This document shows positions 1 through 64,000 of a DNA stretch of 64,000 nucleotides, piece by piece. Positions within the stretch are counted from its first letter, which is position 1, and every line of letters begins with the position of its first letter. The notes under the pieces were generated by a model that had not been told where the DNA came from, searched no databases, and saw only the letters and a program-made list of their open reading frames with translations. The translations under genes and the position numbers were made by a program. The stretch spans positions 288,001-352,000 of the forward strand of contig OZ254086.1 of assembly GCA_965267575.1 (NCBI GenBank), given 5' to 3'. Source of the DNA: Calditrichales bacterium. GTDB lineage: Bacteria; Calditrichota; Calditrichia; Calditrichales; J004.

Positions 1-2
1 AA

Positions 3-326
3 AACGCTGACCAGCTCTTGACCAATTCGACCTTGACCAAAATGAAGCAAATTGGAGAGCAATTTAAAGGGAAACCATATGACATTTACTTTGAGTGGTC
101 AGACGACAAAATCTATTGCTCTGAACTCGTTTGGAAAATTTACAAGCAAGCAACAGACATTGAAATCGGAGAACTTGAGCAACTATCAGACTTTGACTTA
201 ACAAATGATATTGTGAAAGCTAAAATGAAAGAAAGATATGGAGACAGTATCCCAATGGACGAAAAAGTGATTTCTCCGGCTGCTATGTTCAATTCAGACA
301 AACTCGTAACAGTCAAAACCAACTGA
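3..326 (+). CDS. YiiX/YebB-like permuted papain (NlpC/P60) family protein, 5'-truncated by window edge
   Basis: Frame open to the left edge; motif GKPYD..F.WSDDKIYCSELVWKIY. Confidence 0.8.
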   Translation, partial: NADQLLTNSTLTKMKQIGEQFKGKPYDIYFEWSDDKIYCSELVWKIYKQATDIEIGELEQLSDFDLTNDIVKAKMKERYGDSIPMDEKVISPAAMFNSDKLVTVKTN

Positions 327-328
327 CA

Positions 329-679
329 ATGAAAAAATGGGTTTTCAGAATATCGATTTTGCTCAACATAGCCTTACTAATTGGCTGGGGTTTAAGCAGT
401 CTAAATAGACCTTCATACAAATTAGGCCGTTTAGAAAAGGATATTACAGTTGGCAACTTTATGGGAGACTCTCTCTTATTTACGTTACCAAAAGGACTGA
501 CAGTAAGAAATGCTTCAGAGCGCGGACTAAATGCAATTGGACAGTTTGAAAATAAAAGATTTCAAATCGTAATTTCTTCAGATGATGAACTTGTAAATTA
601 TGATTTACCACTTGACAGTTTAGGTCCGAATGGCAATTACTATTCGGCTGACTTTGACAAGTATAACAATGAAAAATAA
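329..679 (+). CDS. hypothetical protein with N-terminal hydrophobic anchor (cassette gene)
   Basis: 116 aa ORF, hydrophobic N-terminus, stop lies just before an attC-like site. Confidence 0.7.
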   Translation: MKKWVFRISILLNIALLIGWGLSSLNRPSYKLGRLEKDITVGNFMGDSLLFTLPKGLTVRNASERGLNAIGQFENKRFQIVISSDDELVNYDLPLDSLGPNGNYYSADFDKYNNEK

Positions 680-688
680 AAAATACGT

Positions 689-751
689 GTGGCAACAACG
701 GCTATAGCACATGCCCTTCGGGACACGTGCCATAGCCAAACCGTTGTGCGT
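689..751 (+). repeat. non-canonical attC-like recombination site 1
   Basis: GTGGCAAC-aac-GGCTATaGCACaTG...CAcGTGCcATAGCC-aaacc-GTTGTGCGT. Confidence 0.8.
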
Positions 752-871
752 CACCCTGAAAACCCACCGCACATTTAACACATTTGGTTTTTTGCCGACA
801 CAAAAGCCATCCCTAAAAAACCAAAAGAGCTAAATCACCCACCGCTGACAAAGACGAACTGTTAAAAACTA

Positions 872-913
872 TATTTAAGAATTTGCTTAAATAAGAAACA
901 ATTTGTATCTTTG
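872..913 (+). promoter_or_regulatory. Bacteroidota-type promoter (TTTG-N20-TATCTTTG) overlapped by a likely ArsR operator
   Basis: TTTG 882-885, TAnnTTTG 906-913; inverted repeat TATTTAAG-N6-CTTAAATA 872-893 upstream of the ArsR gene. Confidence 0.65.
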
Positions 914-992
914 CTGCGTTATTAAATCCTAAACAGGAAACCGCAAGGTTCAATCTGACTGATTAAAACAATTAAAAAAACAGATTAATATT

Positions 993-1370
993 ATGGAAAA
1001 CAATCAATCGTGTATCAGAGTGTTTGCCGACAAGGTTCAAATAGACAATTGTAGAGAAATACTTCAAACCAATGACAAGGCATTCAGCCAACTGAGTGGA
1101 CTTTTAGCATTGGCAGGAAACGAAGTAAGGTTGAAAATCTTATTTCTCTTAGAAGAAGAAAACGAGCTTTGTCCTTGCGACCTTTCAGACATTCTCGGAA
1201 TGAGCATCCCTGCCGTTTCGCAACACCTCAGAAAACTAAAAGACGGAAACGTCATTGAAGGAAGAAGAGAAGGACAGACCATTTTCTACTCTTTGAAACA
1301 AGAGCAACTGACTTTACTTCGACCATTTTTTAAACACATCATAAACAATTCAAAAAAGGAAACAGTATGA
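993..1370 (+). CDS. ArsR/SmtB family metalloregulator
   Basis: RLKILFLL...ELCPCDL...SIPAVSQHLRKLK HTH signature. Confidence 0.9.
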   Translation: MENNQSCIRVFADKVQIDNCREILQTNDKAFSQLSGLLALAGNEVRLKILFLLEEENELCPCDLSDILGMSIPAVSQHLRKLKDGNVIEGRREGQTIFYSLKQEQLTLLRPFFKHIINNSKKETV

Positions 1371-1972
1371 ACAAGAAAAACAACAGACTTGTCGGAGCGG
1401 GAGTACTTTCGGCAGTAGCAGCATCACTTTGCTGCATTACACCTGTATTGGCTCTTATTTCAGGAGCATCAGGCGTGGCATCTACATTTTCGTGGATGGA
1501 ACCAGCAAGACCTTATCTTATCGGTATCACCGTTTTGGTGTTAGGCTTTGCTTGGTATCAGAAACTCAAACCACGAACAGCCGAAGAAATCCAATGTGAT
1601 TGCGAAGATGACGAAAAGAAACCCTTTATGCAGACCAAAACATTTTTGGGAATTGTAACCGTGTTTGCAGCCTTGATGCTCGCTTTTCCAAACTATGCAC
1701 ATATTTTCTATCCTTCAAACGACAATAAGGAAGTTGTAATCGTCAATGCCTCTGACATCCAAACAGTAACTTTTGATGTAAAAGGAATGACTTGCACTGG
1801 TTGTGCTTCACACGTAGAAAATGACGTTAACAAATTACCAAGCATTGTTAAGGTAGATGCGATTTATGAAGAAGCGACTGCCAAAGTAGAATTTGACCAA
1901 ACTAAAGTGAGTGTTGCTCAAATTGAAGAAGCCATCAACGGTACAGGTTACAAAGTGGTTGGCAAGAAATAG
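1367..1972 (+). CDS. merTP: mercuric transport protein, MerT-MerP fusion
   Basis: ASLCCITP transmembrane Cys pair plus C-terminal GMTCTGC HMA domain; upstream of merA. Confidence 0.88.
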   Translation: MNKKNNRLVGAGVLSAVAASLCCITPVLALISGASGVASTFSWMEPARPYLIGITVLVLGFAWYQKLKPRTAEEIQCDCEDDEKKPFMQTKTFLGIVTVFAALMLAFPNYAHIFYPSNDNKEVVIVNASDIQTVTFDVKGMTCTGCASHVENDVNKLPSIVKVDAIYEEATAKVEFDQTKVSVAQIEEAINGTGYKVVGKK

Positions 1973-2019
1973 TATTTTTTTGCCTCTCGTATTTAAGAAC
2001 TTAATTAAATAATTACGCA

Positions 2020-2382
2020 ATGAAAAAGAATAATTTGATTCTATTATGTGCTTTGTTCCTTATTCGAATTAGTCAGGTCAATGCTCAATGTTGCAAACCG
2101 ACTGACAATAAAGCACAAACAACAAGTTCGATCCAGCAAGAAGGAAAAACCCTGATAGTGAAAATCACGGGAATGACTTGTGCAGGTTGTTCCAACCATA
2201 TCTCAAATGCCCTCAAAGAAGTGGAGGGAATTATGTAACACAAAGTGGAATATCCGGGCGATTTGGCAATTATTCAATACGACCCGAAGAAAACAAATCC
2301 TGATGCTATCATCAAGGTTATTGAACAGACAGGCTATAAAGCCGAAATCATAAAAGAAACTCAAAAAAAGAAATCATTATGA
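2020..2382 (+). pseudogene. secreted HMA (MerP-like) protein with internal TAA at 2236-2238
   Basis: Signal peptide and GMTCAGC; frame continues past TAA (HKVEYPGDLAIIQYDP...GYKAE) to TGA 2380-2382 overlapping the merA ATG. Confidence 0.8.
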
Positions 2383-4031
2383 ACAAAGAAACCATAAAAC
2401 TTGACATCACAGGTATGACCTGCGACCACTGTGCCACAAGCATTGAAAAACTACTTTCTAAAAATGAAGGTGTAAAAGAAGCTAATGTGAGCTATCCAAA
2501 AGCCACTTGTGAATGTTCTTTTGACCCTGCCAAAACCAGCAAAGAAGAAATCATCAACACCATCAACGGCACGAAAAACTATCGTGTAAAAAGTGAAATC
2601 CCAGAAAATGGAAGCAGTGGCAAAAACCAATTTGACCTTATAATAATAGGTGGCGGTTCGGCTGCATTTTCGGCAGCTATCAAAGCGGAAAGTTTAGGTC
2701 TATCGACTTTAATGGTAAACGGTGGATTGGACTTTGGCGGGACTTGCGTCAATGTGGGTTGTGTACCTTCTAAAAACCTAATCCGTGCAGGTGAAACTGC
2801 TCATCACGCTACGCATTCCAACTTTGAAGGCATCAAACCAATAGGAGTTGACATTGATTTTGCTCAAATCATCAAAGACAAGAAAAAATTAGTAGCCACA
2901 CTTCAAGAGAAAAAATATATGGATGTGGTGAGCGATTTTGAAAACCTGACTATGTTAAAAGGTTGGGCAAAATTCAAAGACCCAAAAACCATTGTAGTGG
3001 ACGGCAAGGAATATAAAGCCATCAAATTTTTAATAGCCACGGGAGCTACTACCAACATCCCGACTATTGAAAGATTGGACAAAATTGACTATTTGACAAA
3101 TGTTTCTCTTTTCGATTTGGAAGAAAAACCCGAAAGCCTGACCATTATGGGAGCAGGTTACATCGGCTTGGAAATCGCAATGGCTTACAATCGTTTAGGC
3201 GTAAAAGTCCGCATCATTGAATTTACCGACCGAGTATTACGGACACAAACCCCCGACATCAGCGAAGCATTGGAAACCCAAATGCGAAAAGAAGGTATTG
3301 AAATCTTACCAAATTTCAGAGCCGTAAAATTCGAGAAACAAGGAAATGAAACCATCATTCACTGTAAATGTCCTGACGGTTCATTTACGCAAATAGTAGA
3401 AAATGGGAAGGTCGTAATTGCCACAGGAACAAAAGCCAATACAAACCAATTAGGAATAGAAAACATTGGTTTGGAACTCACCAAAAGCGGACATATCGCT
3501 GTAAATGAAAAGATGGAAACTAATCTATCCCACATTTACGCAGCAGGTGACGTAACCAACACCCCTGCATTTGTTTACACAGCCGCCTTTGAAGGAAAAA
3601 TAGCCATTGAAAATGCTTTTTCAGGAACAGAAAACAAAGCCGATTATTCCTCTTTACCTTGGGTAGTTTTTACTGACCCACAAGTTGCAGGTGCAGGTTT
3701 AGACGAAGCACAGGCAGAAGTCAAAGGCATTCCGTTTGAAGTTTCAAAATTGGAACTGAAAGACGTGCCAAGAGCAATTGCAGCAAATGACACAAGGGGA
3801 TTTATCAAACTCATTCGCAACACCGAAACGGACAAATTGATAGGAGCGAGAGTGGTCGCACCCGAAGGCGGAGAACTTATCCAACAATTAAGTATGGCAA
3901 TCAAATACGGAATAACGGTGAAAGACTTAGCAGACAGTTTCTACCCTTATTTGACTTTGGGAGAAGGCATAAAATTAGCAGCCATAACTTTCGGAAAAGA
4001 CGTATCGAAATTAAGTTGCTGTGCCAGTTAA
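2379..4031 (+). CDS. merA: mercury(II) reductase
   Basis: N-terminal GMTCDHC HMA domain, GGTCVNVGCVPSK redox centre, C-terminal vicinal CC. Confidence 0.95.
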   Translation: MNKETIKLDITGMTCDHCATSIEKLLSKNEGVKEANVSYPKATCECSFDPAKTSKEEIINTINGTKNYRVKSEIPENGSSGKNQFDLIIIGGGSAAFSAAIKAESLGLSTLMVNGGLDFGGTCVNVGCVPSKNLIRAGETAHHATHSNFEGIKPIGVDIDFAQIIKDKKKLVATLQEKKYMDVVSDFENLTMLKGWAKFKDPKTIVVDGKEYKAIKFLIATGATTNIPTIERLDKIDYLTNVSLFDLEEKPESLTIMGAGYIGLEIAMAYNRLGVKVRIIEFTDRVLRTQTPDISEALETQMRKEGIEILPNFRAVKFEKQGNETIIHCKCPDGSFTQIVENGKVVIATGTKANTNQLGIENIGLELTKSGHIAVNEKMETNLSHIYAAGDVTNTPAFVYTAAFEGKIAIENAFSGTENKADYSSLPWVVFTDPQVAGAGLDEAQAEVKGIPFEVSKLELKDVPRAIAANDTRGFIKLIRNTETDKLIGARVVAPEGGELIQQLSMAIKYGITVKDLADSFYPYLTLGEGIKLAAITFGKDVSKLSCCAS

Positions 4032-4166
4032 TCCGACCCAAAGGCACACACTCTTGCAACTCGCACCAGCCAACGCTTGACCAAAAATTGCAAGAGAGAG
4101 TGCCTTCCCTACCCCAAAAAATCCTACCTTTGAAAATTGACTAAACCGACTTAAAATAAAGGGCGA

Positions 4167-4299
4167 ACGCACAACATTGTGTATAAGCAATAGCGGGTGA
4201 AGTGGTAAATCGAAGGTCTGTGTCTTTTATAAACATTGTGCTAAACTGAAAGTTTTGTACTTTTAAATCCGCTACTGCTCATACACTTGACCGTTAAAC
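4167..4299 (+). repeat. non-canonical attC-like recombination site 2
   Basis: ACGCACAAC-att-GTGTATaAGCAaTAGCGG...CCGCTAcTGCTcATACAC-ttgacc-GTTAAAC. Confidence 0.8.
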
Positions 4300-4327
4300 T
4301 AAAATAAACAACCCAATCATATCCCCC

Positions 4328-4410
4328 TTCCCCCACACAACTTTCAATAAAATCCGTTATGCCGTCACGAACCGCCAGGGACATATGAATAATGCCGCGT
4401 TTAACCTTCC
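4328..4410 (+). pseudogene. relic 5' fragment of an acyl-CoA thioesterase gene
   Basis: Translates FPHTTFNKIRYAVTNRQGHMNNAAF versus FPVKTFDKIRYADTDCQGHVNNAAF in the gene at 5654. Confidence 0.7.
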
Positions 4411-4551
4411 GGTCAGAACGGCAAAACCACACTGCTGACAGAATGATGCTAAAAGAAGCTGTCACTGGTTCCTCACGGGTGGCAAATCCTGAACCCACGG
4501 GCAACTCTTCCATTCGTAATTTTCACATTCCTAATTCGTAATTGAATACAC

Positions 4552-4581
4552 TTGTATGTTTCCTGTGGCGCAGATATTTTC
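4552..4581 (+). promoter_or_regulatory. sigma70-like promoter, copy 1 (TTGTAT-N17-TATTTT)
   Basis: 24 of 30 bases identical to 13165-13194; both precede MDR dehydrogenase genes. Confidence 0.55.
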
Positions 4582-4636
4582 GGTTTAATTAAATAGCCCA
4601 TAACTACAGGCCGGCTACACGGAAAGCATTCTCATC

Positions 4637-5629
4637 ATGTCCGAAGAAAATAATCTTATGAAAGCCTTTAGATTTAAGAAATACGGGTTGCCCACTGTGC
4701 TTGAGATTGAAGAAGTTGCAAAACCGGTACCGGGCGACGAGGAGGTGCTGGTGAAAATCCACGCCGCTGCCATCAATGACTCGGATTGGGGACTGGTAAG
4801 GGGCAAGCCATTTGTGATTCGTCTGTTCTACGGTCTTAAAAAACCAAAAATAAATATTCCGGGCGTGGATATTTCAGGCAAAGTAGAAGCGCTGGGCAGT
4901 AACGTGAATTCCTTCAAAGTCGGTGATGAGATTTACTGCGACTTGTCGGAATGCGGCTTTGGCGGGTTTGCCGAATATGTGTGTGTTCCGGAAAAAGTAT
5001 TATCCAAAAAGCCTTCCAACATTAGTTTTAATGATGCCGCTGCTCTGCCCCACGCCAGTCTGCTGGCACTTCAGGGACTGGTGGAAAAGGGAAAGGTCAA
5101 ATCCGGACAGAGTGTCCTCATCAACGGTGCCGGGGGAGGTGTGGGCACCCTGGGACTGCAAATCTTAAAATCATACGAGCTCAAAACTACAGGCGTCGAC
5201 AGCGACGAAAAACTTGATATGATGAAAGCGTTGGGATTTGACAACGTGATCGATTATAAAAAGGTGGACTTCACCGAAACCGGAGAAAAGTATGACCTGA
5301 TCCTTGATGCAAAATCAAACAGGTCCGTATTTAAATACGCTCGCTCGCTCAAAAAGAACGGCACTTACGTCACAGTCGGTGGATCGATGTACCGGTTGTT
5401 CGAAATACTATTGCTGGGGTCACTCATTTCGCTTTTCAGCAGCAAGAAGCTGAGCGTACTGGGCCTTAAACCCAATAAGGGACTGGACCGGATTTCCGAT
5501 CTTGTGGAAAAGGGACAAATAAAACCTGTTGTTGACGGCCCCTATAAGTTTGATGAAATCCCGCGGCTGCTTCAATACTTTGGTGAAGGCAGGCACAAGG
5601 GAAAGATTGTGGTTGAAATAAAAAAATAA
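4637..5629 (+). CDS. NAD(P)-dependent MDR-family oxidoreductase (alcohol dehydrogenase/quinone reductase-like)
   Basis: GroES-like N-domain, GGFAEYVCV, INGAGGGVG, C-terminal GKIVV. Confidence 0.9.
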   Translation: MSEENNLMKAFRFKKYGLPTVLEIEEVAKPVPGDEEVLVKIHAAAINDSDWGLVRGKPFVIRLFYGLKKPKINIPGVDISGKVEALGSNVNSFKVGDEIYCDLSECGFGGFAEYVCVPEKVLSKKPSNISFNDAAALPHASLLALQGLVEKGKVKSGQSVLINGAGGGVGTLGLQILKSYELKTTGVDSDEKLDMMKALGFDNVIDYKKVDFTETGEKYDLILDAKSNRSVFKYARSLKKNGTYVTVGGSMYRLFEILLLGSLISLFSSKKLSVLGLKPNKGLDRISDLVEKGQIKPVVDGPYKFDEIPRLLQYFGEGRHKGKIVVEIKK

Positions 5630-5653
5630 TGTCACAAAAAACGATATACTCCG

Positions 5654-6085
5654 ATGAATTATCCAGGCTTAAATACCTTCCCTGTTAAAACCTTCGATAA
5701 AATCCGCTATGCCGATACGGACTGCCAGGGGCATGTGAACAATGCCGCTTTTTTGACCTTCCTGGAAACGGGCCGCGTGGAGATTTTATACAACCCCGAA
5801 AACGCCCTTCTCGCGCAAGGGGCCAGCTTTGTCATTGCCTCTCTGAAGCTGGATTTTCTGAAAGAGATCAACTGGCCCGGCCGGGTGGATATCGGCACGG
5901 GGATTTCCAAAATCGGCAACAGCTCGATCACCTTTTACCAGCAGCTGTTTCAAAACGGAGCCTGTGTCGCAAGTGCTGAAACGGTTATTGTGCAGGTAGA
6001 TGACAATAATGGCAAAAGCAAGCCTTTAACGGAGGGCGCAAAGAAAAGGCTGGCCGCTTGGCTGTTGGCCGAGAGCAAAGCCTGA
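5654..6085 (+). CDS. acyl-CoA thioesterase (4HBT/hotdog family)
   Basis: RYADTD..GHVNNA motif. Confidence 0.9.
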   Translation: MNYPGLNTFPVKTFDKIRYADTDCQGHVNNAAFLTFLETGRVEILYNPENALLAQGASFVIASLKLDFLKEINWPGRVDIGTGISKIGNSSITFYQQLFQNGACVASAETVIVQVDDNNGKSKPLTEGAKKRLAAWLLAESKA

Positions 6086-6133
6086 ATGGGTAGAGTAATC
6101 TTCAAACGCATCAGGTATGATTTGTTTTTTATT

Positions 6134-6220
6134 TTTAACAAGATATATTCCGTGTCACACGAAACTAAAACCAATACATATTCGCGTTATACGCATTCGT
6201 ATAGCAAGACGTTGGGGGCA
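6134..6220 (+). repeat. degenerate attC-like site
   Basis: TTTAAC (complements GTTAAA at 4293) ... GTATAGC-aagac-GTTGGGGGCA; stem poorly preserved. Confidence 0.5.
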
Positions 6221-6279
6221 ATGTAGAAACGAACGACACAGAACAAGGTAAGCCGACAAATTAGAAGTAAATTAGCAGC

Positions 6280-7578
6280 ATGGAAAATGAAGTACAAGAA
6301 CCTCAATTAGAACTCTTCAAAAGAGAGACAAATAATAACGGAAAGGCAGATTTGACTTCAACCTTTGCAGACAACATGAAACTGCCTATTCATAGGTGGT
6401 ACAGGTATACAGCAGGCTTCTCAGGACCTTGGGTAAGAGAATTGATTGAAAGTGAAAATGGACAAAACGTACTCGACCCTTTCGGTGGCTCGGGTACAGT
6501 GATGCTTGAAGGTGAATACGCAGGAATTAATTCAATTGGAATTGAAGCTCATCCTTACGTTTATAGAATCGCAAAGGCAAAACTATCTTGGCAAATAGAC
6601 CCTAAAGATTTCAAAGAATCTGCAAAACAGCTACTCGAAAAAGCTAAGTCAAAGAGAATCGATAAAAAGGAGTATCCTAAACTTATTGAGAAGTGCTATC
6701 CCATTGAAATACTCGAAAAACTTGAAGCATTAAAAGTAGCTTGGATCGAATCAACAGATGACACAATTCTCAAAGAACTCAATTGGTTTGTTATCACAGC
6801 CATTCTCAGAACAACTTCGCCAGTTGGAACTGCACAATGGCAATATATTCAACCTTCAAAGACCAAAGGAAAAGTCATTGATGTGTTTCATGCTTTTGAA
6901 GCTAAGGTGTACGAAATGGCTCAGGACATGCAAAATATGCAAAGACGTTTTCCCAACGCAACAAAGAGCGAAATTTTCATGGAAGATGCCAGACATATGC
7001 CTTCCGTTGCAGACAATTGGGCCGATCTTGTAATAACGTCTCCACCTTACGCTAACAATTATGACTATGCAGATGCGACAAGACTTGAAATGACTTTTTG
7101 GGGAGACATTGATGGATGGGGAGATCTGCAAGAGAAGGTTAGAAAATTTCTTGTAACTGCTTGCACACAACATGTTACTAGCTTAAAGGATAAAGCGTCC
7201 GAGATATTAGAATCGCCATTGTTGACACCAATTAGACAAGAGATTACTGATGTGTTTAATGAATTGGCTGAAACAAGGTTAACTCGGGGTGGCAAAAAGA
7301 ATTATCACTTAATGATAATTGCATATTTCAAAGACCTTGCGGAAGTATTTCACGAGTTAAGAAGAGTAACAAAGAAGGGATGTAAGGTATGTTTTGTCGT
7401 TGGCGACAGTGCTCCATACGGAGTTTATGTGCCAGTCGATAAATGGTTAGGTGAACTTGCAGTTTATGCAGGTTTTGAATCATACGAATTTGAAAAACTT
7501 CGTGATCGTAATACAAAATGGAAAAACAGAAAACATAGAGTCCCTTTGCATGAAGGAAGACTTTGGATAAAAGGATAA
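6280..7578 (+). CDS. amino-DNA methyltransferase (probably N4-cytosine, alpha motif order)
   Basis: Motif I LDPFGGSGT precedes motif IV ITSPPY. Confidence 0.88.
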   Translation: MENEVQEPQLELFKRETNNNGKADLTSTFADNMKLPIHRWYRYTAGFSGPWVRELIESENGQNVLDPFGGSGTVMLEGEYAGINSIGIEAHPYVYRIAKAKLSWQIDPKDFKESAKQLLEKAKSKRIDKKEYPKLIEKCYPIEILEKLEALKVAWIESTDDTILKELNWFVITAILRTTSPVGTAQWQYIQPSKTKGKVIDVFHAFEAKVYEMAQDMQNMQRRFPNATKSEIFMEDARHMPSVADNWADLVITSPPYANNYDYADATRLEMTFWGDIDGWGDLQEKVRKFLVTACTQHVTSLKDKASEILESPLLTPIRQEITDVFNELAETRLTRGGKKNYHLMIIAYFKDLAEVFHELRRVTKKGCKVCFVVGDSAPYGVYVPVDKWLGELAVYAGFESYEFEKLRDRNTKWKNRKHRVPLHEGRLWIKG

Positions 7579-8456
7579 TGGCAAAATCACCAGCACATAA
7601 ATGGGGGCAAATAATAGGAGACTTTCTTGAAGAAGTCTTTGCTACTGAACTTTCAAAGTTTGCCCGAAAACATAAGTTATACTTAGACACTCAAGGCGAC
7701 CGTCCGGCTCGATCAGGGAAAAAGGTGAGTTGGATTGACACATTTGAAAATTCTCATGACTTGGATTTTGTTCTTGAAAGAAATGGAACGAAAAACAAAA
7801 TTGGAGACCCAGTTGCATTCATTGAAAGTGCTTGGAGAAGGTACACCAAGCATTCAAGAAATAAAGCTCAAGAAATCCAAGGTGCTATTTTACCATTAGT
7901 AGCTACACATAAGAATTTTGCTCCTTTTATGGGAGTTATGTTAGCAGGAGAATTTACAGGCGGAGCATTGAATCAATTAAGATCATTAGGCTTCCATGTT
8001 CTTTACTTCCCTTATGATTTGATTCTTCAGGCATATAAAAAGTATGGCATAGATGCAAGCACTGAAGAAAACACGACTGAGAAAGATTTTCAAAATAAAA
8101 TTGACAAGTGGGAGAAATTTGATGATAAAAAGAAGTTGGCCAATTACCTTCTGAGACTGAATAAGGTTGAAGTAGAAACTTTTTTTGAAAGTCTTGAAAA
8201 GGCCGTATCAAGGTATATCGAATCAATTAGTGTTTTGCCTTTGCATGGAGCTTCAAATACTTTGACAACGGTTAAAGAAGCGATAGACTTTATTGAAAGC
8301 TACCAAAACGAAAATGGAAGCCTTCCTGTTTTGAAATACGAAATTGTAGTTCGATACAATAACAAGGACAAGGTTGAAGGTATTTTCAATTCAAAAGAAT
8401 CTGCAATTGAGTTTCTTGAGTCGTATGCTGCTCCTAAACCTAAGGACAAAAAATAA
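7578..8456 (+). CDS. putative type II restriction endonuclease
   Basis: TAATG coupling to the MTase; acidic nuclease-like stretch HDLDFVLE...AFIESAWRRYTKH; role inferred from context. Confidence 0.65.
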   Translation: MAKSPAHKWGQIIGDFLEEVFATELSKFARKHKLYLDTQGDRPARSGKKVSWIDTFENSHDLDFVLERNGTKNKIGDPVAFIESAWRRYTKHSRNKAQEIQGAILPLVATHKNFAPFMGVMLAGEFTGGALNQLRSLGFHVLYFPYDLILQAYKKYGIDASTEENTTEKDFQNKIDKWEKFDDKKKLANYLLRLNKVEVETFFESLEKAVSRYIESISVLPLHGASNTLTTVKEAIDFIESYQNENGSLPVLKYEIVVRYNNKDKVEGIFNSKESAIEFLESYAAPKPKDKK

Positions 8457-8464
8457 AAAAACAC

Positions 8465-8601
8465 TGCCCCCAACAATGGGTATAAAACATAGGGCGGATA
8501 GTGGTTTCCGCAAATTTCGGGTTCTTAGCAAGCTTAGTCTCGGTGGACAAGTTCGCAGCTCCGAAATGCCCTACGTTTCATACCCGAGACCGTTGTGGCT
8601 A
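8465..8601 (+). repeat. non-canonical attC-like recombination site 3
   Basis: TGCCCCCAAC-aat-GGGTATaAAACaTAGGGC...GCCCTAcGTTTcATACCC-gagacc-GTTGTGGCTA. Confidence 0.8.
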
Positions 8602-8628
8602 ATTTAAAACCTGTCGTTCCAGAATTTT

Positions 8629-9654
8629 ATGACAAAGAAAAAAAAGACCTTAATAATCAGAATCCTATTGTTCAGTGGAACGGCAATCTCAATGTTTTTT
8701 GTACCGTGGATATTGGTAAAGGCTTGGATTTTACCCCTACCTGATACAATTCAAGAACAAGTAGATGAAGCAATTGGGCATGGGTTTGATGGAATGGTTG
8801 TCTACATAGACCAAGCGGGAAAACAACCCCAATTTTATACAGGCGGGTGGAAAGATAGAATAAAGAAAATTCCAGCCGACCCAAATTCGCTATTCAAAAT
8901 TGCCAGCATAAGCAAACTTTATACAGCAGTGGCGGCCACCAAGTTGGTCAAAGAAAACCGCTTGTCATTTGACAAAAAACTAACAGATTATCTACCGGAA
9001 CTAAAAGGCAGAATAGAAAATGCTGAAGAAATCACTTTGAAAATGATGATTCAACATCGGTCCGGGATTCCTAATTATACAGATAATCCAGAGTATTGGT
9101 TAGATGAACAAGAGAATGGTAAAAATGCCTTAGATTTTGCCTTAGATTTACCTGCCAGCTTTAAACCAGACAAGGACTATGAATATTCTAACACCAATTA
9201 TTTGTTGCTGCGCAAGATTATGGATAAGGTTTTAGGATACAATCATAACGAATATATCAAAGAAAAAATTTTGAGACCCCTTAACCTTAAAAACACCTTT
9301 TTTTCAATTAACGAAGTGGATTTAGAAGATGTGATGAGTGGTTACTATGTGGGGTATAACGAAGATTTTAAAGCTCGTGAATATGGAATGCTGGCTACAG
9401 CAGAAGATGCTGGTATTTTCTTGCGAGCCTTAAACGAGGGTTCGGTGTTTGACGAGGGAGAAAAGGAAATCTATCCTTATGAATATAATCATGGAGGTTT
9501 GGTAGTCGGCTATCAAAGCCTTGCAGAATATCACCAAGATATTGATGCTGTAATTGTTCAATTTATCAACACTACGGATTTTGAAGGTTATGAATGGAAT
9601 TTATCGGAAATTACAATTAACCGAATTGTGAAAATTTTAAGAAAGAAAAACTAG
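8629..9654 (+). CDS. serine hydrolase, beta-lactamase/PBP-like family (cassette gene)
   Basis: SxxK (ASISK), YxN (YSNTNY), HGG; stop codon overlaps TAGCCACAAC. Confidence 0.88.
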   Translation: MTKKKKTLIIRILLFSGTAISMFFVPWILVKAWILPLPDTIQEQVDEAIGHGFDGMVVYIDQAGKQPQFYTGGWKDRIKKIPADPNSLFKIASISKLYTAVAATKLVKENRLSFDKKLTDYLPELKGRIENAEEITLKMMIQHRSGIPNYTDNPEYWLDEQENGKNALDFALDLPASFKPDKDYEYSNTNYLLLRKIMDKVLGYNHNEYIKEKILRPLNLKNTFFSINEVDLEDVMSGYYVGYNEDFKAREYGMLATAEDAGIFLRALNEGSVFDEGEKEIYPYEYNHGGLVVGYQSLAEYHQDIDAVIVQFINTTDFEGYEWNLSEITINRIVKILRKKN

Positions 9655-9672
9655 CCACAACACGGTGTGTGT
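9652..9672 (+). repeat. truncated attC-like site (left end only)
   Basis: TAGCCACAAC is the reverse complement of GTTGTGGCTA (8592-8601); followed by acg-GTGTGT with no right arm. Confidence 0.65.
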
Positions 9673-9795
9673 AATTTTGTCTACCTTATGAAAAAGCAAA
9701 AATTAATTATTGTACTACTTTTTGGACTTTCAAATTTATCTATCATTGAAAATTCAATGTCAGTTCGTAGAAGCCCCGATAAAACATAGTAGAAA

Positions 9796-11598
9796 ATGAG
9801 CACCCACATACCCATATCATCCAATAAATCCATTGCGGTTCTCCCCTTTGTTAATATGAGTGCCGACCCAGATAATGAATACTTCAGCGATGGGATTACC
9901 GAAGAAATAATCAACGCCCTAACCACCGTGAAGGGCTTGAAAGTCATTGCCCGCACATCCTCTTTTGCGTTTAAGAATAAAAATATAGATGTGCGAACCA
10001 TTGGTGATCTGTTAGGAGTAAGTACGGTTTTGGAGGGGAGCATCCGGAAAGTCAAAAACAGGGTACGCATTACAGCGCAGTTAATCAGTACGAATGACGG
10101 CACTCACTTCTGGTCGAAAAATTTTGATCGGGATTTGGAGGACATATTTGCACTACAAGATGAAATAAGTTTAAACATTGCAGACCAGATCCGGGAAAAT
10201 TTTGGTCATCTCCATATTCGGGAACATCTGATTGAAGCGCCTACACAAAATATGGAGGCCTACAACCTTTATCTTAAAGGTCGCTACCATCATTTAATGT
10301 GGGACGGACAAGGAATCGCAAATGCAATAGAACTCTATGAACAGTGTGTAGCGATAGACCCCTCATTTGCTTTGCCTTACTTTGGTTTGGCTTATTGTTA
10401 TGCAATGGCCGGATCCTGGGGAAATAATAAAGGCTTATTACAGATGTCAGAAGAGGATCTCAGCAAAGGTTTTAATTTAGACAAACAATCCTACGTAGGG
10501 TATTTCAGTAAAGCGACATTGTCCTTTTGGGGGCAATGGGATTTCATCAAGGGGCATAAATTTTTTCAAAAATCAATAGAGCTGAATCCATCCTATACGG
10601 AAGCAGAAGAAGGTTTATGCGAATTGTATACAGCAGTAGGTTATTTTGAAAAAGCGCACCGGCATACTGATAATATTTTAAAAATAAATCCTTTATCTCC
10701 GAACCATTATTTTACCAAAGCAAATATTTATTATCTAAACGAAGACTACACGAAAGCTTTAGAATGTATAGAGACCTCTTTGAGCATCAATCCGGATTTC
10801 ACACATTCCATCGCATTAAAACAACTTTGTTTAATTCTTTCGAAAGATTACGAAAAGCTAAATGACTTCTTAGGTCAAACCCCTTTGGCCGAGAGACCAG
10901 AAGAATGCAGAGTATTGTACAAGTTGGTCAATCCGGAAGAAAAGATCGATGTTGATATCAGCAGGGTTAGCTTAATGATAAAAGAAGATTCCGGGGGAAC
11001 GCTTTTTCCCTGGCAACTTTTTTTGTTGGTCTATTTGGACAAACACGAAATGGCATTGGACTTTTTGGAAGAAAACATCAGGATGCGTACCGGTCAAATC
11101 ATAAACTTTATGAATATTCCGTTCCTTAAACCCTTGCGCCGGCATAAGCGATTTCAAGATTTAGTACAAGCTGCTTTCGGGGTAGAACTCTTGCCACCTA
11201 ATCCCGAAAAACAAATACGAATTGACCCTCCCAAGACATTGATGTCAGTTACTGAAATCGACAAGCTTTTAGAAATATTAGGAAAGGGAATGAAGGAAGA
11301 AAAGTGGTTTCAAAAGCCATCTTTAACTTTACGCGAGCTGGCCGAAAACCTGACTATTAGCAGTAACCAGCTTTCCTGGTTGCTAAATGAACAAATTGGC
11401 CAAAATTTCAATGAATACATCAATAGTTTTCGTTTGGAGAACTTCAAAGAGAAGGCCCTAAATCCTGCCAATAGCCACCTTACCCTTTTAGCGCTAGCTT
11501 ATGAAAGCGGCTTCACTTCTAAATCGGTATTCAATACCTACTTTAAAAAAACCGAAGGGATGACACCGAAAGCCTGGCTGCGGTCTAATCAAATTTAA
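9796..11598 (+). CDS. TolB_N-like/TPR/AraC-HTH transcriptional regulator
   Basis: SIAVLPFVNMS..EYFSDGITEEII N-domain, TPR-like repeats, C-terminal LAYESGFTSKSVFNTYFKK. Confidence 0.88.
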   Translation: MSTHIPISSNKSIAVLPFVNMSADPDNEYFSDGITEEIINALTTVKGLKVIARTSSFAFKNKNIDVRTIGDLLGVSTVLEGSIRKVKNRVRITAQLISTNDGTHFWSKNFDRDLEDIFALQDEISLNIADQIRENFGHLHIREHLIEAPTQNMEAYNLYLKGRYHHLMWDGQGIANAIELYEQCVAIDPSFALPYFGLAYCYAMAGSWGNNKGLLQMSEEDLSKGFNLDKQSYVGYFSKATLSFWGQWDFIKGHKFFQKSIELNPSYTEAEEGLCELYTAVGYFEKAHRHTDNILKINPLSPNHYFTKANIYYLNEDYTKALECIETSLSINPDFTHSIALKQLCLILSKDYEKLNDFLGQTPLAERPEECRVLYKLVNPEEKIDVDISRVSLMIKEDSGGTLFPWQLFLLVYLDKHEMALDFLEENIRMRTGQIINFMNIPFLKPLRRHKRFQDLVQAAFGVELLPPNPEKQIRIDPPKTLMSVTEIDKLLEILGKGMKEEKWFQKPSLTLRELAENLTISSNQLSWLLNEQIGQNFNEYINSFRLENFKEKALNPANSHLTLLALAYESGFTSKSVFNTYFKKTEGMTPKAWLRSNQI

Positions 11599-11631
11599 GC
11601 TGGTTTAAAAGGTGTCAAATCTCACTATAAA

Positions 11632-11653
11632 GTCCGAAATTACATTTCAGGAC
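11632..11653. promoter_or_regulatory. inverted repeat, candidate operator of the AraC-family regulator
   Basis: GTCCGAAAT-tac-ATTTCaGGAC between the regulator and downstream genes. Confidence 0.4.
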
Positions 11654-11813
11654 GATTCATCTTTCTTTTAACTCCACTTTTGCATCCATCAATTCAGTAA
11701 AGCAGAGTAAATAATCATCGGATGATGATTTCTTTCCTCTTTATCAGATGAACTATCGATAACGGGAGGGGCTTTGTAGAAATCGGAATTTCAAAAAAAG
11801 GAGTCGTATTATC

Positions 11814-12464
11814 ATGAAAAGTCTATTTACAATTTTTTTGTTTTTTTGCACACTTAGTGCTTTTGCTCAGGTTAAATCACCGGAGAGTAATGCAACTGAA
11901 GTTGCCCATGAGTACAGGGTAAGTTTACCTTATTTTGTTCCGGAAGGGCTTATCGTGGATTCCTGGGACGATCGAACAAGTACACGACACTTAGAGCTTC
12001 ATATAAAACGTAACCTGGATAATAAAAATATCATAGGTTTGAAGTTTACCTCCTGGCGATTGTTTCAACCAATGGGAATCACATGGTGGGATGGTCTTTT
12101 AGATAAGCTCGAGACAGAAAGTGAATTCTATCCAGGACATGTGCGAGAAATAGGAATAGGTATAACATACCAGCGTATGCTATGGAAAGGACTATTTGCA
12201 ACTGTTGAAGTTCTACCGCAATTTCAAACCTACTTGGATCTAGACGGTAAAAAAATTGGAAATGATTTTAAACTTTATACGTCGTATCATCTTGGCTACC
12301 ATATCGCATTTGGTGAGGAAAAACGATTTTTTATAGAACCACAAATTAATTGTATGTACTGGATGTTTGACAACAATGCTCCTGATGGATTTAAGCAGCT
12401 GGATGATAAATGGAGAAACTACTTTCTTTTTGAGCCGCAGATTTACTTAGGGATAACATTTTAA
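11814..12464 (+). CDS. putative outer-membrane beta-barrel protein
   Basis: Signal peptide, amphipathic strands, C-terminal YLGITF. Confidence 0.65.
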   Translation: MKSLFTIFLFFCTLSAFAQVKSPESNATEVAHEYRVSLPYFVPEGLIVDSWDDRTSTRHLELHIKRNLDNKNIIGLKFTSWRLFQPMGITWWDGLLDKLETESEFYPGHVREIGIGITYQRMLWKGLFATVEVLPQFQTYLDLDGKKIGNDFKLYTSYHLGYHIAFGEEKRFFIEPQINCMYWMFDNNAPDGFKQLDDKWRNYFLFEPQIYLGITF

Positions 12465-12493
12465 ACTTAGTCTAACCAACCAGGATTCATAAT

Positions 12494-13108
12494 ATGAAAA
12501 CAATTTTAACAGTATTATCTATCTGCATTTTCCTAAGCAGTAATGTAGCTGCTCAAGTAGAAGAAGAATTTTCTTCATCCAAATCACATTCCCCACTCGG
12601 TGCATTCAAGCATTCTGTTAATATATGTCCTATCGCCCCGGTTTTCGGATTTTATTCGATTAACTATGAATACCTGATTAGTCCGCAGGATGGAATTGTT
12701 GCTCGCTTCGACTATGAAGATGTTCCTGAGACTTACACGGACGCTTCGATAGAGTCAAGTGGTATAGGTTTTACAGTGAATTACCGGAGGTATTTGTATG
12801 GGGAAATAAATTCTATATTTCTTGGAGCTTACACCAGATATAGAATCTACGAAGGAAGTGGTAAGCTAAATTCAAAAAAGTTCGATCTTACCCTAAAATC
12901 TTTTTCTATTGGACTGAACGCAGGAAAACGTTGGGTCTGGAATAGTGGTTTTAATATAGTCTTTTCATTGGGCTATGGAATTGATATAAATAACAGGGAG
13001 GCAAATCCGACTGACAACTCTATTGAATCGATACTTGACCAATTTGAAAAGGAATATGAATTCATGTCCCCGTTTTATGGAGAATTCTCAATCGGTTATA
13101 CATTCTAA
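12494..13108 (+). CDS. putative outer-membrane beta-barrel protein (DUF3575-like)
   Basis: Signal peptide, INYEYL, GKRWVW, C-terminal SIGYTF. Confidence 0.65.
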   Translation: MKTILTVLSICIFLSSNVAAQVEEEFSSSKSHSPLGAFKHSVNICPIAPVFGFYSINYEYLISPQDGIVARFDYEDVPETYTDASIESSGIGFTVNYRRYLYGEINSIFLGAYTRYRIYEGSGKLNSKKFDLTLKSFSIGLNAGKRWVWNSGFNIVFSLGYGIDINNREANPTDNSIESILDQFEKEYEFMSPFYGEFSIGYTF

Positions 13109-13164
13109 CTCATAAAATCCAATCTTATGGACAAAAAACTACAGAAAGCCGCCTTTTTAAAAAT

Positions 13165-13194
13165 TTGTACATTACCTTTTGCGCGGATATTTTC
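13165..13194 (+). promoter_or_regulatory. sigma70-like promoter, copy 2 (TTGTAC-N17-TATTTT)
   Basis: Near-identical to 4552-4581. Confidence 0.55.
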
Positions 13195-13264
13195 ACTTAA
13201 ACAAAATCCTTAATCCGCGAGGGGATGCACGCCATACGCGCCATACACGCATAGTCCCCATAAA

Positions 13265-14224
13265 ATGGCAGGAAGCATCAGAATGAATCAACAAAAGAGC
13301 ACCATGCGAGCGGTCGTCTGTCCGAAATACGGACCGCCGGAGATTTTGGAAATAAGGAACATACAAAGGCCGATCCCAAAAAAAAATGAGGTTTTGGTAA
13401 AGATAATTGCCGCATCTGTAAATACGGGAGATGTCAGAATCAGGGGGCTAAAGGTAAAAGGGTTCTTAAAAATCATTATGCGTGTTGTACTGGGATTTTC
13501 AAAGCCCAGAAAACCCGTTTTGGGGGTCGTTTTTTCTGGCATCGTTGAACAAGCGGGAGAGGAAGCGACACAGTTCAAGGCAGGTGACGAGGTTTATGGT
13601 ACAACCGGCTTTAAACAAGGCTGCCATGCCGAGTATGTTTGTATTCCGGAAAATAAAACAATTACAACCAAGCCTGAAAACGCTTCATTCGAAGAGGCCG
13701 CAGCCCTTCCTTTTGGCGGTCAGACCGCCATATATTTTTTAAGAAAAGGCAAAATAGAAGAGTTAAACAGTCCACAGGTGCTGGTATATGGTGCAACCGG
13801 GTCCGTGGGTGCTGCTGCCGTACAAATTGCCAGGCATTATGGAGCAACGGTAACGGCTGTGTGCAGTTCAAGAGGAAAAGAACTTGCACAAAAACTGCAA
13901 GCAGATCATATCATCCTGTATGACCAGGAAGATTTCACAAAAGCGTCAAGCAAATTCGACATCATCCTGGATGCGGTTGGGAAAACCAATAAAAAGCAAT
14001 GCGGTTCGCTTTTAAAACCCCATGGTAAGTTTTTTACGGTGGAAGGAAATGACATTGCGGCTGAACGGAAAGAGTACCTTGAATTTTTGTCCGGGCTTTT
14101 TAAAAACAGGCATTACGCCGCGATCATTGATAAAGTGTATCCTATGGAACAGGTTCAAGAAGCCCACAGGTATGTGGACACAGGGAGAAAAAAAGGTAAT
14201 GTGGTTCTAAAAATTTCATCCTGA
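13265..14224 (+). CDS. NAD(P)-dependent MDR-family oxidoreductase (paralogue of 4637); start uncertain
   Basis: HAEYVCI, YGATGSVG, GRKKGNVV. Confidence 0.9.
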   Translation: MAGSIRMNQQKSTMRAVVCPKYGPPEILEIRNIQRPIPKKNEVLVKIIAASVNTGDVRIRGLKVKGFLKIIMRVVLGFSKPRKPVLGVVFSGIVEQAGEEATQFKAGDEVYGTTGFKQGCHAEYVCIPENKTITTKPENASFEEAAALPFGGQTAIYFLRKGKIEELNSPQVLVYGATGSVGAAAVQIARHYGATVTAVCSSRGKELAQKLQADHIILYDQEDFTKASSKFDIILDAVGKTNKKQCGSLLKPHGKFFTVEGNDIAAERKEYLEFLSGLFKNRHYAAIIDKVYPMEQVQEAHRYVDTGRKKGNVVLKISS

Positions 14225-14288
14225 AAGCTAAATGCTGTGCCCAAATCCGAATAGAAACTTTATAAAACTTTACTAATCAAAATGATTT

Positions 14289-15785
14289 ATGTATAAAAAA
14301 ATATTTCTAATTATAAGTGTTGTGCTACTTCAATGTATTGGTGGGACTACACAAAACCGGTTTAACAGCGAAACCCTCAAAACTCGAATTGATAGTTTCT
14401 TAAGCATTAGCGTGGAAAATGGGTACTCCGGTAGTATTCTTGTGGCGAAGGATGGTAAAATCCTCCTGGCAAAAGGATATGGTTGGGCTGACAGGGATAA
14501 AAAAATACCCAACGGGTCAGCGACCGTATTCAATATCGGTTCAGTCACCAAGCAGTTTACCGCTGCTGCCATTCTGAAGCTTAAGGAAATGAACAAGCTG
14601 GATGTTTCTGATAAGCTTTCAAAATACTTCCCCCGGATGCCCCCTGACAAACAAGACATTACAATACATCATTTGCTAACTCATACGTCCGGTATATCAC
14701 CCTGGACAGGTGGTTTTAGGTATACGGAAGCAAGTAAAGGACAATTTTTGAACGAATTTTTTCAATCTGAACTAATGCACGCGCCGGGTACAAAACATAT
14801 TTATGCAAATGCCAATTATATTTTATTGGCTGCCATAATTGAAAAAGTCGCGCAACAAGAATACGAGACCTTTTTGCGGGAAAATATTTGGATTCCCCTA
14901 AACATGATTCACACCGGTTATAAACGTATTGATTTCAACAGCGAACAACTCGCTCATGGCTACTTTTATCATTATACGAATGGCGAGTGGAGAGATTGGG
15001 GCATAACCCAGGAATATCTGCCTTTTACTTCAAAACATTGGTACAGCATCGGTAAGGGAGATATTTATTCTACGGTTGAAGATTTATACAAATGGCATCT
15101 TGCACTGGAACAAAACAAAATATTAACGGAAGAAACAAAGCGTTTAATGGAAATGCCGCACGTTCCGGAGAATGACTCAAAAACTTCATTTTATGGATAT
15201 GGCTGGGCAATATTTAATTCGTCAAACGATAGAAAAATTGTAACACATAATGGCAGCAACGGAATATACTTTGCTGATTTTATTCGATATGTGGATGATG
15301 ACATTGTAGTAATAGCACTGTCCAACGTTATCTTAAACCGTCAATCAGAGAAAGTGGCATGGGAAATTGCCGCAATGATTTCTGATGTGAATTATGCCCC
15401 TAAAGCAATTCCAAAAAATAGCTATGAGCTGGTTTTTGATTTTGTCAGAAGCCATACACCCAATAACGCGCACCAATTACAGGAATATATTAAAGATAAA
15501 ACAGGAACATCCATTAACGAAAAGGCAATCTTAAATAGAATTGGATATAAGCAGATAACTGAAAATAAAGATACAGAGTGGGGAATTGCCTTACTAAAAA
15601 TAAATGTCGCGCTTTTCCCCGACGACGGAAATCTATGGGATTCATTGGGCGAGGGCTATTACCTGCTCAATGATAAGGATAATGCGATTGAGAGTTTTAA
15701 AAAAGCAATTGAATTAGGTTCCGGCAATGACTGCCACTGGTGCGCACATTCAAAAAAGCGTTTAATGGAATTATTGGGTGAGTAA
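14289..15785 (+). CDS. serine hydrolase (beta-lactamase family) with C-terminal TPR
   Basis: GSVTK, LLTHTSG, YANANY, HNG; NLWDSLGEGY TPR. Confidence 0.88.
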   Translation: MYKKIFLIISVVLLQCIGGTTQNRFNSETLKTRIDSFLSISVENGYSGSILVAKDGKILLAKGYGWADRDKKIPNGSATVFNIGSVTKQFTAAAILKLKEMNKLDVSDKLSKYFPRMPPDKQDITIHHLLTHTSGISPWTGGFRYTEASKGQFLNEFFQSELMHAPGTKHIYANANYILLAAIIEKVAQQEYETFLRENIWIPLNMIHTGYKRIDFNSEQLAHGYFYHYTNGEWRDWGITQEYLPFTSKHWYSIGKGDIYSTVEDLYKWHLALEQNKILTEETKRLMEMPHVPENDSKTSFYGYGWAIFNSSNDRKIVTHNGSNGIYFADFIRYVDDDIVVIALSNVILNRQSEKVAWEIAAMISDVNYAPKAIPKNSYELVFDFVRSHTPNNAHQLQEYIKDKTGTSINEKAILNRIGYKQITENKDTEWGIALLKINVALFPDDGNLWDSLGEGYYLLNDKDNAIESFKKAIELGSGNDCHWCAHSKKRLMELLGE

Positions 15786-15852
15786 CCGATTGCACATATT
15801 TTAGACACGTCTAAAAAAATCACTAACAATTAAACAATCAAAGGTACATTGT

Positions 15853-16203
15853 ATGGACAACTCAAGAGTATTTAAAATGTCATTTGCCGGCATATACCCG
15901 CATTATATTACCAAGGCGGAGAAAAAGGGACGCACCAAAGAAGACGTGGATACGGTGATCTGCTGGCTTACCGGGTACAACCAAAAAACGCTTCAGCAGC
16001 AAATTGATAAAAAGGTCGATTTAGAAACCTTCTTTACCGAAGCGCCGCAAATCCATCCCAATGTTTCCAAGATCACCGGCGTTATCTGCGGCCACCGCGT
16101 CGAGGACATCGAAGATCCGCTGATGCAGAAAATCCGCTACATGGATAAGCTTGTGGACGAAGTGGGACGCGGTAAAGCCATGGAAAAGATTTTGAGGAAG
16201 TAA
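15853..16203 (+). CDS. DUF2200 family protein
   Basis: [43 protein letters not shown]. Confidence 0.85.
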
Positions 16204-16250
16204 GCGAATATAAAAGGCTGATTATTTTTACCTTATTTTAAAAAAGCTTT

Positions 16251-16760
16251 ATGAAAAAAATAAACTTCACTGTATTAATTTTATTAATAATTTTTATTTT
16301 CAATTGGTCTCAAACTAGTCATTTTGACAATAGAGAAGTGTTCTTAAATGATTCTGATACATCTGGAACCATTATTTGTGAGACGCCAAATGGAAAGATT
16401 TTATACACAATAAAAAATAATCCTAATGACGAGCTTTTTATTATGTTTAACGTCTTGGAAGTAAATCAAGAATGGTTCAGAATTGAAACGCTTAATTATC
16501 CTGAAACAATTTCGGGCTGGATATATGGCTCAGTAACTGCTGCAAGGATAGGAAATCTCGACAACTCAATGAATATTTATCAGAAACCCGATAGCAATTC
16601 AACAATAGCTGCTTCTTGGACAGGAATGAAAATCATACAGTTGGTAACTTTTAAAGGGGATTGGGCGAAGGTGAAGCTTACTTTAGATAATGATGAGCTT
16701 GTAATTGGTTGGATAAGATCCAATCTACTTTGTGGCAATCCCTATACTTATTGTAATTAG
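16251..16760 (+). CDS. secreted hypothetical protein, possible tandem SH3-like domains
   Basis: Signal peptide; twice W..(I/V)....GWI pattern. Confidence 0.6.
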   Translation: MKKINFTVLILLIIFIFNWSQTSHFDNREVFLNDSDTSGTIICETPNGKILYTIKNNPNDELFIMFNVLEVNQEWFRIETLNYPETISGWIYGSVTAARIGNLDNSMNIYQKPDSNSTIAASWTGMKIIQLVTFKGDWAKVKLTLDNDELVIGWIRSNLLCGNPYTYCN

Positions 16761-16804
16761 CATAAACACACAATGGCAAAGGACAGACAATCTCATAAAA
16801 TCCA

Positions 16805-17233
16805 ATGCGAAAGCTACGCGTAAAAACACACCCCGAAATTAAATCTGTATTCAACAACTACCCCGATGCCGCGCGCGAAAAAATTGAAAACCTGCGCCGG
16901 CTGATACTGGAAGCCGCACAGGCGATCGCCGGACTGTCCGTGCTGGAAGAGACGCTGAAATGGGGCGAACCCAGTTATTTGGCCAAGCACGGCAGCACCG
17001 TCCGCATCGACTGGAAGAAAAAGACGCCCGGACAATACGCCATCTATTTCAAGTGCACCAGCAAACTGGTACCCACCTTCAAAGAGGTCTATGGCGACCT
17101 GTTTACGTTTGAAGGCGACCGCGCCATTATCTTCCAGATGGAGGACGCCGTTCCCGAAACTGAGCTAAAAAAGTGCATCACCGCGGCTTTGAGTTATCAT
17201 AAGGTTAAAACGCTGCCGCTGCTGGGGATGTGA
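16805..17233 (+). CDS. DUF1801 family protein
   Basis: LRRLI...EETLKWGEPSY motif. Confidence 0.85.
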   Translation: MRKLRVKTHPEIKSVFNNYPDAAREKIENLRRLILEAAQAIAGLSVLEETLKWGEPSYLAKHGSTVRIDWKKKTPGQYAIYFKCTSKLVPTFKEVYGDLFTFEGDRAIIFQMEDAVPETELKKCITAALSYHKVKTLPLLGM

Positions 17234-17250
17234 TCACCCATAATAAAAAA

Positions 17251-17445
17251 GAGACGCAAGATGTTGCGTCTCTACGTTTAATGCTGTCATCTCGAACCTC
17301 CGAAGGAGTGAGAGATCCAGGATGTAACCGGTGCCAACTAAAGCCACGGCGCACTCCCAGATCTCTCACATCCGGTCGAGATGACAGCTATATTTCGTTT
17401 CTACTTTTCTTCCCTTCAAGCTCTTCATGTTCTTCATGGTGAAAT
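17251..17445. repeat. cluster of REP-like palindromes
   Basis: GAGACGCAAgatgTTGCGTCTC; TGTCATCTCGA..GAGAGATC/GATCTCTC..TCGAGATGACA pair; partial inverted copy at 21541-21570. Confidence 0.7.
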
Positions 17446-17462
17446 CTTTTTGATGTGTCTCT

Positions 17463-17804
17463 TCAGCCAATGGCAACTTCGCCGGTTTCCCCAGTGCGGA
17501 TACGGATACACTCCTGCAACTCGGAGATGAAAATCTTACCGTCACCTACCGATTCGGTGCGCGCCCCTTCAATGATGCCTTCAACAGCCTTTTCCACAAA
17601 AGCCTCGTTTACGGCGATCTCCAGACGCACTTTTTTCAGCAGGTCCACCTCCATACCGGCGCCGCGGTAATCTTCGTGGTAGCCGTGTTCCTGCCCGCAG
17701 CCCAGCGCGTTGGTCACGGACATTTTGAAGACATTGCGCTCAAACAACGACTTTTTCACCAGGTTAAGGCGCTCCGGCTTTATGTAAGCTACAATCAATT
17801 TCAT
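17463..17804 (-). CDS. glnK: P-II nitrogen regulator
   Basis: T-loop YRG, GDGKIF, RIRTGE; downstream of amt. Confidence 0.9.
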   Translation of the reverse strand: MKLIVAYIKPERLNLVKKSLFERNVFKMSVTNALGCGQEHGYHEDYRGAGMEVDLLKKVRLEIAVNEAFVEKAVEGIIEGARTESVGDGKIFISELQECIRIRTGETGEVAIG

Positions 17805-17821
17805 TTTAGATTTCTCCTCTG

Positions 17822-19117
17822 CTATTCAGTGGTAAATACCTGGAATCCGGCGTAAGCTTCCATCCCGTGCTCGCCGATGTCCAGACCCTGCATCTCTTCC
17901 ATTTCGCTTACACGCAGGCCCATTGTCTTTTTAATACTCCAAAACAATACAAAGGCCGCCAGGAATGCCACGACGCCAACGGAAGCAATCCCGGTGAGCT
18001 GCGTCAAAATGGTGTGTTCGGCACTGCTGCTGAAAATGCCTACCGCCAGCGTTCCCCAGACACCGCAAACCAGGTGCACGGAGATAGCGCCCACGGGATC
18101 ATCCAAATGAAGCTTATCGATGGCGATAACCGAGAGCACCACCAGTACCCCGGCCACCAGCCCGATAAACATGGCCGCGTTCACGCTCACCACATCGGCC
18201 CCGGCGGTGATGCCAACCAAACCTGCCAGGCAGCCGTTAAGCACCATGGAAAGATCGGGCTTTTTTTGCACCGACCAGGTAGTGATCATCGCGCCGATAA
18301 TGCCCGAAGCACCGGCCAGCGTTGTCGTTACAAACACCAATGAAACCAGCCCGGGATCGGCGGAAAGCACCGAACCGCCGTTAAAGCCAAACCACCCGAG
18401 CCACAGCAAAAACACGCCAATCGTGGCCAGCGGCATGCTGTGACCCATGATCGGGCGGATCTTGCCATTCATGTATTTGCCCAGCCGCGGCCCCAGAACG
18501 ATCACACCGGCCAGCGCGGCCCAGCCGCCAACGGAATGCACCAGCGTCGACCCGGCGAAATCATAAAAATTGAGTCCGTCCAGCCAGCCGCCGCCCCACT
18601 TCCAGGAACCAAGAAAGGGATAGACCAGCGCCACGTAAATCAACGTAAAAAGCAGAAAACTCTCCAGCTTGATGCGCTCGGCGACAGCCCCGGAAACAAT
18701 CGTGGCCGCCGTGGCGGCGAACATGCCCTGGAAAAGAAAATCCGTCCAATAGGTGTAGCCGGGATTGTAGGCGGCGGTTATGCCCAATGCGTCCGTGGCG
18801 ATGCCAAAACCGGCAAAGCCAAACCATTGCCCCAAAATGAAATCACCCGGGTACATCAGGTTAAAACCCATCACCGCGTAGGTCAGCAGGCCAATGGCCA
18901 CAATGGCCGTATTTTTAAACAGGATGTTGACCGTATTTTTTTGTCGCGTCAGTCCGATCTCCAGCGTGGCAAAGCCCAGGTGCATGATAAACACCAGGAA
19001 AGTGGCCACCAGCATCCATGTGTTATTGACGGCGAACATCTCCGCCGATACTTCCGCGTCCTGCGCCCAACCGGCCACGGGCATAAGCATAATTAAGAGA
19101 AAGAACCAACGAAGCAT
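17822..19117 (-). CDS. amtB: ammonium transporter
   Basis: DFAGSTLVH, WFGFNGGS, DDPVGAISVH. Confidence 0.95.
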   Translation of the reverse strand: MLRWFFLLIMLMPVAGWAQDAEVSAEMFAVNNTWMLVATFLVFIMHLGFATLEIGLTRQKNTVNILFKNTAIVAIGLLTYAVMGFNLMYPGDFILGQWFGFAGFGIATDALGITAAYNPGYTYWTDFLFQGMFAATAATIVSGAVAERIKLESFLLFTLIYVALVYPFLGSWKWGGGWLDGLNFYDFAGSTLVHSVGGWAALAGVIVLGPRLGKYMNGKIRPIMGHSMPLATIGVFLLWLGWFGFNGGSVLSADPGLVSLVFVTTTLAGASGIIGAMITTWSVQKKPDLSMVLNGCLAGLVGITAGADVVSVNAAMFIGLVAGVLVVLSVIAIDKLHLDDPVGAISVHLVCGVWGTLAVGIFSSSAEHTILTQLTGIASVGVVAFLAAFVLFWSIKKTMGLRVSEMEEMQGLDIGEHGMEAYAGFQVFTTE

Positions 19118-19404
19118 ATAACCTCCATTTTTAAAGCATACAATCCGGAATACTTAAAGAATTGCGGATAAAGCCATGAAATGTATTATTTAATTACGTA
19201 AGTGAGCGCTGATTATAAATATTATTTAGAGGTTTGTCAAATATTATTTACCTATTTAGGTCTCCCGGCTGTTTTAGCATAATTTTTTACTCTGCAAAGA
19301 TTCGTTTATAAGCTTAAAACATAGCGAAAGTTTTTGCAGTATGATCGGGCCGTGCTAAATTACCTTTGAGAAACCGTTAACCCTTCACTGAAAAGCAGGT
19401 AGCC

Positions 19405-19893
19405 ATGCATCGCGACAAAATTGACAAGATCGATATTACGATTATGGAAGTGTTACAGGAACGCGGCCGAGCCAAGCGCAACGAGCTGGCTGAAATGGTC
19501 GGTGCTTCCCTGCCCACCATCAGCGAGCGGCTGATCAAGCTGGAAGAACTCGGTTACATCAAGGGCATCCATGCCGCGCTGGATAACCGCCGACTGGGTT
19601 TGGAGATCACCGCATTTGTCACCGTCACAACGGACCTGCAAACCAAACAGGAAGAAATCGGGAAACTGACAGGGAAAAATCCGTTCATCCAGGAGTGCCA
19701 TTACATAACAGGGGAGGGCACCTACCTGCTTAAAGTACGTGCCGGCAGCATGGAGCAGTTGGAAAAGACCATCCGCGAAGTGCACGAATGGAAAGGCGCT
19801 ATCAACACCACTACCAGCATCGCCCTTTCCACGCTAAAAGAGACCACCTATCTGCCGTTAACGCATTTGGCAAAAAACGCCGAGGACGAATAG
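19405..19893 (+). CDS. Lrp/AsnC family regulator
   Basis: N-terminal HTH; ECHYITG.. RAM domain. Confidence 0.9.
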   Translation: MHRDKIDKIDITIMEVLQERGRAKRNELAEMVGASLPTISERLIKLEELGYIKGIHAALDNRRLGLEITAFVTVTTDLQTKQEEIGKLTGKNPFIQECHYITGEGTYLLKVRAGSMEQLEKTIREVHEWKGAINTTTSIALSTLKETTYLPLTHLAKNAEDE

Positions 19894-19937
19894 GCCGCCC
19901 ACCATGCGAAATTGTGCTGCCTGCCTTATATTTAAGC

Positions 19938-20597
19938 ATGCAAAAATTTACGATCGTCTTTAAACGCTGTACGCTTTTTTTCGCTGTTAGCGCGCTGCTG
20001 CTGAGCTGCTCCTACCGTCCGCACGCCGTAACCGGAGATGCCTCCCGCGACGATTCGCTGCAAGCCACGCAAAAAGCCTGGGTCGCCGACAACGGCTGGC
20101 ATACCAGTATCATCGTAAGGGCCGCCGGGCTGGACAGCCTGATTCCCGGTCTGAAAAAGCATTTGGGTGAATTTGATTATTATGAGCTGGGTTGGGGCGA
20201 TGAGGAGTTTTACCGCGCCCGGCAGACCACCTTCTGGATGAAAGCAAAAGCCGTGCTCTGGCCCACCTCCGCCGTGATGCACGTTGTAGGAATTGAGAAA
20301 AACCCGATGACATTCTTCCCGGCCAACGCCATCGTGGAGCTTGAACTGACCACAAATGAACACCAACGGCTGCTACGTTTCCTGGCCGACAGTTTCCAGA
20401 TTGCAGATTCGGGCATCGCCGATCTGGGCAAAGGGTTGTACGGCCGCAGCCGCTTTTTCAGAGCCACCGGCGATTATTACGCCTGCAACACCTGCAACAC
20501 GTGGACGGCTAAAGGCCTCGCCAGCGCAGGATACGACATCTGGCCCCTGTTTAATCCCACTGCCGGCGGCGTAATGGATAATTTGAAGAATGAGTAA
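19938..20597 (+). CDS. DUF2459 family lipoprotein
   Basis: Lipobox LLSC; NGWHT, GWGDEEFY, NTCNTWTA; start reassigned to ATG 19938. Confidence 0.75.
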   Translation: MQKFTIVFKRCTLFFAVSALLLSCSYRPHAVTGDASRDDSLQATQKAWVADNGWHTSIIVRAAGLDSLIPGLKKHLGEFDYYELGWGDEEFYRARQTTFWMKAKAVLWPTSAVMHVVGIEKNPMTFFPANAIVELELTTNEHQRLLRFLADSFQIADSGIADLGKGLYGRSRFFRATGDYYACNTCNTWTAKGLASAGYDIWPLFNPTAGGVMDNLKNE

Positions 20598-20795
20598 GTC
20601 ATATTAGCAACGCAAAATTCATGTGATGCGCCGGCCGCCAACCCGCAGAATAAGATCACGATCAGGAGCACGATCATGACCCAAGCTCATGAACACATTA
20701 ACACTCTAACACACAAACACTTTAACACACTCTTCTATTGCCCCTTTGGAAAAACTTTATATAATTGATCCATCCCATAAATCAACGAGCCGCCC

Positions 20796-21443
20796 ATGAC
20801 GCCTGAACGCTACAAAAAATTGAAACGCATGCTCAGCTATCGCCAGCCGGATTTGACCGTGTTGATGGAAAACGTGCACAAAGCCCACAACCTGGCGGCC
20901 ATTGCCCGCACCTGCGACGCGGTGGGTATCCCGGGTATTCACGCCATTACGACGCTGGAAAAACTTACGTTGCGTTCCGGTGCGGCCAGCGGCAGCGGGC
21001 GCTGGGTGCCGGTAAAAATCCATGAAAATATCGAGGAGGCTTACGGATATCTGCGCCGCGAAGGATTCCGCCTGCTGACCGCGCATTTTTCAAAGGCAGC
21101 CCTCGACTTCCGCGCCATTGATTACACACAGCCCACAGCGATTGTCGTTGGCCAGGAGCTGGATGGCATCAGCGCCGAAGCAGTCAGCCGGGCTGATGAC
21201 AGCATCATTATCCCCATGTACGGCATGGTGCAATCGTTAAACGTTTCCGTCGCCACGGCGATCGTTTTGTACGAAGCACAACGCCAACGCTTTGAAGCGG
21301 GCCTCTACACCAAGCCGCGCTTTGACGGTGAAACAATCGACCGAATGATTTTTGAAATGGGCTACCCGCGTCTCGCCGCCGAATACCGCAGGAAAGGCCT
21401 GCCCTATCCGCGCCTGGATGAAAACGGACGGATAAAAGGATAA
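20796..21443 (+). CDS. trmH: tRNA (guanosine-18-2'-O)-methyltransferase
   Basis: ENVHKAHNLAAIARTCDAVG; IPMYGMVQSLNVSVA SPOUT motifs. Confidence 0.92.
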   Translation: MTPERYKKLKRMLSYRQPDLTVLMENVHKAHNLAAIARTCDAVGIPGIHAITTLEKLTLRSGAASGSGRWVPVKIHENIEEAYGYLRREGFRLLTAHFSKAALDFRAIDYTQPTAIVVGQELDGISAEAVSRADDSIIIPMYGMVQSLNVSVATAIVLYEAQRQRFEAGLYTKPRFDGETIDRMIFEMGYPRLAAEYRRKGLPYPRLDENGRIKG

Positions 21444-21444
21444 A

Positions 21445-21570
21445 TGTGTAAGATGTGTTATTGTGTTATTGTGTTCAGGTGTTCAAGTAATCGAAATCGC
21501 TTTCGCTATCGTGATCGAAAATCATACTTTTGCTCTTAACCTCTCACTCCTTCGGAGATTCGAGATAACA
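21445..21570. repeat. partial copy of composite intergenic repeat
   Basis: 8-mer repeats followed by ATCGAAATCGCTTTCGCTATCGTGATCG, shared with 23289-23316 and 25911-25938. Confidence 0.75.
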
Positions 21571-21642
21571 TACGGTTTCTTCTCTTTCATCTTTTAATCT
21601 TTCAATTTACATGTTGTTTTCTGCAAAAACGCTTTTTATATT

Positions 21643-21656
21643 ACCGACCAGTCGGT
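21643..21656. promoter_or_regulatory. likely TetR operator
   Basis: ACCGAC-ca-GTCGGT palindrome 14 bp upstream of the TetR gene. Confidence 0.65.
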
Positions 21657-21670
21657 CAAAATAAAACATT

Positions 21671-22279
21671 ATGCCAAAACTTGTAGACAAAGAGCAGCGC
21701 CGCCGCGAAATACTTGAAACCGCGATCACCGTGTTCGGGAAAAAAGGCTACCGTAACACCAAAGCCAGCGATCTGGCGGAAGCCGCGGGTATCGGCAAAG
21801 GCACCCTGTACGAATATTTCCGCAGCAAGGAAGAGATATTTGCCGGCGCTTTCCACCTCTACTTTGAACACTACGAGCGGGAACTGCAAAACGTTCTGAC
21901 CCGCGAAAGCGATCCTGAAAGACAAATGCATTTGCTGATCAAAGCATCTTTTGAAATGTTTTTGCAAGGCTCTTCAGAATTTGCAACCGTCATAATGGAC
22001 TTTTGGGCGGAGGGCGCCCGCAAGGACAGCAACTTTGTCGAACAACTCGACCTGAAATCGGTCTACGGCACCTTCCGCGATGAGATCGCCGCAATTATTA
22101 CAACGGGTATTGAACAGGGCAGGTTCAGGCAGGTAAATACGCAGGCGGTGGCCGGTATCCTTATCGCCGCCATGGACGGGCTGGCTTTGCAATGGTTAAT
22201 GGACCCCTCCCTTTTTGATATTGAGCAAACGGCCCAAACACTTTTTGAAACCATCATAAATGGAATCCGCAAGGAGTGA
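21671..22279 (+). CDS. TetR/AcrR family regulator
   Basis: LAEAAGIGKGTLYEYFRSKEE. Confidence 0.92.
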   Translation: MPKLVDKEQRRREILETAITVFGKKGYRNTKASDLAEAAGIGKGTLYEYFRSKEEIFAGAFHLYFEHYERELQNVLTRESDPERQMHLLIKASFEMFLQGSSEFATVIMDFWAEGARKDSNFVEQLDLKSVYGTFRDEIAAIITTGIEQGRFRQVNTQAVAGILIAAMDGLALQWLMDPSLFDIEQTAQTLFETIINGIRKE

Positions 22280-22280
22280 T

Positions 22281-23021
22281 ATGAAACGAATTATCCTTTC
22301 AATTTTTTTAAGTGCGATTGCCTTACAGGCACAGGAAAGCGCAAAGGAGATTGTCGAAAAATCGGACCAGCTGATGCGTGCCAACAGCAGCTACTCCGAG
22401 CTGACCATGAAAGTCATCAAACCGGACTGGTCGCGTGAGATGCAGATGAAGGTGTGGGCGCTGGAACCGGATTACGCCCTGGTACTGATCACTGCGCCGG
22501 CACGCGATAAAGGCACGGTGACCCTTAAACGTAAGCAGGAAGTTTGGAACTACCTGCCGCAGGTGGACCGTGTCATCAAAATACCCCCATCGATGATGCT
22601 TCAGTCGTGGATGGGTTCGGATTTTACCAACGATGACCTGGTCCGGCAATCGTCCATAGTGCAGGACTATGAGCACACATTGCAGGGCAAAGAAGAATTT
22701 AACGGCTATGAATGCTACGTGATCCATATGAAACCCAAACCGGAGGCCGGCGTCGTCTGGGGGAAAGTACTCATGTGGATCAGCGTGGACGGCTACATCC
22801 AGCTTAAGGCAGAGTACTATGACGAGTATGGTGACAAGGTTAAAATGATGGTCGGCAAGGAGGTGCAGACGCTCGGCGGCCGGCGTATTGCCACGCACTG
22901 GGAGATGATACCGCTGGATGAACCGGACCAGAAAACGGTGATGATTTACAACGAAATTGAGTTCAACATAGAGATTGAACCGTCGTTTTTCTCGCAGCAA
23001 AACATGAAGCGGGTGAGGTGA
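22281..23021 (+). CDS. outer-membrane lipoprotein-sorting (LolA-like) protein
   Basis: Signal peptide; SWMGSDFTNDDL motif; RBS AAGGAG before ATG 22281. Confidence 0.82.
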   Translation: MKRIILSIFLSAIALQAQESAKEIVEKSDQLMRANSSYSELTMKVIKPDWSREMQMKVWALEPDYALVLITAPARDKGTVTLKRKQEVWNYLPQVDRVIKIPPSMMLQSWMGSDFTNDDLVRQSSIVQDYEHTLQGKEEFNGYECYVIHMKPKPEAGVVWGKVLMWISVDGYIQLKAEYYDEYGDKVKMMVGKEVQTLGGRRIATHWEMIPLDEPDQKTVMIYNEIEFNIEIEPSFFSQQNMKRVR

Positions 23022-23043
23022 GAGTTCTATGAATATTGTCTTA

Positions 23044-23358
23044 TGTCATATCGAATCCGCGCAGCGGTGAGATATCCGGGAGCGTCATGTGCCCGGGTCT
23101 CTCCTGCATTCGCCGTTCGAGATGGCAGTTTTAAAACAGAAAGAGACCTTGGTGCCATGGGTAAGAGTGTCATCCCGGCCTGTCCCGATGCTTTTGTATC
23201 GGGGTTGGCGCTTTTAACAGCGGGATCTCTGCCGCTGATCAAGAACAAGAGCATGATCATGATCATGATTACCCCGAATACTTTTCTCGATCACGATAGC
23301 GAAAGCGATTTCGATTACCTGAACACCTGAACACCTGAACACAATAACACTTTAGCAC
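23044..23358 (+). repeat. composite repeat, left copy of a ~300 bp inverted pair
   Basis: Co-linear with the reverse complement of 25829-26141. Confidence 0.85.
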
Positions 23359-23370
23359 AAAAGCACGCAC

Positions 23371-24585
23371 ATGTACTTATCATTCGCATGGCGCAATATA
23401 TGGCGCAACAAAAAACGCACGGTCATCGTGGCGGCATCGATCTTCTTTGGCGTCATCCTGGCCTGCCTGATGCGGTCGTCGCAACTCGGTTCCTATAGCT
23501 ATATGATCCATTCGGCGGCGAAAATGCAAACCGGTTACCTGCAGATACAGGATGAAGAATATTGGGAAAACCGCTCGCTGAACAACAGCATTGTCATCGC
23601 GGACACCCTCTGGCAGGCCTGGCAGGAGGTCGGCGCCATTTCGTCGCTCACACCGCGTCTGGAAAGCTACGCGCTTATCTCCACGGACTCTATCACCAAA
23701 GTATCGCCGGTCGTTGGCACGCGGCCAAATTTGGAAGCGCAAATGACGGAAGTGGATAAAAAGCTGGTCGCCGGTGAATGGATCGCCGACGGTGACAGCA
23801 GCGCCATTCTTGCGGAAGGACTGGCCGACCGTCTGAACGTTGCAATCGGCGATACGGTAGTCCTTTATGGCAGCGGCTACCAGGGAATGACCGCGGCCGC
23901 CAAAGTACCGGTAAAGGGGCTGGTAAAACTACCCTTCCCGCAGCTTAACAACGCTATGGTTTTTCTGCCGCTGGATTACGCCCAGTGGGTTTTTGTAGCG
24001 CCGGGACGCGTGACAAGCGTGGCCGTCATGCTGGACAACATTCGTGACCTGGAAGCCGCGCGAGCCGCTTTGCAGCAGCACATGGCCCAAAACATGGTTT
24101 TGAAAAGCTGGGACGAACTGATGCCCGAAATGGAGCAAAGCATCGAGATCGATAACGCCAGTGGCATCATCATGATCGGCATTCTCTACCTGGTGATCGC
24201 GTTTGGCGTATTCGGCACCATTATGATGATGACCGCCGAGCGTGAAAAAGAATGGGGCATTCTAAACGCCGTGGGCATGCGCAAATCCCGCATGGTGGCC
24301 ATCTCCATCCTGGAATCGATCGCTATTTCTTTTCTGGGCACCCTGCTGGGTATAGCGGGCAGCATCCCGATCACCGTCTATTTTAAAAACAATCCTATCC
24401 GGCTCTCCGGCGATATGGCCTTCCAGTGGGAAGTGCTGGGCCTGGAACCGATTCTGCCGTTCAGCGCCGATCCCGGTATTTTTCTTTACCAGTCGCTGGT
24501 GGTGCTGGGAATTGCCCTGCTCTGCTCCATCTATCCGCTGCTGTTCATAAACCGTTTGCAGCCTGTAAAAGCGCTGCGCAAATAG
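23371..24585 (+). CDS. ABC transporter permease (FtsX/MacB/LolCE family)
   Basis: AWRNIWRNKKRT N-terminus; EREKEWGILNAVGM. Confidence 0.9.
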   Translation: MYLSFAWRNIWRNKKRTVIVAASIFFGVILACLMRSSQLGSYSYMIHSAAKMQTGYLQIQDEEYWENRSLNNSIVIADTLWQAWQEVGAISSLTPRLESYALISTDSITKVSPVVGTRPNLEAQMTEVDKKLVAGEWIADGDSSAILAEGLADRLNVAIGDTVVLYGSGYQGMTAAAKVPVKGLVKLPFPQLNNAMVFLPLDYAQWVFVAPGRVTSVAVMLDNIRDLEAARAALQQHMAQNMVLKSWDELMPEMEQSIEIDNASGIIMIGILYLVIAFGVFGTIMMMTAEREKEWGILNAVGMRKSRMVAISILESIAISFLGTLLGIAGSIPITVYFKNNPIRLSGDMAFQWEVLGLEPILPFSADPGIFLYQSLVVLGIALLCSIYPLLFINRLQPVKALRK

Positions 24586-24594
24586 GAGATTGCA

Positions 24595-25812
24595 ATGTTG
24601 CTTAGTCTGGCCTGGAAAAATATCTGGCGCAATAAAAAGCGCAGTGTCGTTGTGCTGATGGCAATCGCCAGCGGGATGTGGGGCGGCCTCTTTTCCGGCG
24701 CCTTCATGATGGGCATGGGTGAATCGATGGTCAATTCGGCGATCGACCGCAACATGGGCCATTTTCAGATTCATGACCCGCAGTACATGGACGATCCGCT
24801 TTTAAAACATTCTTTAAACAAACCATTTGCCATTCTCGATTCTCTCGCCGGCGACGACCGCATCAAGGCGGCTACGGCTCGCACGGTGCTTGAAGGGATG
24901 GCTTCATCACCTGCCAATGCTTATGGTGTACAAATCTTTGGAGTAGACGCAGAGGCGGAATCGCTTGCCACGCAGCTTACTGCTTATATCCGCGAGGGGG
25001 GATTTTTTAAGGAGCAGAAGCGCAACGCCCTGGTGATGGGCGCCAAACTGGCCGGGCGGCTCAATCTGCGTCTGCGCTCCAAAGTTGTGCTCAGTTTCCA
25101 GGGCACCGATGGTGAAATTGTTTACCTGGCCGGGCGTATCGTCGGGTTGTTTCATACGGAGTCCACCATGTTTGATGAGACCAGCGTTTTTATAAAGCGC
25201 GATGATCTGACGCGCGTGTTGGGACTTTCGGAGCCGGCTATACACGAGATTGCCGTAAGGTTGCACAGCGCCCGCGATGTAGAAGAAATGGTCCCCGCCT
25301 GGCAGGCACGGCTGGAACACTTGTCCGTAAAAAGCTGGAAGGAACTGGAACCGGGGCTGGCGTTTATGGCCACATCGGTCAAGGCGTTTACCTACCTGTT
25401 TGTGGCGATCATTCTGTTTGCCCTGCTCTTCGGCATCACCAACAATATGCTGATGTCGGTTATGGAGCGCATCCGCGAGCTGGGTATTCTCAGCGCCATC
25501 GGTATGAGCAAGCTGCGGCTGTTCGGATTGATCCTCGTTGAAACAATCCTGCTTGCCATCAGCGGCGGCATCATCGGCATGACGCTTGGTTCGCTAACCA
25601 TCGTCTGGTTCAACACCTACGGCCTGCCGTTAACGGCCTTTGCCGCGGGCATGGAAAGCTTTGGCATCGCCAGCACATTGTACCCCTATTTGCCGGCCAA
25701 TATGTATGCCGGTGTAGGCGTAATGATCTTTGTAGCGGCATTGATCTCCTCACTGATGCCGGCCTGGAAAGCCACGCACCTGCGCCCCGCCGAAGCGATA
25801 AGGATGTATTGA
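24595..25812 (+). CDS. ABC transporter permease (FtsX/MacB/LolCE family)
   Basis: AWKNIWRNKKRS; ERIRELGILSAIGM. Confidence 0.9.
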   Translation: MLLSLAWKNIWRNKKRSVVVLMAIASGMWGGLFSGAFMMGMGESMVNSAIDRNMGHFQIHDPQYMDDPLLKHSLNKPFAILDSLAGDDRIKAATARTVLEGMASSPANAYGVQIFGVDAEAESLATQLTAYIREGGFFKEQKRNALVMGAKLAGRLNLRLRSKVVLSFQGTDGEIVYLAGRIVGLFHTESTMFDETSVFIKRDDLTRVLGLSEPAIHEIAVRLHSARDVEEMVPAWQARLEHLSVKSWKELEPGLAFMATSVKAFTYLFVAIILFALLFGITNNMLMSVMERIRELGILSAIGMSKLRLFGLILVETILLAISGGIIGMTLGSLTIVWFNTYGLPLTAFAAGMESFGIASTLYPYLPANMYAGVGVMIFVAALISSLMPAWKATHLRPAEAIRMY

Positions 25813-25828
25813 TGTGTTGGAGTTTTGG

Positions 25829-26141
25829 AGTGTTAAAGTGTTAAAGTGTTAAAGTGTTAAAGTGTTAAAGTGTTAAGGTATTCAAGTTTTCAGATGTTCA
25901 GGTTCAAGTGATCGAAATCGCTTTCGCTATCGTGATCGGAAAAGGTGTTCGGGGCAATCATGCTCATGTTCTTGATCAGCGGCAGAGATCCCTCTGTTAA
26001 AAATGCCAACCCCGATAAAAAAGCATCGGGACAGGCCGGGAAGACAAGTAGCATACCTGTCATCTCGACCGGTGTATGCCGGAGAGATCCCAGCACATGA
26101 CGCTCCAGGATATCTCATCCCTGCGGGAATTCGATATGACA
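25829..26141 (-). repeat. composite repeat, right copy; begins with (AGTGTTAA)x6
   Basis: Inverted copy of 23044-23358; six perfect 8-mers at 25829-25876. Confidence 0.85.
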
Positions 26142-26371
26142 GGCTGGGATTTGGCTATAACAATAAACTAATCCCAAAGGAATAAAATGATTATAGCAAA
26201 CAGCAGCACATAAAAAAGTACAACCCCGAAGGGGTGTCACATGTTGCCGCTTAAGATCCCGGTGTGGAAAAAACACCAACCGGGATGACAACGCTCCTTG
26301 TCACCCCGGTCTCGCGCCGGGGTCTAGAGCGATGATAATAAAGATGAAAAATTTAAAACGGAGTCAACACA

Positions 26372-27058
26372 ATGGCCCTGATTGATATAAACAGCATTAC
26401 AAAAACCTACAACACCACGGCGGTACCGGTGCACGCCCTGCGCGGCATCGACCTGCATGTGGAAAAGGGGGAGTTCACCTCCATCGTCGGTCCTTCGGGT
26501 TCGGGAAAAACAACACTGCTCAACATCATCGGTGGTCTGGACGGCTCGACGGAAGGCAACGTCGCCATAGCCGGGAAAAACATCAGCTCCATGTCGTCCT
26601 CAAAGCTGGTTGATTTCCGGCTGCAGAACATCGGTTTTGTTTTCCAGGCCTTTAACCTGATCCCGGTTCTGACGGCGCTGGAAAACGTGGAATTCATCAT
26701 GCTGCTGCAGGGGGTTTCCAAGGAAGAGCGCCGTAAACGCGCCACCCAACTGCTGGAGGATGTGGGTCTGGGAGAACGGCTACACAACCGGCCCTCACAG
26801 CTTTCCGGCGGGCAGCAACAGCGGGTGGCCGTTGCCCGGGCGCTGGCATCCAAACCTGCTTTTGTGCTGGCCGATGAACCCACCGCCAACCTCGATACGG
26901 AATCGGCGGAAGCGCTGCTGGACATTATGGAAGAGCTGAACCAAAAACACGACATCACCTTCATTTTCAGTACGCACGATCCGCGTGTCATCAAACGGGC
27001 CCGGCGCGTGGTAACGCTGGAAGACGGCAAAATTAAGCAGGATAAAACCCAAAACTGA
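26372..27058 (+). CDS. ABC transporter ATP-binding protein (LolD-like)
   Basis: GPSGSGKT, LSGGQQQR, ADEPT. Confidence 0.93.
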   Translation: MALIDINSITKTYNTTAVPVHALRGIDLHVEKGEFTSIVGPSGSGKTTLLNIIGGLDGSTEGNVAIAGKNISSMSSSKLVDFRLQNIGFVFQAFNLIPVLTALENVEFIMLLQGVSKEERRKRATQLLEDVGLGERLHNRPSQLSGGQQQRVAVARALASKPAFVLADEPTANLDTESAEALLDIMEELNQKHDITFIFSTHDPRVIKRARRVVTLEDGKIKQDKTQN

Positions 27059-28227
27059 TGCGCACCCTGAAAACAATCGCCCTGCTTTTATTTTTACAAA
27101 CGGCGGCATGGGGACAACTGGCCGCGTGGGAAAGCTACGGCTACATCAAGTACCTTTACTCTTACACGGAAGCACCACTTTTTACCGCCGAAAAGCTGAG
27201 CGACCACACCCTGCACGCGCGGCTCAACAACCGCTGGTATCCGCTTGACGGACTGACCGGTGCCCTGGAACTGCGCGCCCGCGCGTTTTATGGCGGCTCG
27301 GTGGAAAATATCCCCGGCTATGAAAATTTCATTGCCACAAGCTACCCGTTTGACGATTTCGATGCCCGACTGTGGAAGTCATCCTCGTCTCTTGGCCATG
27401 CCCAAATAGACCGGCTTTATTTTGATTACATCCATGGCAACTGGCAGGTAACGGCCGGACGGCAGCGCGTGGCCTGGGGTACGGCCCTGGTCTGGAACAT
27501 CACTGACCTGTTTAACCCCTACTCTGTTCTGGATTTTGATTACGAGGAGAGACCGGGCAGCGACGCCCTGCGCCTGCAGTATTTCACCTCGCCGGTAAGC
27601 CGGCTGGAGGCGGTGGCTGTACCCGCGCCGGACGAACAGCAGCGCGCCTTCGCTTTAATGTGGTCAAGCAATTTTAATGCTTATGATTTTTATGCGATCG
27701 GCGGCAAGCAACGCGGGCAGCCGTTTGCAGGCGGCGCCTTCAGCGGGGATATTGCCGGGGCCGGGTTCCGCGGCGAGCTGCTATGGACCAAAAGCGATGC
27801 CGCGCAGGCTTTCCCCGGGTTAAAGCGCGGCAGCAAGGACAACGTACGCGCCGTACTTTCTGCCGATTACACCTGGAGCAGCGGACTCTATATCCACGCC
27901 GAAGCCCTTTACAACAGCCTCGGCGTAACCAAAAATGCCGCGCTCTACGCGTTCACGGCGCCAGCGGTGGGCCTGCTTTCCCCGGCACGGGCGTCGTTCT
28001 ATTATGAAATCTCCTACCCTCCGCACCCTTTGTGGCGTCTTTCACTCTTCGCGCTGCATAATCCGTATGATGGTTCTTTCATTGCCGTTCCATCGGTCAC
28101 CTGGTCCGTGGCCACCAACCTGGACCTGTTTTTTATAGCTTTTACCACGGATGGGGCAAAGACCAGCGAGTTCGGCAGCACGGGCAACGGCATCTGGTTA
28201 AGGCTTTCTTATGCTTTTACGCTGTAG
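27058..28227 (+). CDS. putative outer-membrane beta-barrel of the ABC operon
   Basis: Signal peptide; IDRLY..GRQRVAWG; C-terminal strand LRLSYAF. Confidence 0.7.
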   Translation: MRTLKTIALLLFLQTAAWGQLAAWESYGYIKYLYSYTEAPLFTAEKLSDHTLHARLNNRWYPLDGLTGALELRARAFYGGSVENIPGYENFIATSYPFDDFDARLWKSSSSLGHAQIDRLYFDYIHGNWQVTAGRQRVAWGTALVWNITDLFNPYSVLDFDYEERPGSDALRLQYFTSPVSRLEAVAVPAPDEQQRAFALMWSSNFNAYDFYAIGGKQRGQPFAGGAFSGDIAGAGFRGELLWTKSDAAQAFPGLKRGSKDNVRAVLSADYTWSSGLYIHAEALYNSLGVTKNAALYAFTAPAVGLLSPARASFYYEISYPPHPLWRLSLFALHNPYDGSFIAVPSVTWSVATNLDLFFIAFTTDGAKTSEFGSTGNGIWLRLSYAFTL

Positions 28228-30004
28228 GATGGAAGCGGTGCAGAAACATTTTAAAGGTCAGCAAGCTACTCATGATGGACACGTTTAGAGACTCTTCCAT
28301 CAACTGTTTCTCTAATACATCACGTTCAAATAAGTCGAAAAACAATGTATGCGGCTGAAGCAAAACTTCATTTACAAAATCCGCGTGCATCGAAAAGAAA
28401 AGATCGTAATTGCTTACAAAACGGCGCAATGTCAATTTCTTATGGATAGTTTCCGGCAAATATGAAAGTGCTTTTTCCCAGGCCATGGGTCCATAGCGCC
28501 AAAACGTAAAACCGCGATACGGTGCCGGCAGACCCATATTTTCCAAACCGAAATTTTTCAATTCCGGCCAAAAATCACTGATCATCCGGCGATAAATGAG
28601 CTGTCGTTTTTTGCTTTTATCATCCAGGCGGTTTAGTTCCAAAACAGAGCGATCGCTTAAAAAAGGATGTTCAAAATGTATATAACGGGTTTGTACGGCC
28701 GCGGCTGCACTATATTTATGTACGCTGATCTGGTCGCGATAGAAAGCATCGATGGTCTGGCCGATATCGCTCAAAGCAAGCTTTTGTTGTAAGAACTCTT
28801 CCAACTCAGGCAGGCAGGCTTGTTTCATTTTTTGGGCGATTGTCTTACTGGTAACAGTGCTTTTTTCCAGTCCCGTGCTAAACCAGGGCAAAAATTGCGG
28901 TGCCAGGGGAACTCGCATGTCAATAAAGCGGGCAGCGCCTTTCATTACCTGCCTGCGGTAGAGCGCACCGCCATGGCTGTCAAGGATCGTATTTGCGTTT
29001 TTGGCCACAGTTCGCCAGGTATGCAGGGCATGGGCCAATGCGGCAGGCAAGAGGCCTTCACCTTCTTCCACCGTTTGTTGCCATAACATTGGCAAACTGT
29101 CAAGCAATGCCTCGTCAAAAGGGATCGTCAGGTGTTCAAGCCCAAAGCGCCTGCATATTTTTGCAGCTATTGTCATATCGCGCGAATCCTTTAAACCATG
29201 CGTATGAGCCAATGCCCGGTGCTGCATACCACAATGCTTCAAAATGGCCCATGTCACACGGCTATCGTATCCCCCCGTCAAAGCGCTCGCGACCTTCTTA
29301 GCGTTTTTTGCTTTTCCTTGAACCGAGCATCTTAAATCATCACGAATAATCTGGTAAACATTTGAAAATGATTGCTTTTCCCTTTTCTGCGTATATGATC
29401 GATACCCGATCAACCGGAGCCCTTCGACATCAAAGCTTAACAGGGTTGCACCGGGAATACGCCTAATGTCGCGATAAAATGTCCGTCCGTTTATCCCGAA
29501 GCCCAGCGTCAAATACTGAAGCAGTCCCGTTTCATCCCAATCGCTACCGCTCAAATTTTCTCGCAGAGGTTGAGAATAGCACGAAAAATACAGGGAGTTT
29601 TGGTTGACATTGTAATAAATCGGCAAGTTGCCAAATGGATCAGTAAACAGAAAAAGCCGGTCTTTTTGAATATTAAACAGAGCGCCACAAAAGCACCCGT
29701 TCAATCCGGCTAATGCTTCACTTGGCTTATGAGCGCCTGAAAGCCTTTTTATTAACTGAATCGTATTAAGTTGTCGATGCTGTTCGTCGTAAGCGGCGCC
29801 ATACACAGCAATCGCAAATCGGCCGTCAACGCTTTTTATCAACTCACCATAATTGAGTCGTGAAAGGCCGAGACAAGTTTTTCTTTCTTTAAATGTTTCA
29901 AAGGACAAAATATGCTTTGGCGGCAAGCTCATTTCGTATTGTTTAAGCAGGTCGGCTTTTCCTGCCCGACTCTCTTTTTCATACCAGCCAAATAATCCGT
30001 TCAT
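28217..30004 (-). CDS. asparagine synthase-related protein
   Basis: Start MNGLFGW; DPFGNLPIYY GATase-II-like motif; PP-loop LTGGYDSR. Confidence 0.75.
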   Translation of the reverse strand: MNGLFGWYEKESRAGKADLLKQYEMSLPPKHILSFETFKERKTCLGLSRLNYGELIKSVDGRFAIAVYGAAYDEQHRQLNTIQLIKRLSGAHKPSEALAGLNGCFCGALFNIQKDRLFLFTDPFGNLPIYYNVNQNSLYFSCYSQPLRENLSGSDWDETGLLQYLTLGFGINGRTFYRDIRRIPGATLLSFDVEGLRLIGYRSYTQKREKQSFSNVYQIIRDDLRCSVQGKAKNAKKVASALTGGYDSRVTWAILKHCGMQHRALAHTHGLKDSRDMTIAAKICRRFGLEHLTIPFDEALLDSLPMLWQQTVEEGEGLLPAALAHALHTWRTVAKNANTILDSHGGALYRRQVMKGAARFIDMRVPLAPQFLPWFSTGLEKSTVTSKTIAQKMKQACLPELEEFLQQKLALSDIGQTIDAFYRDQISVHKYSAAAAVQTRYIHFEHPFLSDRSVLELNRLDDKSKKRQLIYRRMISDFWPELKNFGLENMGLPAPYRGFTFWRYGPMAWEKALSYLPETIHKKLTLRRFVSNYDLFFSMHADFVNEVLLQPHTLFFDLFERDVLEKQLMEESLNVSIMSSLLTFKMFLHRFHPTA

Positions 30005-30073
30005 TAGCGCTCCCACATTATGGAAATAATCTAAACCATTTAATATTTTTATCCAGCACAAAAAGGACGGGTT

Positions 30074-31348
30074 ATGCAAAATATTTTCGACAGGGCCTAC
30101 GCCGAAAAACGTGATAATGAAGATCCGCTGGCGCCGTTCCGGCGTCGTTTTTTTCACGGCGAGGAGAAGCTGATCTACCTGGACGGCAACAGTCTGGGGC
30201 GCATGCCTTTGGAGGCCCATCGCAGGCTGCAGCAGGTGGCCGGTATCGAATGGGCCGAACGGCTGATCCGTGGCTGGAATGAAGGCTGGATCGACCTTCC
30301 GCAACGCACGGCGGCAAAAATCGCAAAGCTTGTTGGCGCACAGGAGAACGAGGTGCTGGTGGCCGATTCCACGTCGGTTAACCTTTACAAATTGATCGTG
30401 GCTGCGCTGGGTCTGCAAAAGGGTCGTCACAAAATCGTGAGTGATACGCTCAACTTTCCTTCCGATCTGTATGTGTTACAGGGCGCCGCGGAAACGCTGA
30501 ACGCCGGGCATACAATCCACCTTGTTGACTCGAAAGACGGACTTTCCGTTGATAGCCGCGCGGTGGTAGAAGCTTTGGATGAAGACACGGCTCTACTTAC
30601 GCTGAGCCACGTGGCCTTCAAAAGCGCTTTCCGGCATGATATGCAAAAGCTAACCGAAGCAGCCCATCGAAAAGGAGTCCTCGTGCTTTGGGATCTCAGC
30701 CATTCGGCCGGTGCTGTGCCCGTCGATTTAAATGGCTGTAATACCGATATGGCCGTGGGCTGCACCTATAAATACCTGAACGGCGGACCGGGTGCGCCGG
30801 CGTTTCTTTTTGTGCGACACGATCTGCAGGAAAAAATACTGTCGCCGATTTGGGGTTGGTTTGGAGATGCCCGTCCGTTTGCCTTTGAACGGGATTACAA
30901 GCCTGCACCAGGCATCGATCGGTTTGCCGCCGGAACACCTGGCATACTCAGCTTATGCACGGTAGAAACAGCGGTCGATATTATTCTGGAAGCAGGCATA
31001 AAAAATATCTGGCGGAAAGCAAAGCTGCAGATGGAATACGCACGTGCATTATGCGAAGAATGGTTAATAAAAGAGGGCTTTGAAATCGCCACGGCAGCGG
31101 ACCACCATGGCTCGCACCTGGCATTGCGCCACAAAGAAGGTTACCGCATCAACAAAGCGATGATCGATGGGCTGGGCGGGGAGTACAGGTTTATACCGGA
31201 TTTTCGGGAACCGGACATTATTCGTCTGGGGATTGCGCCGCTTTATACACGCTTTAGCGACATATATCTGGCCATCAGTCAGATAAAAACGATCGTTACA
31301 AAAAAGCTTTATGAACAGATTGACGGCCGGCGCGATACGGTTACCTGA
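30074..31348 (+). CDS. kynU: kynureninase
   Basis: YLDGNSLG, WDLSHSAG, GCTYKYLNGGPG. Confidence 0.93.
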   Translation: MQNIFDRAYAEKRDNEDPLAPFRRRFFHGEEKLIYLDGNSLGRMPLEAHRRLQQVAGIEWAERLIRGWNEGWIDLPQRTAAKIAKLVGAQENEVLVADSTSVNLYKLIVAALGLQKGRHKIVSDTLNFPSDLYVLQGAAETLNAGHTIHLVDSKDGLSVDSRAVVEALDEDTALLTLSHVAFKSAFRHDMQKLTEAAHRKGVLVLWDLSHSAGAVPVDLNGCNTDMAVGCTYKYLNGGPGAPAFLFVRHDLQEKILSPIWGWFGDARPFAFERDYKPAPGIDRFAAGTPGILSLCTVETAVDIILEAGIKNIWRKAKLQMEYARALCEEWLIKEGFEIATAADHHGSHLALRHKEGYRINKAMIDGLGGEYRFIPDFREPDIIRLGIAPLYTRFSDIYLAISQIKTIVTKKLYEQIDGRRDTVT

Positions 31349-31350
31349 GA

Positions 31351-32514
31351 TCAGCTGTATTGCAGATCTTCTGCTTTTGCCTCAACGATGATTTTGATTT
31401 TTCCGGTGATGAAACCTGCCTCATAAAAATTGCGCAGACGCATCTTCTGGATCGGCGTTATTTCCTGGTTCTCCGGTATCAGCAGTGACCCCTTGTTGGT
31501 GTAAACATCCTGTGCCAGGACCATACCTTCCTGAATCTCGTCAACAGTAACGACGTGGGCACGCTTTTCAACATCGTTATTCATCACAACAGCCTTCAGC
31601 GCGCTTAACACATCCGGGTCGTACCAGTAACTCTGGAACTGCATGGCCTGGAAAGCCTGCTTTTCATTTTTTCCGGTAGCCAGCTGCGAATCAAAGTCAT
31701 CGGCTACTTTAAGAATGCGGGCAATCAACGGCATTTCTTTGCCTTGCAGCGGCATGTTGCTCTTTTCCCGCGCGAAAGGCTGCTCGGCGTACAGTAAAAT
31801 ATTGGAGATCTCTTCCAGACGCGGTATGTTGCCCAAAAGCTCCAGTGCCGTTTTATGCTGCTTGTTAAGCAACAGCCGATCGTTATTGAGCAGCGGTGTG
31901 CCGGCCAGCTTTTTGTCCAGCAAATCTTTGGGCACCGCCAGGAAAGCAATCTGTGACATCATCGCTGAAACATCCATTCTCCAGTCTTTGGGTGCTTTCA
32001 TGCGGCGGGCGATCTTATTCACCATATTACGGATGCGGATGGCACGGTTGAAGGCATCGGGATTAACGATGGACAGAATATCCACGATCATTTTGATGCT
32101 GCCCTTAAGCGTCTGTTCCAGCAGCGTCTTTTCCGCGGTGATCAGTTCGTATTGGCGGATGGCGTCATTTAGCACATTTTCCAGCATTTCGGCGGGAGCC
32201 GGTTTGGTCAGAAAGCGATAGATATGCCCGTCATTCACCGCCGCTATGGCATCCTGAAAATCGGCCTGGCCGGTTAGCAAAACGCGCACGGTTTCAGGCG
32301 CCATCCCACGCGCTTTGGCCAGGAACTGCGCGCCGTTCATCCCAGGCATACGCATATCGGAAACAATAACCGGAAAGGGTCCTTTTTCTTCAATAACCTT
32401 TAAACCTTCGTCACCGCTCAAAGCGGTATGTACTCTGAACGATTGGCGCAGACTTCTTTTTATACCCTGTAACAGGTTGGCATCATCGTCTACAAATAAT
32501 ACATTCTTGTTCAA
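31351..32514 (-). CDS. response regulator with degenerate HD-GYP-like domain
   Basis: REC motifs VDDD, SDMRMP, KP; IARILKVADDFD; TTG start with GGAGG RBS overlapping the upstream stop. Confidence 0.82.
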   Translation of the reverse strand: MNKNVLFVDDDANLLQGIKRSLRQSFRVHTALSGDEGLKVIEEKGPFPVIVSDMRMPGMNGAQFLAKARGMAPETVRVLLTGQADFQDAIAAVNDGHIYRFLTKPAPAEMLENVLNDAIRQYELITAEKTLLEQTLKGSIKMIVDILSIVNPDAFNRAIRIRNMVNKIARRMKAPKDWRMDVSAMMSQIAFLAVPKDLLDKKLAGTPLLNNDRLLLNKQHKTALELLGNIPRLEEISNILLYAEQPFAREKSNMPLQGKEMPLIARILKVADDFDSQLATGKNEKQAFQAMQFQSYWYDPDVLSALKAVVMNNDVEKRAHVVTVDEIQEGMVLAQDVYTNKGSLLIPENQEITPIQKMRLRNFYEAGFITGKIKIIVEAKAEDLQYS

Positions 32515-33728
32515 GATTCGATTTCCTCCGGGTTGGCATTCATACATAATTCAATCCACTGCTCCAGGCGGTCGTGTTTCCCGGTACCGCTTAAATAGTC
32601 ATGATTAAGCCGTTGCGCACATTCCTGTGCCTCAAGCTCATCTTTGCAGTAGCTGATCGCGCTGGCCACGTAAACGGCCGTCAGCGGCCCAAACGTGCCA
32701 TGAAAACATTTTGAAGGCTCATGATGAAAAGCCAGAGCCTCCACAATATGATTGGGGAAACCCCACAAACCGATCAGGTAAGCACCTACATGCGCATGGT
32801 CGGCGCCGAACACGTCTTTTTCCGCCAGCCAGATATCGCGACCGTTTTGCTGAACATCTCTCATCACCTCGCTGTATTTTTCCGGCAGATGCTCGGCCAG
32901 AACCAGCTTTCCCGCATCATGGATCATGCCGGCAATAAAGGCGCTGCCGGCAAGCAGCTTGTCATTACTTTCCGCTTCTACAATCAGCTTTGCAAAATGG
33001 GCTGTTTTCAGGCTGTGGCTGAAAATGGCGTCAAAAGAGAGGCCGTGGGCTTTTTTCTGGTCAAACTGTGAAAACAACTGTACCGATAAAACGAGGCTTT
33101 TTATAATGTCCAGCCCAAGATAGCTCACCGCCTCCGCGGCTGTGTTTATCTTGCGCGAAATACCGAAATAAGCCGAATTCACAACTTTGAGAATTTTCAG
33201 CGTCATCCCGATGTCTTTGGAAATTATTTTACCGATCGTATGGATCGAAACGTCGGGATCTTTGATGGCATCCATAAGCTCCATAAACAGACGCGGGGCG
33301 CTGGGCAACTGCCTAACCTGCGAGGTCAACCGCCGCAGGTTCTCGTCCGCCAAGTAATCGCGCAGCTTAAAGGCGCGGTCCAGGATAAGCTTCAGCGAAT
33401 CCGTATCGCAGGGTTTGCTCAGATACTGGTGCGAAGGCCCGATGGTTTTAAGGATATCTTCCTGGTCGGCCTGTCCGGAAAGAATAATCCGGACGGTTTC
33501 GGGATAGGTATTGGAAATGCTACGCAAAAGCTCGGCGCCATTCATGTTGGGCATACGCATATCCGATACGACAGCATCGAACGGTTTTTGCTGTAAAACA
33601 GCCAGCGCATCTTTTCCGCTTTCCACAAAATGCATATCCCACTTGTGGCGCATCGGCCGGAAGGTACGCTTAAGGCCTTCCAGCGTGTTGGGCTCGTCGT
33701 CCACAAAAAGAATCGACAAATTGCTCAT
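32511..33728 (-). CDS. response regulator with HDOD domain
   Basis: REC plus KILKVVNSAYFG, HDAGKL, DHAHVGAYL..WGFP. Confidence 0.88.
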   Translation of the reverse strand: MSNLSILFVDDEPNTLEGLKRTFRPMRHKWDMHFVESGKDALAVLQQKPFDAVVSDMRMPNMNGAELLRSISNTYPETVRIILSGQADQEDILKTIGPSHQYLSKPCDTDSLKLILDRAFKLRDYLADENLRRLTSQVRQLPSAPRLFMELMDAIKDPDVSIHTIGKIISKDIGMTLKILKVVNSAYFGISRKINTAAEAVSYLGLDIIKSLVLSVQLFSQFDQKKAHGLSFDAIFSHSLKTAHFAKLIVEAESNDKLLAGSAFIAGMIHDAGKLVLAEHLPEKYSEVMRDVQQNGRDIWLAEKDVFGADHAHVGAYLIGLWGFPNHIVEALAFHHEPSKCFHGTFGPLTAVYVASAISYCKDELEAQECAQRLNHDYLSGTGKHDRLEQWIELCMNANPEEIES

Positions 33729-34943
33729 TTACTTTCCTTCCAGTGGTAAACGAATTACAAAAGTAGATCCGGCACCCACCTTTGAATTGACCGTTAACTC
33801 ACCGCTATGTTTTTTTACAATAACATTATAGGAAATCGCCAGACCCTGGCCGGAACCACGGCCCACTTCCTTTGTCGTGAAAAAAGGGTTGAAAATTTTA
33901 TCCAGGTTTTGGACGGGAATGCCGCAGCCGTCATCGCTGATACGGATTTCAGCGTGCTTTCTTCTTACCGCGGTTTCAATGCGGATTTTCCCTTTTTCTT
34001 CCGACTTCTCGCCTTTTTTTGCGGCAATGGCATGGGCGGCGTTAACGATCATGTTTACAAATACCTGGTTCAGTTCGCCAATAAGCGCCGGTACGGGCGG
34101 CATATCATTCTTTAAATCCAGCTCCATATCTGCCACGTACTTCCATTCGTTGCGCGTAACGGTGACGGTATTTTCTATTGCCTTATTTATGTCGCTAAGC
34201 GTTTTTTCATTCGTACCCGGATGGGAAAACTCCTTCATTGCCTTTACGATATGGGCAACGCGATCCACGCCCTCCAGCGTCTGCTCAAGGGCAAGGGGTA
34301 TCTCTTCCATCAGGTAGCTCACATCCAGTTCTTCCCGCAAGGTTTCGATTTTTTCAACGGCGGCGGTGCAGTTTCCCTGCACGTCAAAATCCTCTTTTAG
34401 CCGGGTACAGGCGGAAATCAGTTTTGTCAGATCGCCAAAAGCATCCTTGATAAAACGCGTATTATCACCGACATATTGTATGGGCGTATTGATCTCGTGC
34501 GCTATGCCCGCTGCCAGTTCGCCAATTGATTCTAGCTTGCTGCTGGTATTAAGCTGGCTTTCAAGGTGTTTTTTCTGGGTAATATCCTGGGCCAGCAGAA
34601 AAAAGCCGTTATGGCCCTTGTCATCAATCTGCACCGGGTTGACCGTAACGATCAAGAAGCCGTCGGTGCCGGTAATGGCATTCTTAAAACGAATATCTTC
34701 CCAGCGCGTGGGCATGGCGAAATCGCGGCACTCATCAATGCGCGTTAATATTTCAACCCAGTTCCAGTCGATGCCGCAAGCCAGGAAAGGTTTTCCGATT
34801 GTTTTGCCGGCGGGAATTCCAAAAATATGTTCAGCCGCGGGATTCCAGCGCTGGATAATGTCATTTGCATCAACCCTGATCAGCGCTGAAGACAAGGAGG
34901 CAAGTAAAATGTCTAGTTCGTCAAAAGCCTGTGTAACAATCAT
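33729..34943 (-). CDS. PAS-domain histidine kinase
   Basis: WNPAAE PAS; AHEINTP H-box; NA, DDGCG, FFTTK, GQGL boxes. Confidence 0.92.
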   Translation of the reverse strand: MIVTQAFDELDILLASLSSALIRVDANDIIQRWNPAAEHIFGIPAGKTIGKPFLACGIDWNWVEILTRIDECRDFAMPTRWEDIRFKNAITGTDGFLIVTVNPVQIDDKGHNGFFLLAQDITQKKHLESQLNTSSKLESIGELAAGIAHEINTPIQYVGDNTRFIKDAFGDLTKLISACTRLKEDFDVQGNCTAAVEKIETLREELDVSYLMEEIPLALEQTLEGVDRVAHIVKAMKEFSHPGTNEKTLSDINKAIENTVTVTRNEWKYVADMELDLKNDMPPVPALIGELNQVFVNMIVNAAHAIAAKKGEKSEEKGKIRIETAVRRKHAEIRISDDGCGIPVQNLDKIFNPFFTTKEVGRGSGQGLAISYNVIVKKHSGELTVNSKVGAGSTFVIRLPLEGK

Positions 34944-35054
34944 AAAAGGCTGTCCTGTTTATAATTACTCCTTATAGGGTTATCGGACAGCCCGGATACA
35001 GATTAAAAGACACAAAAAAGTGTGTTAAGAATAGGCCAGATGTAGGTAAAATTC

Positions 35055-37592
35055 CTACTTGATATATATGAGTTTTTTGATTTGGGTAACCGGTGCCCGT
35101 GAACGGTCGTCGAATTGCATGTACAACCGGTAAAAGTAAACCCCTGCTGTTACATCCGAGCCGTGGGCGTCCACCGCATCCCAGCCAATGGTATAGCGCC
35201 CGGGATTTTGCTGGCGGTCAACAAGCTGGTTCAGACGATGTCCGAGGATATCGTAGATTTCCAGTTTTACACGTGCCAGCGCGGGTACCGTGTAGCTGAT
35301 TTGCGTGGTGGGGTTGAAAGGATTGGGCGATGCCGTCAATTCGACCATGTCGGGCAAAGACGCCGATGGTCTGGCTATAACCCGTGTCGGCAAAAGGCTG
35401 GTGATCCACTCGCTTATGACCGATGCCCCGGCGGTATCGACGCGGTTACTTGCCAGCGGCGGCATGCGGTATTCAGCCAGGTTGATCATGCGCAGATATA
35501 CGACGGAGCTGTCTGGGTGGCCGGGCTTGATCCGGTCCGCACCTTCCACGCCAAGGTCGCCTAACTCAGGCGTTTCGTTTATTGTATTGGTAGCTTCCAG
35601 CATGGTGGCGTAGCGCAGGTCCATGTTGCTGCGGCCGGTGCCCTCCGGCTGGTGGCAGTAAGCACAGTTGCTGGCCAGGTAGGAGCGCGCTCTTTTTTCC
35701 AGGGGCTCTTCCGGGTCAAACGGATTGGGCCATTTCGGGAAATCACTGTAATCTTCACCAATATCCATTGTAAACAAATCGATGTGATTGTAGCTGCGCA
35801 GTTGGTTATCGCTTACACCATTCTCGTACACATGTTGTTTGTTGATTTGGGCCGTGCGCACACCGAGCACATAACCGGCCGCAGGTGTATGGCACTTCGA
35901 ACACTCGTTGCGGCTGGGGTAGTAGTGGCTGTGCGTATAGGAACCGCCTTCCGCGCTGGAATCAATGATGGTGTAATCCTTGGTGAGGCTGGTTTCCAGC
36001 AAGGAGGCGTCGGTGCCCTCCTCGTTCCAGAGATAGCTGTAGCCGTCCCACAGCTCGCCTTCCGATTGCTTCACAAGAAAGCGCGTTTCAATCAGCTTTT
36101 TGCTTTCGGGATTACCGCGCTCCAACTCCAGGTAAAAATTCTTCACAATAATAGCTTCCTGGGGAAACTCCCAGTGACCGTCTTCCGAAAAAGCGATCTG
36201 CGTAGTGCCGGGCAGGGCCAGAACACGTTCCTTATCAGCGCCATCGGACCAGAAAGGTGAGTTTATGGAATAGGGTATCAGACCGGGCGAAAGCTCGCGG
36301 GTTTGCATATCTGTATATAAACCCGATTCGGAAATGGTCTGCGGAACTGATGATGTCGTATCACCAATGGCTTCCTGGATGAACTTATAAATCTCGCCGC
36401 TAAGACTGACAATGTAGAGTTCGCCCTCTTCGTCTTCGGCAAAACTGGCAATGGAGTTAGGCGCAGTCAGCACCTTTTCATTGCTCTTCACTTCTCCATC
36501 GCGATAGTCCAGCGCCCAGACACTGCGCGAAACATAATCGCCGTAAAAATAAATGCCGTAGAAATCCGTCAGGTCATCCCCGCGGTAGACGTAGCCCCCC
36601 GTGATGGACTGCCCCTCATCATGGTCGTATTCGACAATCGGATCGATCAGCGGCTCGCCGGTGTCCTGGCAGTCATCGGAATAATAATGGAATCCTTCGC
36701 GGTGGTTCCAGCCGTAGTTTTTGCCGCTTTCGATGATATTTACCTCTTCCCACTTGCTTTGGCCCACGTCCGCGGCCCACAGCGTACCACTCACTCGATC
36801 AAAACTGAAGCGCCAGGGGTTGCGCAATCCGTAAGCGTAAATCTCCTCACGCCATTCGTTCTGGTTATCCGCATAAGGATTGTCCTGCGGGATGGCGTAT
36901 TCCAGGTTGGCGTCTTTATTATTTACATCAATGCGCAAAATTGAGCCCAGCAGCGTTGTCCGGTCCTGCCCGTTGCAATCGGGGTCGCCGCCACTGCCAC
37001 CATCGCCCAGGGCGATATACAAATAGTCATCCTGCCCGAATGCGATCATGCCGCCATTGTGATTGCTGTAAGGCTGAGGTGTGGTAAGCAGCACGCGCTC
37101 GCTTTCGGGATCGGCGGAGTCGGGATTATTGGAAACGAGAAACTCTGAAATAATACTGATCAACGGGTCAGCGTCGATATTATAGTGTACATAAAATTTG
37201 CCATTTTCTTTAAAATCCGGATGAAATGCAAGACCGAGCAGGCCTGCTTCACTGGGACCGTCATCCACTTTTCCGCTTATATCAAGAAATTCGCTGGCTT
37301 CGCCTTCGGACACATCGGCTTTGTTGGGAAAAACAAGGATACGCCCTTCTTTAAGAACAACAAATAAACGATCGCTCCCATCCGAGGCATGGGTCATAAA
37401 AATGGGCCGGCGCAAGTCCAGGTCGGCGAAAACGCGCTCCACCTTTAGCTGCGTTTGCACATCGCCGCTGCTGCTGATGAGCAGCGAAGTATTGGCCACG
37501 CGCTCTTCCAGCCCGTATGGCTGTGCAGAAACACTGTTATATGAGAAAGATATAAAAAGAAATAGAATAAGGGCCGGTATCGTTTTTGTCAT
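35055..37592 (-). CDS. PQQ-dependent sugar dehydrogenase-like propeller + two c-type haem motifs + C-terminal sorting domain
   Basis: NHNGG, YGLRNPWRFSFD; CSKCH and CAYCH; SPNPFNPTT tail. Confidence 0.82.
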   Translation of the reverse strand: MTKTIPALILFLFISFSYNSVSAQPYGLEERVANTSLLISSSGDVQTQLKVERVFADLDLRRPIFMTHASDGSDRLFVVLKEGRILVFPNKADVSEGEASEFLDISGKVDDGPSEAGLLGLAFHPDFKENGKFYVHYNIDADPLISIISEFLVSNNPDSADPESERVLLTTPQPYSNHNGGMIAFGQDDYLYIALGDGGSGGDPDCNGQDRTTLLGSILRIDVNNKDANLEYAIPQDNPYADNQNEWREEIYAYGLRNPWRFSFDRVSGTLWAADVGQSKWEEVNIIESGKNYGWNHREGFHYYSDDCQDTGEPLIDPIVEYDHDEGQSITGGYVYRGDDLTDFYGIYFYGDYVSRSVWALDYRDGEVKSNEKVLTAPNSIASFAEDEEGELYIVSLSGEIYKFIQEAIGDTTSSVPQTISESGLYTDMQTRELSPGLIPYSINSPFWSDGADKERVLALPGTTQIAFSEDGHWEFPQEAIIVKNFYLELERGNPESKKLIETRFLVKQSEGELWDGYSYLWNEEGTDASLLETSLTKDYTIIDSSAEGGSYTHSHYYPSRNECSKCHTPAAGYVLGVRTAQINKQHVYENGVSDNQLRSYNHIDLFTMDIGEDYSDFPKWPNPFDPEEPLEKRARSYLASNCAYCHQPEGTGRSNMDLRYATMLEATNTINETPELGDLGVEGADRIKPGHPDSSVVYLRMINLAEYRMPPLASNRVDTAGASVISEWITSLLPTRVIARPSASLPDMVELTASPNPFNPTTQISYTVPALARVKLEIYDILGHRLNQLVDRQQNPGRYTIGWDAVDAHGSDVTAGVYFYRLYMQFDDRSRAPVTQIKKLIYIK

Positions 37593-37799
37593 ATATCCCC
37601 CTGATTGTTGTCCTTATCTTCGTAACAAAAAACATTCCATAAAAATTCGGGAAAGGAATTTGAGGAACAAAAGAATAGTGAAAGTGTACGTTGCAAATCA
37701 TCATAGCTCAACAACAATCCGCACAAAATAAAGCAAAGATTGTATTGCTAAACGAAAATGTCTATTATTGCACGTTTTATTTATAACGGAGGAACAAGG

Positions 37800-40511
37800 A
37801 TGTATATCCTTAGATTTTTTTTGCTGGGCCTTTTTCTGGCCGTTTCCGCTTACGCCACCTCCTCCCCCAAGGATGGCAAAGTCCCCGATCATGTAAAGAA
37901 ATTTCTCAAAGAAGCGCAGGAGGATTATGCCAAAGGCAACCTGCCGGAGCTGATGCGCGCCTATCGCGAGCAGCGCGTTCACAACACCTCGTTGCAGAAA
38001 GCATCTGCCGTCTCAATGCAATTTCCTGTTCTCGTGGGCAAGTTTTCCGATTCGGGTGCGGGTGAACCTTACCCGGTAAGCAATCTGCAAAAACAGCTTT
38101 TTGACGGCCCCTGGCCCACGGGCACTATGACCGACCATTACGCGGAAATGTCCTACGGCCAGTTTGACCTGTCCGGTGATGTACTGGGCTGGTACACGGC
38201 GCCCAAAACAAAGAGCTATTATGCCGGTGAATCCAACGGACTGGAGCGCTTTGACGCCAACACCGGTGAATTTATCCGTGAGCTTATCCTGGCCGCGGAT
38301 GACAGCGTCGACTTCAGCCAATATGACAATGATGGCGATGGCCGCCTGGAGACAATCTTTATTGTGCATGACGGTGAAGGCGGCGAATGCGGCAATAACC
38401 CCAATATCTGGTCGCACCGCTGGCGTCTTTCGGCCTGGCCCACCGGCTCCATCACCGTGGATGGCGTTACCATTGACGACTACATCATTCAGCCGGCCTG
38501 GAACTGCGACGAACGCGGTATGATCGAAATCGGCGTTTTCAGCCATGAATTTGGCCACGCGCTGGGCCTGCCCGACTTGTATGACCGCGACGGCAGCAGC
38601 GACGGCGTGGGGACCTGGTGCCTGATGGCTTCCGGCAGTTGGGGCGGCGACAACAGCCACCCGGCGCGGCCCAGCCACATGAACGCCTGGTGCAAAGAAC
38701 AGCTGGGTTGGGTGGTTCCGGAAGTGCTAACAGAACACCAATTCAATCGCGCTGTTCAGGCAGGCGCCCTGGCGGAGGATGTAATTAAGGTTTGGAAGAA
38801 TGCCGAGATCGCGCCCTGGACAAGCCGCTATGGCGAGGACCTGAGCGTGGGCCGAGAATATTTCCTGATAGAAAACCGTACGGCGCTGGGTTTTGACAAC
38901 TACCTGCATGGCGGCGGCGGCATGCTCATCTGGCATGTGGACAACAGCGTCTCCTCGCAAAACGACAACGAGGAGCACCCGCTGGTGGACCTGGAAGAAG
39001 CCGATGGCAGCATGAGTTCGCGTGGTGACGGCAGCGATCCTTTCCCGGGTTTCCTGGGCAAGCGCCTTTTTGACCACACAACATTCCCCTCCAGCCACGA
39101 TTATGACGGCATAAATACTTATGTCAGCGTCTCCAACATCAGTGACGCGGACAGCATTATGTATGCCGATTTTCAATTCAACGAACGCATTATCCTGAAG
39201 CTGCGCGGCAGCTGGTGGGAAGAAACTGCCGGTAACGGCAACAATGTCCCCGAAAGCGGCGAGACACATAATATTTATTTCTCATTCATCAATAGCGGCA
39301 AAGGCGAAACAGCGGGCACCGCCACATTAAGCTCGGGCAGTGAAGACGTGACCGTTGAAACGGCCGAAGTCCAGCTAAATGATCTGCAGAACGGCGTGGA
39401 TCTGACTGCCGCGGAGCCGTTTACAGTCTCCTTTGCGCCCGCTGCTATGTCTCAAATCGTGGATTTCGAGATTGTGATCCAGGCCGGTGAGACAGTTGAT
39501 TCACTGCTGTTCAGCGCCGGGCTAAACCCGGATTTGCTGCTTGTGGATGATGACTACGGCGCGGATGAAGAAGAAGTGACGATCGACGTGGAAGAGTACT
39601 ATTTTGATGTGGCAACGGCCAACGGTCATGTGTATCATCACCTGAACCTGGCTTCTCCCGCCAAATTTGACAGCAGCTTCGCCGATTACTTTCAAACCGT
39701 TGTCTGGTTCAGCGGCTCCCGTGAAAACACGCTGATTGACAGCAGCATGCTGGACGCGCTGACCTACTTTCTGGATAACGGCGGCCACCTGCTGCTGAGC
39801 GGACAAAATCTGCTGGGCAACCACGCCGATCATCCGCTGATGAGCGAATACGCCCGTGTTGCGCTTAAAAAAGAAGACAATAACAACTACCGCATCAACG
39901 GGATGGAAGAAGATATTATTGGCCAAAACTATCCTGAGTTCTATATCTCGGGCAAAGAGGGCGCGGATAACCAAAGCGTGCAAAATTCAATTACCCTGCT
40001 TTTTGGCGCTTCTCCAATCTTCCGTTACTGGAATCCCCGTTTTGACGACCTGTACGCGGCCTCGCGCATGGAAAGCAGCCAGAAGCAGTATAAGATGGTA
40101 TTGTTCGCCTTTGGGCTGGAGGCCATCACCGACCGCGACGAGCCGGAGAACAGCGCCAACCTGCGCCGTGAACTGCTGCATGACGTCATGAACTGGTTCG
40201 ATCTGCCCGTGGGTATTGAGGAATCGGAACCGGCTTTACAGCAACCGCGCAGCTACAGTCTGCAACATAACTATCCCAATCCGTTCAACCCGTCCACAAC
40301 CATAGAATACAATCTGGCGCAGGCCGGATTTACGGAGTTGACCGTATTTGACGCCAGCGGACGCAAGGTTGCCACACTTGTAAGTGGTCAGCAGCAGGCA
40401 GGTCCTCACAAGGCCACGTTCAATGCCGCGCAGCTTGCCTCAGGCGTCTACTACTACCGCCTGACCAGCGGCCGTTTCGAACAAACCCAAAAAATGTTGT
40501 TAATCAAGTAA
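37800..40511 (+). CDS. M6 (immune inhibitor A-like) metalloprotease with C-terminal sorting domain
   Basis: [32 protein letters not shown]. Confidence 0.9.
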   Translation: MYILRFFLLGLFLAVSAYATSSPKDGKVPDHVKKFLKEAQEDYAKGNLPELMRAYREQRVHNTSLQKASAVSMQFPVLVGKFSDSGAGEPYPVSNLQKQLFDGPWPTGTMTDHYAEMSYGQFDLSGDVLGWYTAPKTKSYYAGESNGLERFDANTGEFIRELILAADDSVDFSQYDNDGDGRLETIFIVHDGEGGECGNNPNIWSHRWRLSAWPTGSITVDGVTIDDYIIQPAWNCDERGMIEIGVFSHEFGHALGLPDLYDRDGSSDGVGTWCLMASGSWGGDNSHPARPSHMNAWCKEQLGWVVPEVLTEHQFNRAVQAGALAEDVIKVWKNAEIAPWTSRYGEDLSVGREYFLIENRTALGFDNYLHGGGGMLIWHVDNSVSSQNDNEEHPLVDLEEADGSMSSRGDGSDPFPGFLGKRLFDHTTFPSSHDYDGINTYVSVSNISDADSIMYADFQFNERIILKLRGSWWEETAGNGNNVPESGETHNIYFSFINSGKGETAGTATLSSGSEDVTVETAEVQLNDLQNGVDLTAAEPFTVSFAPAAMSQIVDFEIVIQAGETVDSLLFSAGLNPDLLLVDDDYGADEEEVTIDVEEYYFDVATANGHVYHHLNLASPAKFDSSFADYFQTVVWFSGSRENTLIDSSMLDALTYFLDNGGHLLLSGQNLLGNHADHPLMSEYARVALKKEDNNNYRINGMEEDIIGQNYPEFYISGKEGADNQSVQNSITLLFGASPIFRYWNPRFDDLYAASRMESSQKQYKMVLFAFGLEAITDRDEPENSANLRRELLHDVMNWFDLPVGIEESEPALQQPRSYSLQHNYPNPFNPSTTIEYNLAQAGFTELTVFDASGRKVATLVSGQQQAGPHKATFNAAQLASGVYYYRLTSGRFEQTQKMLLIK

Positions 40512-40526
40512 CCAAGAGGACAACGT

Positions 40527-43500
40527 ATGAGATATTCACGCTTTATTCTTATTTGCCTTTCTTTTCTGTTTCTGGTTTCGGCCACTGTGCAGGCTTCGGA
40601 CGCTTTTAAAGAAGCGCGTCTGCAATACATCAAAGACCGTGAACTGCCGGCGCAGATTGAGTTTAAGCAGCAGGCGCCCACGGCGGATACTTTTTTTGAT
40701 GGTTTCCGCAGCCGGTTTAAGGTTAGTGAGGAAAACAGTTTCAGGGTGACTGCTGAACAGCGGGACAACCTGGGCCAGACACACCTGCGTTACAAGCAGT
40801 ATTACAAAAATGTCGAAGTGGACGCGGTCCAATACATTCTTCACACGCAGAATGAGCGGGTCATGAAAGCCAACGGCCATCTTGTGCGCGGCCTTGATCT
40901 GGATGTGACGCCAAAGCTCAATGAGCAGCGGGCCCTGGAGCGGGCGCTGAATCATGTAAGCGCCGAGACCTACATGTGGGAAAGCAAAAAGAATGAAGCG
41001 GCGCTTAAGCGCGAACAAAACGATCCCCAGGCTACCTTTTACCCCAAAGCGCAGCTGCTGGTTAGTGCCGGACGCAATACCCTGAAAGCTGAAAACTTCC
41101 GCCTGGTTTACCGTTTTGACATCTATGCTCAAGAACCCTTTGGGCGCTATTACGTGGATGTGGACGCACACACAGGTGAAGTGGTCGATCAGCTTACGCG
41201 CATTCACACCGGCGATGTGGACCTGTTGGGTGAATCCCTTTACAACGGCCGCGTGGACATGACCGGTTCCGATGAGTCCTTTCCTTCGATTTTGCCGGCG
41301 GTGTGGCACCTGGATGACTTTAACGCCTACGGCGGCGAAGGCTTTAGCTGGTGGATGGGCGATGAAGGCATCGGCGGTTATGACAATGACTGGTATAAGG
41401 TGCTGGATACCGATCCCGTTTACCTGGAAAACGGCGGCACGCTGACCTTTGTGCACCGCTACGGTTTGGAAGAGCCGGGTGGCGAGCCCGCGGGCTATAA
41501 TGGCTGGGACGGCATCAACGTGCGCATCTCCACGGACGGCGGCTATACCTGGGAAGTTTTGACCAATCCTTCCGTGGCCTACAGCCGCAGCAGTTTGTAC
41601 AGCTTTGGATTCCAGCACGGTGAAGGCGAAGGCGTACCCGGCTGGACCGGCGTGCAAAACAGCTGGACCGAAGTATCGTTCGACCTCTCCGCTTATGCCA
41701 ACCAGAACGCGCGCATCCGCTTTGCGTTTGCTTCCGACCCGGGCTATGCCACGGCGGATAACAGCGCCCTGTTCGGCTGGCAGGTAGATAATATTGAGAT
41801 AAAGGATGGCAATGACGCTTCCGTTTTGAGCAACAGCGGCGTGGCCGATTTTGTCACCGCGCGCAATAAAGAAGAGATTGTACCCGGAAAATACCGCCTG
41901 CGTTCGGTGGCACGAAGCGGCGTTTACACCTTCGATGCCCTGAACGGCACTAGCTATTCCCTTGCCGTGGATGTGGTTGACAACGATTCGCTCTTTGCCG
42001 ACAGCCGTCACGGAGCAGGCGTAAGCGCGCACTGGGGCAGTGAGAAATCGTACGACTATTTTTATATTTACCACGGGCGTGACAGCTACGACGACAACGG
42101 CTCGCCGATCCTGAGCTATGTCCATTTCGACGACGGCTATTTCAACGCTTTTTGGGATGGACAGCGCATGACGTTTGGCGACGGCACCAGCAACGCTTCC
42201 CCGCTTACCAGCGTGGATGTGGTGGCCCATGAATTGACACACGGCGTTACCGGCAATTCGGCTGGCCTCATTTACCGTGATGAGTCCGGCGCCCTGAACG
42301 AATCATTCAGCGATATTTTTGGAACGGCGGTGGAGTGGTACGCGGAAGGCGAAAGCTTTGATTACCTCATAGGCGAGGATTTTCAGACATTGCGCAGCAT
42401 GAGCAGCCCCAACCAGTTTGGCGATCCCGATACATACCAGGGCCAGAACTGGAACTTTGATCCCAACTTTGACAACGGTGGCGTACACATCAACAGCGGC
42501 GTGCAGAACAAGTGGTTCCACCTGCTGGTTGAAGGGGGCAGCGGAACAGACGATAACGGACGGAGCTACACTGTTTCCGGCATCGGTATGGAAAAAGCGC
42601 TGCAAATCTCATATCGCAACCTTACCGTTTACCTGACGCCCTCATCCGAGTATTTTGACGCGCGGCTGGGCGCGATCAATTCAGCGGCCGATATTTACGG
42701 CGGCGATTCCCCTGAGTACCAGGCCGTGATCGATGCCTGGGATGCCGTGGGTGTTTACTATCCGACATTTGAGCCCAATATCGTGGCCGATGCCGATACG
42801 CTGAATTTCCTGGCAGAAGCCGGCGTAGGCGTGGACAACGGTAAAGTCTCCTTCACCAATTATGGTTTGGATACGCTTGAAATTACTTCGGTGGAGCTGG
42901 TGAATAACAACGGCTTTACAATTGAAGCCGAGCTGAACCTGCCGCTGGAACTGACCTACGAGCAGAGCCTGACGTTAAACCTGCTTTTCGCCCCGGTTGA
43001 AGCAGGCAGCCAGGTTACCGAGCTTACCATGCAAACAAACGATCCCGCCAATCCAACCATGGTGATTGCCCTGAACGGTAAAGGCTACGCCATCAGCGCC
43101 GCCCAGGAAGGAACAATCTACGCGGTCTCTTCTGCTTCGGCGGTTTACAACGTGGACGCAAGCGGCGCGGCGAGCAAGCTGGGCGACAGCGGCTTTGAAG
43201 AGATCACCGGGATGGCCGTGCGCACCTCCAACAAGGAGCTGATCGGCTTTATGCTGGATAACAGCAGCACGCGTCTTGTACGCATCAACAGTGCCGGTGG
43301 CGATGCCTACCTGTTCCGTGATGTGGATGAGACACAGCTGCGCGCCATGGCCTTTGATTCGGACAGCGATTCGTTGTTTGCCATGCGCTACACCAGCGGG
43401 CAGCTTTACCATGTGGACATCAACAGCGGCGCGGCAACGGCTATCGCTTCAACCGGCATACGCCGCGTGGAGAGCATGACGCTTGATCCGATATCCGGTA

Positions 43501-44060
43501 AACTGTATGCCGTAACGCAGCAAAACGCCCTGTATGTCATCGACCGCACGGATGGCTCCAACAGCAACATCGGCGCGATTAGCATGGACAACGTGCGCGC
43601 CCTGGCCATGGATGAAAACGGCCAGCTTTTGGGTATCGCCAGCGGCGAAAGCGAAGATCAGCTTGTGGTGATCAATCCGGCCAACGCGGTAGCCACGGTG
43701 ATTGGCGGCGCGGGTGTGAGCGGCTTAAACGGCCTGGCGGTTTATGGCACCAGCCCGGTCACTTCCCTTGAGGATGAAGCTTTGGCGCAACAGCCCAATG
43801 TATTTGCCCTGGAGCAGAATTATCCCAACCCGTTCAACCCGTCCACGGTGATAAGCTATGCCTTGCCCAAAGCCAGCACGGTATCGCTTTCCGTTTTTGA
43901 TGTAACGGGCCGTGAAGTGGCGCGACTTGCCGAAGGCAGCCAGCCGGCGGGCATCTACAGCGTCACCTTTGATGCGTCGGGTCTCTCCAGCGGACTCTAT
44001 TTCTACAAGCTGCAGGCCGGTAGTTTTGTGCAAACCCGCAAAATGTTGCTTGTACGATAA
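40527..44060 (+). CDS. M4 (thermolysin-family) metalloprotease, multidomain, with C-terminal sorting domain
   Basis: FTP/PepSY propeptide; [32 protein letters not shown]. Confidence 0.92.
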
Positions 44061-44086
44061 ACGGACTTTAAAAAGTCCACTCTCGG

Positions 44087-44113
44087 AAGGCCGTCCATTG
44101 GGCGGCCTTTTTT
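44087..44113 (+). terminator. intrinsic terminator
   Basis: AAGGCCGTCC-att-GGGCGGCCTT followed by a T-run. Confidence 0.8.
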
Positions 44114-44159
44114 GTTTGCGTGGAATAAAAGAAAGGTTTGAAGTTAATGGTCTTGGGGT

Positions 44160-44285
44160 TATTAACGACCTTCAGGATAAGCGGCGCAATGCGCTCTCCA
44201 TGTTAGTGATGAATTAAATGGTAACTCAAATCTATAAACCAAGCAAGGCCAGTGAGTTGCGTCCGCTTGATGCCGTGGTTATGCG
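44160..44285 (-). repeat. canonical attC site
   Basis: Minus strand CGCATAAC..ATcAAGCGGaCGC...GCGCCGCTTAT..GTTAATA, two extrahelical bases. Confidence 0.85.
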
Positions 44286-44353
44286 ACAATGAGTCGTGAT
44301 GGAAACACTTCCCTCTGTTTAGATTATTCAGTTCTAAAATTGCGACAAAGCGT

Positions 44354-45163
44354 TTAAAACTCAACAGTTGGTTCCGGTTGATACAAAACATTAGTGTATT
44401 CACCCATAGCTGCGAGGCCCTGATTAATCCATTCGACCAAGCCGCTGTTGACTTGCGGCAATAGCGAAACTTCCACGACAAGCATCGTAAAGAGGCCTAT
44501 CCAATATACCCGATGAACGGCTCCGTGAGAAAACCAGTCATATAGGATCCCGATAATTATAAATAAACTACAACTGAGGGCGCCTATTGGCAGGGACAAG
44601 GGATGAAAACCGCTTAGGAACAGAATCAATCGAAAGAAACCAGCTCCAAGACCTATTGCGCTGGCAATAATAATCAGTCTCTTGTGAGCCTGAAGACGGT
44701 TCTTTATGGCCATATAAATACCGGCAGAGTAGAATAAAACGAAAAGAACCAGATTCGAAAGTATCAGCGCACCATAAAGTAACCACACCTGGGGCTCTCC
44801 TGTACGCATTGCCTCTTCTACACGGACGGTCAGTACAAGGATGCCGGTCAGCGTCATTATAATAACTAACACAATACTAAACCGACCCAGGGTCATATGC
44901 AGGGTATCCTTTCCCTTGGCCATCAATATTGCTTGGAGGGGAAACAGCAGATACCAAAGAAAAAAGGACCAACCATGCAGGTGTAAGGGAAACCCCGCCG
45001 GTGCATATGTGCCACTAATAATTGGTCCAAAATACGTGAAAGAGAATCCCGCAAAACCGGTTATACTGATCAGAATGGCAAGCGCTGGATAAAAGAGGTA
45101 ATCTCTATTTGTTTGTATTGTGCTTAGATTCATTTTTCCCAGAATACTCATCCGTAATCCCAA
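44354..45163 (-). CDS. multi-pass membrane protein (cassette gene); start uncertain
   Basis: About 7 hydrophobic segments with His residues (LHLHG, LHMTLG, AHKRL). Confidence 0.75.
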   Translation of the reverse strand: MGLRMSILGKMNLSTIQTNRDYLFYPALAILISITGFAGFSFTYFGPIISGTYAPAGFPLHLHGWSFFLWYLLFPLQAILMAKGKDTLHMTLGRFSIVLVIIMTLTGILVLTVRVEEAMRTGEPQVWLLYGALILSNLVLFVLFYSAGIYMAIKNRLQAHKRLIIIASAIGLGAGFFRLILFLSGFHPLSLPIGALSCSLFIIIGILYDWFSHGAVHRVYWIGLFTMLVVEVSLLPQVNSGLVEWINQGLAAMGEYTNVLYQPEPTVEF

Positions 45164-45198
45164 ATATCTTTAATATACTGATTTTGAATAGCATGAGC

Positions 45199-45324
45199 CG
45201 CATAACGCTGCATTTCAGCCGCCGCCTCGACGGACTATCGCGCATTAACTAACTTCATATTAACTACCTAATATTCCAAGACCACCATGCTTCGCTCGGT
45301 CGGCTGCAAATGTTTTGTTAGGGC
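45199..45324 (-). repeat. canonical attC site
   Basis: Minus strand GCCCTAAC..CATTTgCAGCCGaCCG...CGGCGGCTGAAATG..GTTATGCG. Confidence 0.88.
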
Positions 45325-45334
45325 CCTTGGATCT

Positions 45335-46447
45335 TTACGCATTTTTAAAACTAAAATAAAAATGTTTATCACCTATTGGTATACCACTTTTTTGAAGCAT
45401 CAATTCTTTCATTAATTCTGGGCTTATACCAAAAATATATTTTTTATCTTTTTTTAGCTGTATTTTAAAATATTTATTAGTAGGGGTTAAATTAGGATTC
45501 TTTATTAAAATACAATTTCCTTCTTTTTTAGAAATAAATGCAAAATACTTTGATTTGCACAAATTAAAATACTTTCTCAATTCATTATTCCACTTATTTT
45601 CCCACTCTTGACGCCCTAAAATCATACTTTCTGAATTCATCAATATTTTGGGATGTTTCGTTATACTAGATGAAGTAACCCAAACATTATCCCTAACTAA
45701 ACATGTTATAATATCAATAAATTCATATTCTTTTAAATCCCGTGTTATTTCTTCTTTGTTCGAAAATTGTATTGTAAAATTTGATAAATCAGGTGGATAT
45801 AAGATATAAGTTATATCTTTGTGCCAAAAAAATCCCTCCTTATCAATACCTGCTCCAAATATGCCCCCACCTACATTCGATTTCATTAAAGGATTATGAA
45901 TGCCTAAATATTGCATAAAGCATAGCATGGATTGTAGCAAATGTTCAGAATCTATATTGCCGCTCTTCATATAATTCAAAAGGCCTTCTATAATAATTCT
46001 TATCTCATTATTCAAACTTCCCATTGATGCTAAAGAATCAAAAGAATGAAAAATTTCTGGCTCCTTATTAAACCATCCCATAAGAAAGGAATCTTTTTCA
46101 CTATTATATCCCATTAATATAAATTTTGTGGGTTGTTCAATTAAGGTTGGATTTGATTTAGATATTTCTACTAATGATTCTTGAATGTCCATATAGGATA
46201 GTTTTATCTTTAATTCGGAAACAATTTTTTGTGCTGTAGTAACATCTCCACTATAGGATACAGCTATGTAATTTGTTAAAGGAATAATTTTTACGCCAGT
46301 TTCTTCGACAACTTCGCCTTTAATATTTCTCTCTTGGAGTTCTCCGAATGACGAGAATGACTCAGTTGGTTCTTTGTAGTGAGTTATAGCTGTATCGCTT
46401 ATACAGAATACTGAATTTTGATGTTTCCATGCCAAAACGTATGTCAT
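45335..46447 (-). CDS. proteasome-beta/HslV-like Ntn-hydrolase candidate with C-terminal extension (cassette gene)
   Basis: Met-Thr start, Asp at mature position 17, K-x13-G, MGS and VGG motifs. Confidence 0.62.
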   Translation of the reverse strand: MTYVLAWKHQNSVFCISDTAITHYKEPTESFSSFGELQERNIKGEVVEETGVKIIPLTNYIAVSYSGDVTTAQKIVSELKIKLSYMDIQESLVEISKSNPTLIEQPTKFILMGYNSEKDSFLMGWFNKEPEIFHSFDSLASMGSLNNEIRIIIEGLLNYMKSGNIDSEHLLQSMLCFMQYLGIHNPLMKSNVGGGIFGAGIDKEGFFWHKDITYILYPPDLSNFTIQFSNKEEITRDLKEYEFIDIITCLVRDNVWVTSSSITKHPKILMNSESMILGRQEWENKWNNELRKYFNLCKSKYFAFISKKEGNCILIKNPNLTPTNKYFKIQLKKDKKYIFGISPELMKELMLQKSGIPIGDKHFYFSFKNA

Positions 46448-46470
46448 AATATTAACCTATTATATTATGT

Positions 46471-46579
46471 GCCCTAACGCTGGGCATAACGCGCTGGGCA
46501 ATACACTGTCTAAGCCCATGCACTTCTCGAATTGGCTAAAGGCGTGATCCAGTCGCCGTTGATGCCCTTGTTATAAGCT
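46471..46579 (-). repeat. canonical attC site
   Basis: Minus strand AGCTTATAAC..GGGCATcAACGgCGaCTGG...CCAGCGCGTTATGCCC..GTTAGGGC. Confidence 0.88.
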
Positions 46580-46591
46580 ACAAAAGTTAAA

Positions 46592-47095
46592 TTAAATGCC
46601 ACCATTTTCAGTTTTGTAGTATTTCCATTTTTTGGTTTTACAATTGAACTTAAAAAATATAGTAGTCCAATCACTTAAAGAAATGGAATAGTTAAGATTG
46701 ATCTGATTCTTGGAAACATTTTTAACTAATTTCCCATGATATGGAATAACAGTAATTTCAATCAGATCATTTTTGACTTTTAGTGGAAATATTTTCACTT
46801 GAATTAACGTGTTACCATTTTTATTGTAAATATATTCTTTATTTGTATCGGTTAAAATTGTGATCTCTTTTCCATTTACTAAGTCTGGTATATTTTTAAA
46901 AAGACTAGTTTCTTCAAGATAGATAGTTTCATATTTAAATGGATTGACAGAATATCTTGAATAAAATGAATCTATTTCGACTGTGTATTTTTCCAATGCA
47001 ATTAAATAAAGGGAATCATTTTCACTCACAGATTGTGCCTTGATGAAAATCATTGGCAGAAATATAATAACTAGTATTAATTGTGATTTTTTCAT
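46592..47095 (-). CDS. secreted hypothetical protein (first cassette)
   Basis: Signal peptide; bounded by GTTATAAGCT and AGCTTATAAC. Confidence 0.75.
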   Translation of the reverse strand: MKKSQLILVIIFLPMIFIKAQSVSENDSLYLIALEKYTVEIDSFYSRYSVNPFKYETIYLEETSLFKNIPDLVNGKEITILTDTNKEYIYNKNGNTLIQVKIFPLKVKNDLIEITVIPYHGKLVKNVSKNQINLNYSISLSDWTTIFFKFNCKTKKWKYYKTENGGI

Positions 47096-47426
47096 TCTAT
47101 CATTTCACAGTTAAAGCTTATAACAAGTATTAGACGTACTAAAATCCATGTTATAACATTCCTAATTATGAAAATTTATATGTGGAAAAAATTCCATATA
47201 AGACGCCTATAGCGTGGTATAGATGGAAAATTTTCCATATAAAAACACGGTTTTAGTAACCCTATTTTATTTTACACTAATATAACCACGAATATCTGAA
47301 ATAACAGCTTTTTCTGCACCGTTTAACAAATATCCCAGCCTTTAATATTGGCGTTTGATTTTGTCTTTCAGGCAACTTTGTTTGCGGAAACCGATGAATC
47401 GGTTTGGAGAGTATTATGTGCGTTTG

Positions 47427-47720
47427 TACCCACGTCTGAAGTCGTGGGATAAGGGTTTCAGAGGCAGATCATTAACCCATGACTTAAGTCATGGGTAGGA
47501 AAAAAAGACAAGACAGCAGGATGGGCAGGATTTATTATATGGCAAATTCGGCGCGAAATCATGTCCCCCTTAGAAAAGGGGGCAAGGGGGTTGTCCTTCA
47601 CCTATAATGGCAAAAGCCGCATTTACAACCCCTCAATCCCCTTTGTTAAGGGGAAAGCAGGTACTCAGGTTATTTATAAAACTTAATTTCTTTTATCCTG
47701 CCCATCCCGTTAATCCTGTC
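47427..47720. repeat. nested cluster of REP-like palindrome families
   Basis: CCCACG..CGTGGG and CCCATGAC..GTCATGGG; CCCCCTT..AAGGGGG pair; GGATGGGCAGGAT/ATCCTGCCCATCC pair. Confidence 0.7.
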
Positions 47721-47728
47721 AAAACATA

Positions 47729-50700
47729 CTACCTAAGCAAGATCATCTTGCGCACGGCGCGGTAGCCCTGGGCCTCTATGCGGTAGAAGTATGTGCCGGA
47801 AGCTACCTCTCGGCCCAGATGGTCACGGCCGTCCCAGACCACTTCATGCCTCACGCCGGCGGAGTATTTACGGGCATCCAGCAGACGCCGCACGATGGCG
47901 CCGCGGATATCGTAGATAGTCAGATTCACCGGCGCGTTTTCCGCCAGGCTAAAGGCGATCCGCGTAGTGGGGTTAAAGGGATTGGGGTAATTGGGCATAA
48001 GGTTAAACCGCGCGGGCCCCTTCACAAAGGATTTCTCCAGCGTGGTCAGCGTTCCCTGGATCTCGATATTGTCGATGGCCCAGCCCCAACCGTTCACAAA
48101 CGGGTCGGCAAAGAGACGGAAACGGATCAGGATCGTATCACCGGCGCTGAAATGATCCAGTAAATTCAGCTCGTGGTCCACGTAGAGATCAAATTCGCCA
48201 TCCTGGTCGTTTGTGTAGGCATCCAGCCAGGCCTGATCGTAACGGGCATCGTAGCCGTCGGCCAGCGGAATCCAGTCCGCCGCGTTCTTCGTGGCCTCCA
48301 CAACCACGTAATCCCAGAAATCTTCATCACCAAACTGGCTGCCGGATTCACCCGGTTCAATCAGCGCGATGTCGCGGTAGCGCATAAAGGCGTTATCGGC
48401 GCTAACCTTGATCGGGCTGGACAACGTATAGGTAATGCCGCGGTCGTTTTCATAAGGGTGATCGCTGTGAATGGCCCAGTCGCGGTTAAACTTATTGACC
48501 AGTTTGCGTTGAAAGCCCTCGCCGAAGAAATCCTCATCGCCGCCATCGCTGAAGTCATTGGTATAGGTATCGCGCGGGGCGGCCAGAATGTAAAATTCCG
48601 CGTCGCGTTCTTCACTGCGCAAAGGGCGATCGTCTTCATACGAAACCAGCTTCAGGGTGACCGTTTGCGATTCCTGCCCGTCAAAAGGCGCCACGAACGT
48701 GGTATCCCCTTCGGCGGAAGCGCCCAGCGAATAAATCCATACATCATTGGCATACACGCGCGTGGAGTCGTAATTGCCGCGCAGCGAAGCATTGATTTCA
48801 AAACCGGGTAGAGGGTTGTATTGCGCGCTGTTGAAGCGCGGAGATAAAGCTACTTTGGGAGGCTCATAACCGGAAAGCTGCCCCAGGCTGATCGTCCAGA
48901 TGCCGCGGCCGTGTGTCGCCGCCACCACCTGGTCATTGACAATCTTCAGCTCAAAAACCGAAACGTTGGGCAGGTTGCCGGCCAGCGGGTGCCAGCTCGC
49001 GCCATCATCGCTGGATTCAAAAATGCCGATATCCGTTCCCGCCCACAGGATGTCCGTATCGGGGATATCCACCAACGAATAGACCGCCACATCGGGGAAG
49101 CCATTGTTGCTGCTGCTGCCGGAGCCGAAGCCGCTGATGTCTTCCCAGCTGCCGCCCCAGTTGGTCGTGCGCAGAATTTTTGGCCCCTGGGCGTAAGAGA
49201 ATAAGGCATAGGCCGTCTGCTCATCCGTGGAGTGCGTGGCAATACCGCTGATGCGTCCCAGCGGGTTTTCGTTGTAGCCGCTTACCGTGCTAAAGGTGTA
49301 GCCGCCGTCCGTGGACAGATAGAGGCGATCGTTGCTGTTAAAGTTGCGCCCTGCCCAAATGGTTTGCGGGTTGGCCGTAGAGATTTCGATATGGGTAAAA
49401 CTGCTGGTGCCGACCCAGCCGGCGGGACTGGCCACAAGCTCCCAGCTGCTGCCAAAATCGGCCGAGCGGTAAATGCCGGAAGCCCCCGCCGCAAAAACCA
49501 CATCCGGGTCCTGCTGCGATCCGGCGATCTTGGTGTAAAAAGGCGCGTTGCCGCTGCCCGTTTCAAGGCCAATCGTGGCGGAACTAAACGACTGCCCGCC
49601 ATCGCTGGATTTGGAGATGCCGTTAAACTGGCTGGAGGCCAGGATCAGGTCGGGGTTCGTGTAATGCCAGACGGTCTGGAATCCATCGCCGCCTTTGCGC
49701 ACAATCCAGTTGGAGCCGGCATCCGCATCAACACCGGCCGGCGACTGGTACGTATTGTTGTCCTGCATGCCGCCAATGTATTCGCTGGCGCCGTTTTTCT
49801 TATCCACGCCGTAAAACTGCGAGGTGTTGTAGCCGTTTTCCGTGTGGCTGAATGTGCTGCCGCCATTATCCGAGTAAGAGACGCCACCGTCATTACAAAC
49901 AATCATGCGGTAGCTTTGCGATGCCGAATCGGTTACGACCATGACGATATTATGCTGGTCAACATGCACGCCCTTGCTGCTGCCGCCAAATTGCCCGTAT
50001 CCGTCGGTTACAACCGTTGTTTCAATTTTGTCATCATTCTCCACATCGATGCGCCACAGGTTTATGCCCCCAACAAAAACGATGTCTTCATCAAAGGGAT
50101 GCACATTGATGGTATTGTCGTACCAGCCCTGGCCGCCCAGCCAGTTGTAGGCGCTGCCGGTTTTTTCCGAGGCTGCCGCCCAGGTCTGACCATAGTCGCG
50201 CGAGATGTAGAGCGTAGCTCCGGTGCCTGACGCACCTCCATCAGCTGAAATATAAAGCCGTGATGGATCGGTGGGCGCCACAGCAATCTCCATCCGCCCA
50301 ACGCCGCTGAACGGCGCGGAAACGAGGCTCCAGCTTTCACCGCCGTCCTCAGAGCGCGCCACGCCCGTGCCCTTAACCGTGGCATATTGCCGGCTGAAAT
50401 CGGTCGGGTCGGCGATAAGGTGCTCTATGCGACTGCTGTTGCTGTATTCTTTGCTCCAGTTTGCACCGCCATCTGTGCTTTTCCAGATACCGGAAGAAGA
50501 GGCCGTGGAGCTGTTGTGGTTAAATCCGGCGGCCGTGGAAGCCAGAATGATATTTTCATTATCCGGGTCGATGGCCAGCCGCGTCACATTCTGGAAATCC
50601 AGATTGGAGGTGCTTTGCAGCAGTTGCCAGCTGGCGCCGCGATCCGTTGTTTTCCAGATGCCGCTGCCGTCAACCTGGTCCACGTTGCCAAAGCCCTCGC

Positions 50701-51292
50701 CTGTTCCCACGTACATCACATCGGGATTGGATGGCGCCTGCACGATCGCACTGGTGGCAAAATTGCCCAGATCCGGCGTCATTAGCGTCCAGCTTTGGCC
50801 GGCATCCGTTGTTTTCCACACCCCGCCGCCAACCGAACCGGCATAAAAGGTGCCGGCCGTCGGATCATCGGCATCCACAACCAGGCCGCGCGTGCGTCCC
50901 GAAACATTGCCCGGTCCGCGCTCCACCCACGTAGCCAATCCGCTGCTTTTTTGCAGTGTGCTTTTGCGCTGCTGCCACTCGGCGATGCTGCTCACATTAT
51001 AGGCCTTCAGCAACTCGCTAACGCGATAATTGAAAGGATATGCCGGCCCGCCCTCGCGGTAACGAATGCCATAAAGGTATTCATAAAATTTATCCGGGGC
51101 ATCCATCCGCAGCATGCCTTTTACGCGCTGCTTGCGTTGGGCAACTGCCTCATCCGCCTGCGCTTTCTTTTCGATCGCCGCCTTGCGGATAGTGGCATCA
51201 TCGCTAATAACCGGTGCTTTGGTCAGAATATGCTGCAGGCCGGTAAAAGCCGCGGCAAGGATGATCAGCGTGATAAACAGACGCTTGGCCAT
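47729..51292 (-). CDS. BNR/sortilin-type beta-propeller protein (glycosyl hydrolase-like) with FlgD-like C-terminal sorting domain
   Basis: Many (S/T)xDGGxSW Asp-boxes; [20 protein letters not shown]. Confidence 0.85.
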   Translation of the reverse strand: MAKRLFITLIILAAAFTGLQHILTKAPVISDDATIRKAAIEKKAQADEAVAQRKQRVKGMLRMDAPDKFYEYLYGIRYREGGPAYPFNYRVSELLKAYNVSSIAEWQQRKSTLQKSSGLATWVERGPGNVSGRTRGLVVDADDPTAGTFYAGSVGGGVWKTTDAGQSWTLMTPDLGNFATSAIVQAPSNPDVMYVGTGEGFGNVDQVDGSGIWKTTDRGASWQLLQSTSNLDFQNVTRLAIDPDNENIILASTAAGFNHNSSTASSSGIWKSTDGGANWSKEYSNSSRIEHLIADPTDFSRQYATVKGTGVARSEDGGESWSLVSAPFSGVGRMEIAVAPTDPSRLYISADGGASGTGATLYISRDYGQTWAAASEKTGSAYNWLGGQGWYDNTINVHPFDEDIVFVGGINLWRIDVENDDKIETTVVTDGYGQFGGSSKGVHVDQHNIVMVVTDSASQSYRMIVCNDGGVSYSDNGGSTFSHTENGYNTSQFYGVDKKNGASEYIGGMQDNNTYQSPAGVDADAGSNWIVRKGGDGFQTVWHYTNPDLILASSQFNGISKSSDGGQSFSSATIGLETGSGNAPFYTKIAGSQQDPDVVFAAGASGIYRSADFGSSWELVASPAGWVGTSSFTHIEISTANPQTIWAGRNFNSNDRLYLSTDGGYTFSTVSGYNENPLGRISGIATHSTDEQTAYALFSYAQGPKILRTTNWGGSWEDISGFGSGSSSNNGFPDVAVYSLVDIPDTDILWAGTDIGIFESSDDGASWHPLAGNLPNVSVFELKIVNDQVVAATHGRGIWTISLGQLSGYEPPKVALSPRFNSAQYNPLPGFEINASLRGNYDSTRVYANDVWIYSLGASAEGDTTFVAPFDGQESQTVTLKLVSYEDDRPLRSEERDAEFYILAAPRDTYTNDFSDGGDEDFFGEGFQRKLVNKFNRDWAIHSDHPYENDRGITYTLSSPIKVSADNAFMRYRDIALIEPGESGSQFGDEDFWDYVVVEATKNAADWIPLADGYDARYDQAWLDAYTNDQDGEFDLYVDHELNLLDHFSAGDTILIRFRLFADPFVNGWGWAIDNIEIQGTLTTLEKSFVKGPARFNLMPNYPNPFNPTTRIAFSLAENAPVNLTIYDIRGAIVRRLLDARKYSAGVRHEVVWDGRDHLGREVASGTYFYRIEAQGYRAVRKMILLR

Positions 51293-51309
51293 GGTATGTC
51301 CTTTCAATG

Positions 51310-51711
51310 TTACAGGGATTTCTTTTTAAGACTATTGCAATCGAAAATATAGCCGTGGGCTTTTGACTCTTTTGCCTCAGATACAATGCCGGGCGTCGTG
51401 CTTACCCGCAGACGGGTGGCGTCAAGCCATTCGACGTTTGCGGAAGCCAGGTTGTCTTCAAAAATGACTTCTCCATTCTCGTGGCTGTAAACGAAAAACT
51501 TAAGAAACGGGTGTGGATTCATTGCGTCCGGTTGCGGCTGTTCAATCACGATGGAAAAGCTGCTGTCGGCATTGGGCATAATCGTGGTTGGCTGCATGGA
51601 GCGTGCCGCGGCTGATTGCTCAATAGCCCCGCGGGCATCTGTTTGGACCTGCCGCGTGCAGCAAGCGGCAATCACAAAAACGATGACAACAAAAAGCACA
51701 TGACGGTGCAT
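51310..51711 (-). CDS. putative lipoprotein
   Basis: MHRHVLFVVIVFVIAAC lipobox-like; GGAG RBS. Confidence 0.65.
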   Translation of the reverse strand: MHRHVLFVVIVFVIAACCTRQVQTDARGAIEQSAAARSMQPTTIMPNADSSFSIVIEQPQPDAMNPHPFLKFFVYSHENGEVIFEDNLASANVEWLDATRLRVSTTPGIVSEAKESKAHGYIFDCNSLKKKSL

Positions 51712-51805
51712 GATATCTTCTCCGTAAAAAAAGGCAATATCTTTAATTTTTAAGAATATGCCAATTCTTTTTATATTCTGCGCTTCGCCAAAAAAGGACC
51801 TGCTC

Positions 51806-52693
51806 ATGTTTCCCTATGCCGGAGAAATCGGCGCGCTCACATCGGCCCTGTTCTGGGCATCCGCTTCCGCTGTTTACGGCGTCTACGTGCGACGCATTCA
51901 CCCGCTGGTTTTAAATTTTGCCAAAGGCATGCTGGCAGCGCTTATGCTGGCCGCGACGGCCTGGCTGCTGGGTATGCCGCTGTACAGCTGGAACGATGCC
52001 TACCGTCCTGTTTTGCTGCTTATCAGCGGTATGCTTGGTCTTGGCATTGGCGATACCATTTACTTTGCGGCGCTTAAACACGTCAGCGCCCGAATTTCTT
52101 TATTGATCCAGATGCTGACCCCGCCGCTTACGGCTCTTATCGCCTGGATCTTTATCGGCGAAGCGCTGAGCTGGCAGGCGTGGCTGGGTATTTTCATCAC
52201 CATCGCCGGCATAAGCTGGGTGGTGAATGAACGCGCCCCGCAGCAGCAGCAACAGGGCTCAAAAGCCCGCGGGGTGGTTTACAACATCATCGCCTCGGTT
52301 GCCGCGGCCGTCGGCACCGTGCTGGCCCGCGTCGCCATGAGCGACATGAGCTCCGACCCGATGCAGGCCACGTTCCTGCGGCTGATCGGCGGCAATGTGT
52401 TTTTGGTTGCCGGTTTTGTCTGGTTGTGGCGCCGGAACAAGAGCGCGGCCTTTCCCGCCATCCCGGCCAAAACCGGCTGGATCATTACCGCCGCCGTCTT
52501 CTTTGGCACCTTCCTCAGCATTTGGTTGCAGCAGATTGCCCTGCAGCGTGTGGAAGCAGGCCTGGCCCAAACGTTGTTCAGCACCAGCCCGTTGTTTGTA
52601 ATACCTATAAGCGCGATGATGGGTGAAAAAGTGACCTGGCGCGCGGTAGCCGGAGCATTGGTCGCCATCGGTGGGATTGCGTTGCTTTTTTAG
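51806..52693 (+). CDS. DMT/EamA family transporter
   Basis: Two hydrophobic EamA repeats; GIGDTIYF, GEKVTWR. Confidence 0.88.
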   Translation: MFPYAGEIGALTSALFWASASAVYGVYVRRIHPLVLNFAKGMLAALMLAATAWLLGMPLYSWNDAYRPVLLLISGMLGLGIGDTIYFAALKHVSARISLLIQMLTPPLTALIAWIFIGEALSWQAWLGIFITIAGISWVVNERAPQQQQQGSKARGVVYNIIASVAAAVGTVLARVAMSDMSSDPMQATFLRLIGGNVFLVAGFVWLWRRNKSAAFPAIPAKTGWIITAAVFFGTFLSIWLQQIALQRVEAGLAQTLFSTSPLFVIPISAMMGEKVTWRAVAGALVAIGGIALLF

Positions 52694-52706
52694 AGATAGA
52701 AGATTG

Positions 52707-52738
52707 TGTTCAGGTGTTCAGGTGTTCAGGTGTTCAGG
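52707..52738. repeat. (TGTTCAGG)x4 tandem repeat
   Basis: Four perfect 8-mers between convergent genes. Confidence 0.9.
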
Positions 52739-52791
52739 TAGAATTTGCAGCGGCTCAATTCCCAATTCCCAACTATCAATTCCAAATTTAG

Positions 52792-53880
52792 CTAAAGGCG
52801 CGTAAACATTTTGCCGGCCATTTGACGCACCAGTCCGTTCAGCTCCAGCATCAGCAAAGCGCTCAGGGCTTCGGATGTGGAGATGCCGGCTTTCAAGGCC
52901 AGCTGGTCAATGTGCAGGGCTTCGCCATCCAGAAGCCCGTAGAGGGTTTTGGCGGGTTCATCCAGTTTGGGTTTGGGCTTTACGGGTTCGCTGTTTTGCG
53001 CAATCCTGCCGGATAGTTCACTCATGATATCCGCGGGTCCCTGTACCAGTTTTGCCCCCTGCTTGATCAGTTCGTTGCAGCCGGCGCTTTTGCTGGCATG
53101 GATTGGACCGGGCACGGCAAAAATATCGCGGTTTTGGTCGAGGGCGTACATGGCCGTTAGCAGTGCGCCGCTTTTGGCGCCCGCTTCGGTGATCAGAATG
53201 CCCAGACTCAATCCGCTGATGATGCGGTTACGCTTGGGAAAGTTTCCGGCATCCGGCTTGGTGCCAAAGGGATACTCCGTTACAAACAGGCCGCGTTCCA
53301 GCACGCGCTCATAAAGCTTTTTGTTTTCCGCAGGATAAATGATGTCCAGCCCGTTGCCCAGCACGGCTAATGTTGCCCCGCCCGCATCAACAGTGGCCTG
53401 GTGCGCCAGCGTATCCACGCCCCGGGCAAACCCGCTGAAGACCGCCAGGCCGCCGGCCACCATCTCCCGCGCCATGGTTACGGTAACATTCTTGCCATAA
53501 GGTGAGGGCGTACGCGTGCCGACAATGCCAATGGCATCCAGCAGCATTGTGTTGTAGTGGCCCTTTACAAAAAGAAAAGCGGGCGGATCGTAAATGCTCT
53601 TAAGGCGTTCGGGATAGGCGTCATCCCAGTAGCTGATCAGGTCGGCGTCGTGCAGTTTCAGTAAATCGGTCTGCGATTTCACAAACGCCTCATTCACATC
53701 ATTCTTAATCTTTGAAGCGATTGTCTGGGTGACGCCCCGTATATCCATCAGCTGGCGGACGGGGGCATCCAGCACATTCTGCGCGCTGCCAAAGCGGGAG
53801 ATCAGGCTACGCATACGTGCCGGACCTATACCGGGAATAGAATAGAGAGAAAGTAGTGCTTCGCGATCGTTGGGGTTCAT
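52792..53880 (-). CDS. dprA: DNA-processing protein DprA
   Basis: IVGTR, SGFARGVDTLAH, FPKRNRIISGLS. Confidence 0.95.
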   Translation of the reverse strand: MNPNDREALLSLYSIPGIGPARMRSLISRFGSAQNVLDAPVRQLMDIRGVTQTIASKIKNDVNEAFVKSQTDLLKLHDADLISYWDDAYPERLKSIYDPPAFLFVKGHYNTMLLDAIGIVGTRTPSPYGKNVTVTMAREMVAGGLAVFSGFARGVDTLAHQATVDAGGATLAVLGNGLDIIYPAENKKLYERVLERGLFVTEYPFGTKPDAGNFPKRNRIISGLSLGILITEAGAKSGALLTAMYALDQNRDIFAVPGPIHASKSAGCNELIKQGAKLVQGPADIMSELSGRIAQNSEPVKPKPKLDEPAKTLYGLLDGEALHIDQLALKAGISTSEALSALLMLELNGLVRQMAGKMFTRL

Positions 53881-54884
53881 TCAGAATTTTCCGCTGTCGG
53901 TTCTTCCAGTGCTTCGGCCTTTTGGATCAGGCTGAACAAAGCGTCTTTAAGACGATCCAGATTGTGGCCCGTGGCGGCGGATATTTTTACAACCGTTTCC
54001 GCTTTGTCGTCTTTAATCTCAAGCTCATCGCCGGCGATATCGGTTTTGTTGAGAATAACCAACGAAGGTTTTTGCGCCAGTAGCGCGCTGTAGTTTTTAA
54101 GCTCATCACGCAGGGTTTCCAGCTGTTGCTGAGGCTCTTCTTCGGTTATGTCCAGAATAAAGGCCAGCGCGCGTGTTCTCTCGATGTGCCGCAAGAACTG
54201 GTGCCCTAGCCCCTTGCCCTCCGACGCGCCCTCAATAAGGCCGGGTATATCGGCCAGGATAAAGCTTTTAAAATCGCGGTAGCTGACGATGCCCAGGTTG
54301 GGTTCCAGCGTCGTGAACGGGTAGTCGGCAATTTTGGGCCGCGCCGCCGAGAGCCTTGAAAGCAGCGTTGATTTACCTGCGTTTGGAAAGCCTACCAACC
54401 CGATATCGGCGATGCTTTTCAGTTCCAGTTCCAGTTCGCGTTGCTGCCCCTCTTCGCCCACTTCCCATTCGCGCGGGCTGCGGTGTGTCGACGTGGCAAA
54501 ACGGGCATTTCCCCTGCCACCGCGGCCGCCCTTTGCCACAACGCAGCTCTGGCCGTCTTTTGTAAAATCAGCCAGGATTTCCCCACTCTCCGCGTCACGG
54601 AGAACGGTTCCTACGGGCACTTCCAGTTCGATATCCTCTCCTGATTTGCCGTGTCTGTTGGAGCCCATGCCGTGCTGGCCCCGTTTGGCTTTGTACTCAC
54701 GGCGATAGGTGAAATCGCGCAGGGTATGCAAATTCTTGTTGGCCTTTATAATAATGCTGCCGCCCCGGCCGCCGTCGCCACCGTCGGGACCGCCTTTTTC
54801 AACAAATTTTTCCCTGTGAAAACTCATGCAGCCGCTGCCGCCGTTTCCGGCGATCACACGTACTTTTACAAAATCTATAAACAT
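53877..54884 (-). CDS. obgE: GTPase Obg
   Basis: Gly-rich Obg fold; GFPNAGKS, YPFTTL, DIPG, NKTD. Confidence 0.96.
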   Translation of the reverse strand: MFIDFVKVRVIAGNGGSGCMSFHREKFVEKGGPDGGDGGRGGSIIIKANKNLHTLRDFTYRREYKAKRGQHGMGSNRHGKSGEDIELEVPVGTVLRDAESGEILADFTKDGQSCVVAKGGRGGRGNARFATSTHRSPREWEVGEEGQQRELELELKSIADIGLVGFPNAGKSTLLSRLSAARPKIADYPFTTLEPNLGIVSYRDFKSFILADIPGLIEGASEGKGLGHQFLRHIERTRALAFILDITEEEPQQQLETLRDELKNYSALLAQKPSLVILNKTDIAGDELEIKDDKAETVVKISAATGHNLDRLKDALFSLIQKAEALEEPTAENSE

Positions 54885-54970
54885 TGGAATGTCTCAAAAT
54901 GTCAGCGTTAAATAACCGGGGCTTAAGATACGATTTTCAAAAGCCCCGTCAAAGAGGAAGGAAGGAGCGT

Positions 54971-55915
54971 CTAGTTGATAGACCCCTGTAAACCAAAACG
55001 ATGCGTATTGCCTAGCAAGGTGTAATTGGAATAAGCATAGTCAAAACGGATATCACCAAATTCGATGCCCAGCCCGCCGGACAATCCGCCGAATTCACTT
55101 TCCTGCAACGTGCTTAAATCCTGGTGCAGTTTATTATCATAACCCAGCCGCAAACGCAGCGATTCGCTGAGCCGGAATTCCCCGCCTATGGAAAAGCGCT
55201 TTAAACGGTCGATTTCATTCTCGGCGTCGATGTTTATGTCGGTTAAACTGAGGCTGATTTCCAGCGGCAGATGCGCCAGCTGCTTGGAAACACCCAGACG
55301 CATGCTCAGCGGCAGGCTCTCTTTGGTGCTGTTGTAGTAGCTTACCATTTGGCCCACGTTCTGCAAGGCGAAACCAAAATAGAGATCTTCCTGGAAGGGG
55401 GCCTTGTAAAGCAGACCAAAGTCGAAAGCAACCGCCGAAGCGTTGACGTTTTCTATTTTGGAGAAGGCATACTTGAGCGTAACACCATAGCTGAATTGTT
55501 CACTCAGGTGGCTGCCGAGACTTACGGACAACGCCACGTCATTGGCGCTGAAAGATCCCGTTTCCTGGGCATACTCGTCGGTGGCCTTAAAATTCCCATA
55601 GTCAACGTAGGTAATGGCGCCGGTCAGATAGCCGTCGAAAAAAGGCAGCCTTTGGCCATAGGCCACATAGCCACCAGAGATATCCAGCAGGTAGCTGGTG
55701 TAATTGGCCACATAGCGCCGGCCTTCGGCATAGGCCATCCCCGCGGGATTAACGTGGATTGAGCCAATATCGCCGCGCAGCGTGGTGAAAGCATTGGAAG
55801 CGCCTGCCGTACGCGGGTTAAAGTCGGTTTGTAAAAACGGAAAAGCACTTGTTAGTCCGTTTACGGCCCACAGCGGGCAACTGGCTAAAAGTAGCAGGAA
55901 AATAGCTTTTCTCAT
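54971..55915 (-). CDS. PorV/PorQ-family outer-membrane protein
   Basis: Signal peptide; FL...PR..G..AF, NPAG motif; beta-barrel pattern. Confidence 0.72.
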   Translation of the reverse strand: MRKAIFLLLLASCPLWAVNGLTSAFPFLQTDFNPRTAGASNAFTTLRGDIGSIHVNPAGMAYAEGRRYVANYTSYLLDISGGYVAYGQRLPFFDGYLTGAITYVDYGNFKATDEYAQETGSFSANDVALSVSLGSHLSEQFSYGVTLKYAFSKIENVNASAVAFDFGLLYKAPFQEDLYFGFALQNVGQMVSYYNSTKESLPLSMRLGVSKQLAHLPLEISLSLTDINIDAENEIDRLKRFSIGGEFRLSESLRLRLGYDNKLHQDLSTLQESEFGGLSGGLGIEFGDIRFDYAYSNYTLLGNTHRFGLQGSIN

Positions 55916-55926
55916 ATTCCCTTCCA

Positions 55927-56781
55927 TTAAAAAGATGGTCCCGGTGCAGCGCTGTGCTGAACCAGAAACTGCTCAAAGTCAACGCGCTGGACGCTGCTAA
56001 GTTTCTCACCCAGAAAACGCGATCCTATCTCGGCAAATTTCTGCGGGATGTCGCTGACGAAGAAGTAATCGTCAGCAAGGCGCGGACCTTTATGTAACAG
56101 GTCATGCTGTTGCAGCGCTTCCTTAACATAAACGGCGGTTTCATGCCCGGAATCGATCAGCGCCACCTGCTCCCCGGCCAGCTTGCGTATGGCCGGTTTA
56201 AGCAAGGGATAGTGCGTACAGCCAAGAACCAGCGTATCCACCGGTATGTTTAGCAAATCACCCAGATAGCGTTTCAGTGTGAGATCGGTTATGTCGTCTT
56301 CCAACCAGCCTTCTTCCACTAGCGGCACAAGCAACGGGCAGGCCTGCTGGTCCACCAGTACATCACGGCCTGCGGCTTTTTCAACGATCGTTTTTTTGTA
56401 AGCCTTGCTGTTAATGGTAGCCGTAGTGCCGATAACGCCGATCTTGCCGCTGCGGCTTTCACGCAGGGCGGCCAGCGCACCGGGCAGAACAACGCCTACA
56501 ACCGGAACGGGCAGCTCTTTTTGCAGGGTATCGATGGCCAGGGCTGAGGCCGTGTTACAGGCAACAACGATCAGCTTTACCTTGTACTGCATCAGGAAAG
56601 CGGCATCTTCCAGGGCGTACTGCGTTACCAGTGCCGCCGATTTTGTGCCATAGGGAATGCGCGCCGTGTCGCCGAAGTAGATAAGCTGCTCATCGGGTAA
56701 AACGCGGCGCAGCTCTTTTAAAACGGTCAATCCGCCAATGCCCGAATCAAAAATACCAATGGGTTTATCCTTATTCATCAA
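55927..56781 (-). CDS. murI: glutamate racemase
   Basis: FDSGIGG, ACNTAS, LGCTHYP. Confidence 0.96.
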   Translation of the reverse strand: MMNKDKPIGIFDSGIGGLTVLKELRRVLPDEQLIYFGDTARIPYGTKSAALVTQYALEDAAFLMQYKVKLIVVACNTASALAIDTLQKELPVPVVGVVLPGALAALRESRSGKIGVIGTTATINSKAYKKTIVEKAAGRDVLVDQQACPLLVPLVEEGWLEDDITDLTLKRYLGDLLNIPVDTLVLGCTHYPLLKPAIRKLAGEQVALIDSGHETAVYVKEALQQHDLLHKGPRLADDYFFVSDIPQKFAEIGSRFLGEKLSSVQRVDFEQFLVQHSAAPGPSF

Positions 56782-58331
56782 ATGGCCGCCTCAATATCGG
56801 CTTTGTATTTCTTTATGCCTTCAAAAACTGCCTGGGCCACCTTTTGCTGCGTGCTTGTTTTCTTAAGCAGATTGGCTTCAATCTTGTTTGAGATAAATCC
56901 CATTTCCACGAGGATGTTGGGCATGGTCGCTCCCACCATCACCCAGAAACGGCCCTGCTTAACGCCACGATCCTTCATCCCCAGCGGTTTTAGTGTGCGG
57001 GCAAAGGAGTTCTGTACCGTGGACGCCAGGTACTGGCTTTGCCGAATGAACGCACTTTGCGCCATCGTGGCAAGGATAAAATTTATACCCTCATACCGCT
57101 TCTGGTCTTGTTCATCCTCGAAACGGATGGAGGCGTTTTCCTTAAGCACCACTTCCTGGGCCTGCTGATTTTTATCTTTATCGGCACTCAGGAAATAGGT
57201 CTCAAATCCTTTGGCGGAGCGGCTTTTGTTGCTGTTACAATGCAGGCTGATAAAAAGCTTGCCTTTTTGCTCATTGGCAATCTTGGTGCGCTGCCACAGC
57301 GGGATAAACTTGTCTGTCCGGCGTGTAAACACGACTTTTACGTCAGGCATCTGTTTGGCCATTATTTTTTCCAGCAGCAAGCCTACGGACAAAACGATTT
57401 CCTTTTCTTTTAAACCGCCATAACCGACGGCACCGGGGTCTTTACCGCCATGGCCGGGATCAATAACGATGGTGTCGATCAGCCATTCCTTTTTCTGCTC
57501 GGCCAGCTCTTCCTGCACATCTTCGCGGTCATGGTCGATTTTATCATCCGTGCGCAGGTTTACGTAGAAATCATTGGAAGAAGGATCAAAAACCAGGTCG
57601 CGCGAGAGGATACTGGTGCGCAGGCGAAACGCCAGCGAGATGAGCTGGTCAAATTCGATCACTTGAATATCGGAGACGATGCCGGCCGTCTGTACCGCTT
57701 CAATGGCCGACTTATCGGCTTTTCCGCCAAACACATCGATATGCAGCCAGCCGTTGGCGACTTTTAACGACACATCCTGTTTGCGGAATTTTTTATTGCT
57801 GTTTACCCGGATGAGCGTCCCGTTCTCCATGGTATCCACCTTGACGCCGGTGATATTCACATTTTTCATGCCCAGCGTCAGGATCATCTCTTTTTCGTCA
57901 AAGCTGAAGGAGTGCGATGTAAAGCTGTTGAAAAGCGCCATCAAAGTCTGCGGCGTTATCAGCAGCTCATTGTGTTCCCAACGGGGAAGGTGTGTTAGCT
58001 GATAAGTGCGATCGTTTAATACCACGAACGGGTTGCCCGCGGTAAAAGTGGCTTTGTCGGATCCGATATAAAGCACGCTTTTCTGCCGCGCTTCGTTGGT
58101 GTAAATGCCCAGGCCGATAGCGTTGACAAAATCCGCCATCGAAAAATAAACCGATCCGTCTATTCTTTTAAAAGTAATCTCTTTCAGAATAGACTGGCCG
58201 CCACGATAGCTTTCAACCATCAGGCCACGGGTCTGCGGCAGAAGGCGCGTTGAAGCAGGCAGCATTATGGGGAGGCTGATGATGCTACCAAAGGTGCTTA
58301 ACAGCAGATCAATGAATTTTCTACGCTGCAT
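56778..58331 (-). CDS. N-acetylmuramoyl-L-alanine amidase (Amidase_3)
   Basis: IDPGHGGKDPGA, ISLHCN, LVEMGFISN; N-terminal RRKF. Confidence 0.92.
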   Translation of the reverse strand: MQRRKFIDLLLSTFGSIISLPIMLPASTRLLPQTRGLMVESYRGGQSILKEITFKRIDGSVYFSMADFVNAIGLGIYTNEARQKSVLYIGSDKATFTAGNPFVVLNDRTYQLTHLPRWEHNELLITPQTLMALFNSFTSHSFSFDEKEMILTLGMKNVNITGVKVDTMENGTLIRVNSNKKFRKQDVSLKVANGWLHIDVFGGKADKSAIEAVQTAGIVSDIQVIEFDQLISLAFRLRTSILSRDLVFDPSSNDFYVNLRTDDKIDHDREDVQEELAEQKKEWLIDTIVIDPGHGGKDPGAVGYGGLKEKEIVLSVGLLLEKIMAKQMPDVKVVFTRRTDKFIPLWQRTKIANEQKGKLFISLHCNSNKSRSAKGFETYFLSADKDKNQQAQEVVLKENASIRFEDEQDQKRYEGINFILATMAQSAFIRQSQYLASTVQNSFARTLKPLGMKDRGVKQGRFWVMVGATMPNILVEMGFISNKIEANLLKKTSTQQKVAQAVFEGIKKYKADIEAAI

Positions 58332-58450
58332 AGGGTGCTATAAATGCTTAATTTACGTACTTTTAAATATTGCTGCTGAAATTAACAAAACAGCCTGTTT
58401 TATTCAACTTTTGACAGCGGTAAAAGCACAAACCATAAATAGGAGAATAG

Positions 58451-59359
58451 ATGGCCGTTTTAGAAGTCAGCCATATCACCAAACGGTATGGCGATTATGT
58501 CGCGGTAGATGATGTCTCTTTTCAGGTAGAAAGCGGACATATTTACGGCATGCTCGGGCCAAATGGCGCGGGCAAAACCACAACAATCCGTATGATCATG
58601 AATATCCTGGCCCCCGATGAGGGACATATCGCTCTGTTCGGATCAACCATGTCCGACGAGCTAAAGGCAAAAATCGGGTATTTGCCGGAGGAAAGGGGCC
58701 TTTATCCCAAAATGAACGTCACTGATATGCTTGTCTTTCTCGGCGAACTGCATGGTATGAAGGCGGCGGACGCGCGCCAAAAGGCCAATGAATGGATGCA
58801 GCGGCTCAAAATAGCTGAGAAGGCCGGGAACAAGGTGGAAGAGCTATCCAAGGGTATGCAGCAAAAACTGCAGATCATCGGCACCATTCTGCACAATCCC
58901 GATCTGATCATTCTGGACGAGCCTTTTTCAGGACTGGATCCGGTTAACGTAAATCTTATTAAAAACCTGATGATTGAACTGAAGGAATCCGGCAAATCGA
59001 TCATGCTTTCCACGCACATGATGGACGCCGCCGAAAAGCTGTGCGATGAAGTGCTGATGATAAACAAAGGCGTAAAGGTGCTGGACGGGAACCTGAACGA
59101 TGTGCTGAGCGAGTACGGCAAAAACAAGGTACATATCGAGTTTTCCGGCAACGGCCGTGTTCTGGAAAACATGGACGCCGTGAAGCGTGCCGACATCTAT
59201 GCCAACTATGCCGAACTTGAGCTGAATGACGGCCAGAAGCCTGCACAGTTATTAAAGGATGCGGTACAGCAGTTGGAAGTACATGGACTGCGCAGCCACC
59301 GCTCCAGCCTGAATGATATCTTTATAGCTCACGCGGGAGAGGAGGCCGAACATGCATAA
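58451..59359 (+). CDS. ABC transporter ATP-binding protein
   Basis: GPNGAGKT, LSKGMQQK, LDEPF. Confidence 0.93.
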   Translation: MAVLEVSHITKRYGDYVAVDDVSFQVESGHIYGMLGPNGAGKTTTIRMIMNILAPDEGHIALFGSTMSDELKAKIGYLPEERGLYPKMNVTDMLVFLGELHGMKAADARQKANEWMQRLKIAEKAGNKVEELSKGMQQKLQIIGTILHNPDLIILDEPFSGLDPVNVNLIKNLMIELKESGKSIMLSTHMMDAAEKLCDEVLMINKGVKVLDGNLNDVLSEYGKNKVHIEFSGNGRVLENMDAVKRADIYANYAELELNDGQKPAQLLKDAVQQLEVHGLRSHRSSLNDIFIAHAGEEAEHA

Positions 59360-60608
59360 GATATGGACTATCATAAAACGCGAATACAAAGAGACCGTTT
59401 TTAAAAAGAGCTTTATTATTCTGACATTGCTGACGCCTTTACTGATGGTAGCCATTGGCATTGTACCCTCGCTTCTGATCATGATGGAGAGCGAGGAGCC
59501 GAGCGTTATTTCCGTATATGACGAAAGCGGGGTTGTTAAAGGTAATCTTGAAGAGGCGCTGAGCGACACACTCAAAAACGGCCAGCCACGTTTTATCGTC
59601 AGTATTGTACAAGGCGCTTCAGGCGATGAGGCTGTAGAAAATCAAAAAAGCCAGGTTGAACAAGAGGTGGTGGACGGGTTTCTGTACATCCCGGAAAATA
59701 TCGCTTCCGAAGGCGAGCTGACTTTCTATTCTAAAAACGTGGCCAATTTTGACCTTAACAGGCGCATAAGGTCTGCCGTTAACGATATTGTTGTGGAGCA
59801 GCGTATCCAGGAATCCGGTTTGGACCCCGATAAAATAAAAGCGCTTACCGCGCGGGTAGGTCTGAAAACGGTGAAAATAAGTGCCGGCGGCCAGGAATCG
59901 GAAAGGGATTTTGGTGATGAGTACTTTTCCACTTTTATATTCGTGCTCATTCTTTACGTCACGCTGATCATTTACGGCAATGCCATCATGCGCAGCATCA
60001 TACAGGAGAAAACCAGCCGCATCATTGAAGTTATGCTTTCGTCGGTCAACCCTTTTCAAATGATGGCAGGTAAAATCCTGGGGCAGGGATCGGTTGGTCT
60101 TACGCAGTACGTTTTGTGGGCGCTTATTGGTATTGGCTTTTTTGTATACGGCGTAAAAGCGCTGCCGGTAAACGAAGATGCTTTCAGCTTTGGTCCGTCA
60201 ATTTTCGTTTATTTCGTGCTGTTCTATATCCTGGGTTATTTCCTGTTTGCCACGCTTTACGCGGCTATCGGTGCCGTAACCAACAACGATCAGGAAGCGC
60301 AGCAGATGTCAACGCCGCTGGTGCTTATGCTGGTTGTACCCCTGTTAATGCTTGGTTTTCTGGTCAAAAACCCGGACAGCACCGTGGTTGCGGTCATTTC
60401 GCAGATTCCCTTTTTCTCGCCGATTATCATGTTTGCCCGGATCAATCTGGCCACACCGCCATTCTGGGAAATCGCTTTATCGATTGTCATTCTGGTGGTA
60501 TCGATTATTGCTTCGATTGCTCTGGTAGCAAAGATCTACCGTGTGGGGATTTTGATGTACGGTAAGAGGCCGACACTTCCGGAAATACTCACCTGGATTA
60601 GAAAATAA
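59352..60608 (+). CDS. ABC-2 type permease (NatB/YhaP-like)
   Basis: EKTSRIIEVMLSS..GKILG motif. Confidence 0.88.
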   Translation: MHKIWTIIKREYKETVFKKSFIILTLLTPLLMVAIGIVPSLLIMMESEEPSVISVYDESGVVKGNLEEALSDTLKNGQPRFIVSIVQGASGDEAVENQKSQVEQEVVDGFLYIPENIASEGELTFYSKNVANFDLNRRIRSAVNDIVVEQRIQESGLDPDKIKALTARVGLKTVKISAGGQESERDFGDEYFSTFIFVLILYVTLIIYGNAIMRSIIQEKTSRIIEVMLSSVNPFQMMAGKILGQGSVGLTQYVLWALIGIGFFVYGVKALPVNEDAFSFGPSIFVYFVLFYILGYFLFATLYAAIGAVTNNDQEAQQMSTPLVLMLVVPLLMLGFLVKNPDSTVVAVISQIPFFSPIIMFARINLATPPFWEIALSIVILVVSIIASIALVAKIYRVGILMYGKRPTLPEILTWIRK

Positions 60609-60637
60609 AAAAAAGCCCCGGCATAACCGGGGCTTTC
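60607..60637. terminator. bidirectional intrinsic terminator
   Basis: AAAGCCCCGG-cataa-CCGGGGCTTT between convergent genes. Confidence 0.85.
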
Positions 60638-60641
60638 TGTT

Positions 60642-63600
60642 TTACTTAATAAAAAGCATCTTTTTCGTAAACACCCTTTCGCCTCCGCTGTTCAGTACAG
60701 CGGTCATCCTGTAAATATAGAACCCGCTGGACAGCACAACGCCATTTCCGTTCTGTGCCTGCCAGTCGATCTTATATGTACCCGGTGCGTGATTCTCGTT
60801 TTTCATCAGTGTAACTACTTTCTGCCCCAGCGTGTTGAATACTTCCAGGGTCAGTTCGGCAGTTTCCGCCACGCTGTATTCAATGCGCGTAGACGGGTTA
60901 AACGGATTGGGATAATTCTGAGCCAGGCTGAATTTGCGCGGAACAGCATCGGCAAAATCTTCCAGATCAGACACGACGTCTTCGCTAACATGCAGCGAGA
61001 TGTCGTCTATGTTCATCCCGGATTTATCTCCGCTTGCATCCGTGATCATTCGGAAGCGAAAGGTGAAGGTGCTGTTGCCGGCATACTCATTCAGATAAAC
61101 CGTTTCTTTTTTGAAACGAGGCAGTTCCGTACCGGTATAAGACTTTATTTGCTTCCACGTTTCACCTTCATCAACAGACACCTCGAGGAGGCAGCTGTCT
61201 TTATTCTCTTCGATATTATAACGCACATAATACTCCAGCCACATCGACTTATACGGCTCAAGATCAAAGTTATATTCGTATGTCAACGGGTTATTGGCGT
61301 TATTTTCGTAGTTGCCGGACGGACTGTCATCGATGGACGCGTCGCCGCTATTTTTGAGGCCGGAAAGTCCCCAACCCTGTCCGAGGTCCCACTTGAACGT
61401 CCCGGTTTCAAAACCATCAACAACTTCAACGGTATCGATCATAAAAGAGAAAGTGTCTGAAAGAGTCGTGTTTGACATGCTGGAAGAATCTGCCACGCTA
61501 AAGAAATAAGACACCTTATCACCTTTGTCCAGCAGATTTTCGCCCGAGGCATATTCAAAACTTCCGGCATAATTGTCATCGCCCTCCGGGTTTAGCACAA
61601 CGGGCATAAAAGCGCCGTCATTTACACTGTAATTGATTGTAACGTCGTCACTGCGAATACCAATGTTATCCTGTGCTTTTACCCGGAATTGGTAGCCTTC
61701 AGGGCGCTGGCGGTTCACCGTGTTCCAATACGGTTCGCTCAAAACGGTTAACGAAGGCGGCACGGCATCCGCTCCGCTGTAGAAAGAGACGGTGCCGAAA
61801 GGTGCGGCAGAACCGTCGGCCAGCAGAGCCTGGATGAAATAGTATATTCTCTGCTCATCCTCGCGCGCCGGAATCTGTCCGGTGTAGGTATCGGTTTCGA
61901 CGCCCGGCTCCATCGTCACCGGCTGGAAAGGATGGAGGCTATCGCTGTTCCAGTATAGCGTAACGCCGGCCAGATCGCTTTCGCTGCTAACGGTAACGTT
62001 TACATCAATTGGATCAAGACTCTCTGTATCCGTAAGCGTTTCATGCTGTACGTTAAGGCCGATAAGCCAGGCAAGTGTGCGCTCCGCCAGAACTTTGCGC
62101 GGATCATCTTCCACGACTGATTCCAGGCCGCCAAAGGCGAAATAAACCAACTTATATTCGCCATCATAACGAACGGCGCCGCTCCGGCCATTACCATAAC
62201 GCAGCAGGGATTCTGATCCGTCACGCGGGATAACTTCATCCGGATATTGTTGGTCACCGGCCCGCAGATTCAGGAAAACGCTAAATTCAAGACCATCTCC
62301 AATTGGGTCACCTTCAACGCCTGTTAAGGTATTAAATGAAGAAACGTCAGCCTGGTAATCGGCTTTAAGATAGTTCTGGTAAAATGTTCTGGACGCTCCA
62401 CCGGATTCCTGGAATTCACCGCCGCCATCATCGGCGAGGTCCCAACCGATATCCTGGCCGGATATAAAAAGACGTCCACCGGCATCAAGGTAGTTGGAAA
62501 TCAATGTACGGTCCAGGCCATTAAGCGAAGGGAATGTCCATTCGCAGCTCCAGATAACAGCCGCAAATCGTTGCATTTCGCTTAAAGACAATGTGTCCAA
62601 GGACGTCTTGTTAATAAGCTTGTACGCCACATTGCCTTGTTGTAAAAAGTCTGTATAAAAACTCAGATTGCTATTCGCAATAGGGTCGCCTTCATGGTCT
62701 GCCACAACCAACACAGACGGTGAAACTGCAAAATCAAACATTATTGGTTGATTATACCCGTTGCCGTCTGAAAAAGTAACTTCAAGCTTTGTGTTGTAAG
62801 CATAGGCAGACTCATCCGCGGAAATAGTAAAATCCACAGATGTCGTATTGTTTTCCTGGTTTAAAATACCACCAACGGACGTGATCATATCCGTATTATC
62901 GTCAAGGTTAATGGGCCAATTTTCGGTCGTATTCAGGGTTGCGATAACGTTCTCCGCGTCAGCCCAGTTATTTTTCAAATAGACGCGCAGGATTGCGGTT
63001 TCACCTGGATCCAGTTTGCCGTTGTCTAAAGTTTTTCCAGCCAAATCAGTGTCAATAACACTGATGCTGTCAATGACAAATTCCGGATAACTCTGCACTG
63101 TTTCGGTTACTGCCCGGAAAGCATTTACGCGACCGGTGCCCAGTTTCTCGCGATACTGGAAATTAATACCATCTATATCATCGGCCGTTTTGCGCACTTG
63201 ATCAAACAATTCGATCACACCCAGCTCTGGCATGTGCGCCTTGACCAATCCCGCCACACTGGCCACCAGCGGTGCAGCCATGGAAGTACCCTGAAATTCT
63301 ACATACTTGTTATCGCTGTAAAAATCCGAAGGATGTACTACACTGCTCAAAATTCCTTCCTGATTCCCGTTTTGAAAATCGCCGCCGGGAGCCGATACGG
63401 TTACAAAATCTCCATATGTTGAATAATATGCCTTCTTATCTTCATTGCTTAGCGAAGCGACCGTCATAACCCACGGTTGTATGCCAAGGGCGCTCGGATT
63501 TTCATTATCACCGTTCCCAGCCGACTCAACAATAAGGACGCCTTTCAGAAAGGCATAAAAGGCCGCGTCAACGATTGCCCTGCCGGAATTGCCGGAGCTT

Positions 63601-64000
63601 TGGTTTGTAATATCGGCGCCATTGTCGGCCGCATAAACGTAAGCCTCGGCGGCAAAATCGCTTCTTACAAAACCAGTGCCCCCGGAAGAACGCCAGCCAA
63701 TGCGCAAAGGCATAACCCGCGCACCGGAAGAAACGGAAGCAATACCAAGATTGTTATTGGTATGTCCCGCGGCAATACCGGCCACATGCGTACCATGACC
63801 GCCAAAATCCATGGGGTCATTGTCCTGCTCATCAGCATCTTCCTTCGGATCTGCGCCGCTAATACCACGCACAAAGTCCCAGCCTCGAATATCATCAACG
63901 AAACCGTTTTCATCATCATCAATGCCGTTCCCGGCGATTTCATCATCGTTTACCCAAATGACGCCGCTCAAATCTTCATGGTCCCAATCGACCCCGGAAT
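60642..64000 (-). CDS. S8 subtilase with accessory domains and C-terminal sorting domain, 5'-truncated by window edge
   Basis: [28 protein letters not shown]. Confidence 0.92.
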   Translation of the reverse strand, partial: SGVDWDHEDLSGVIWVNDDEIAGNGIDDDENGFVDDIRGWDFVRGISGADPKEDADEQDNDPMDFGGHGTHVAGIAAGHTNNNLGIASVSSGARVMPLRIGWRSSGGTGFVRSDFAAEAYVYAADNGADITNQSSGNSGRAIVDAAFYAFLKGVLIVESAGNGDNENPSALGIQPWVMTVASLSNEDKKAYYSTYGDFVTVSAPGGDFQNGNQEGILSSVVHPSDFYSDNKYVEFQGTSMAAPLVASVAGLVKAHMPELGVIELFDQVRKTADDIDGINFQYREKLGTGRVNAFRAVTETVQSYPEFVIDSISVIDTDLAGKTLDNGKLDPGETAILRVYLKNNWADAENVIATLNTTENWPINLDDNTDMITSVGGILNQENNTTSVDFTISADESAYAYNTKLEVTFSDGNGYNQPIMFDFAVSPSVLVVADHEGDPIANSNLSFYTDFLQQGNVAYKLINKTSLDTLSLSEMQRFAAVIWSCEWTFPSLNGLDRTLISNYLDAGGRLFISGQDIGWDLADDGGGEFQESGGASRTFYQNYLKADYQADVSSFNTLTGVEGDPIGDGLEFSVFLNLRAGDQQYPDEVIPRDGSESLLRYGNGRSGAVRYDGEYKLVYFAFGGLESVVEDDPRKVLAERTLAWLIGLNVQHETLTDTESLDPIDVNVTVSSESDLAGVTLYWNSDSLHPFQPVTMEPGVETDTYTGQIPAREDEQRIYYFIQALLADGSAAPFGTVSFYSGADAVPPSLTVLSEPYWNTVNRQRPEGYQFRVKAQDNIGIRSDDVTINYSVNDGAFMPVVLNPEGDDNYAGSFEYASGENLLDKGDKVSYFFSVADSSSMSNTTLSDTFSFMIDTVEVVDGFETGTFKWDLGQGWGLSGLKNSGDASIDDSPSGNYENNANNPLTYEYNFDLEPYKSMWLEYYVRYNIEENKDSCLLEVSVDEGETWKQIKSYTGTELPRFKKETVYLNEYAGNSTFTFRFRMITDASGDKSGMNIDDISLHVSEDVVSDLEDFADAVPRKFSLAQNYPNPFNPSTRIEYSVAETAELTLEVFNTLGQKVVTLMKNENHAPGTYKIDWQAQNGNGVVLSSGFYIYRMTAVLNSGGERVFTKKMLFIK

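Follow-up and report, generated by a model that had tools for sequence, protein, structure and literature searches.

How might a recombinase choose between the two strands of a folded site if neither strand offers a flipped-out base? The question is raised by a gene array at the start of a 64,000-nucleotide stretch of a Calditrichales bacterium genome (hereafter the window), where hairpins with A.C mismatches at stem positions 7 and 12 lie between groups of genes. A preliminary description of this DNA proposed that the fixed mismatches take over the strand-selecting role of the extrahelical bases of canonical attC sites. The canonical integron combines an integrase (IntI), an attI site and attC sites, as exemplified by VchIntIA and a bottom-strand VCR site (PDB: 2a3v). 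No description of a system such as the one reported here was found in the literature searched.

Cassettes and sites of the window array

The array comprises the following features, given in window coordinates.

1-686, + strand: 3' part of cassette 1 (open reading frames and Pfam matches), with a Peptidase_C92 gene (ending at 326) and a 116-aa ORF (329-679)
687-745, + strand: S1, a short attC-like site (hairpin scan), made up of R'' box 687-696 (ending in AAC), spacer 697-699, 5' arm 700-713, loop, 3' arm 724-737, spacer 738-742 (ending in ACC) and GTT 743-745
744-4293, + strand: cassette 2, a mercury-resistance operon (Pfam), with genes for an ArsR-type HTH protein (993-1370), MerT-HMA (1367-1972), HMA (2020-2238) and a MerA-like reductase (2379-4031)
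4167-4295, + strand: S2, a long attC-like site (hairpin scan), made up of R'' 4167-4175, spacer 4176-4178, 5' arm 4179-4196, variable terminal part, 3' arm 4269-4286, spacer 4287-4292 and GTT 4293-4295
4294-6101, + strand: stretch after S2 (Pfam), encoding a zinc-type alcohol dehydrogenase (4637-5629) and a thioesterase (5654-6085)
6102-6213, + strand: attI-2, a second attI-like copy, ending in GTT at 6211-6213
6212-8592, + strand: methyltransferase cassette (open reading frames and Pfam), with an N6/N4 DNA methyltransferase gene (6280-7578) and a 297-aa ORF (7563-8456)
8466-8594, + strand: S3, a long attC-like site (hairpin scan), made up of R'' 8466-8474, spacer 8475-8477, 5' arm 8478-8495, 3' arm 8568-8585, spacer 8586-8591 and GTT 8592-8594
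8593-9651, + strand: last cassette (Pfam), with a serine hydrolase gene of the PF00144 beta-lactamase family (8629-9654)
9652-9690, + strand: S4, remnant of a fourth array site, an R'' box followed by a 3-nt spacer

The anatomy of the three complete sites is as first described. The A.C pairs occupy stem positions 7 and 12 in S1 (A706.C731 and A711.C726), S2 (A4185.C4280 and A4190.C4275) and S3 (A8484.C8579 and A8489.C8574), all other pairs of positions 1-14 are Watson-Crick, with S2 and S3 paired to position 18, and the three sites share a TAT core (positions 4-6) and ACC before GTT. A fourth complete site with the same pattern lies on the minus strand at C1:2697192. Extrahelical or bulged bases are absent from all four sites of this genome, whose arms are of equal length through 14-18 pairs. 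The S4 remnant lacks both the TAT core and the 3' arm.

Each R'' box points back to the junction before it. For S1, this box is an exact reverse complement of GTT+6 at attI-1, which lies 1220 nt upstream and is where cassette 1 begins, outside the window (attI-1 GTT at C1:287468-287470); the R'' boxes of S2, S3 and S4 are likewise the reverse complements of GTT+6 after S1, at attI-2 and after S3, respectively. For GTT+6 after S2, no partner R'' box was found that would close the 4294-6101 stretch, which probably represents the former right flank of attI-1 and not a cassette. The attI-2 copy closely matches the attI-1 region up to GTTG, is followed by unrelated sequence, and takes in some 30 nt from the 5' end of a recombinase gene that has lost its start codon. 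Three attI-like copies are present in the genome, each diverging right after GTT, and the recombinase lies beside only one of them. The same signature extends to 46 homologous sites detected in 80 related loci (class A; 29 distinct 5' arms, 31 sources): in 41 of them an exact reverse complement of the R'' 9-mer lies at most 10 kb upstream, where the preceding site or attI has its GTT, against 2/46 in a shuffled control. A second set, class B, behaves similarly (25/30 sites).

The mercury cassette recurs, at about 90-95% likeness, in another strain (76-kb contig) and in contigs from metagenomes, and the homology begins at the G of the S1 GTT and ends at the end of the S2 3' arm. Contigs of run X9 cover the 6212-8592 cassette and stop at the S3 GTT; its methyltransferase and 297-aa ORF, the latter with no Pfam match, are a probable restriction-modification pair. 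Loci L034 and L017 have homologues of the serine hydrolase on their cassette side (78% and 67% identical, respectively). All 11 annotated cassette ORFs of the array are on the + strand, which indicates that orientation is controlled. The junction signature, the attI-like copies that diverge after GTT and the recurrence of a cassette elsewhere with unchanged boundaries bear out the earlier reading of the hairpins as attC-type sites, and support S1-S3 as putative attC-like recombination sites bounding mobile gene cassettes in an integron-like array.

Conservation and covariation of the mismatched stems

The genome (4.73 Mb, both strands) was scanned for AAC-N3-[14-nt arm]...[14-nt arm]-N5/6-GTT, with at most three non-Watson-Crick pairs allowed at any position. 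Among 78 hairpin matches, A.C at both positions 7 and 12 occurs in only four, namely the three window sites and C1:2697192. Mismatches across all 78 are spread evenly over positions 1-14, each position having 9 to 20 of them, and the 7/12 pattern is therefore no artefact of the search design. In the 80 related loci, the sequence on the cassette side of the recombinase (0.54 Mb of strand) contains 58 matches, of which 35, in 27 loci, carry both A.C pairs and 9 more carry A.C at 12 only, whereas the remaining strand-sequence of these loci (1.88 Mb) gave 46 matches, none with both and two with A.C at 12 only. Since only three mispairs are tolerated and two are already spent at 7 and 12, the scan is biased against such sites, not towards them. 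It detects ungapped arms only, so that sites with bulged bases in related loci would be missed; one such site was noticed by eye in L034.

The expected invariance of both positions holds for one of them. Position 12 is A.C in 46/46 class A sites, while position 7 is A.C in 38/46 and Watson-Crick or otherwise different in the other eight, and is dispensable in a TAA variant. Class B has A.C at the same distance from AAC (+15) in 30/30 sites. Position 12 stays unrepaired in every site of both classes, though one transition would suffice, and neither of its sides ever changes (76/76 sites). Class B sites also have a T.G pair on the top strand near the stem base, a feature that partly defined their selection; it becomes a C.A mismatch on the bottom strand, so the statement that the bottom strand has only wobbles is not general. 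Elsewhere in positions 1-18, 7 and 12 excepted, additional mispairs are A.C or C.A in 11 cases, the type that becomes G.T on the bottom strand, versus G.T or T.G in 4. Other nearly invariant features are TAT (positions 4-6) and T-A (position 13); the spacer is asymmetric (3 nt vs 5-6 nt), ending in ACC in 32/46 sites. The junction rule alone yields 69 cassette-end sites, 34 of them already in the scan set; the other 35 have A (22), T (11) or C (2) at +15, and about nine of these are 'E' elements with a perfect outer stem. The A.C feature is common, not universal.

Around these positions the stem changes in a concerted manner. In the bottom-strand reading of 35 long sites, 97.1% of cells are paired; compensatory change is seen at 13 of 22 pairs (13 of the 18 stem pairs). 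The covariation score of 0.553 compares with 0.144 in shuffles (0/500 reach 0.553) and with at most 0.097 when partners are slid. Stem columns are free of gaps among these 35 aligned sites, those from related loci coming from a scan confined to ungapped arms. Stem pairs next to positions 7 and 12 covary. R'' and R', for their part, are variable, complementary over at least 9 nt and 52-205 nt apart, so they would pair only by folding; tips are poorly conserved. This AAC-to-GTT span falls within the usual length range of attC sites. The covarying 18-bp stem and the complementarity of the distant R''/R' boxes favour the folded single-stranded form suggested at the outset, in that the sites appear to be selected to fold within one strand.

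A recombinase lacking the I2 insert

A tyrosine recombinase of 280 aa is encoded just upstream of the window (C1:286547-287389), divergent from the array and with attI-1 about 80 nt from its start codon. It matches PF00589 and PF13495, and scores highest in this genome against the IntI model TIGR02249 (221.6 bits vs a cut-off of 265, in two stretches without model positions 180-237), a cut-off passed by no protein of this genome. The XerA model NF040815 is passed (240.1 bits vs a cut-off of 220). Against VchIntIA (2a3v), residues 4-179 and 203-276 align to 4-178 and 245-318; about 40 residues, corresponding to the I2 insert, are missing between residues 179 and 203. The closest fold to the predicted structure (pLDDT 88.5) is archaeal XerA 4a8e (Z 24.0, 256 residues aligned, rmsd 10.1), followed by archaeal XerA 5hxy (Z 21.4) and then 2a3v (Z 19.9). 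Among 17 relatives, residues R136, K161, H225, R228, H251 and Y260 are either invariant or conserved to 90% or more. Relatives of the protein carry the name 'site-specific tyrosine recombinase/integron integrase' in NCBI records and, in some cases, 'site-specific recombinase XerD' in JGI/IMG. By sequence, the protein is XerA/IntI-like and without the IntI-specific I2 insert. The gene stands beside divergent arrays with such sites in 37/80 related loci (the arrays are co-directional in Flavobacterium loci), and other Xer-like genes lie elsewhere in the genome; because of both, the genomic context argues against chromosome dimer resolution at dif as its main role.

The locus shares with canonical integrons a tyrosine recombinase with the catalytic R-K-H-R-H-Y set adjoining an attI-type site and a co-oriented cassette array, cassettes ending in an imperfect palindrome of R'' (...AAC) and R' (GTT...) with crossover at G|TT, and sites whose central spacer is unpaired and whose terminal structure varies. 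Unlike in those systems, the recombinase is without I2 and below the IntI cut-off, the L stem has equal arms and, in place of extrahelical bases, fixed A.C (top) or G.T (bottom) pairs, and the spacer is asymmetric. A cassette can moreover consist of an operon of several genes that includes its own regulator, as in the 3.4-kb mercury operon, attI-like copies stand at three places with the recombinase beside one, and the Flavobacterium arrays are co-directional. One account (PMC7790495) describes I2 as recognising the extrahelical bases of attC, and ties its acquisition to a change from double-strand to single-strand DNA recombination.

Three other systems offer partial parallels. With XerCD/CTX-phi-type IMEX, as portrayed in PMC7790495, the locus shares an I2-less Xer-type recombinase and, in the proposed reading, a folded single strand with an unpaired centre mimicking a duplex core site. 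Those elements differ in that host chromosome-dimer resolvases and dif integrate a whole phage genome, with no dedicated recombinase, attI or cassette array. To our knowledge, fixed wobble pairs have not been reported for them. Archaeal XerA provides the best family score and the closest predicted fold, and is likewise a lone recombinase that has about 280 aa and no I2; however, it resolves chromosome dimers at one double-stranded dif site, whereas the present gene lies beside variable cassette arrays in FCB-group bacteria with long covarying hairpin sites. The attI-derived sequence inside the array (attI-2) recalls the Delta-attI-type cassettes of mobile integrons (PMC12901181), which belong to class 1-type integrons with canonical IntI.

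Possible roles of the fixed wobbles

We consider it fairly probable that the hairpins are attC-like sites of an integron-like platform, in which wobbles and asymmetric spacer mark the strand for an I2-less recombinase. The recombinase would join an attI-like double-stranded site to cassette-borne sites at G|TT; every cassette would start with TT and finish with the G of the site that it carries. After excision as a circle, its variable R'' box would pair with R', and the folded strand would consist of the R duplex, the asymmetric unpaired spacer, the 18-bp L stem and the variable tip. By analogy with integrons, the single-stranded substrate would be the bottom strand. The wobbles would fall inside the arm bound by the non-cleaving monomer, or at its border, and, with the spacer, may mark strand and orientation for a protein unable to read flipped-out bases.

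The two folded strands are not equivalent, as had been noted, since the A.C mismatches at 7 and 12 become G.T wobbles on the bottom strand. The bottom strand is predicted to be more stable in 41/46 sites and the top strand in 5/46 (mean -17.06 vs -14.82 kcal/mol, mean difference 2.25 kcal/mol, Wilcoxon p = 7e-7). This includes S1 (-17.4 vs -14.1), S2 (-14.4 vs -13.1) and S3 (-24.3 vs -19.4 kcal/mol), where the gap is modest (1.3 to 4.9 kcal/mol). Such a bias could itself be the whole function: the pairs, unread by any protein, would stabilise the bottom-strand over the top-strand hairpin and, as the cassette ORFs are on the top strand and the A.C version would therefore be the one transcribed, would weaken the hairpin in the sense RNA, thereby limiting termination or translation blocks between cassettes. 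We regard this as a tentative, rather unlikely alternative. Pure energetics would permit any stem position and either polarity, yet position 12 has A in the 5' arm and C in the 3' arm in 46/46 class A and 30/30 class B sites, fixed at +15 from AAC, and the top-strand T.G of class B works against a bottom-strand advantage.

A little less likely, in our estimation, is that the recombinase contacts specific bases, for instance the T's of the bottom 3' arm and the G's of the 5' arm, so that two different half-sites arise and the non-Watson-Crick geometry is incidental. The near-invariant TAT and T-A at position 13 do indicate that the arm is read partly by sequence, and attI-like sites hold a related core motif as ordinary duplex; however, the partner of a single read base could change, and position 12 is fixed on both sides in 76/76 sites. 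That the sites are ordinary double-stranded Xer/dif-like sites, whose hairpin potential merely reflects inverted binding arms, we judge improbable. It would suit a recombinase that passes the XerA model, has XerA as its closest predicted fold and is without the I2 whose gain is tied, in PMC7790495, to the change from double-strand to single-strand DNA recombination, but not boxes that are variable, complementary over at least 9 nt, 52-205 nt apart and joined only by folding, nor a stem that covaries over 18 bp without sequence conservation, in a genome with other Xer-like genes elsewhere. Inheritance from one ancestral sequence, with two neutral relic mismatches, or chance fits the counts poorly and is very improbable: some site families do recur in several genomes (two 5' arms, seven times each), but among the 29 distinct arms positions 1-3 come in 12 variants and positions 8-11 in 19, compensatory changes affect 13/18 stem pairs, the single transition that would repair position 12 was never fixed, and the pattern is absent away from the arrays (0/46 control matches).

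Within the integron-like reading, the asymmetric spacer with its conserved ACC is a rival determinant that could by itself set polarity. The wobbles may plausibly take the place of extrahelical bases as the strand code of this platform.

Hairpin sites with mismatches at fixed stem positions

On the + strand the three intact attC-like sites S1, S2 and S3 are built alike. A variable outer box (R'', ending AAC) is separated by a spacer of 3 nt from the 5' arm, in which TAT occupies positions 4-6. Beyond the loop, or a longer tip, comes the complementary 3' arm, which is followed by a 5-6-nt spacer with terminal ACC and then by GTT, the start of the second outer box, R'. The preliminary description held that A.C pairs at stem positions 7 and 12 are the sole non-Watson-Crick pairs among the first 14 positions of all three sites, and a base-by-base check confirmed this.

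Intact sites of the genome with A.C at both stem positions
S1, window 687-745, + strand: A706.C731 and A711.C726
S2, window 4167-4295, + strand: A4185.C4280 and A4190.C4275
S3, window 8466-8594, + strand: A8484.C8579 and A8489.C8574
Fourth intact site, C1:2697192 (C1 being the contig of the window, which spans C1:288001-352000), minus strand: A.C at 7 and 12 in the genome hairpin scan

The fourth site came from a scan of the whole 4.73-Mb genome for hairpins with the S1-S3 layout, in which up to three mispairs were tolerated at any position. The scan returned 78 hairpins, four of which (S1, S2, S3 and one more) have A.C at both 7 and 12; since mispairs are spread evenly over positions 1-14 across the 78 matches, the 7/12 pattern is not made by the scan. 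It was used in place of simple motif searches, which barely exceeded chance within the window. A repeat search seeded with 9 nt missed the sites, whose stems are cut by the two mismatches into runs below seed length, and scanning window 1-10000 against Rfam at E <= 1 yielded two chance-level matches far under gathering scores and none at the sites. The AAC-to-GTT span is 121-124 nt in most sites (alignment A2 of the sites; compare window 4179-4286 and 8478-8585), a constant length. The variable tip contains some conserved stretches, and that of S3 forms extra helices, branched on the bottom strand.

A collection of genomes at species level contains 265 stretches with relatives of the recombinase encoded beside the array. 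Of these, the best 80 (45-81% identity) belong to Calditrichota, Balneolaceae, Marinimicrobia/Fidelibacterota, Ignavibacteriales, Cytophagales and Flavobacterium, and every best alignment of these 80 loci has a gap total of at most 23. On the cassette side of the 80 loci the hairpin scan gave 58 matches, with A.C at both 7 and 12 in 35 of them (27 loci) and at 12 only in nine; elsewhere, in 3.5 times as much sequence, it gave 46 matches, with A.C at both in none and at 12 only in two. From these we assembled class A, the 46 related sites with a TAT or TAA core (one match in locus L085 was left out as a false positive), comprising 29 distinct 5' arms from 31 sources. The claim that both mismatches are fixed held in this larger collection for position 12, which is A.C in 46/46 sites, and in part for position 7, which is A.C in 38/46, the exceptions mostly accompanying the TAA variant at positions 4-6. 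ACC precedes GTT in 32/46 sites.

In the 35 long sites the stem aligns without gaps and 97.1% of cells pair on the bottom strand, a figure to which site finding contributes at positions 1-14; covariation, positions 15-18 and the placement of mispairs are independent of it. Read on this strand, positions 7 and 12 are G.U in 29/35 and 35/35 long sites, respectively. The folded stem posited by the preliminary description is supported by covariation: compensatory change occurs at 13 of 22 pairs, with a score of 0.553 versus 0.144 for shuffled alignments, a value reached by none of 500 shuffles, and slid partners give at most 0.097. One transition would be enough to restore pairing at position 12; such a change is never fixed, a sign of selection for the mispair as such. 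The fixed non-Watson-Crick pair is a real and widespread feature that is under selection.

A further set, class B, comprises 30 sites in eight loci, mostly from Flavobacterium, whose arrays lie downstream of the recombinase and are co-directional with it. The A.C of class B stands at +15 from AAC, as in class A, in 30/30 sites. Class B sites with a 2-nt spacer occur in long arrays on the + strand of L069 (11344-20652), L079 and L084 (Flavobacterium), and L069 holds at least 12 class B sites in 9 kb.

Cassette junctions and mobility

The attI-like region that separates the recombinase gene from the first cassette (attI-1) contains a perfect 8-bp inverted repeat and a terminal GTT. A sigma-70-type promoter scan of this region found two sites versus 1.8 expected, Bacteroidota-type promoters lying outside the scan. 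GTT and the next six bases at attI-1 have their exact reverse complement in the R'' box of S1, and the corresponding nine bases after S1 have theirs in the R'' box of S2. The R'' box of S3 mismatches the junction after S2 and corresponds instead to GTT and the next six bases of attI-2, a second attI-like copy inside the array; a single cassette running from S2 to S3 was therefore rejected. attI-2 closely resembles the attI-1 region, includes ~30 nt of the 5' end of the recombinase gene with the start codon lost, and its likeness ends directly after GTT. Since the three R'' boxes match attI-1, S1 and attI-2, the window is read as two tandem platforms.

Platforms in the window and elsewhere on the contig
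Platform 1: attI-1, cassette 1 (Peptidase_C92 and a small ORF), S1, cassette 2 (mercury operon), S2
Between the platforms: 1.8 kb with a dehydrogenase and a thioesterase, closed by no site
Platform 2: attI-2 (window 6102-6213), methyltransferase cassette, S3, PF00144 hydrolase cassette, truncated site S4 (window 9652-9690)
C1:2697070-2698200 (L090, about 11070-12200), minus strand: third attI-like site, cassette, fourth intact site

The third attI-like copy has no adjoining recombinase. A lone cassette of 996 nt, with ORFs of 210 and 118 aa, begins there and is closed by the fourth site; the single recombinase may serve several attI sites in trans. The site after the PF00144 hydrolase cassette is truncated in the window, and in locus L017 (about 700-600, minus strand) it is a short site with ATT in place of GTT. 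The last sites in arrays appear to decay.

The junction rule extends to class A as a whole: in 41/46 sites the exact reverse complement of the R'' 9-mer lies within 10 kb upstream, versus 2/46 for a shuffled 9-mer, and the matching 9-mer is always at the GTT of the preceding site or of an attI-type sequence. The sequences of R'' and R' differ from cassette to cassette; the two are complementary over at least nine bases and stand 52-205 nt apart. For them to meet, an excised or single-stranded cassette must fold within its own strand, and this requirement is the chief argument against an ordinary double-stranded site.

Applied alone, the junction rule identifies 69 cassette ends, of which 34 were already in the scan set. 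The other 35 have A at +15 in 22 cases, T in 11 and C in two, and about nine of them are 'E' elements with a perfect outer stem. 'E' is an ORF-less mini-cassette of ~120 nt, present in several identical copies in Balneolaceae arrays (L030 9860-9789, 8408-8357, 5981-5930 and 5263-5212; also L011, L017, L039 and L046). Either of two 5' arms can pair with its one 3' arm; the first is perfectly Watson-Crick, and the second differs from it solely by G to A, at the very two positions that give A.C at 7 and 12.

For mobility, contigs of four public runs were compared with C1:284001-300000 (L089), any uncovered part of which is not evidence of absence. The mercury cassette recurs in a 76-kb contig of another strain with the same species label at roughly 90-95% likeness, the homology extending from the G of S1's GTT to the last base of S2's 3' arm, beyond which the contig goes on with a spacer of its own, a GTT and unrelated flanking sequence. 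A metagenome contig (run X9) shows the same ending, and in runs X9 and X7 homology to S3 goes no further than its GTT. Arrays of other loci also contain relatives of the mercury genes and of the hydrolase. In the strain of run X21 and in the X9 metagenome, the mercury cassette carries 970 extra letters at window 2359-2379 (L089 6359-6379), between merA and the small HMA gene; a cassette is thus variable in the genes it contains.

Asymmetry between the two strands

By complementarity, each top-strand A.C is a G.T wobble on the bottom strand, as the preliminary description had pointed out, and DNA folding agrees that the two strands are not equivalent: the bottom strand is the stabler in S1 (-17.4 vs -14.1 kcal/mol), S2 (-14.4 vs -13.1 kcal/mol) and S3 (-24.3 vs -19.4 kcal/mol), and in 41/46 class A sites overall, with a modest gap between the means (-17.06 vs -14.82 kcal/mol). 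The remaining mispairs at positions 1-18, excluding 7 and 12, are likewise biased (11 A.C/C.A, four G.T/T.G). Bottom-strand stability and this bias fit the view that, as in integrons, selection acts on the bottom strand. The interpretation in the preliminary description is supported in part, and its further proposal that the fixed mismatches choose the recombining strand is plausible; against it, class B sites carry near the stem base a top-strand T.G, one of the criteria by which the class was selected, and this becomes a real mismatch on the bottom strand. The fixed pair may be a strand selector, a role for which the asymmetric spacer, itself conserved, is a credible competitor.

The recombinase and its relation to integrons

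The array is accompanied by a 280-aa tyrosine recombinase with conserved catalytic residues.

C1:286547-287389, opposite strand, ~0.6 kb upstream of the window: recombinase gene

This protein is the top match in the genome to the integron-integrase model, yet it scores under the model cut-off and matches in two pieces, skipping model positions 180-237, and it passes the XerA model NF040815 (240.1 vs 220 bits). Aligned with the integrase VchIntIA (2a3v), it matches on both sides of the IntI-specific insert I2 and lacks ~40 residues there. Its predicted structure (pLDDT 88.5) is nearest to archaeal XerA (4a8e, Z 24.0; 5hxy, Z 21.4), followed by 2a3v (Z 19.9). Relatives go by the name 'site-specific tyrosine recombinase/integron integrase' in NCBI records and by 'site-specific recombinase XerD' in those of JGI/IMG.

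We considered whether a canonical IntI had recently lost I2; the best 150 of 1.84 billion representatives (236-331 bits) argue against this. None is split around query residues 180-203, as an I2-bearing protein would be; 135 match in one stretch, and the 15 with two stretches are proteins of 414-672 aa whose best stretch takes in almost all of the query. For VchIntIA the score is just 153 bits. Many of the closest representatives (P0004-P0150; 45-51% identity) are 350-650 aa long, with N-terminal extensions of 90-370 aa that have no Pfam match; some of these proteins have a second SAM-like domain.

Integron integrases are described as having passed from double- to single-strand recombination through acquisition of the I2 helix, for which the extrahelical bases serve as landmarks when it recognises attC (PMC7790495). 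Strand selection is ascribed to the extrahelical bases of attC, to its central spacer and to its terminal structure (PMC6393395), and the insert has been called 'not fully conserved' in an integron-like subgroup, without further analysis (PMC8138268). The cassette platform works like a canonical integron, with the genetic signature of cassette exchange; however, a canonical integron has the I2 insert and extrahelical bases, whereas the platform has neither and shows an invariant non-Watson-Crick pair instead. Because it falls short on both of these defining points, we do not file it as a canonical integron. Within the main texts searched, which included few subscription journals, we found no description of an I2-less integron-like system or cassette platform, of attC wobble pairs, or of integrons in Balneolaceae or Gracilimonas; the word 'wobble' has zero occurrences in the attC papers returned.

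We tentatively propose, with somewhat less than even confidence, that a widespread lineage of I2-less XerA-like recombinases runs integron-type cassette arrays with folded single-stranded DNA sites, in which conserved wobbles or mismatches, each at a set distance from the R box, would form a strand and orientation code replacing flipped-out bases. If true, single-strand cassette recombination would be independent of I2 in origin, or older than it. The platform offers a natural setting in which to ask whether hairpin recombination depends on I2, and its fixed pair would be a second and simpler recognition code, open to engineering. Any integron finder that insists on the IntI insert would overlook such arrays in environmental FCB-group bacteria, together with the mercury-resistance, restriction-modification and hydrolase genes they carry.

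Follow-up and report, generated by a model that had tools for sequence, protein, structure and literature searches.

A proteasome-related threonine hydrolase candidate in an integron-type gene cassette of a Calditrichales bacterium

Results

A three-cassette array in a low-GC island

The window, i.e. the whole 64,000-nucleotide stretch analysed here (contig OZ254086.1 of a Calditrichales bacterium, positions 288,001 to 352,000), contains a low-GC island with a T9SS cargo gene on either side, in which the GC content ranges from 0.25 to 0.46 as compared to 0.52-0.60 in the flanks (Table 1). A quasi-palindrome is located at 47139-47253. Three consecutive ORFs lie in this island, the central one encoding a proteasome-like protein, with a GC content of 0.25-0.31 against 0.55 in the flanks. 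Of its two neighbours, the upstream ORF yields a sub-threshold, chance-level Pfam match alone, and the downstream ORF encodes a membrane protein. None of the three cassette proteins has a match in PHROGs.

Table 1 Features of the cassette array and of the proteasome-like protein, in window positions.
Feature	Position	Strand	Basis or remark
CDS, proteasome-like protein, 370 aa, stop codon included	45335..46447	minus	ORF list and sequence; ATG start
Thr2 codon, predicted N-terminal nucleophile after loss of Met1	46442..46444	minus	138 aligned N-termini: T 132, S 5
Asp18 codon, equivalent of proteasome Asp17	46394..46396	minus	conserved 142/144; pairs with HslV Asp
Lys53 codon, equivalent of proteasome Lys33	46289..46291	minus	conserved 147/147; pairs with HslV Lys33 (HMMER, hhalign)
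N-terminal proteasome-like Ntn-hydrolase domain, residues 1 to ~222	45782..46447	minus	Foldseek, VIA-align, family profile
Family-specific insertion, residues 24-45, SSFGE motif, between strands S3 and S4	46313..46378	minus	gap vs HslV (hhalign)
C-terminal domain, residues ~241-370, no recognised fold	45338..45727	minus	separate model and structure searches
Gene cassette with this single ORF, TTAGGGC to G of next GTTATGC	45206..46477	minus	boundary complement
attC-like site of this cassette, R'' GCCCTAAC ... R' GTTATGC	45199..45324	minus	sequence
attC-like site, upstream cassette, R'' GCTTATAAC ... R' GTTAGGGC	46471..46579	minus	sequence; hairpin z -1.66
ORF, upstream cassette 1, 167 aa, signal-peptide-like N-terminus, no family	46592..47095	minus	ORF list
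ORF, downstream cassette 3, 269-aa membrane protein, weakly DUF2306-like	44354..45163	minus	PF10067 E 1.5e-4, under cut-off
attC-like site, cassette 3, R'' CGCATAAC ... R' GTTAATA	44160..44285	minus	sequence; hairpin z +0.14
Low-GC island with cassette array, between two T9SS cargo genes	44061..47728	.	GC profile

Each of the three ORFs is framed by GTT-anchored boundary complements of 8-10 nt, with R' located 29-43 nt upstream of the start codon and R'' 10-68 nt downstream of the stop. For the cassette of the proteasome-like gene, the R'' GCCCTAAC (45324-45317) reads as the reverse complement of the cassette start GTTAGGGC (46478-46471), and a complement of this length was matched in 4 of 300 local shuffles, as compared to 0/300 for upstream cassette 1 (GTTATAAGCT/AGCTTATAAC) and 9/300 for cassette 3 (GTTATGCG/CGCATAAC). 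The attC-like site of the central cassette folds into a hairpin that is imperfect, its R box being paired and some bases bulged, with a folding energy at z -1.0 relative to shuffles. Taken region-wide, the number of GTT-anchored 8-mers is within chance (4, versus a mean of 1.91 and a maximum of 6 in shuffles), and the hairpin energies of the three attC-like sites are no better than those of shuffles (z -1.0, -1.66 and +0.14). Detectors of attC sites based on stem complementarity were dropped, as the sites of the window were not separable from shuffles. An Rfam search over 43900-47900 gave no match at E ≤ 1, a promoter and terminator scan stayed at chance level, with 11 promoter-like sites in the region versus 15.0 expected, and a genome-wide look for repeats of the attC-like sequences found none outside the array.

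No match to the integron integrase model IntI (TIGR02249) exceeds the cut-off of 265 anywhere in the genome. The best one reaches 127.6 + 99.7 bits and lacks profile positions 180-237, and the tyrosine recombinase nearest to the array, at a distance of ~46 kb, is without the IntI-specific segment. Because of this absence of an IntI integrase above the cut-off, we classify the array as a CALIN. As in CALIN integron cassettes, the ORFs are single and promoterless-looking, each is followed by an imperfect palindrome with ...AAC/GTT... cores, each R'' is complementary to the start of the cassette to which it belongs, and the composition is foreign to the host; the array here comprises just three (perhaps four) cassettes. 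Collectively, the boundary complements around all three ORFs support, at the level of sequence, that the proteasome-like gene fills one attC-bounded cassette of a three-cassette array, in keeping with the cassette-borne location suggested in a first-pass annotation of this DNA.

A large and scattered family

The gene is present in 1 of the 86 genomes searched in the phylum, where it is the sole copy. Four homologues with 71-74% identity are each 370 residues long and align without a single indel, and relatives, traced with 13 closer alignment rows, occur in records of Nostoc, Anabaena, Cyanobium, Anaerolineales and Lacipirellula, so that the family spans records of Cyanobacteria, Chloroflexota, Planctomycetota and Bacteroidota. 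Two of the Cyanobium homologues (L023 and L017) are bracketed by canonical attC sites (GTTAGGC). At 50% identity the family amounts to at least 450 clusters, none of which carries a Pfam, NCBIfam or source name, and a cluster look-up of 10 relatives yielded nothing but 'hypothetical protein' names. A metagenome scan with the single protein detected no relative; a further metagenome scan detected two distant loci (L034 and L035). One member is located on an IMG/VR phage contig, in the accessory region, and zero matches were obtained when plasmid and phage records were searched by tblastn with two family members (P0001 and P0010). Judged from these sequence records, the family is large, unnamed and horizontally mobile.

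The N-terminal domain resembles HslV and 20S beta subunits

Compared to PDB sequences, the family profile retrieves 162 sequences at E ≤ 10, with all 60 of the matches listed being HslV or 20S subunits and HslV 4hnz as the best match (E 2.4e-7). With the same profile, the housekeeping HslV of related genomes is detected in 25 of 60 cases (E 1e-5 to 1e-7), and hhalign aligns it to the genome's own HslV with 90.3% probability, pairing Thr with Thr1, Asp with Asp17 and Lys with Lys33. On its own, the protein matches PF00227 weakly at the Lys33 region (11.5 bits, E 0.24; gathering cut-off 22.4 bits) and TIGR03634 at the same region (E 0.0023, under the NCBIfam cut-off), itself reaching neither the Pfam nor the NCBIfam cut-off, and phmmer with the single sequence gave zero matches in the PDB. 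Sub-threshold matches to PF00227 are given by 24 of the 107 members scanned, all other Pfam families being matched by just 1 member each, and one relative (P0095) clears the cut-off with 25.3 vs 22.4 bits. By its profile scores the protein is a relative outside the current PF00227 model, not a Pfam member.

The AlphaFold model (pLDDT 94.8, pTM 0.93) displays a beta-sheet core with two flanking helix pairs, namely H1 (69-82) with H2 (88-104), and H3 with H4, the H3-H4 loop being ~5 residues long. Foldseek finds at least 500 PDB matches to this model at E ≤ 1e-3, those listed being proteasome subunits and the top ones 20S beta subunits (1iru_J, E 5.7e-9, TMt 0.68). Using VIA-align, the highest Z-score is again obtained for 20S beta (17.6, rmsd 2.8 over 187 residues), ahead of Anbu (15.0), HslV (14.2) and BPH (11.8), as compared to Z ≤ 10.1 for non-proteasome Ntn hydrolases. 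The first-pass annotation had expected an Ntn alpha-beta-beta-alpha fold of proteasome-beta/HslV-like type; the predicted structure agrees with the fold through its matches to 20S beta, Anbu, HslV and BPH, and the proposed identity is supported by profile, hhalign, Foldseek and VIA-align comparisons as well as by the conserved Thr, Asp, Lys and Gly residues described below. Going by profiles and the predicted model, the protein is a distant relative of the proteasome/HslV superfamily.

HslV (ClpQ) is the best relative at the sequence level, sharing Thr1, Asp17, Lys33, the GS(G) motif and the fold (1m4y). The protein is however twice as long, with 22 residues inserted at S3/S4 and a further domain at the C-terminus, and does not match any NCBIfam HslV model. 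It is also encoded by a mobile cassette gene with unrelated cassette ORFs as neighbours and no adjacent HslU, whereas HslV is a core gene. The 20S beta subunits, the best structural match, share with the protein the catalytic triad and a Gly (Gly47) located 14 residues past the Lys, but identity is 12-16%, the Met-Thr start here is without a propeptide, no alpha-subunit gene is found nearby, and the insertion and C-terminal domain are again extra.

The nearest structural matches (20S beta, Anbu, HslV and BPH) all form rings, and the protein could likewise be a self-compartmentalising, ATPase-independent ring protease similar to BPH or Anbu that clears unfolded or damaged proteins, with the C-terminal domain positioned outside the ring. 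We regard this as unlikely, as the strongly conserved insertion and the extra domain favour a specific substrate, and an ungated, propeptide-free bulk protease would pose a danger if its gene moved freely on its own. More distant matches include NAAA, acid ceramidase, penicillin acylases and bile-salt hydrolase (Z 7-10). Resistance enzymes are common cargo of integron cassettes, and an amidase with a small molecule or a non-protein amide as its substrate, such as a lipid, a cell-wall fragment or an antibiotic, would be of a classic cassette cargo type. Nevertheless, such an activity is highly improbable: both sequence and structure assign the protein to the proteasome family, which cleaves proteins, and not to the acylases, the Thr/Asp/Lys triad is a hallmark of proteasome-type peptidases, and the protein has no signal peptide, many acylases being periplasmic.

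Conservation of the predicted catalytic residues

Every motif string cited in the first-pass annotation, where the strand was left unstated, is found in the minus-strand ORF. The N-terminus, MTYVLAW...DTAIT, places Thr at residue 2 and Asp at residue 18, i.e. at the positions of Thr1 and Asp17 following removal of the methionine, as had been claimed. Likewise, the noted spacing of 14 residues between Lys and Gly is present in KIIPLTNYIAVSYSG, which carries Lys53 and Gly67. Conservation was counted across 151 relatives, aligned without pre-selection, with the sequences having a residue at the site as denominator. The loss of Thr, Asp or Lys in homologues, named beforehand as an observation that would speak against the assignment, was not seen; all three are conserved among relatives (Table 1). 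Thr2 pairs with the first Thr of the genome's own HslV in the hhalign alignment, and of 154 proteins of the family, 125 start with MT and 7 with MS. Gly67, the equivalent of the oxyanion-hole Gly47, is conserved in 146/147 relatives and falls in the FAG motif of HslV (hhalign). Further along, G143 and S144 of the ASMGS motif are retained in 147 and 131 of 148 relatives, respectively, and G193 and G194 of the VGGGIFG motif in 145/149 and 149/149.

The S3/S4 insertion and the C-terminal domain

The ~19-residue insertion reported ahead of the Lys is recovered by hhalign as a stretch of ~20 residues (24-45) relative to HslV. It is mostly non-helical in the predicted model and holds the SSFGE motif, for which the 146 sequences give S32 in 105, S33 in 121, F34 in 121, G35 in 137 and E36 in 112.

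[quoted passage not shown] Connectase 6zw0 is moreover among the structural matches (Z 10.4), and the protein might by extension be a connectase-like sequence-specific protein ligase or transpeptidase instead of a hydrolase. We judge this improbable. The Z-score is well under the 14-17.6 of proteasome, Anbu and HslV, the model has H1 and H2, i.e. the first helix pair that connectase lacks, the insertion is mostly non-helical, and connectase is, as portrayed in PMC7980362, found in methanogens alone and acts there on a dedicated target. Membership of the connectases as such was rejected, with H1/H2 present and residues 24-45 not two-helical; the insertion site alone is shared with this archaeal ligase, which is without H1 and H2, unlike the protein here.

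The C-terminal extension noted in the first-pass annotation exists, but as a folded domain of ~130 residues (~240-370) that follows a lower-confidence linker rather than as a tail of ~160 residues. When modelled alone, residues 232-370 again give a confident prediction (pLDDT 92.8, pTM 0.82). VIA-align of this domain against 48,161 chains peaks at Z 5.4 (51 residues), with 1 chain at Z ≥ 5, Foldseek gives 0 PDB matches at E ≤ 1e-3, and in the Pfam scan of the 107 members nothing recurs apart from PF00227. Among ~144 sequences, R252 is conserved in 129 and S260 in 127. The predicted domain thus appears to be without a convincing structural match, from which novelty of the fold does not follow.

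Genomic context of the homologues

At 22 homologue loci no neighbour family recurs, ATPases included. This agrees with the stand-alone nature proposed earlier: no ATPase gene is adjacent here, none is recurrent among the homologue loci, and the hslV-hslU pair of the genome is found at a separate place (295 and 641 bits).

An anti-phage or toxin effector had been envisaged for the protein. In its most explicit form, the gene would encode a single-gene abortive-infection protease, in which the Thr protease cuts a specific host or phage protein once a phage component has been sensed by the C-terminal domain. The location in an integron-type cassette, the patchy distribution, which indicates horizontal transfer, and the accessory-region position of the phage-contig member are compatible with such a role. 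So are the surroundings of some homologues, where toxin-antitoxin, integrase or transposase genes are near 6 of the 22 loci and credible defence-like neighbours occur at ~4/22, namely an AriA/OLD-like ATPase with PDC-S50 (L009), an SngA-like protein (L021), PDC-S02 (L022) and a methyltransferase fragment (L030). The latter is a raw count, which records the presence of defence-like genes near certain loci and not an enrichment. The neighbours at ~18/22 loci are housekeeping-type or without annotation, the protein itself matches 0 families of PADLOC-DB 2.0 at E ≤ 10, and the phage-borne copy would equally suit counter-defence. Several other PADLOC matches among neighbours were discarded as housekeeping look-alikes (SMC, UvrD, ABC transporters and a group II intron reverse transcriptase). 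We therefore treat the anti-phage or toxin role as speculation: its backing is circumstantial and weak, with no PADLOC match and a one-ORF cassette, and the abortive-infection protease is in our view possible yet doubtful.

Discussion

Based on the analyses of sequence, predicted structure and genomic context, we propose that the protein is an autonomous, cytoplasmic Thr-type Ntn hydrolase that is substrate-specific, mobile by means of a cassette and part of a large unnamed family, a reading to which we assign a probability of roughly 65%. Met1 would be taken off by methionine aminopeptidase, there being no propeptide to process, and the exposed Thr would then act as nucleophile and general base together with Asp18, Lys53 and the oxyanion position at Gly67, as in HslV and 20S beta. 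The SSFGE insertion, at the site of the connectase lid, and the C-terminal domain may render the enzyme a substrate-specific peptidase or transpeptidase and not an ATPase-fed bulk protease. The gene probably moves as a single-ORF integron-type cassette, and would here reside in an integrase-less CALIN after arrival from a low-GC donor. As it travels in a single-ORF cassette, its function is presumably self-sufficient and accessory. What the analyses show is the homology, the predicted fold, the conserved catalytic residues, the cassette architecture, the occurrence in a single genome of those searched in the phylum and the lack of a recurrent partner; Met removal, catalytic activity, a specificity provided by the insertion and the C-terminal domain, and any biological role are inferred.

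The proposed hydrolase can be compared to the 22 subfamilies of proteasome homologues catalogued by Fuchs, Alva and Lupas in 2021 (PMC8665760), as far as these are described there. The uncharacterised homologues of that survey are, in its descriptions, likewise distant bacterial proteins with no propeptide, no AAA+ partner and an uninformative gene context, C-terminal domains are present in RPC, DAH and 'DGH', and some of the homologues have C-terminal domains without known structural match, as observed here. The representatives are WP_085249540.1 for DAH, WP_152342571.1 for GPH and WP_140207863 for RPC. Membership of RPC was rejected on comparison by description, RPC being given as without H2 and restricted to Proteobacteria, in contrast to the H2 at 88-104 and the other phyla found here; the C-terminal domain is the sole feature that RPC and the protein have in common. 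PMI-5 and PMI-6 are described with an H3/H4 insertion in addition to the S3/S4 insertion, unlike the short H3-H4 loop of the model. The family may still be one of the 2021 subfamilies, DAH and GPH among them. A literature search returned no paper on the family beyond the 2021 survey, and proteasome or protease cassettes are unmentioned in two integron preprints. If the family does equal a 2021 subfamily, its cassette mobility, its true size and the high-confidence model remain new.

A further-reaching scenario would make the protein the first immune protease of the proteasome family, a cassette-mobile module in which phage sensing by the C-terminal domain opens the SSFGE lid, and one host or phage protein is cut. 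We consider this rather unlikely. If true, phage-borne copies would serve superinfection exclusion or counter-defence.

Proteasome-like peptidases are usually regarded as core, ring-forming and ATPase-fed machines. The autonomous hydrolase proposed here would instead represent a partnerless two-domain proteasome homologue that crosses phyla as a single integron cassette. As a single gene in a single cassette, with T1A as the control, it would offer a clean experimental handle on a stand-alone proteasome homologue and on its second domain, and the cargo known from integron cassettes would gain a class of proteases.

A proteasome-like sequence family

A word-indexed search with the 370-aa window protein returned only four close homologues (71-74% identity, each 370 aa), and HMMER, run exhaustively over 1.84 billion representatives, extended the family to 450 proteins at E<=1e-3 (172 of them at E<=1e-10, 14 at E<=1e-30); 'hypothetical protein' was the only source name encountered. 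Every sequence string quoted by the first-pass annotation is found in the window ORF, and the motif pattern exceeds chance. In the conservation alignment of 151 sequences (the query and all matches listed, minus the near-identical P0002-P0004), position 2 is Thr in 132 and Ser in 5 of 138 sequences, and Asp18 (142/144), Lys53 (147/147), Gly67 (146/147), Gly143 (147/148), Ser144 (131/148), Gly193 (145/149), Gly194 (149/149), Trp208 (146/149) and Asp211 (141/149) are likewise kept. Conserved elements particular to the family are S32-S33-F34-G35-E36, V47-E48-E49, Q179, R252 and S260. The N-terminus reads MT in 125 and MS in 7 of 154 family proteins. Short forms of 212-245 aa cover the N-domain alone and may be gene fragments, and seven long forms (569-605 aa; P0073, P0080, P0081, P0085, P0095, P0124 and P0150) carry ~240 additional C-terminal residues, unannotated and without Pfam match.

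Taken alone, the window protein gives sub-threshold matches to PF00227 over residues 48-85 (11.5 bits, E 0.24) and to TIGR03634, the model of the archaeal proteasome beta subunit (E 0.0023), and as a single phmmer query it has no match among PDB sequences. PF00227 is matched by 24 of 107 scanned family members (best E 1e-4), every other Pfam family by one member only; the long member P0095 exceeds the Pfam cut-off for PF00227. The 107-member profile gave 162 PDB-sequence matches at E<=10, and each of the 60 listed is an HslV or a 20S subunit (best HslV 4hnz, E 2.4e-7), with Lys33 opposite Lys53 and the GSG motif opposite G143-S144. Alignment with hhalign to the HslV of the same genome, identified by an NCBIfam score of 295 bits and an adjoining HslU gene, yielded 90.3% probability (E 1.4e-6), placing Thr2, Asp18 and Lys53 on the catalytic residues and leaving residues 24-45 as an insertion. 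The profile also recovers the housekeeping HslV in 25 of 60 related genomes (E 1e-5 to 1e-7).

Predicted structure and relation to published homologues

AlphaFold2, given the 107-row alignment, produced a confident model (pLDDT 94.8, pTM 0.93), for which Foldseek returned at least 500 PDB matches at E<=1e-3, led by 20S beta subunits (best 1iru_J, E 5.7e-9, TM 0.68 on target). Comparison with 48,161 chains using VIA-align ranks 20S beta first (Z 17.6, rmsd 2.8, 187 aligned), followed by Anbu (Z 15.0), HslV (Z 14.2), BPH (Z 11.8) and Connectase (Z 10.4). Non-proteasome Ntn hydrolases (TANGO2, NAAA, ceramidase, acylases) score Z 10.1 or below. We consider a small-molecule amidase very improbable. 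The predicted order of elements, i.e. strands, H1 (69-82), H2 (88-104), strands, H3 (147-161), H4 (167-190) and strands, is proteasome-like. With an Ntn fold in the model and a conserved Thr/Asp/Lys triad, the earlier proposal of a candidate proteasome-like Ntn protease holds.

Proteasome homologues of this kind are already on record. A catalogue of 22 uncharacterised ones by Fuchs, Alva and Lupas (2021) describes them as devoid of propeptides, AAA+ partners and informative context, and notes C-terminal domains without known structure for RPC, DAH and 'DGH' (PMC8665760). The present family fits this picture and may be one of the catalogued subfamilies, with DAH and GPH as candidates. The published descriptions were compared for RPC, PMI-5 and PMI-6. 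On its stated features RPC is excluded, because the model contains H2 and the family has a wider taxonomic range; for PMI-5 and PMI-6, exclusion follows from the shortness of the model's H3/H4 loop. A literature search found nothing on such a family after 2021, and in two integron-cassette preprints no cassette encoding a proteasome or protease is mentioned.

The insertion at residues 24-45 lies between the Thr22-bearing strand and the strand ahead of Lys53, corresponding to the S3/S4 site, where connectase has a mobile lid over the active site that confers specificity and where PMI-5 and PMI-6 carry insertions too (PMC8665760). The insertion, which would presumably be placed near the active site, is likely to have a function there, given the high conservation of its SSFGE. 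A ligase would find in the connectase lid a parallel for this insertion; connectase ranks structurally below 20S beta, Anbu, HslV and BPH, and we regard a ligase as improbable. Residues ~240-370 form a separate domain, and residues 232-370 modelled alone reach pLDDT 92.8. For this domain the highest VIA-align score was Z 5.4 (51 residues) and one chain only reached Z>=5, Foldseek found no PDB match at E<=1e-3, and no Pfam family recurs among the 107 members scanned. Thus, no known fold is recognised in the predicted domain, which leaves the novelty of its fold unproven.

A putative integron-cassette array

The gene is located in a low-GC island (GC 0.25-0.31 over the gene vs 0.52-0.60 in the flanks) between two large type-IX-secretion cargo genes. 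Three consecutive minus-strand ORFs each have a GTT-core site ahead and its reverse complement, ending AAC, behind, with 29-43 nt from R' to the start codon and 10-68 nt from the stop codon to R''. Each R''...R' interval forms an imperfect hairpin with the R box paired and bases bulged. Judged from sequence, these boundary pairs and hairpins are the signature of integron cassettes, delimited by putative attC recombination sites. Two results speak against this reading: hairpin energies were no better than those of shuffles (z -1.66, -1.0, +0.14), and a region-wide tally of GTT-anchored 8-mers was not significant (4 vs 1.91).

Coordinates of features in the window and at homologue loci. Sequence pairs given for cassette ORFs are their boundary pairs. 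Shuffles are the local shuffles, of 300, that reach the observed boundary-complement length.
Feature	Position	Strand	Details	Shuffles
M4 thermolysin-like protease gene, island flank	40527-44060	plus	Por_Secre_tail	
Third cassette ORF	45163-44354	minus	GTTATGCG / CGCATAAC	9/300
Window protein ORF	45335..46447	minus	370 codons, ATG start	
Cassette ORF of window protein	46447-45335	minus	GTTAGGGC / GCCCTAAC	4/300
Cassette 1 ORF	47095-46592	minus	GTTATAAGCT / AGCTTATAAC	0/300
Hairpin at cassette 1	47112-47160		49 nt, GTTATAAC ... GTTATAAG, 8-bp stem	
Palindromic segment	47139-47253		two 25-nt palindromic direct repeats, 47177-47201 and 47218-47242	
GC-rich hairpins	47430-47660		29-nt inverted repeat, 47566-47594 / 47625-47653	
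Sortilin/BNR-repeat protein gene, island flank	47729-51307	minus	Por_Secre_tail	
XerC/D-like recombinase	G000:C1:286556-287374		~0.6-1.4 kb before window start	
Cyanobium homologue, L023	5979-7150			2/300
Cyanobium homologue, L017	~410-1632			5/300
L015 tyrosine recombinase	5043-5795	minus	251 aa, divergent	
L061 family member	5001-6053		350 aa, IMG/VR viral contig	

The attC-like sequences are unique within the genome (G000), in which TIGR02249 detects no integron integrase. Its best match is a 298-aa XerC/D-like tyrosine recombinase ORF, ~46 kb from the array, that reaches 127.6 + 99.7 bits, where the cut-off is 265, and is missing profile positions 180-237, the IntI-specific segment. The putative array is therefore a CALIN, an attC cluster lacking an integrase. 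The cassette of the window protein spans 1,272 nt and contains this ORF alone. Cassette 1 encodes a 167-aa product with a signal-peptide-like N-terminus and no family, and the third cassette a 269-aa multi-pass membrane protein with weak similarity to DUF2306 (E 1.5e-4, short of the cut-off).

Several further structures adjoin the array. The hairpin ending at the R' that opens cassette 1 may be a degenerate or minimal attC, or an attI-side boundary remnant. The palindromic segment just upstream of the first cassette boundary is where the contigs of sequencing run X1 break, the gap being bridged by two short records. The first matches the window exactly (depth 19.5); the second, of opposite strand, shows 8 differences (depth 17.6). 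Possible causes are inversion of the segment, mixed strains or an effect of the quasi-palindrome on the assembly graph. Several GC-rich hairpins, without Rfam match at E<=1, occupy part of the 600 nt of non-coding DNA that separate the array from the Sortilin/BNR gene.

Homologue loci and gene neighbourhood

Among 86 genomes examined from the phylum, the gene occurs in G000 alone, and 60 closer relatives gave HslV-level matches only. A pattern-seeded scan of one-genome-per-species contigs, and hence a sample biased by the search patterns, yielded 25 loci, in Nostoc, Anabaena, Halotia, Cyanobium, gamma-, beta-, alpha- and delta-proteobacteria, Anaerolineales, Lacipirellula and a Bacteroidetes MAG. 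Of these, 22 were analysed, leaving out L027 and L028 (125-residue matches) and L033 (22-residue match).

A boundary signature like that in the window is present at two Cyanobium loci, L023 and L017, among 21 homologue loci, with homologues 28-29% identical to the window protein, and lends the cassette reading independent support. Both have a textbook attC downstream, near-identical and canonical (CAACCTAAC ... GTTAGGC); at L023, CAACCTAAC is followed by an imperfect palindrome and then by GTTAGGC. With homologues in attC cassettes, the family is thus a repeated cassette cargo. Low shuffle scores at L026 (9/300) and L030 (8/300) were not counted, because the boundary matches lie far from the gene ends.

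In 7 of 22 loci the family gene has a GC content at least 0.08 under that of the locus. Genes for an integrase, a transposase or a group II intron accompany it in four (L009, L010, L014, L015). At L015 a divergent tyrosine recombinase 205 nt from the family member has the integron integrase as best NCBIfam model, at 95 bits far under the cut-off of 265, and may be a decayed IntI. On a viral contig (L061), the family member is flanked by an AAA_25 replication ATPase gene on one side and ParB-N6-methylase and terminase gpA genes on the other; tblastn of two members against plasmid or phage records gave no match.

No neighbour family recurs among 117 neighbouring ORFs of the 22 loci. The first-pass annotation had also suggested a stand-alone enzyme with a plausible anti-phage or toxin function. 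Its first part is borne out, as no unfoldase recurs, a DUF815/AAA ATPase two genes from the family member at L021 being a single case. Given the structural similarity to 20S beta subunits, an ATPase-independent ring protease was considered, and appears quite unlikely. We hold a defence or conflict role to be unlikely. Toxin-antitoxin-type genes occur in two loci (L019, L022). PADLOC models match 11 of 117 neighbours at E<=1e-8, several of them housekeeping look-alikes (SMC, UvrD, ABC transporters, intron reverse transcriptase); defence-like neighbours were judged credible in ~4 of 22 loci, as a raw count. PADLOC and PHROGs models do not match the window protein itself.

Proposed mechanism

T1-type peptidases employ a triad of Thr1/Ser1, Asp17 and Lys33, with Gly47 forming the oxyanion hole (PMC8665760). 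We propose that the window protein would operate as follows. Met1 would be taken off by methionine aminopeptidase, and the exposed Thr would then use its free alpha-amino group and hydroxyl in the attack on an amide bond, with Lys53 and Asp18 assisting. Threonine as second residue permits such removal of Met1. Control and specificity would be built into the protein, since it has neither propeptide nor partner and its cassette leaves no space for a second gene; candidate elements are the C-terminal domain and the conserved insertion at S3/S4.

In conclusion, the new points are cassette carriage, family size and a confident model with two domains. As control and specificity would be built in, we favour, with a probability of about 0.65, an enzyme with its own specificity, a peptidase or transpeptidase for particular substrates, rather than a bulk protease behind a gate.
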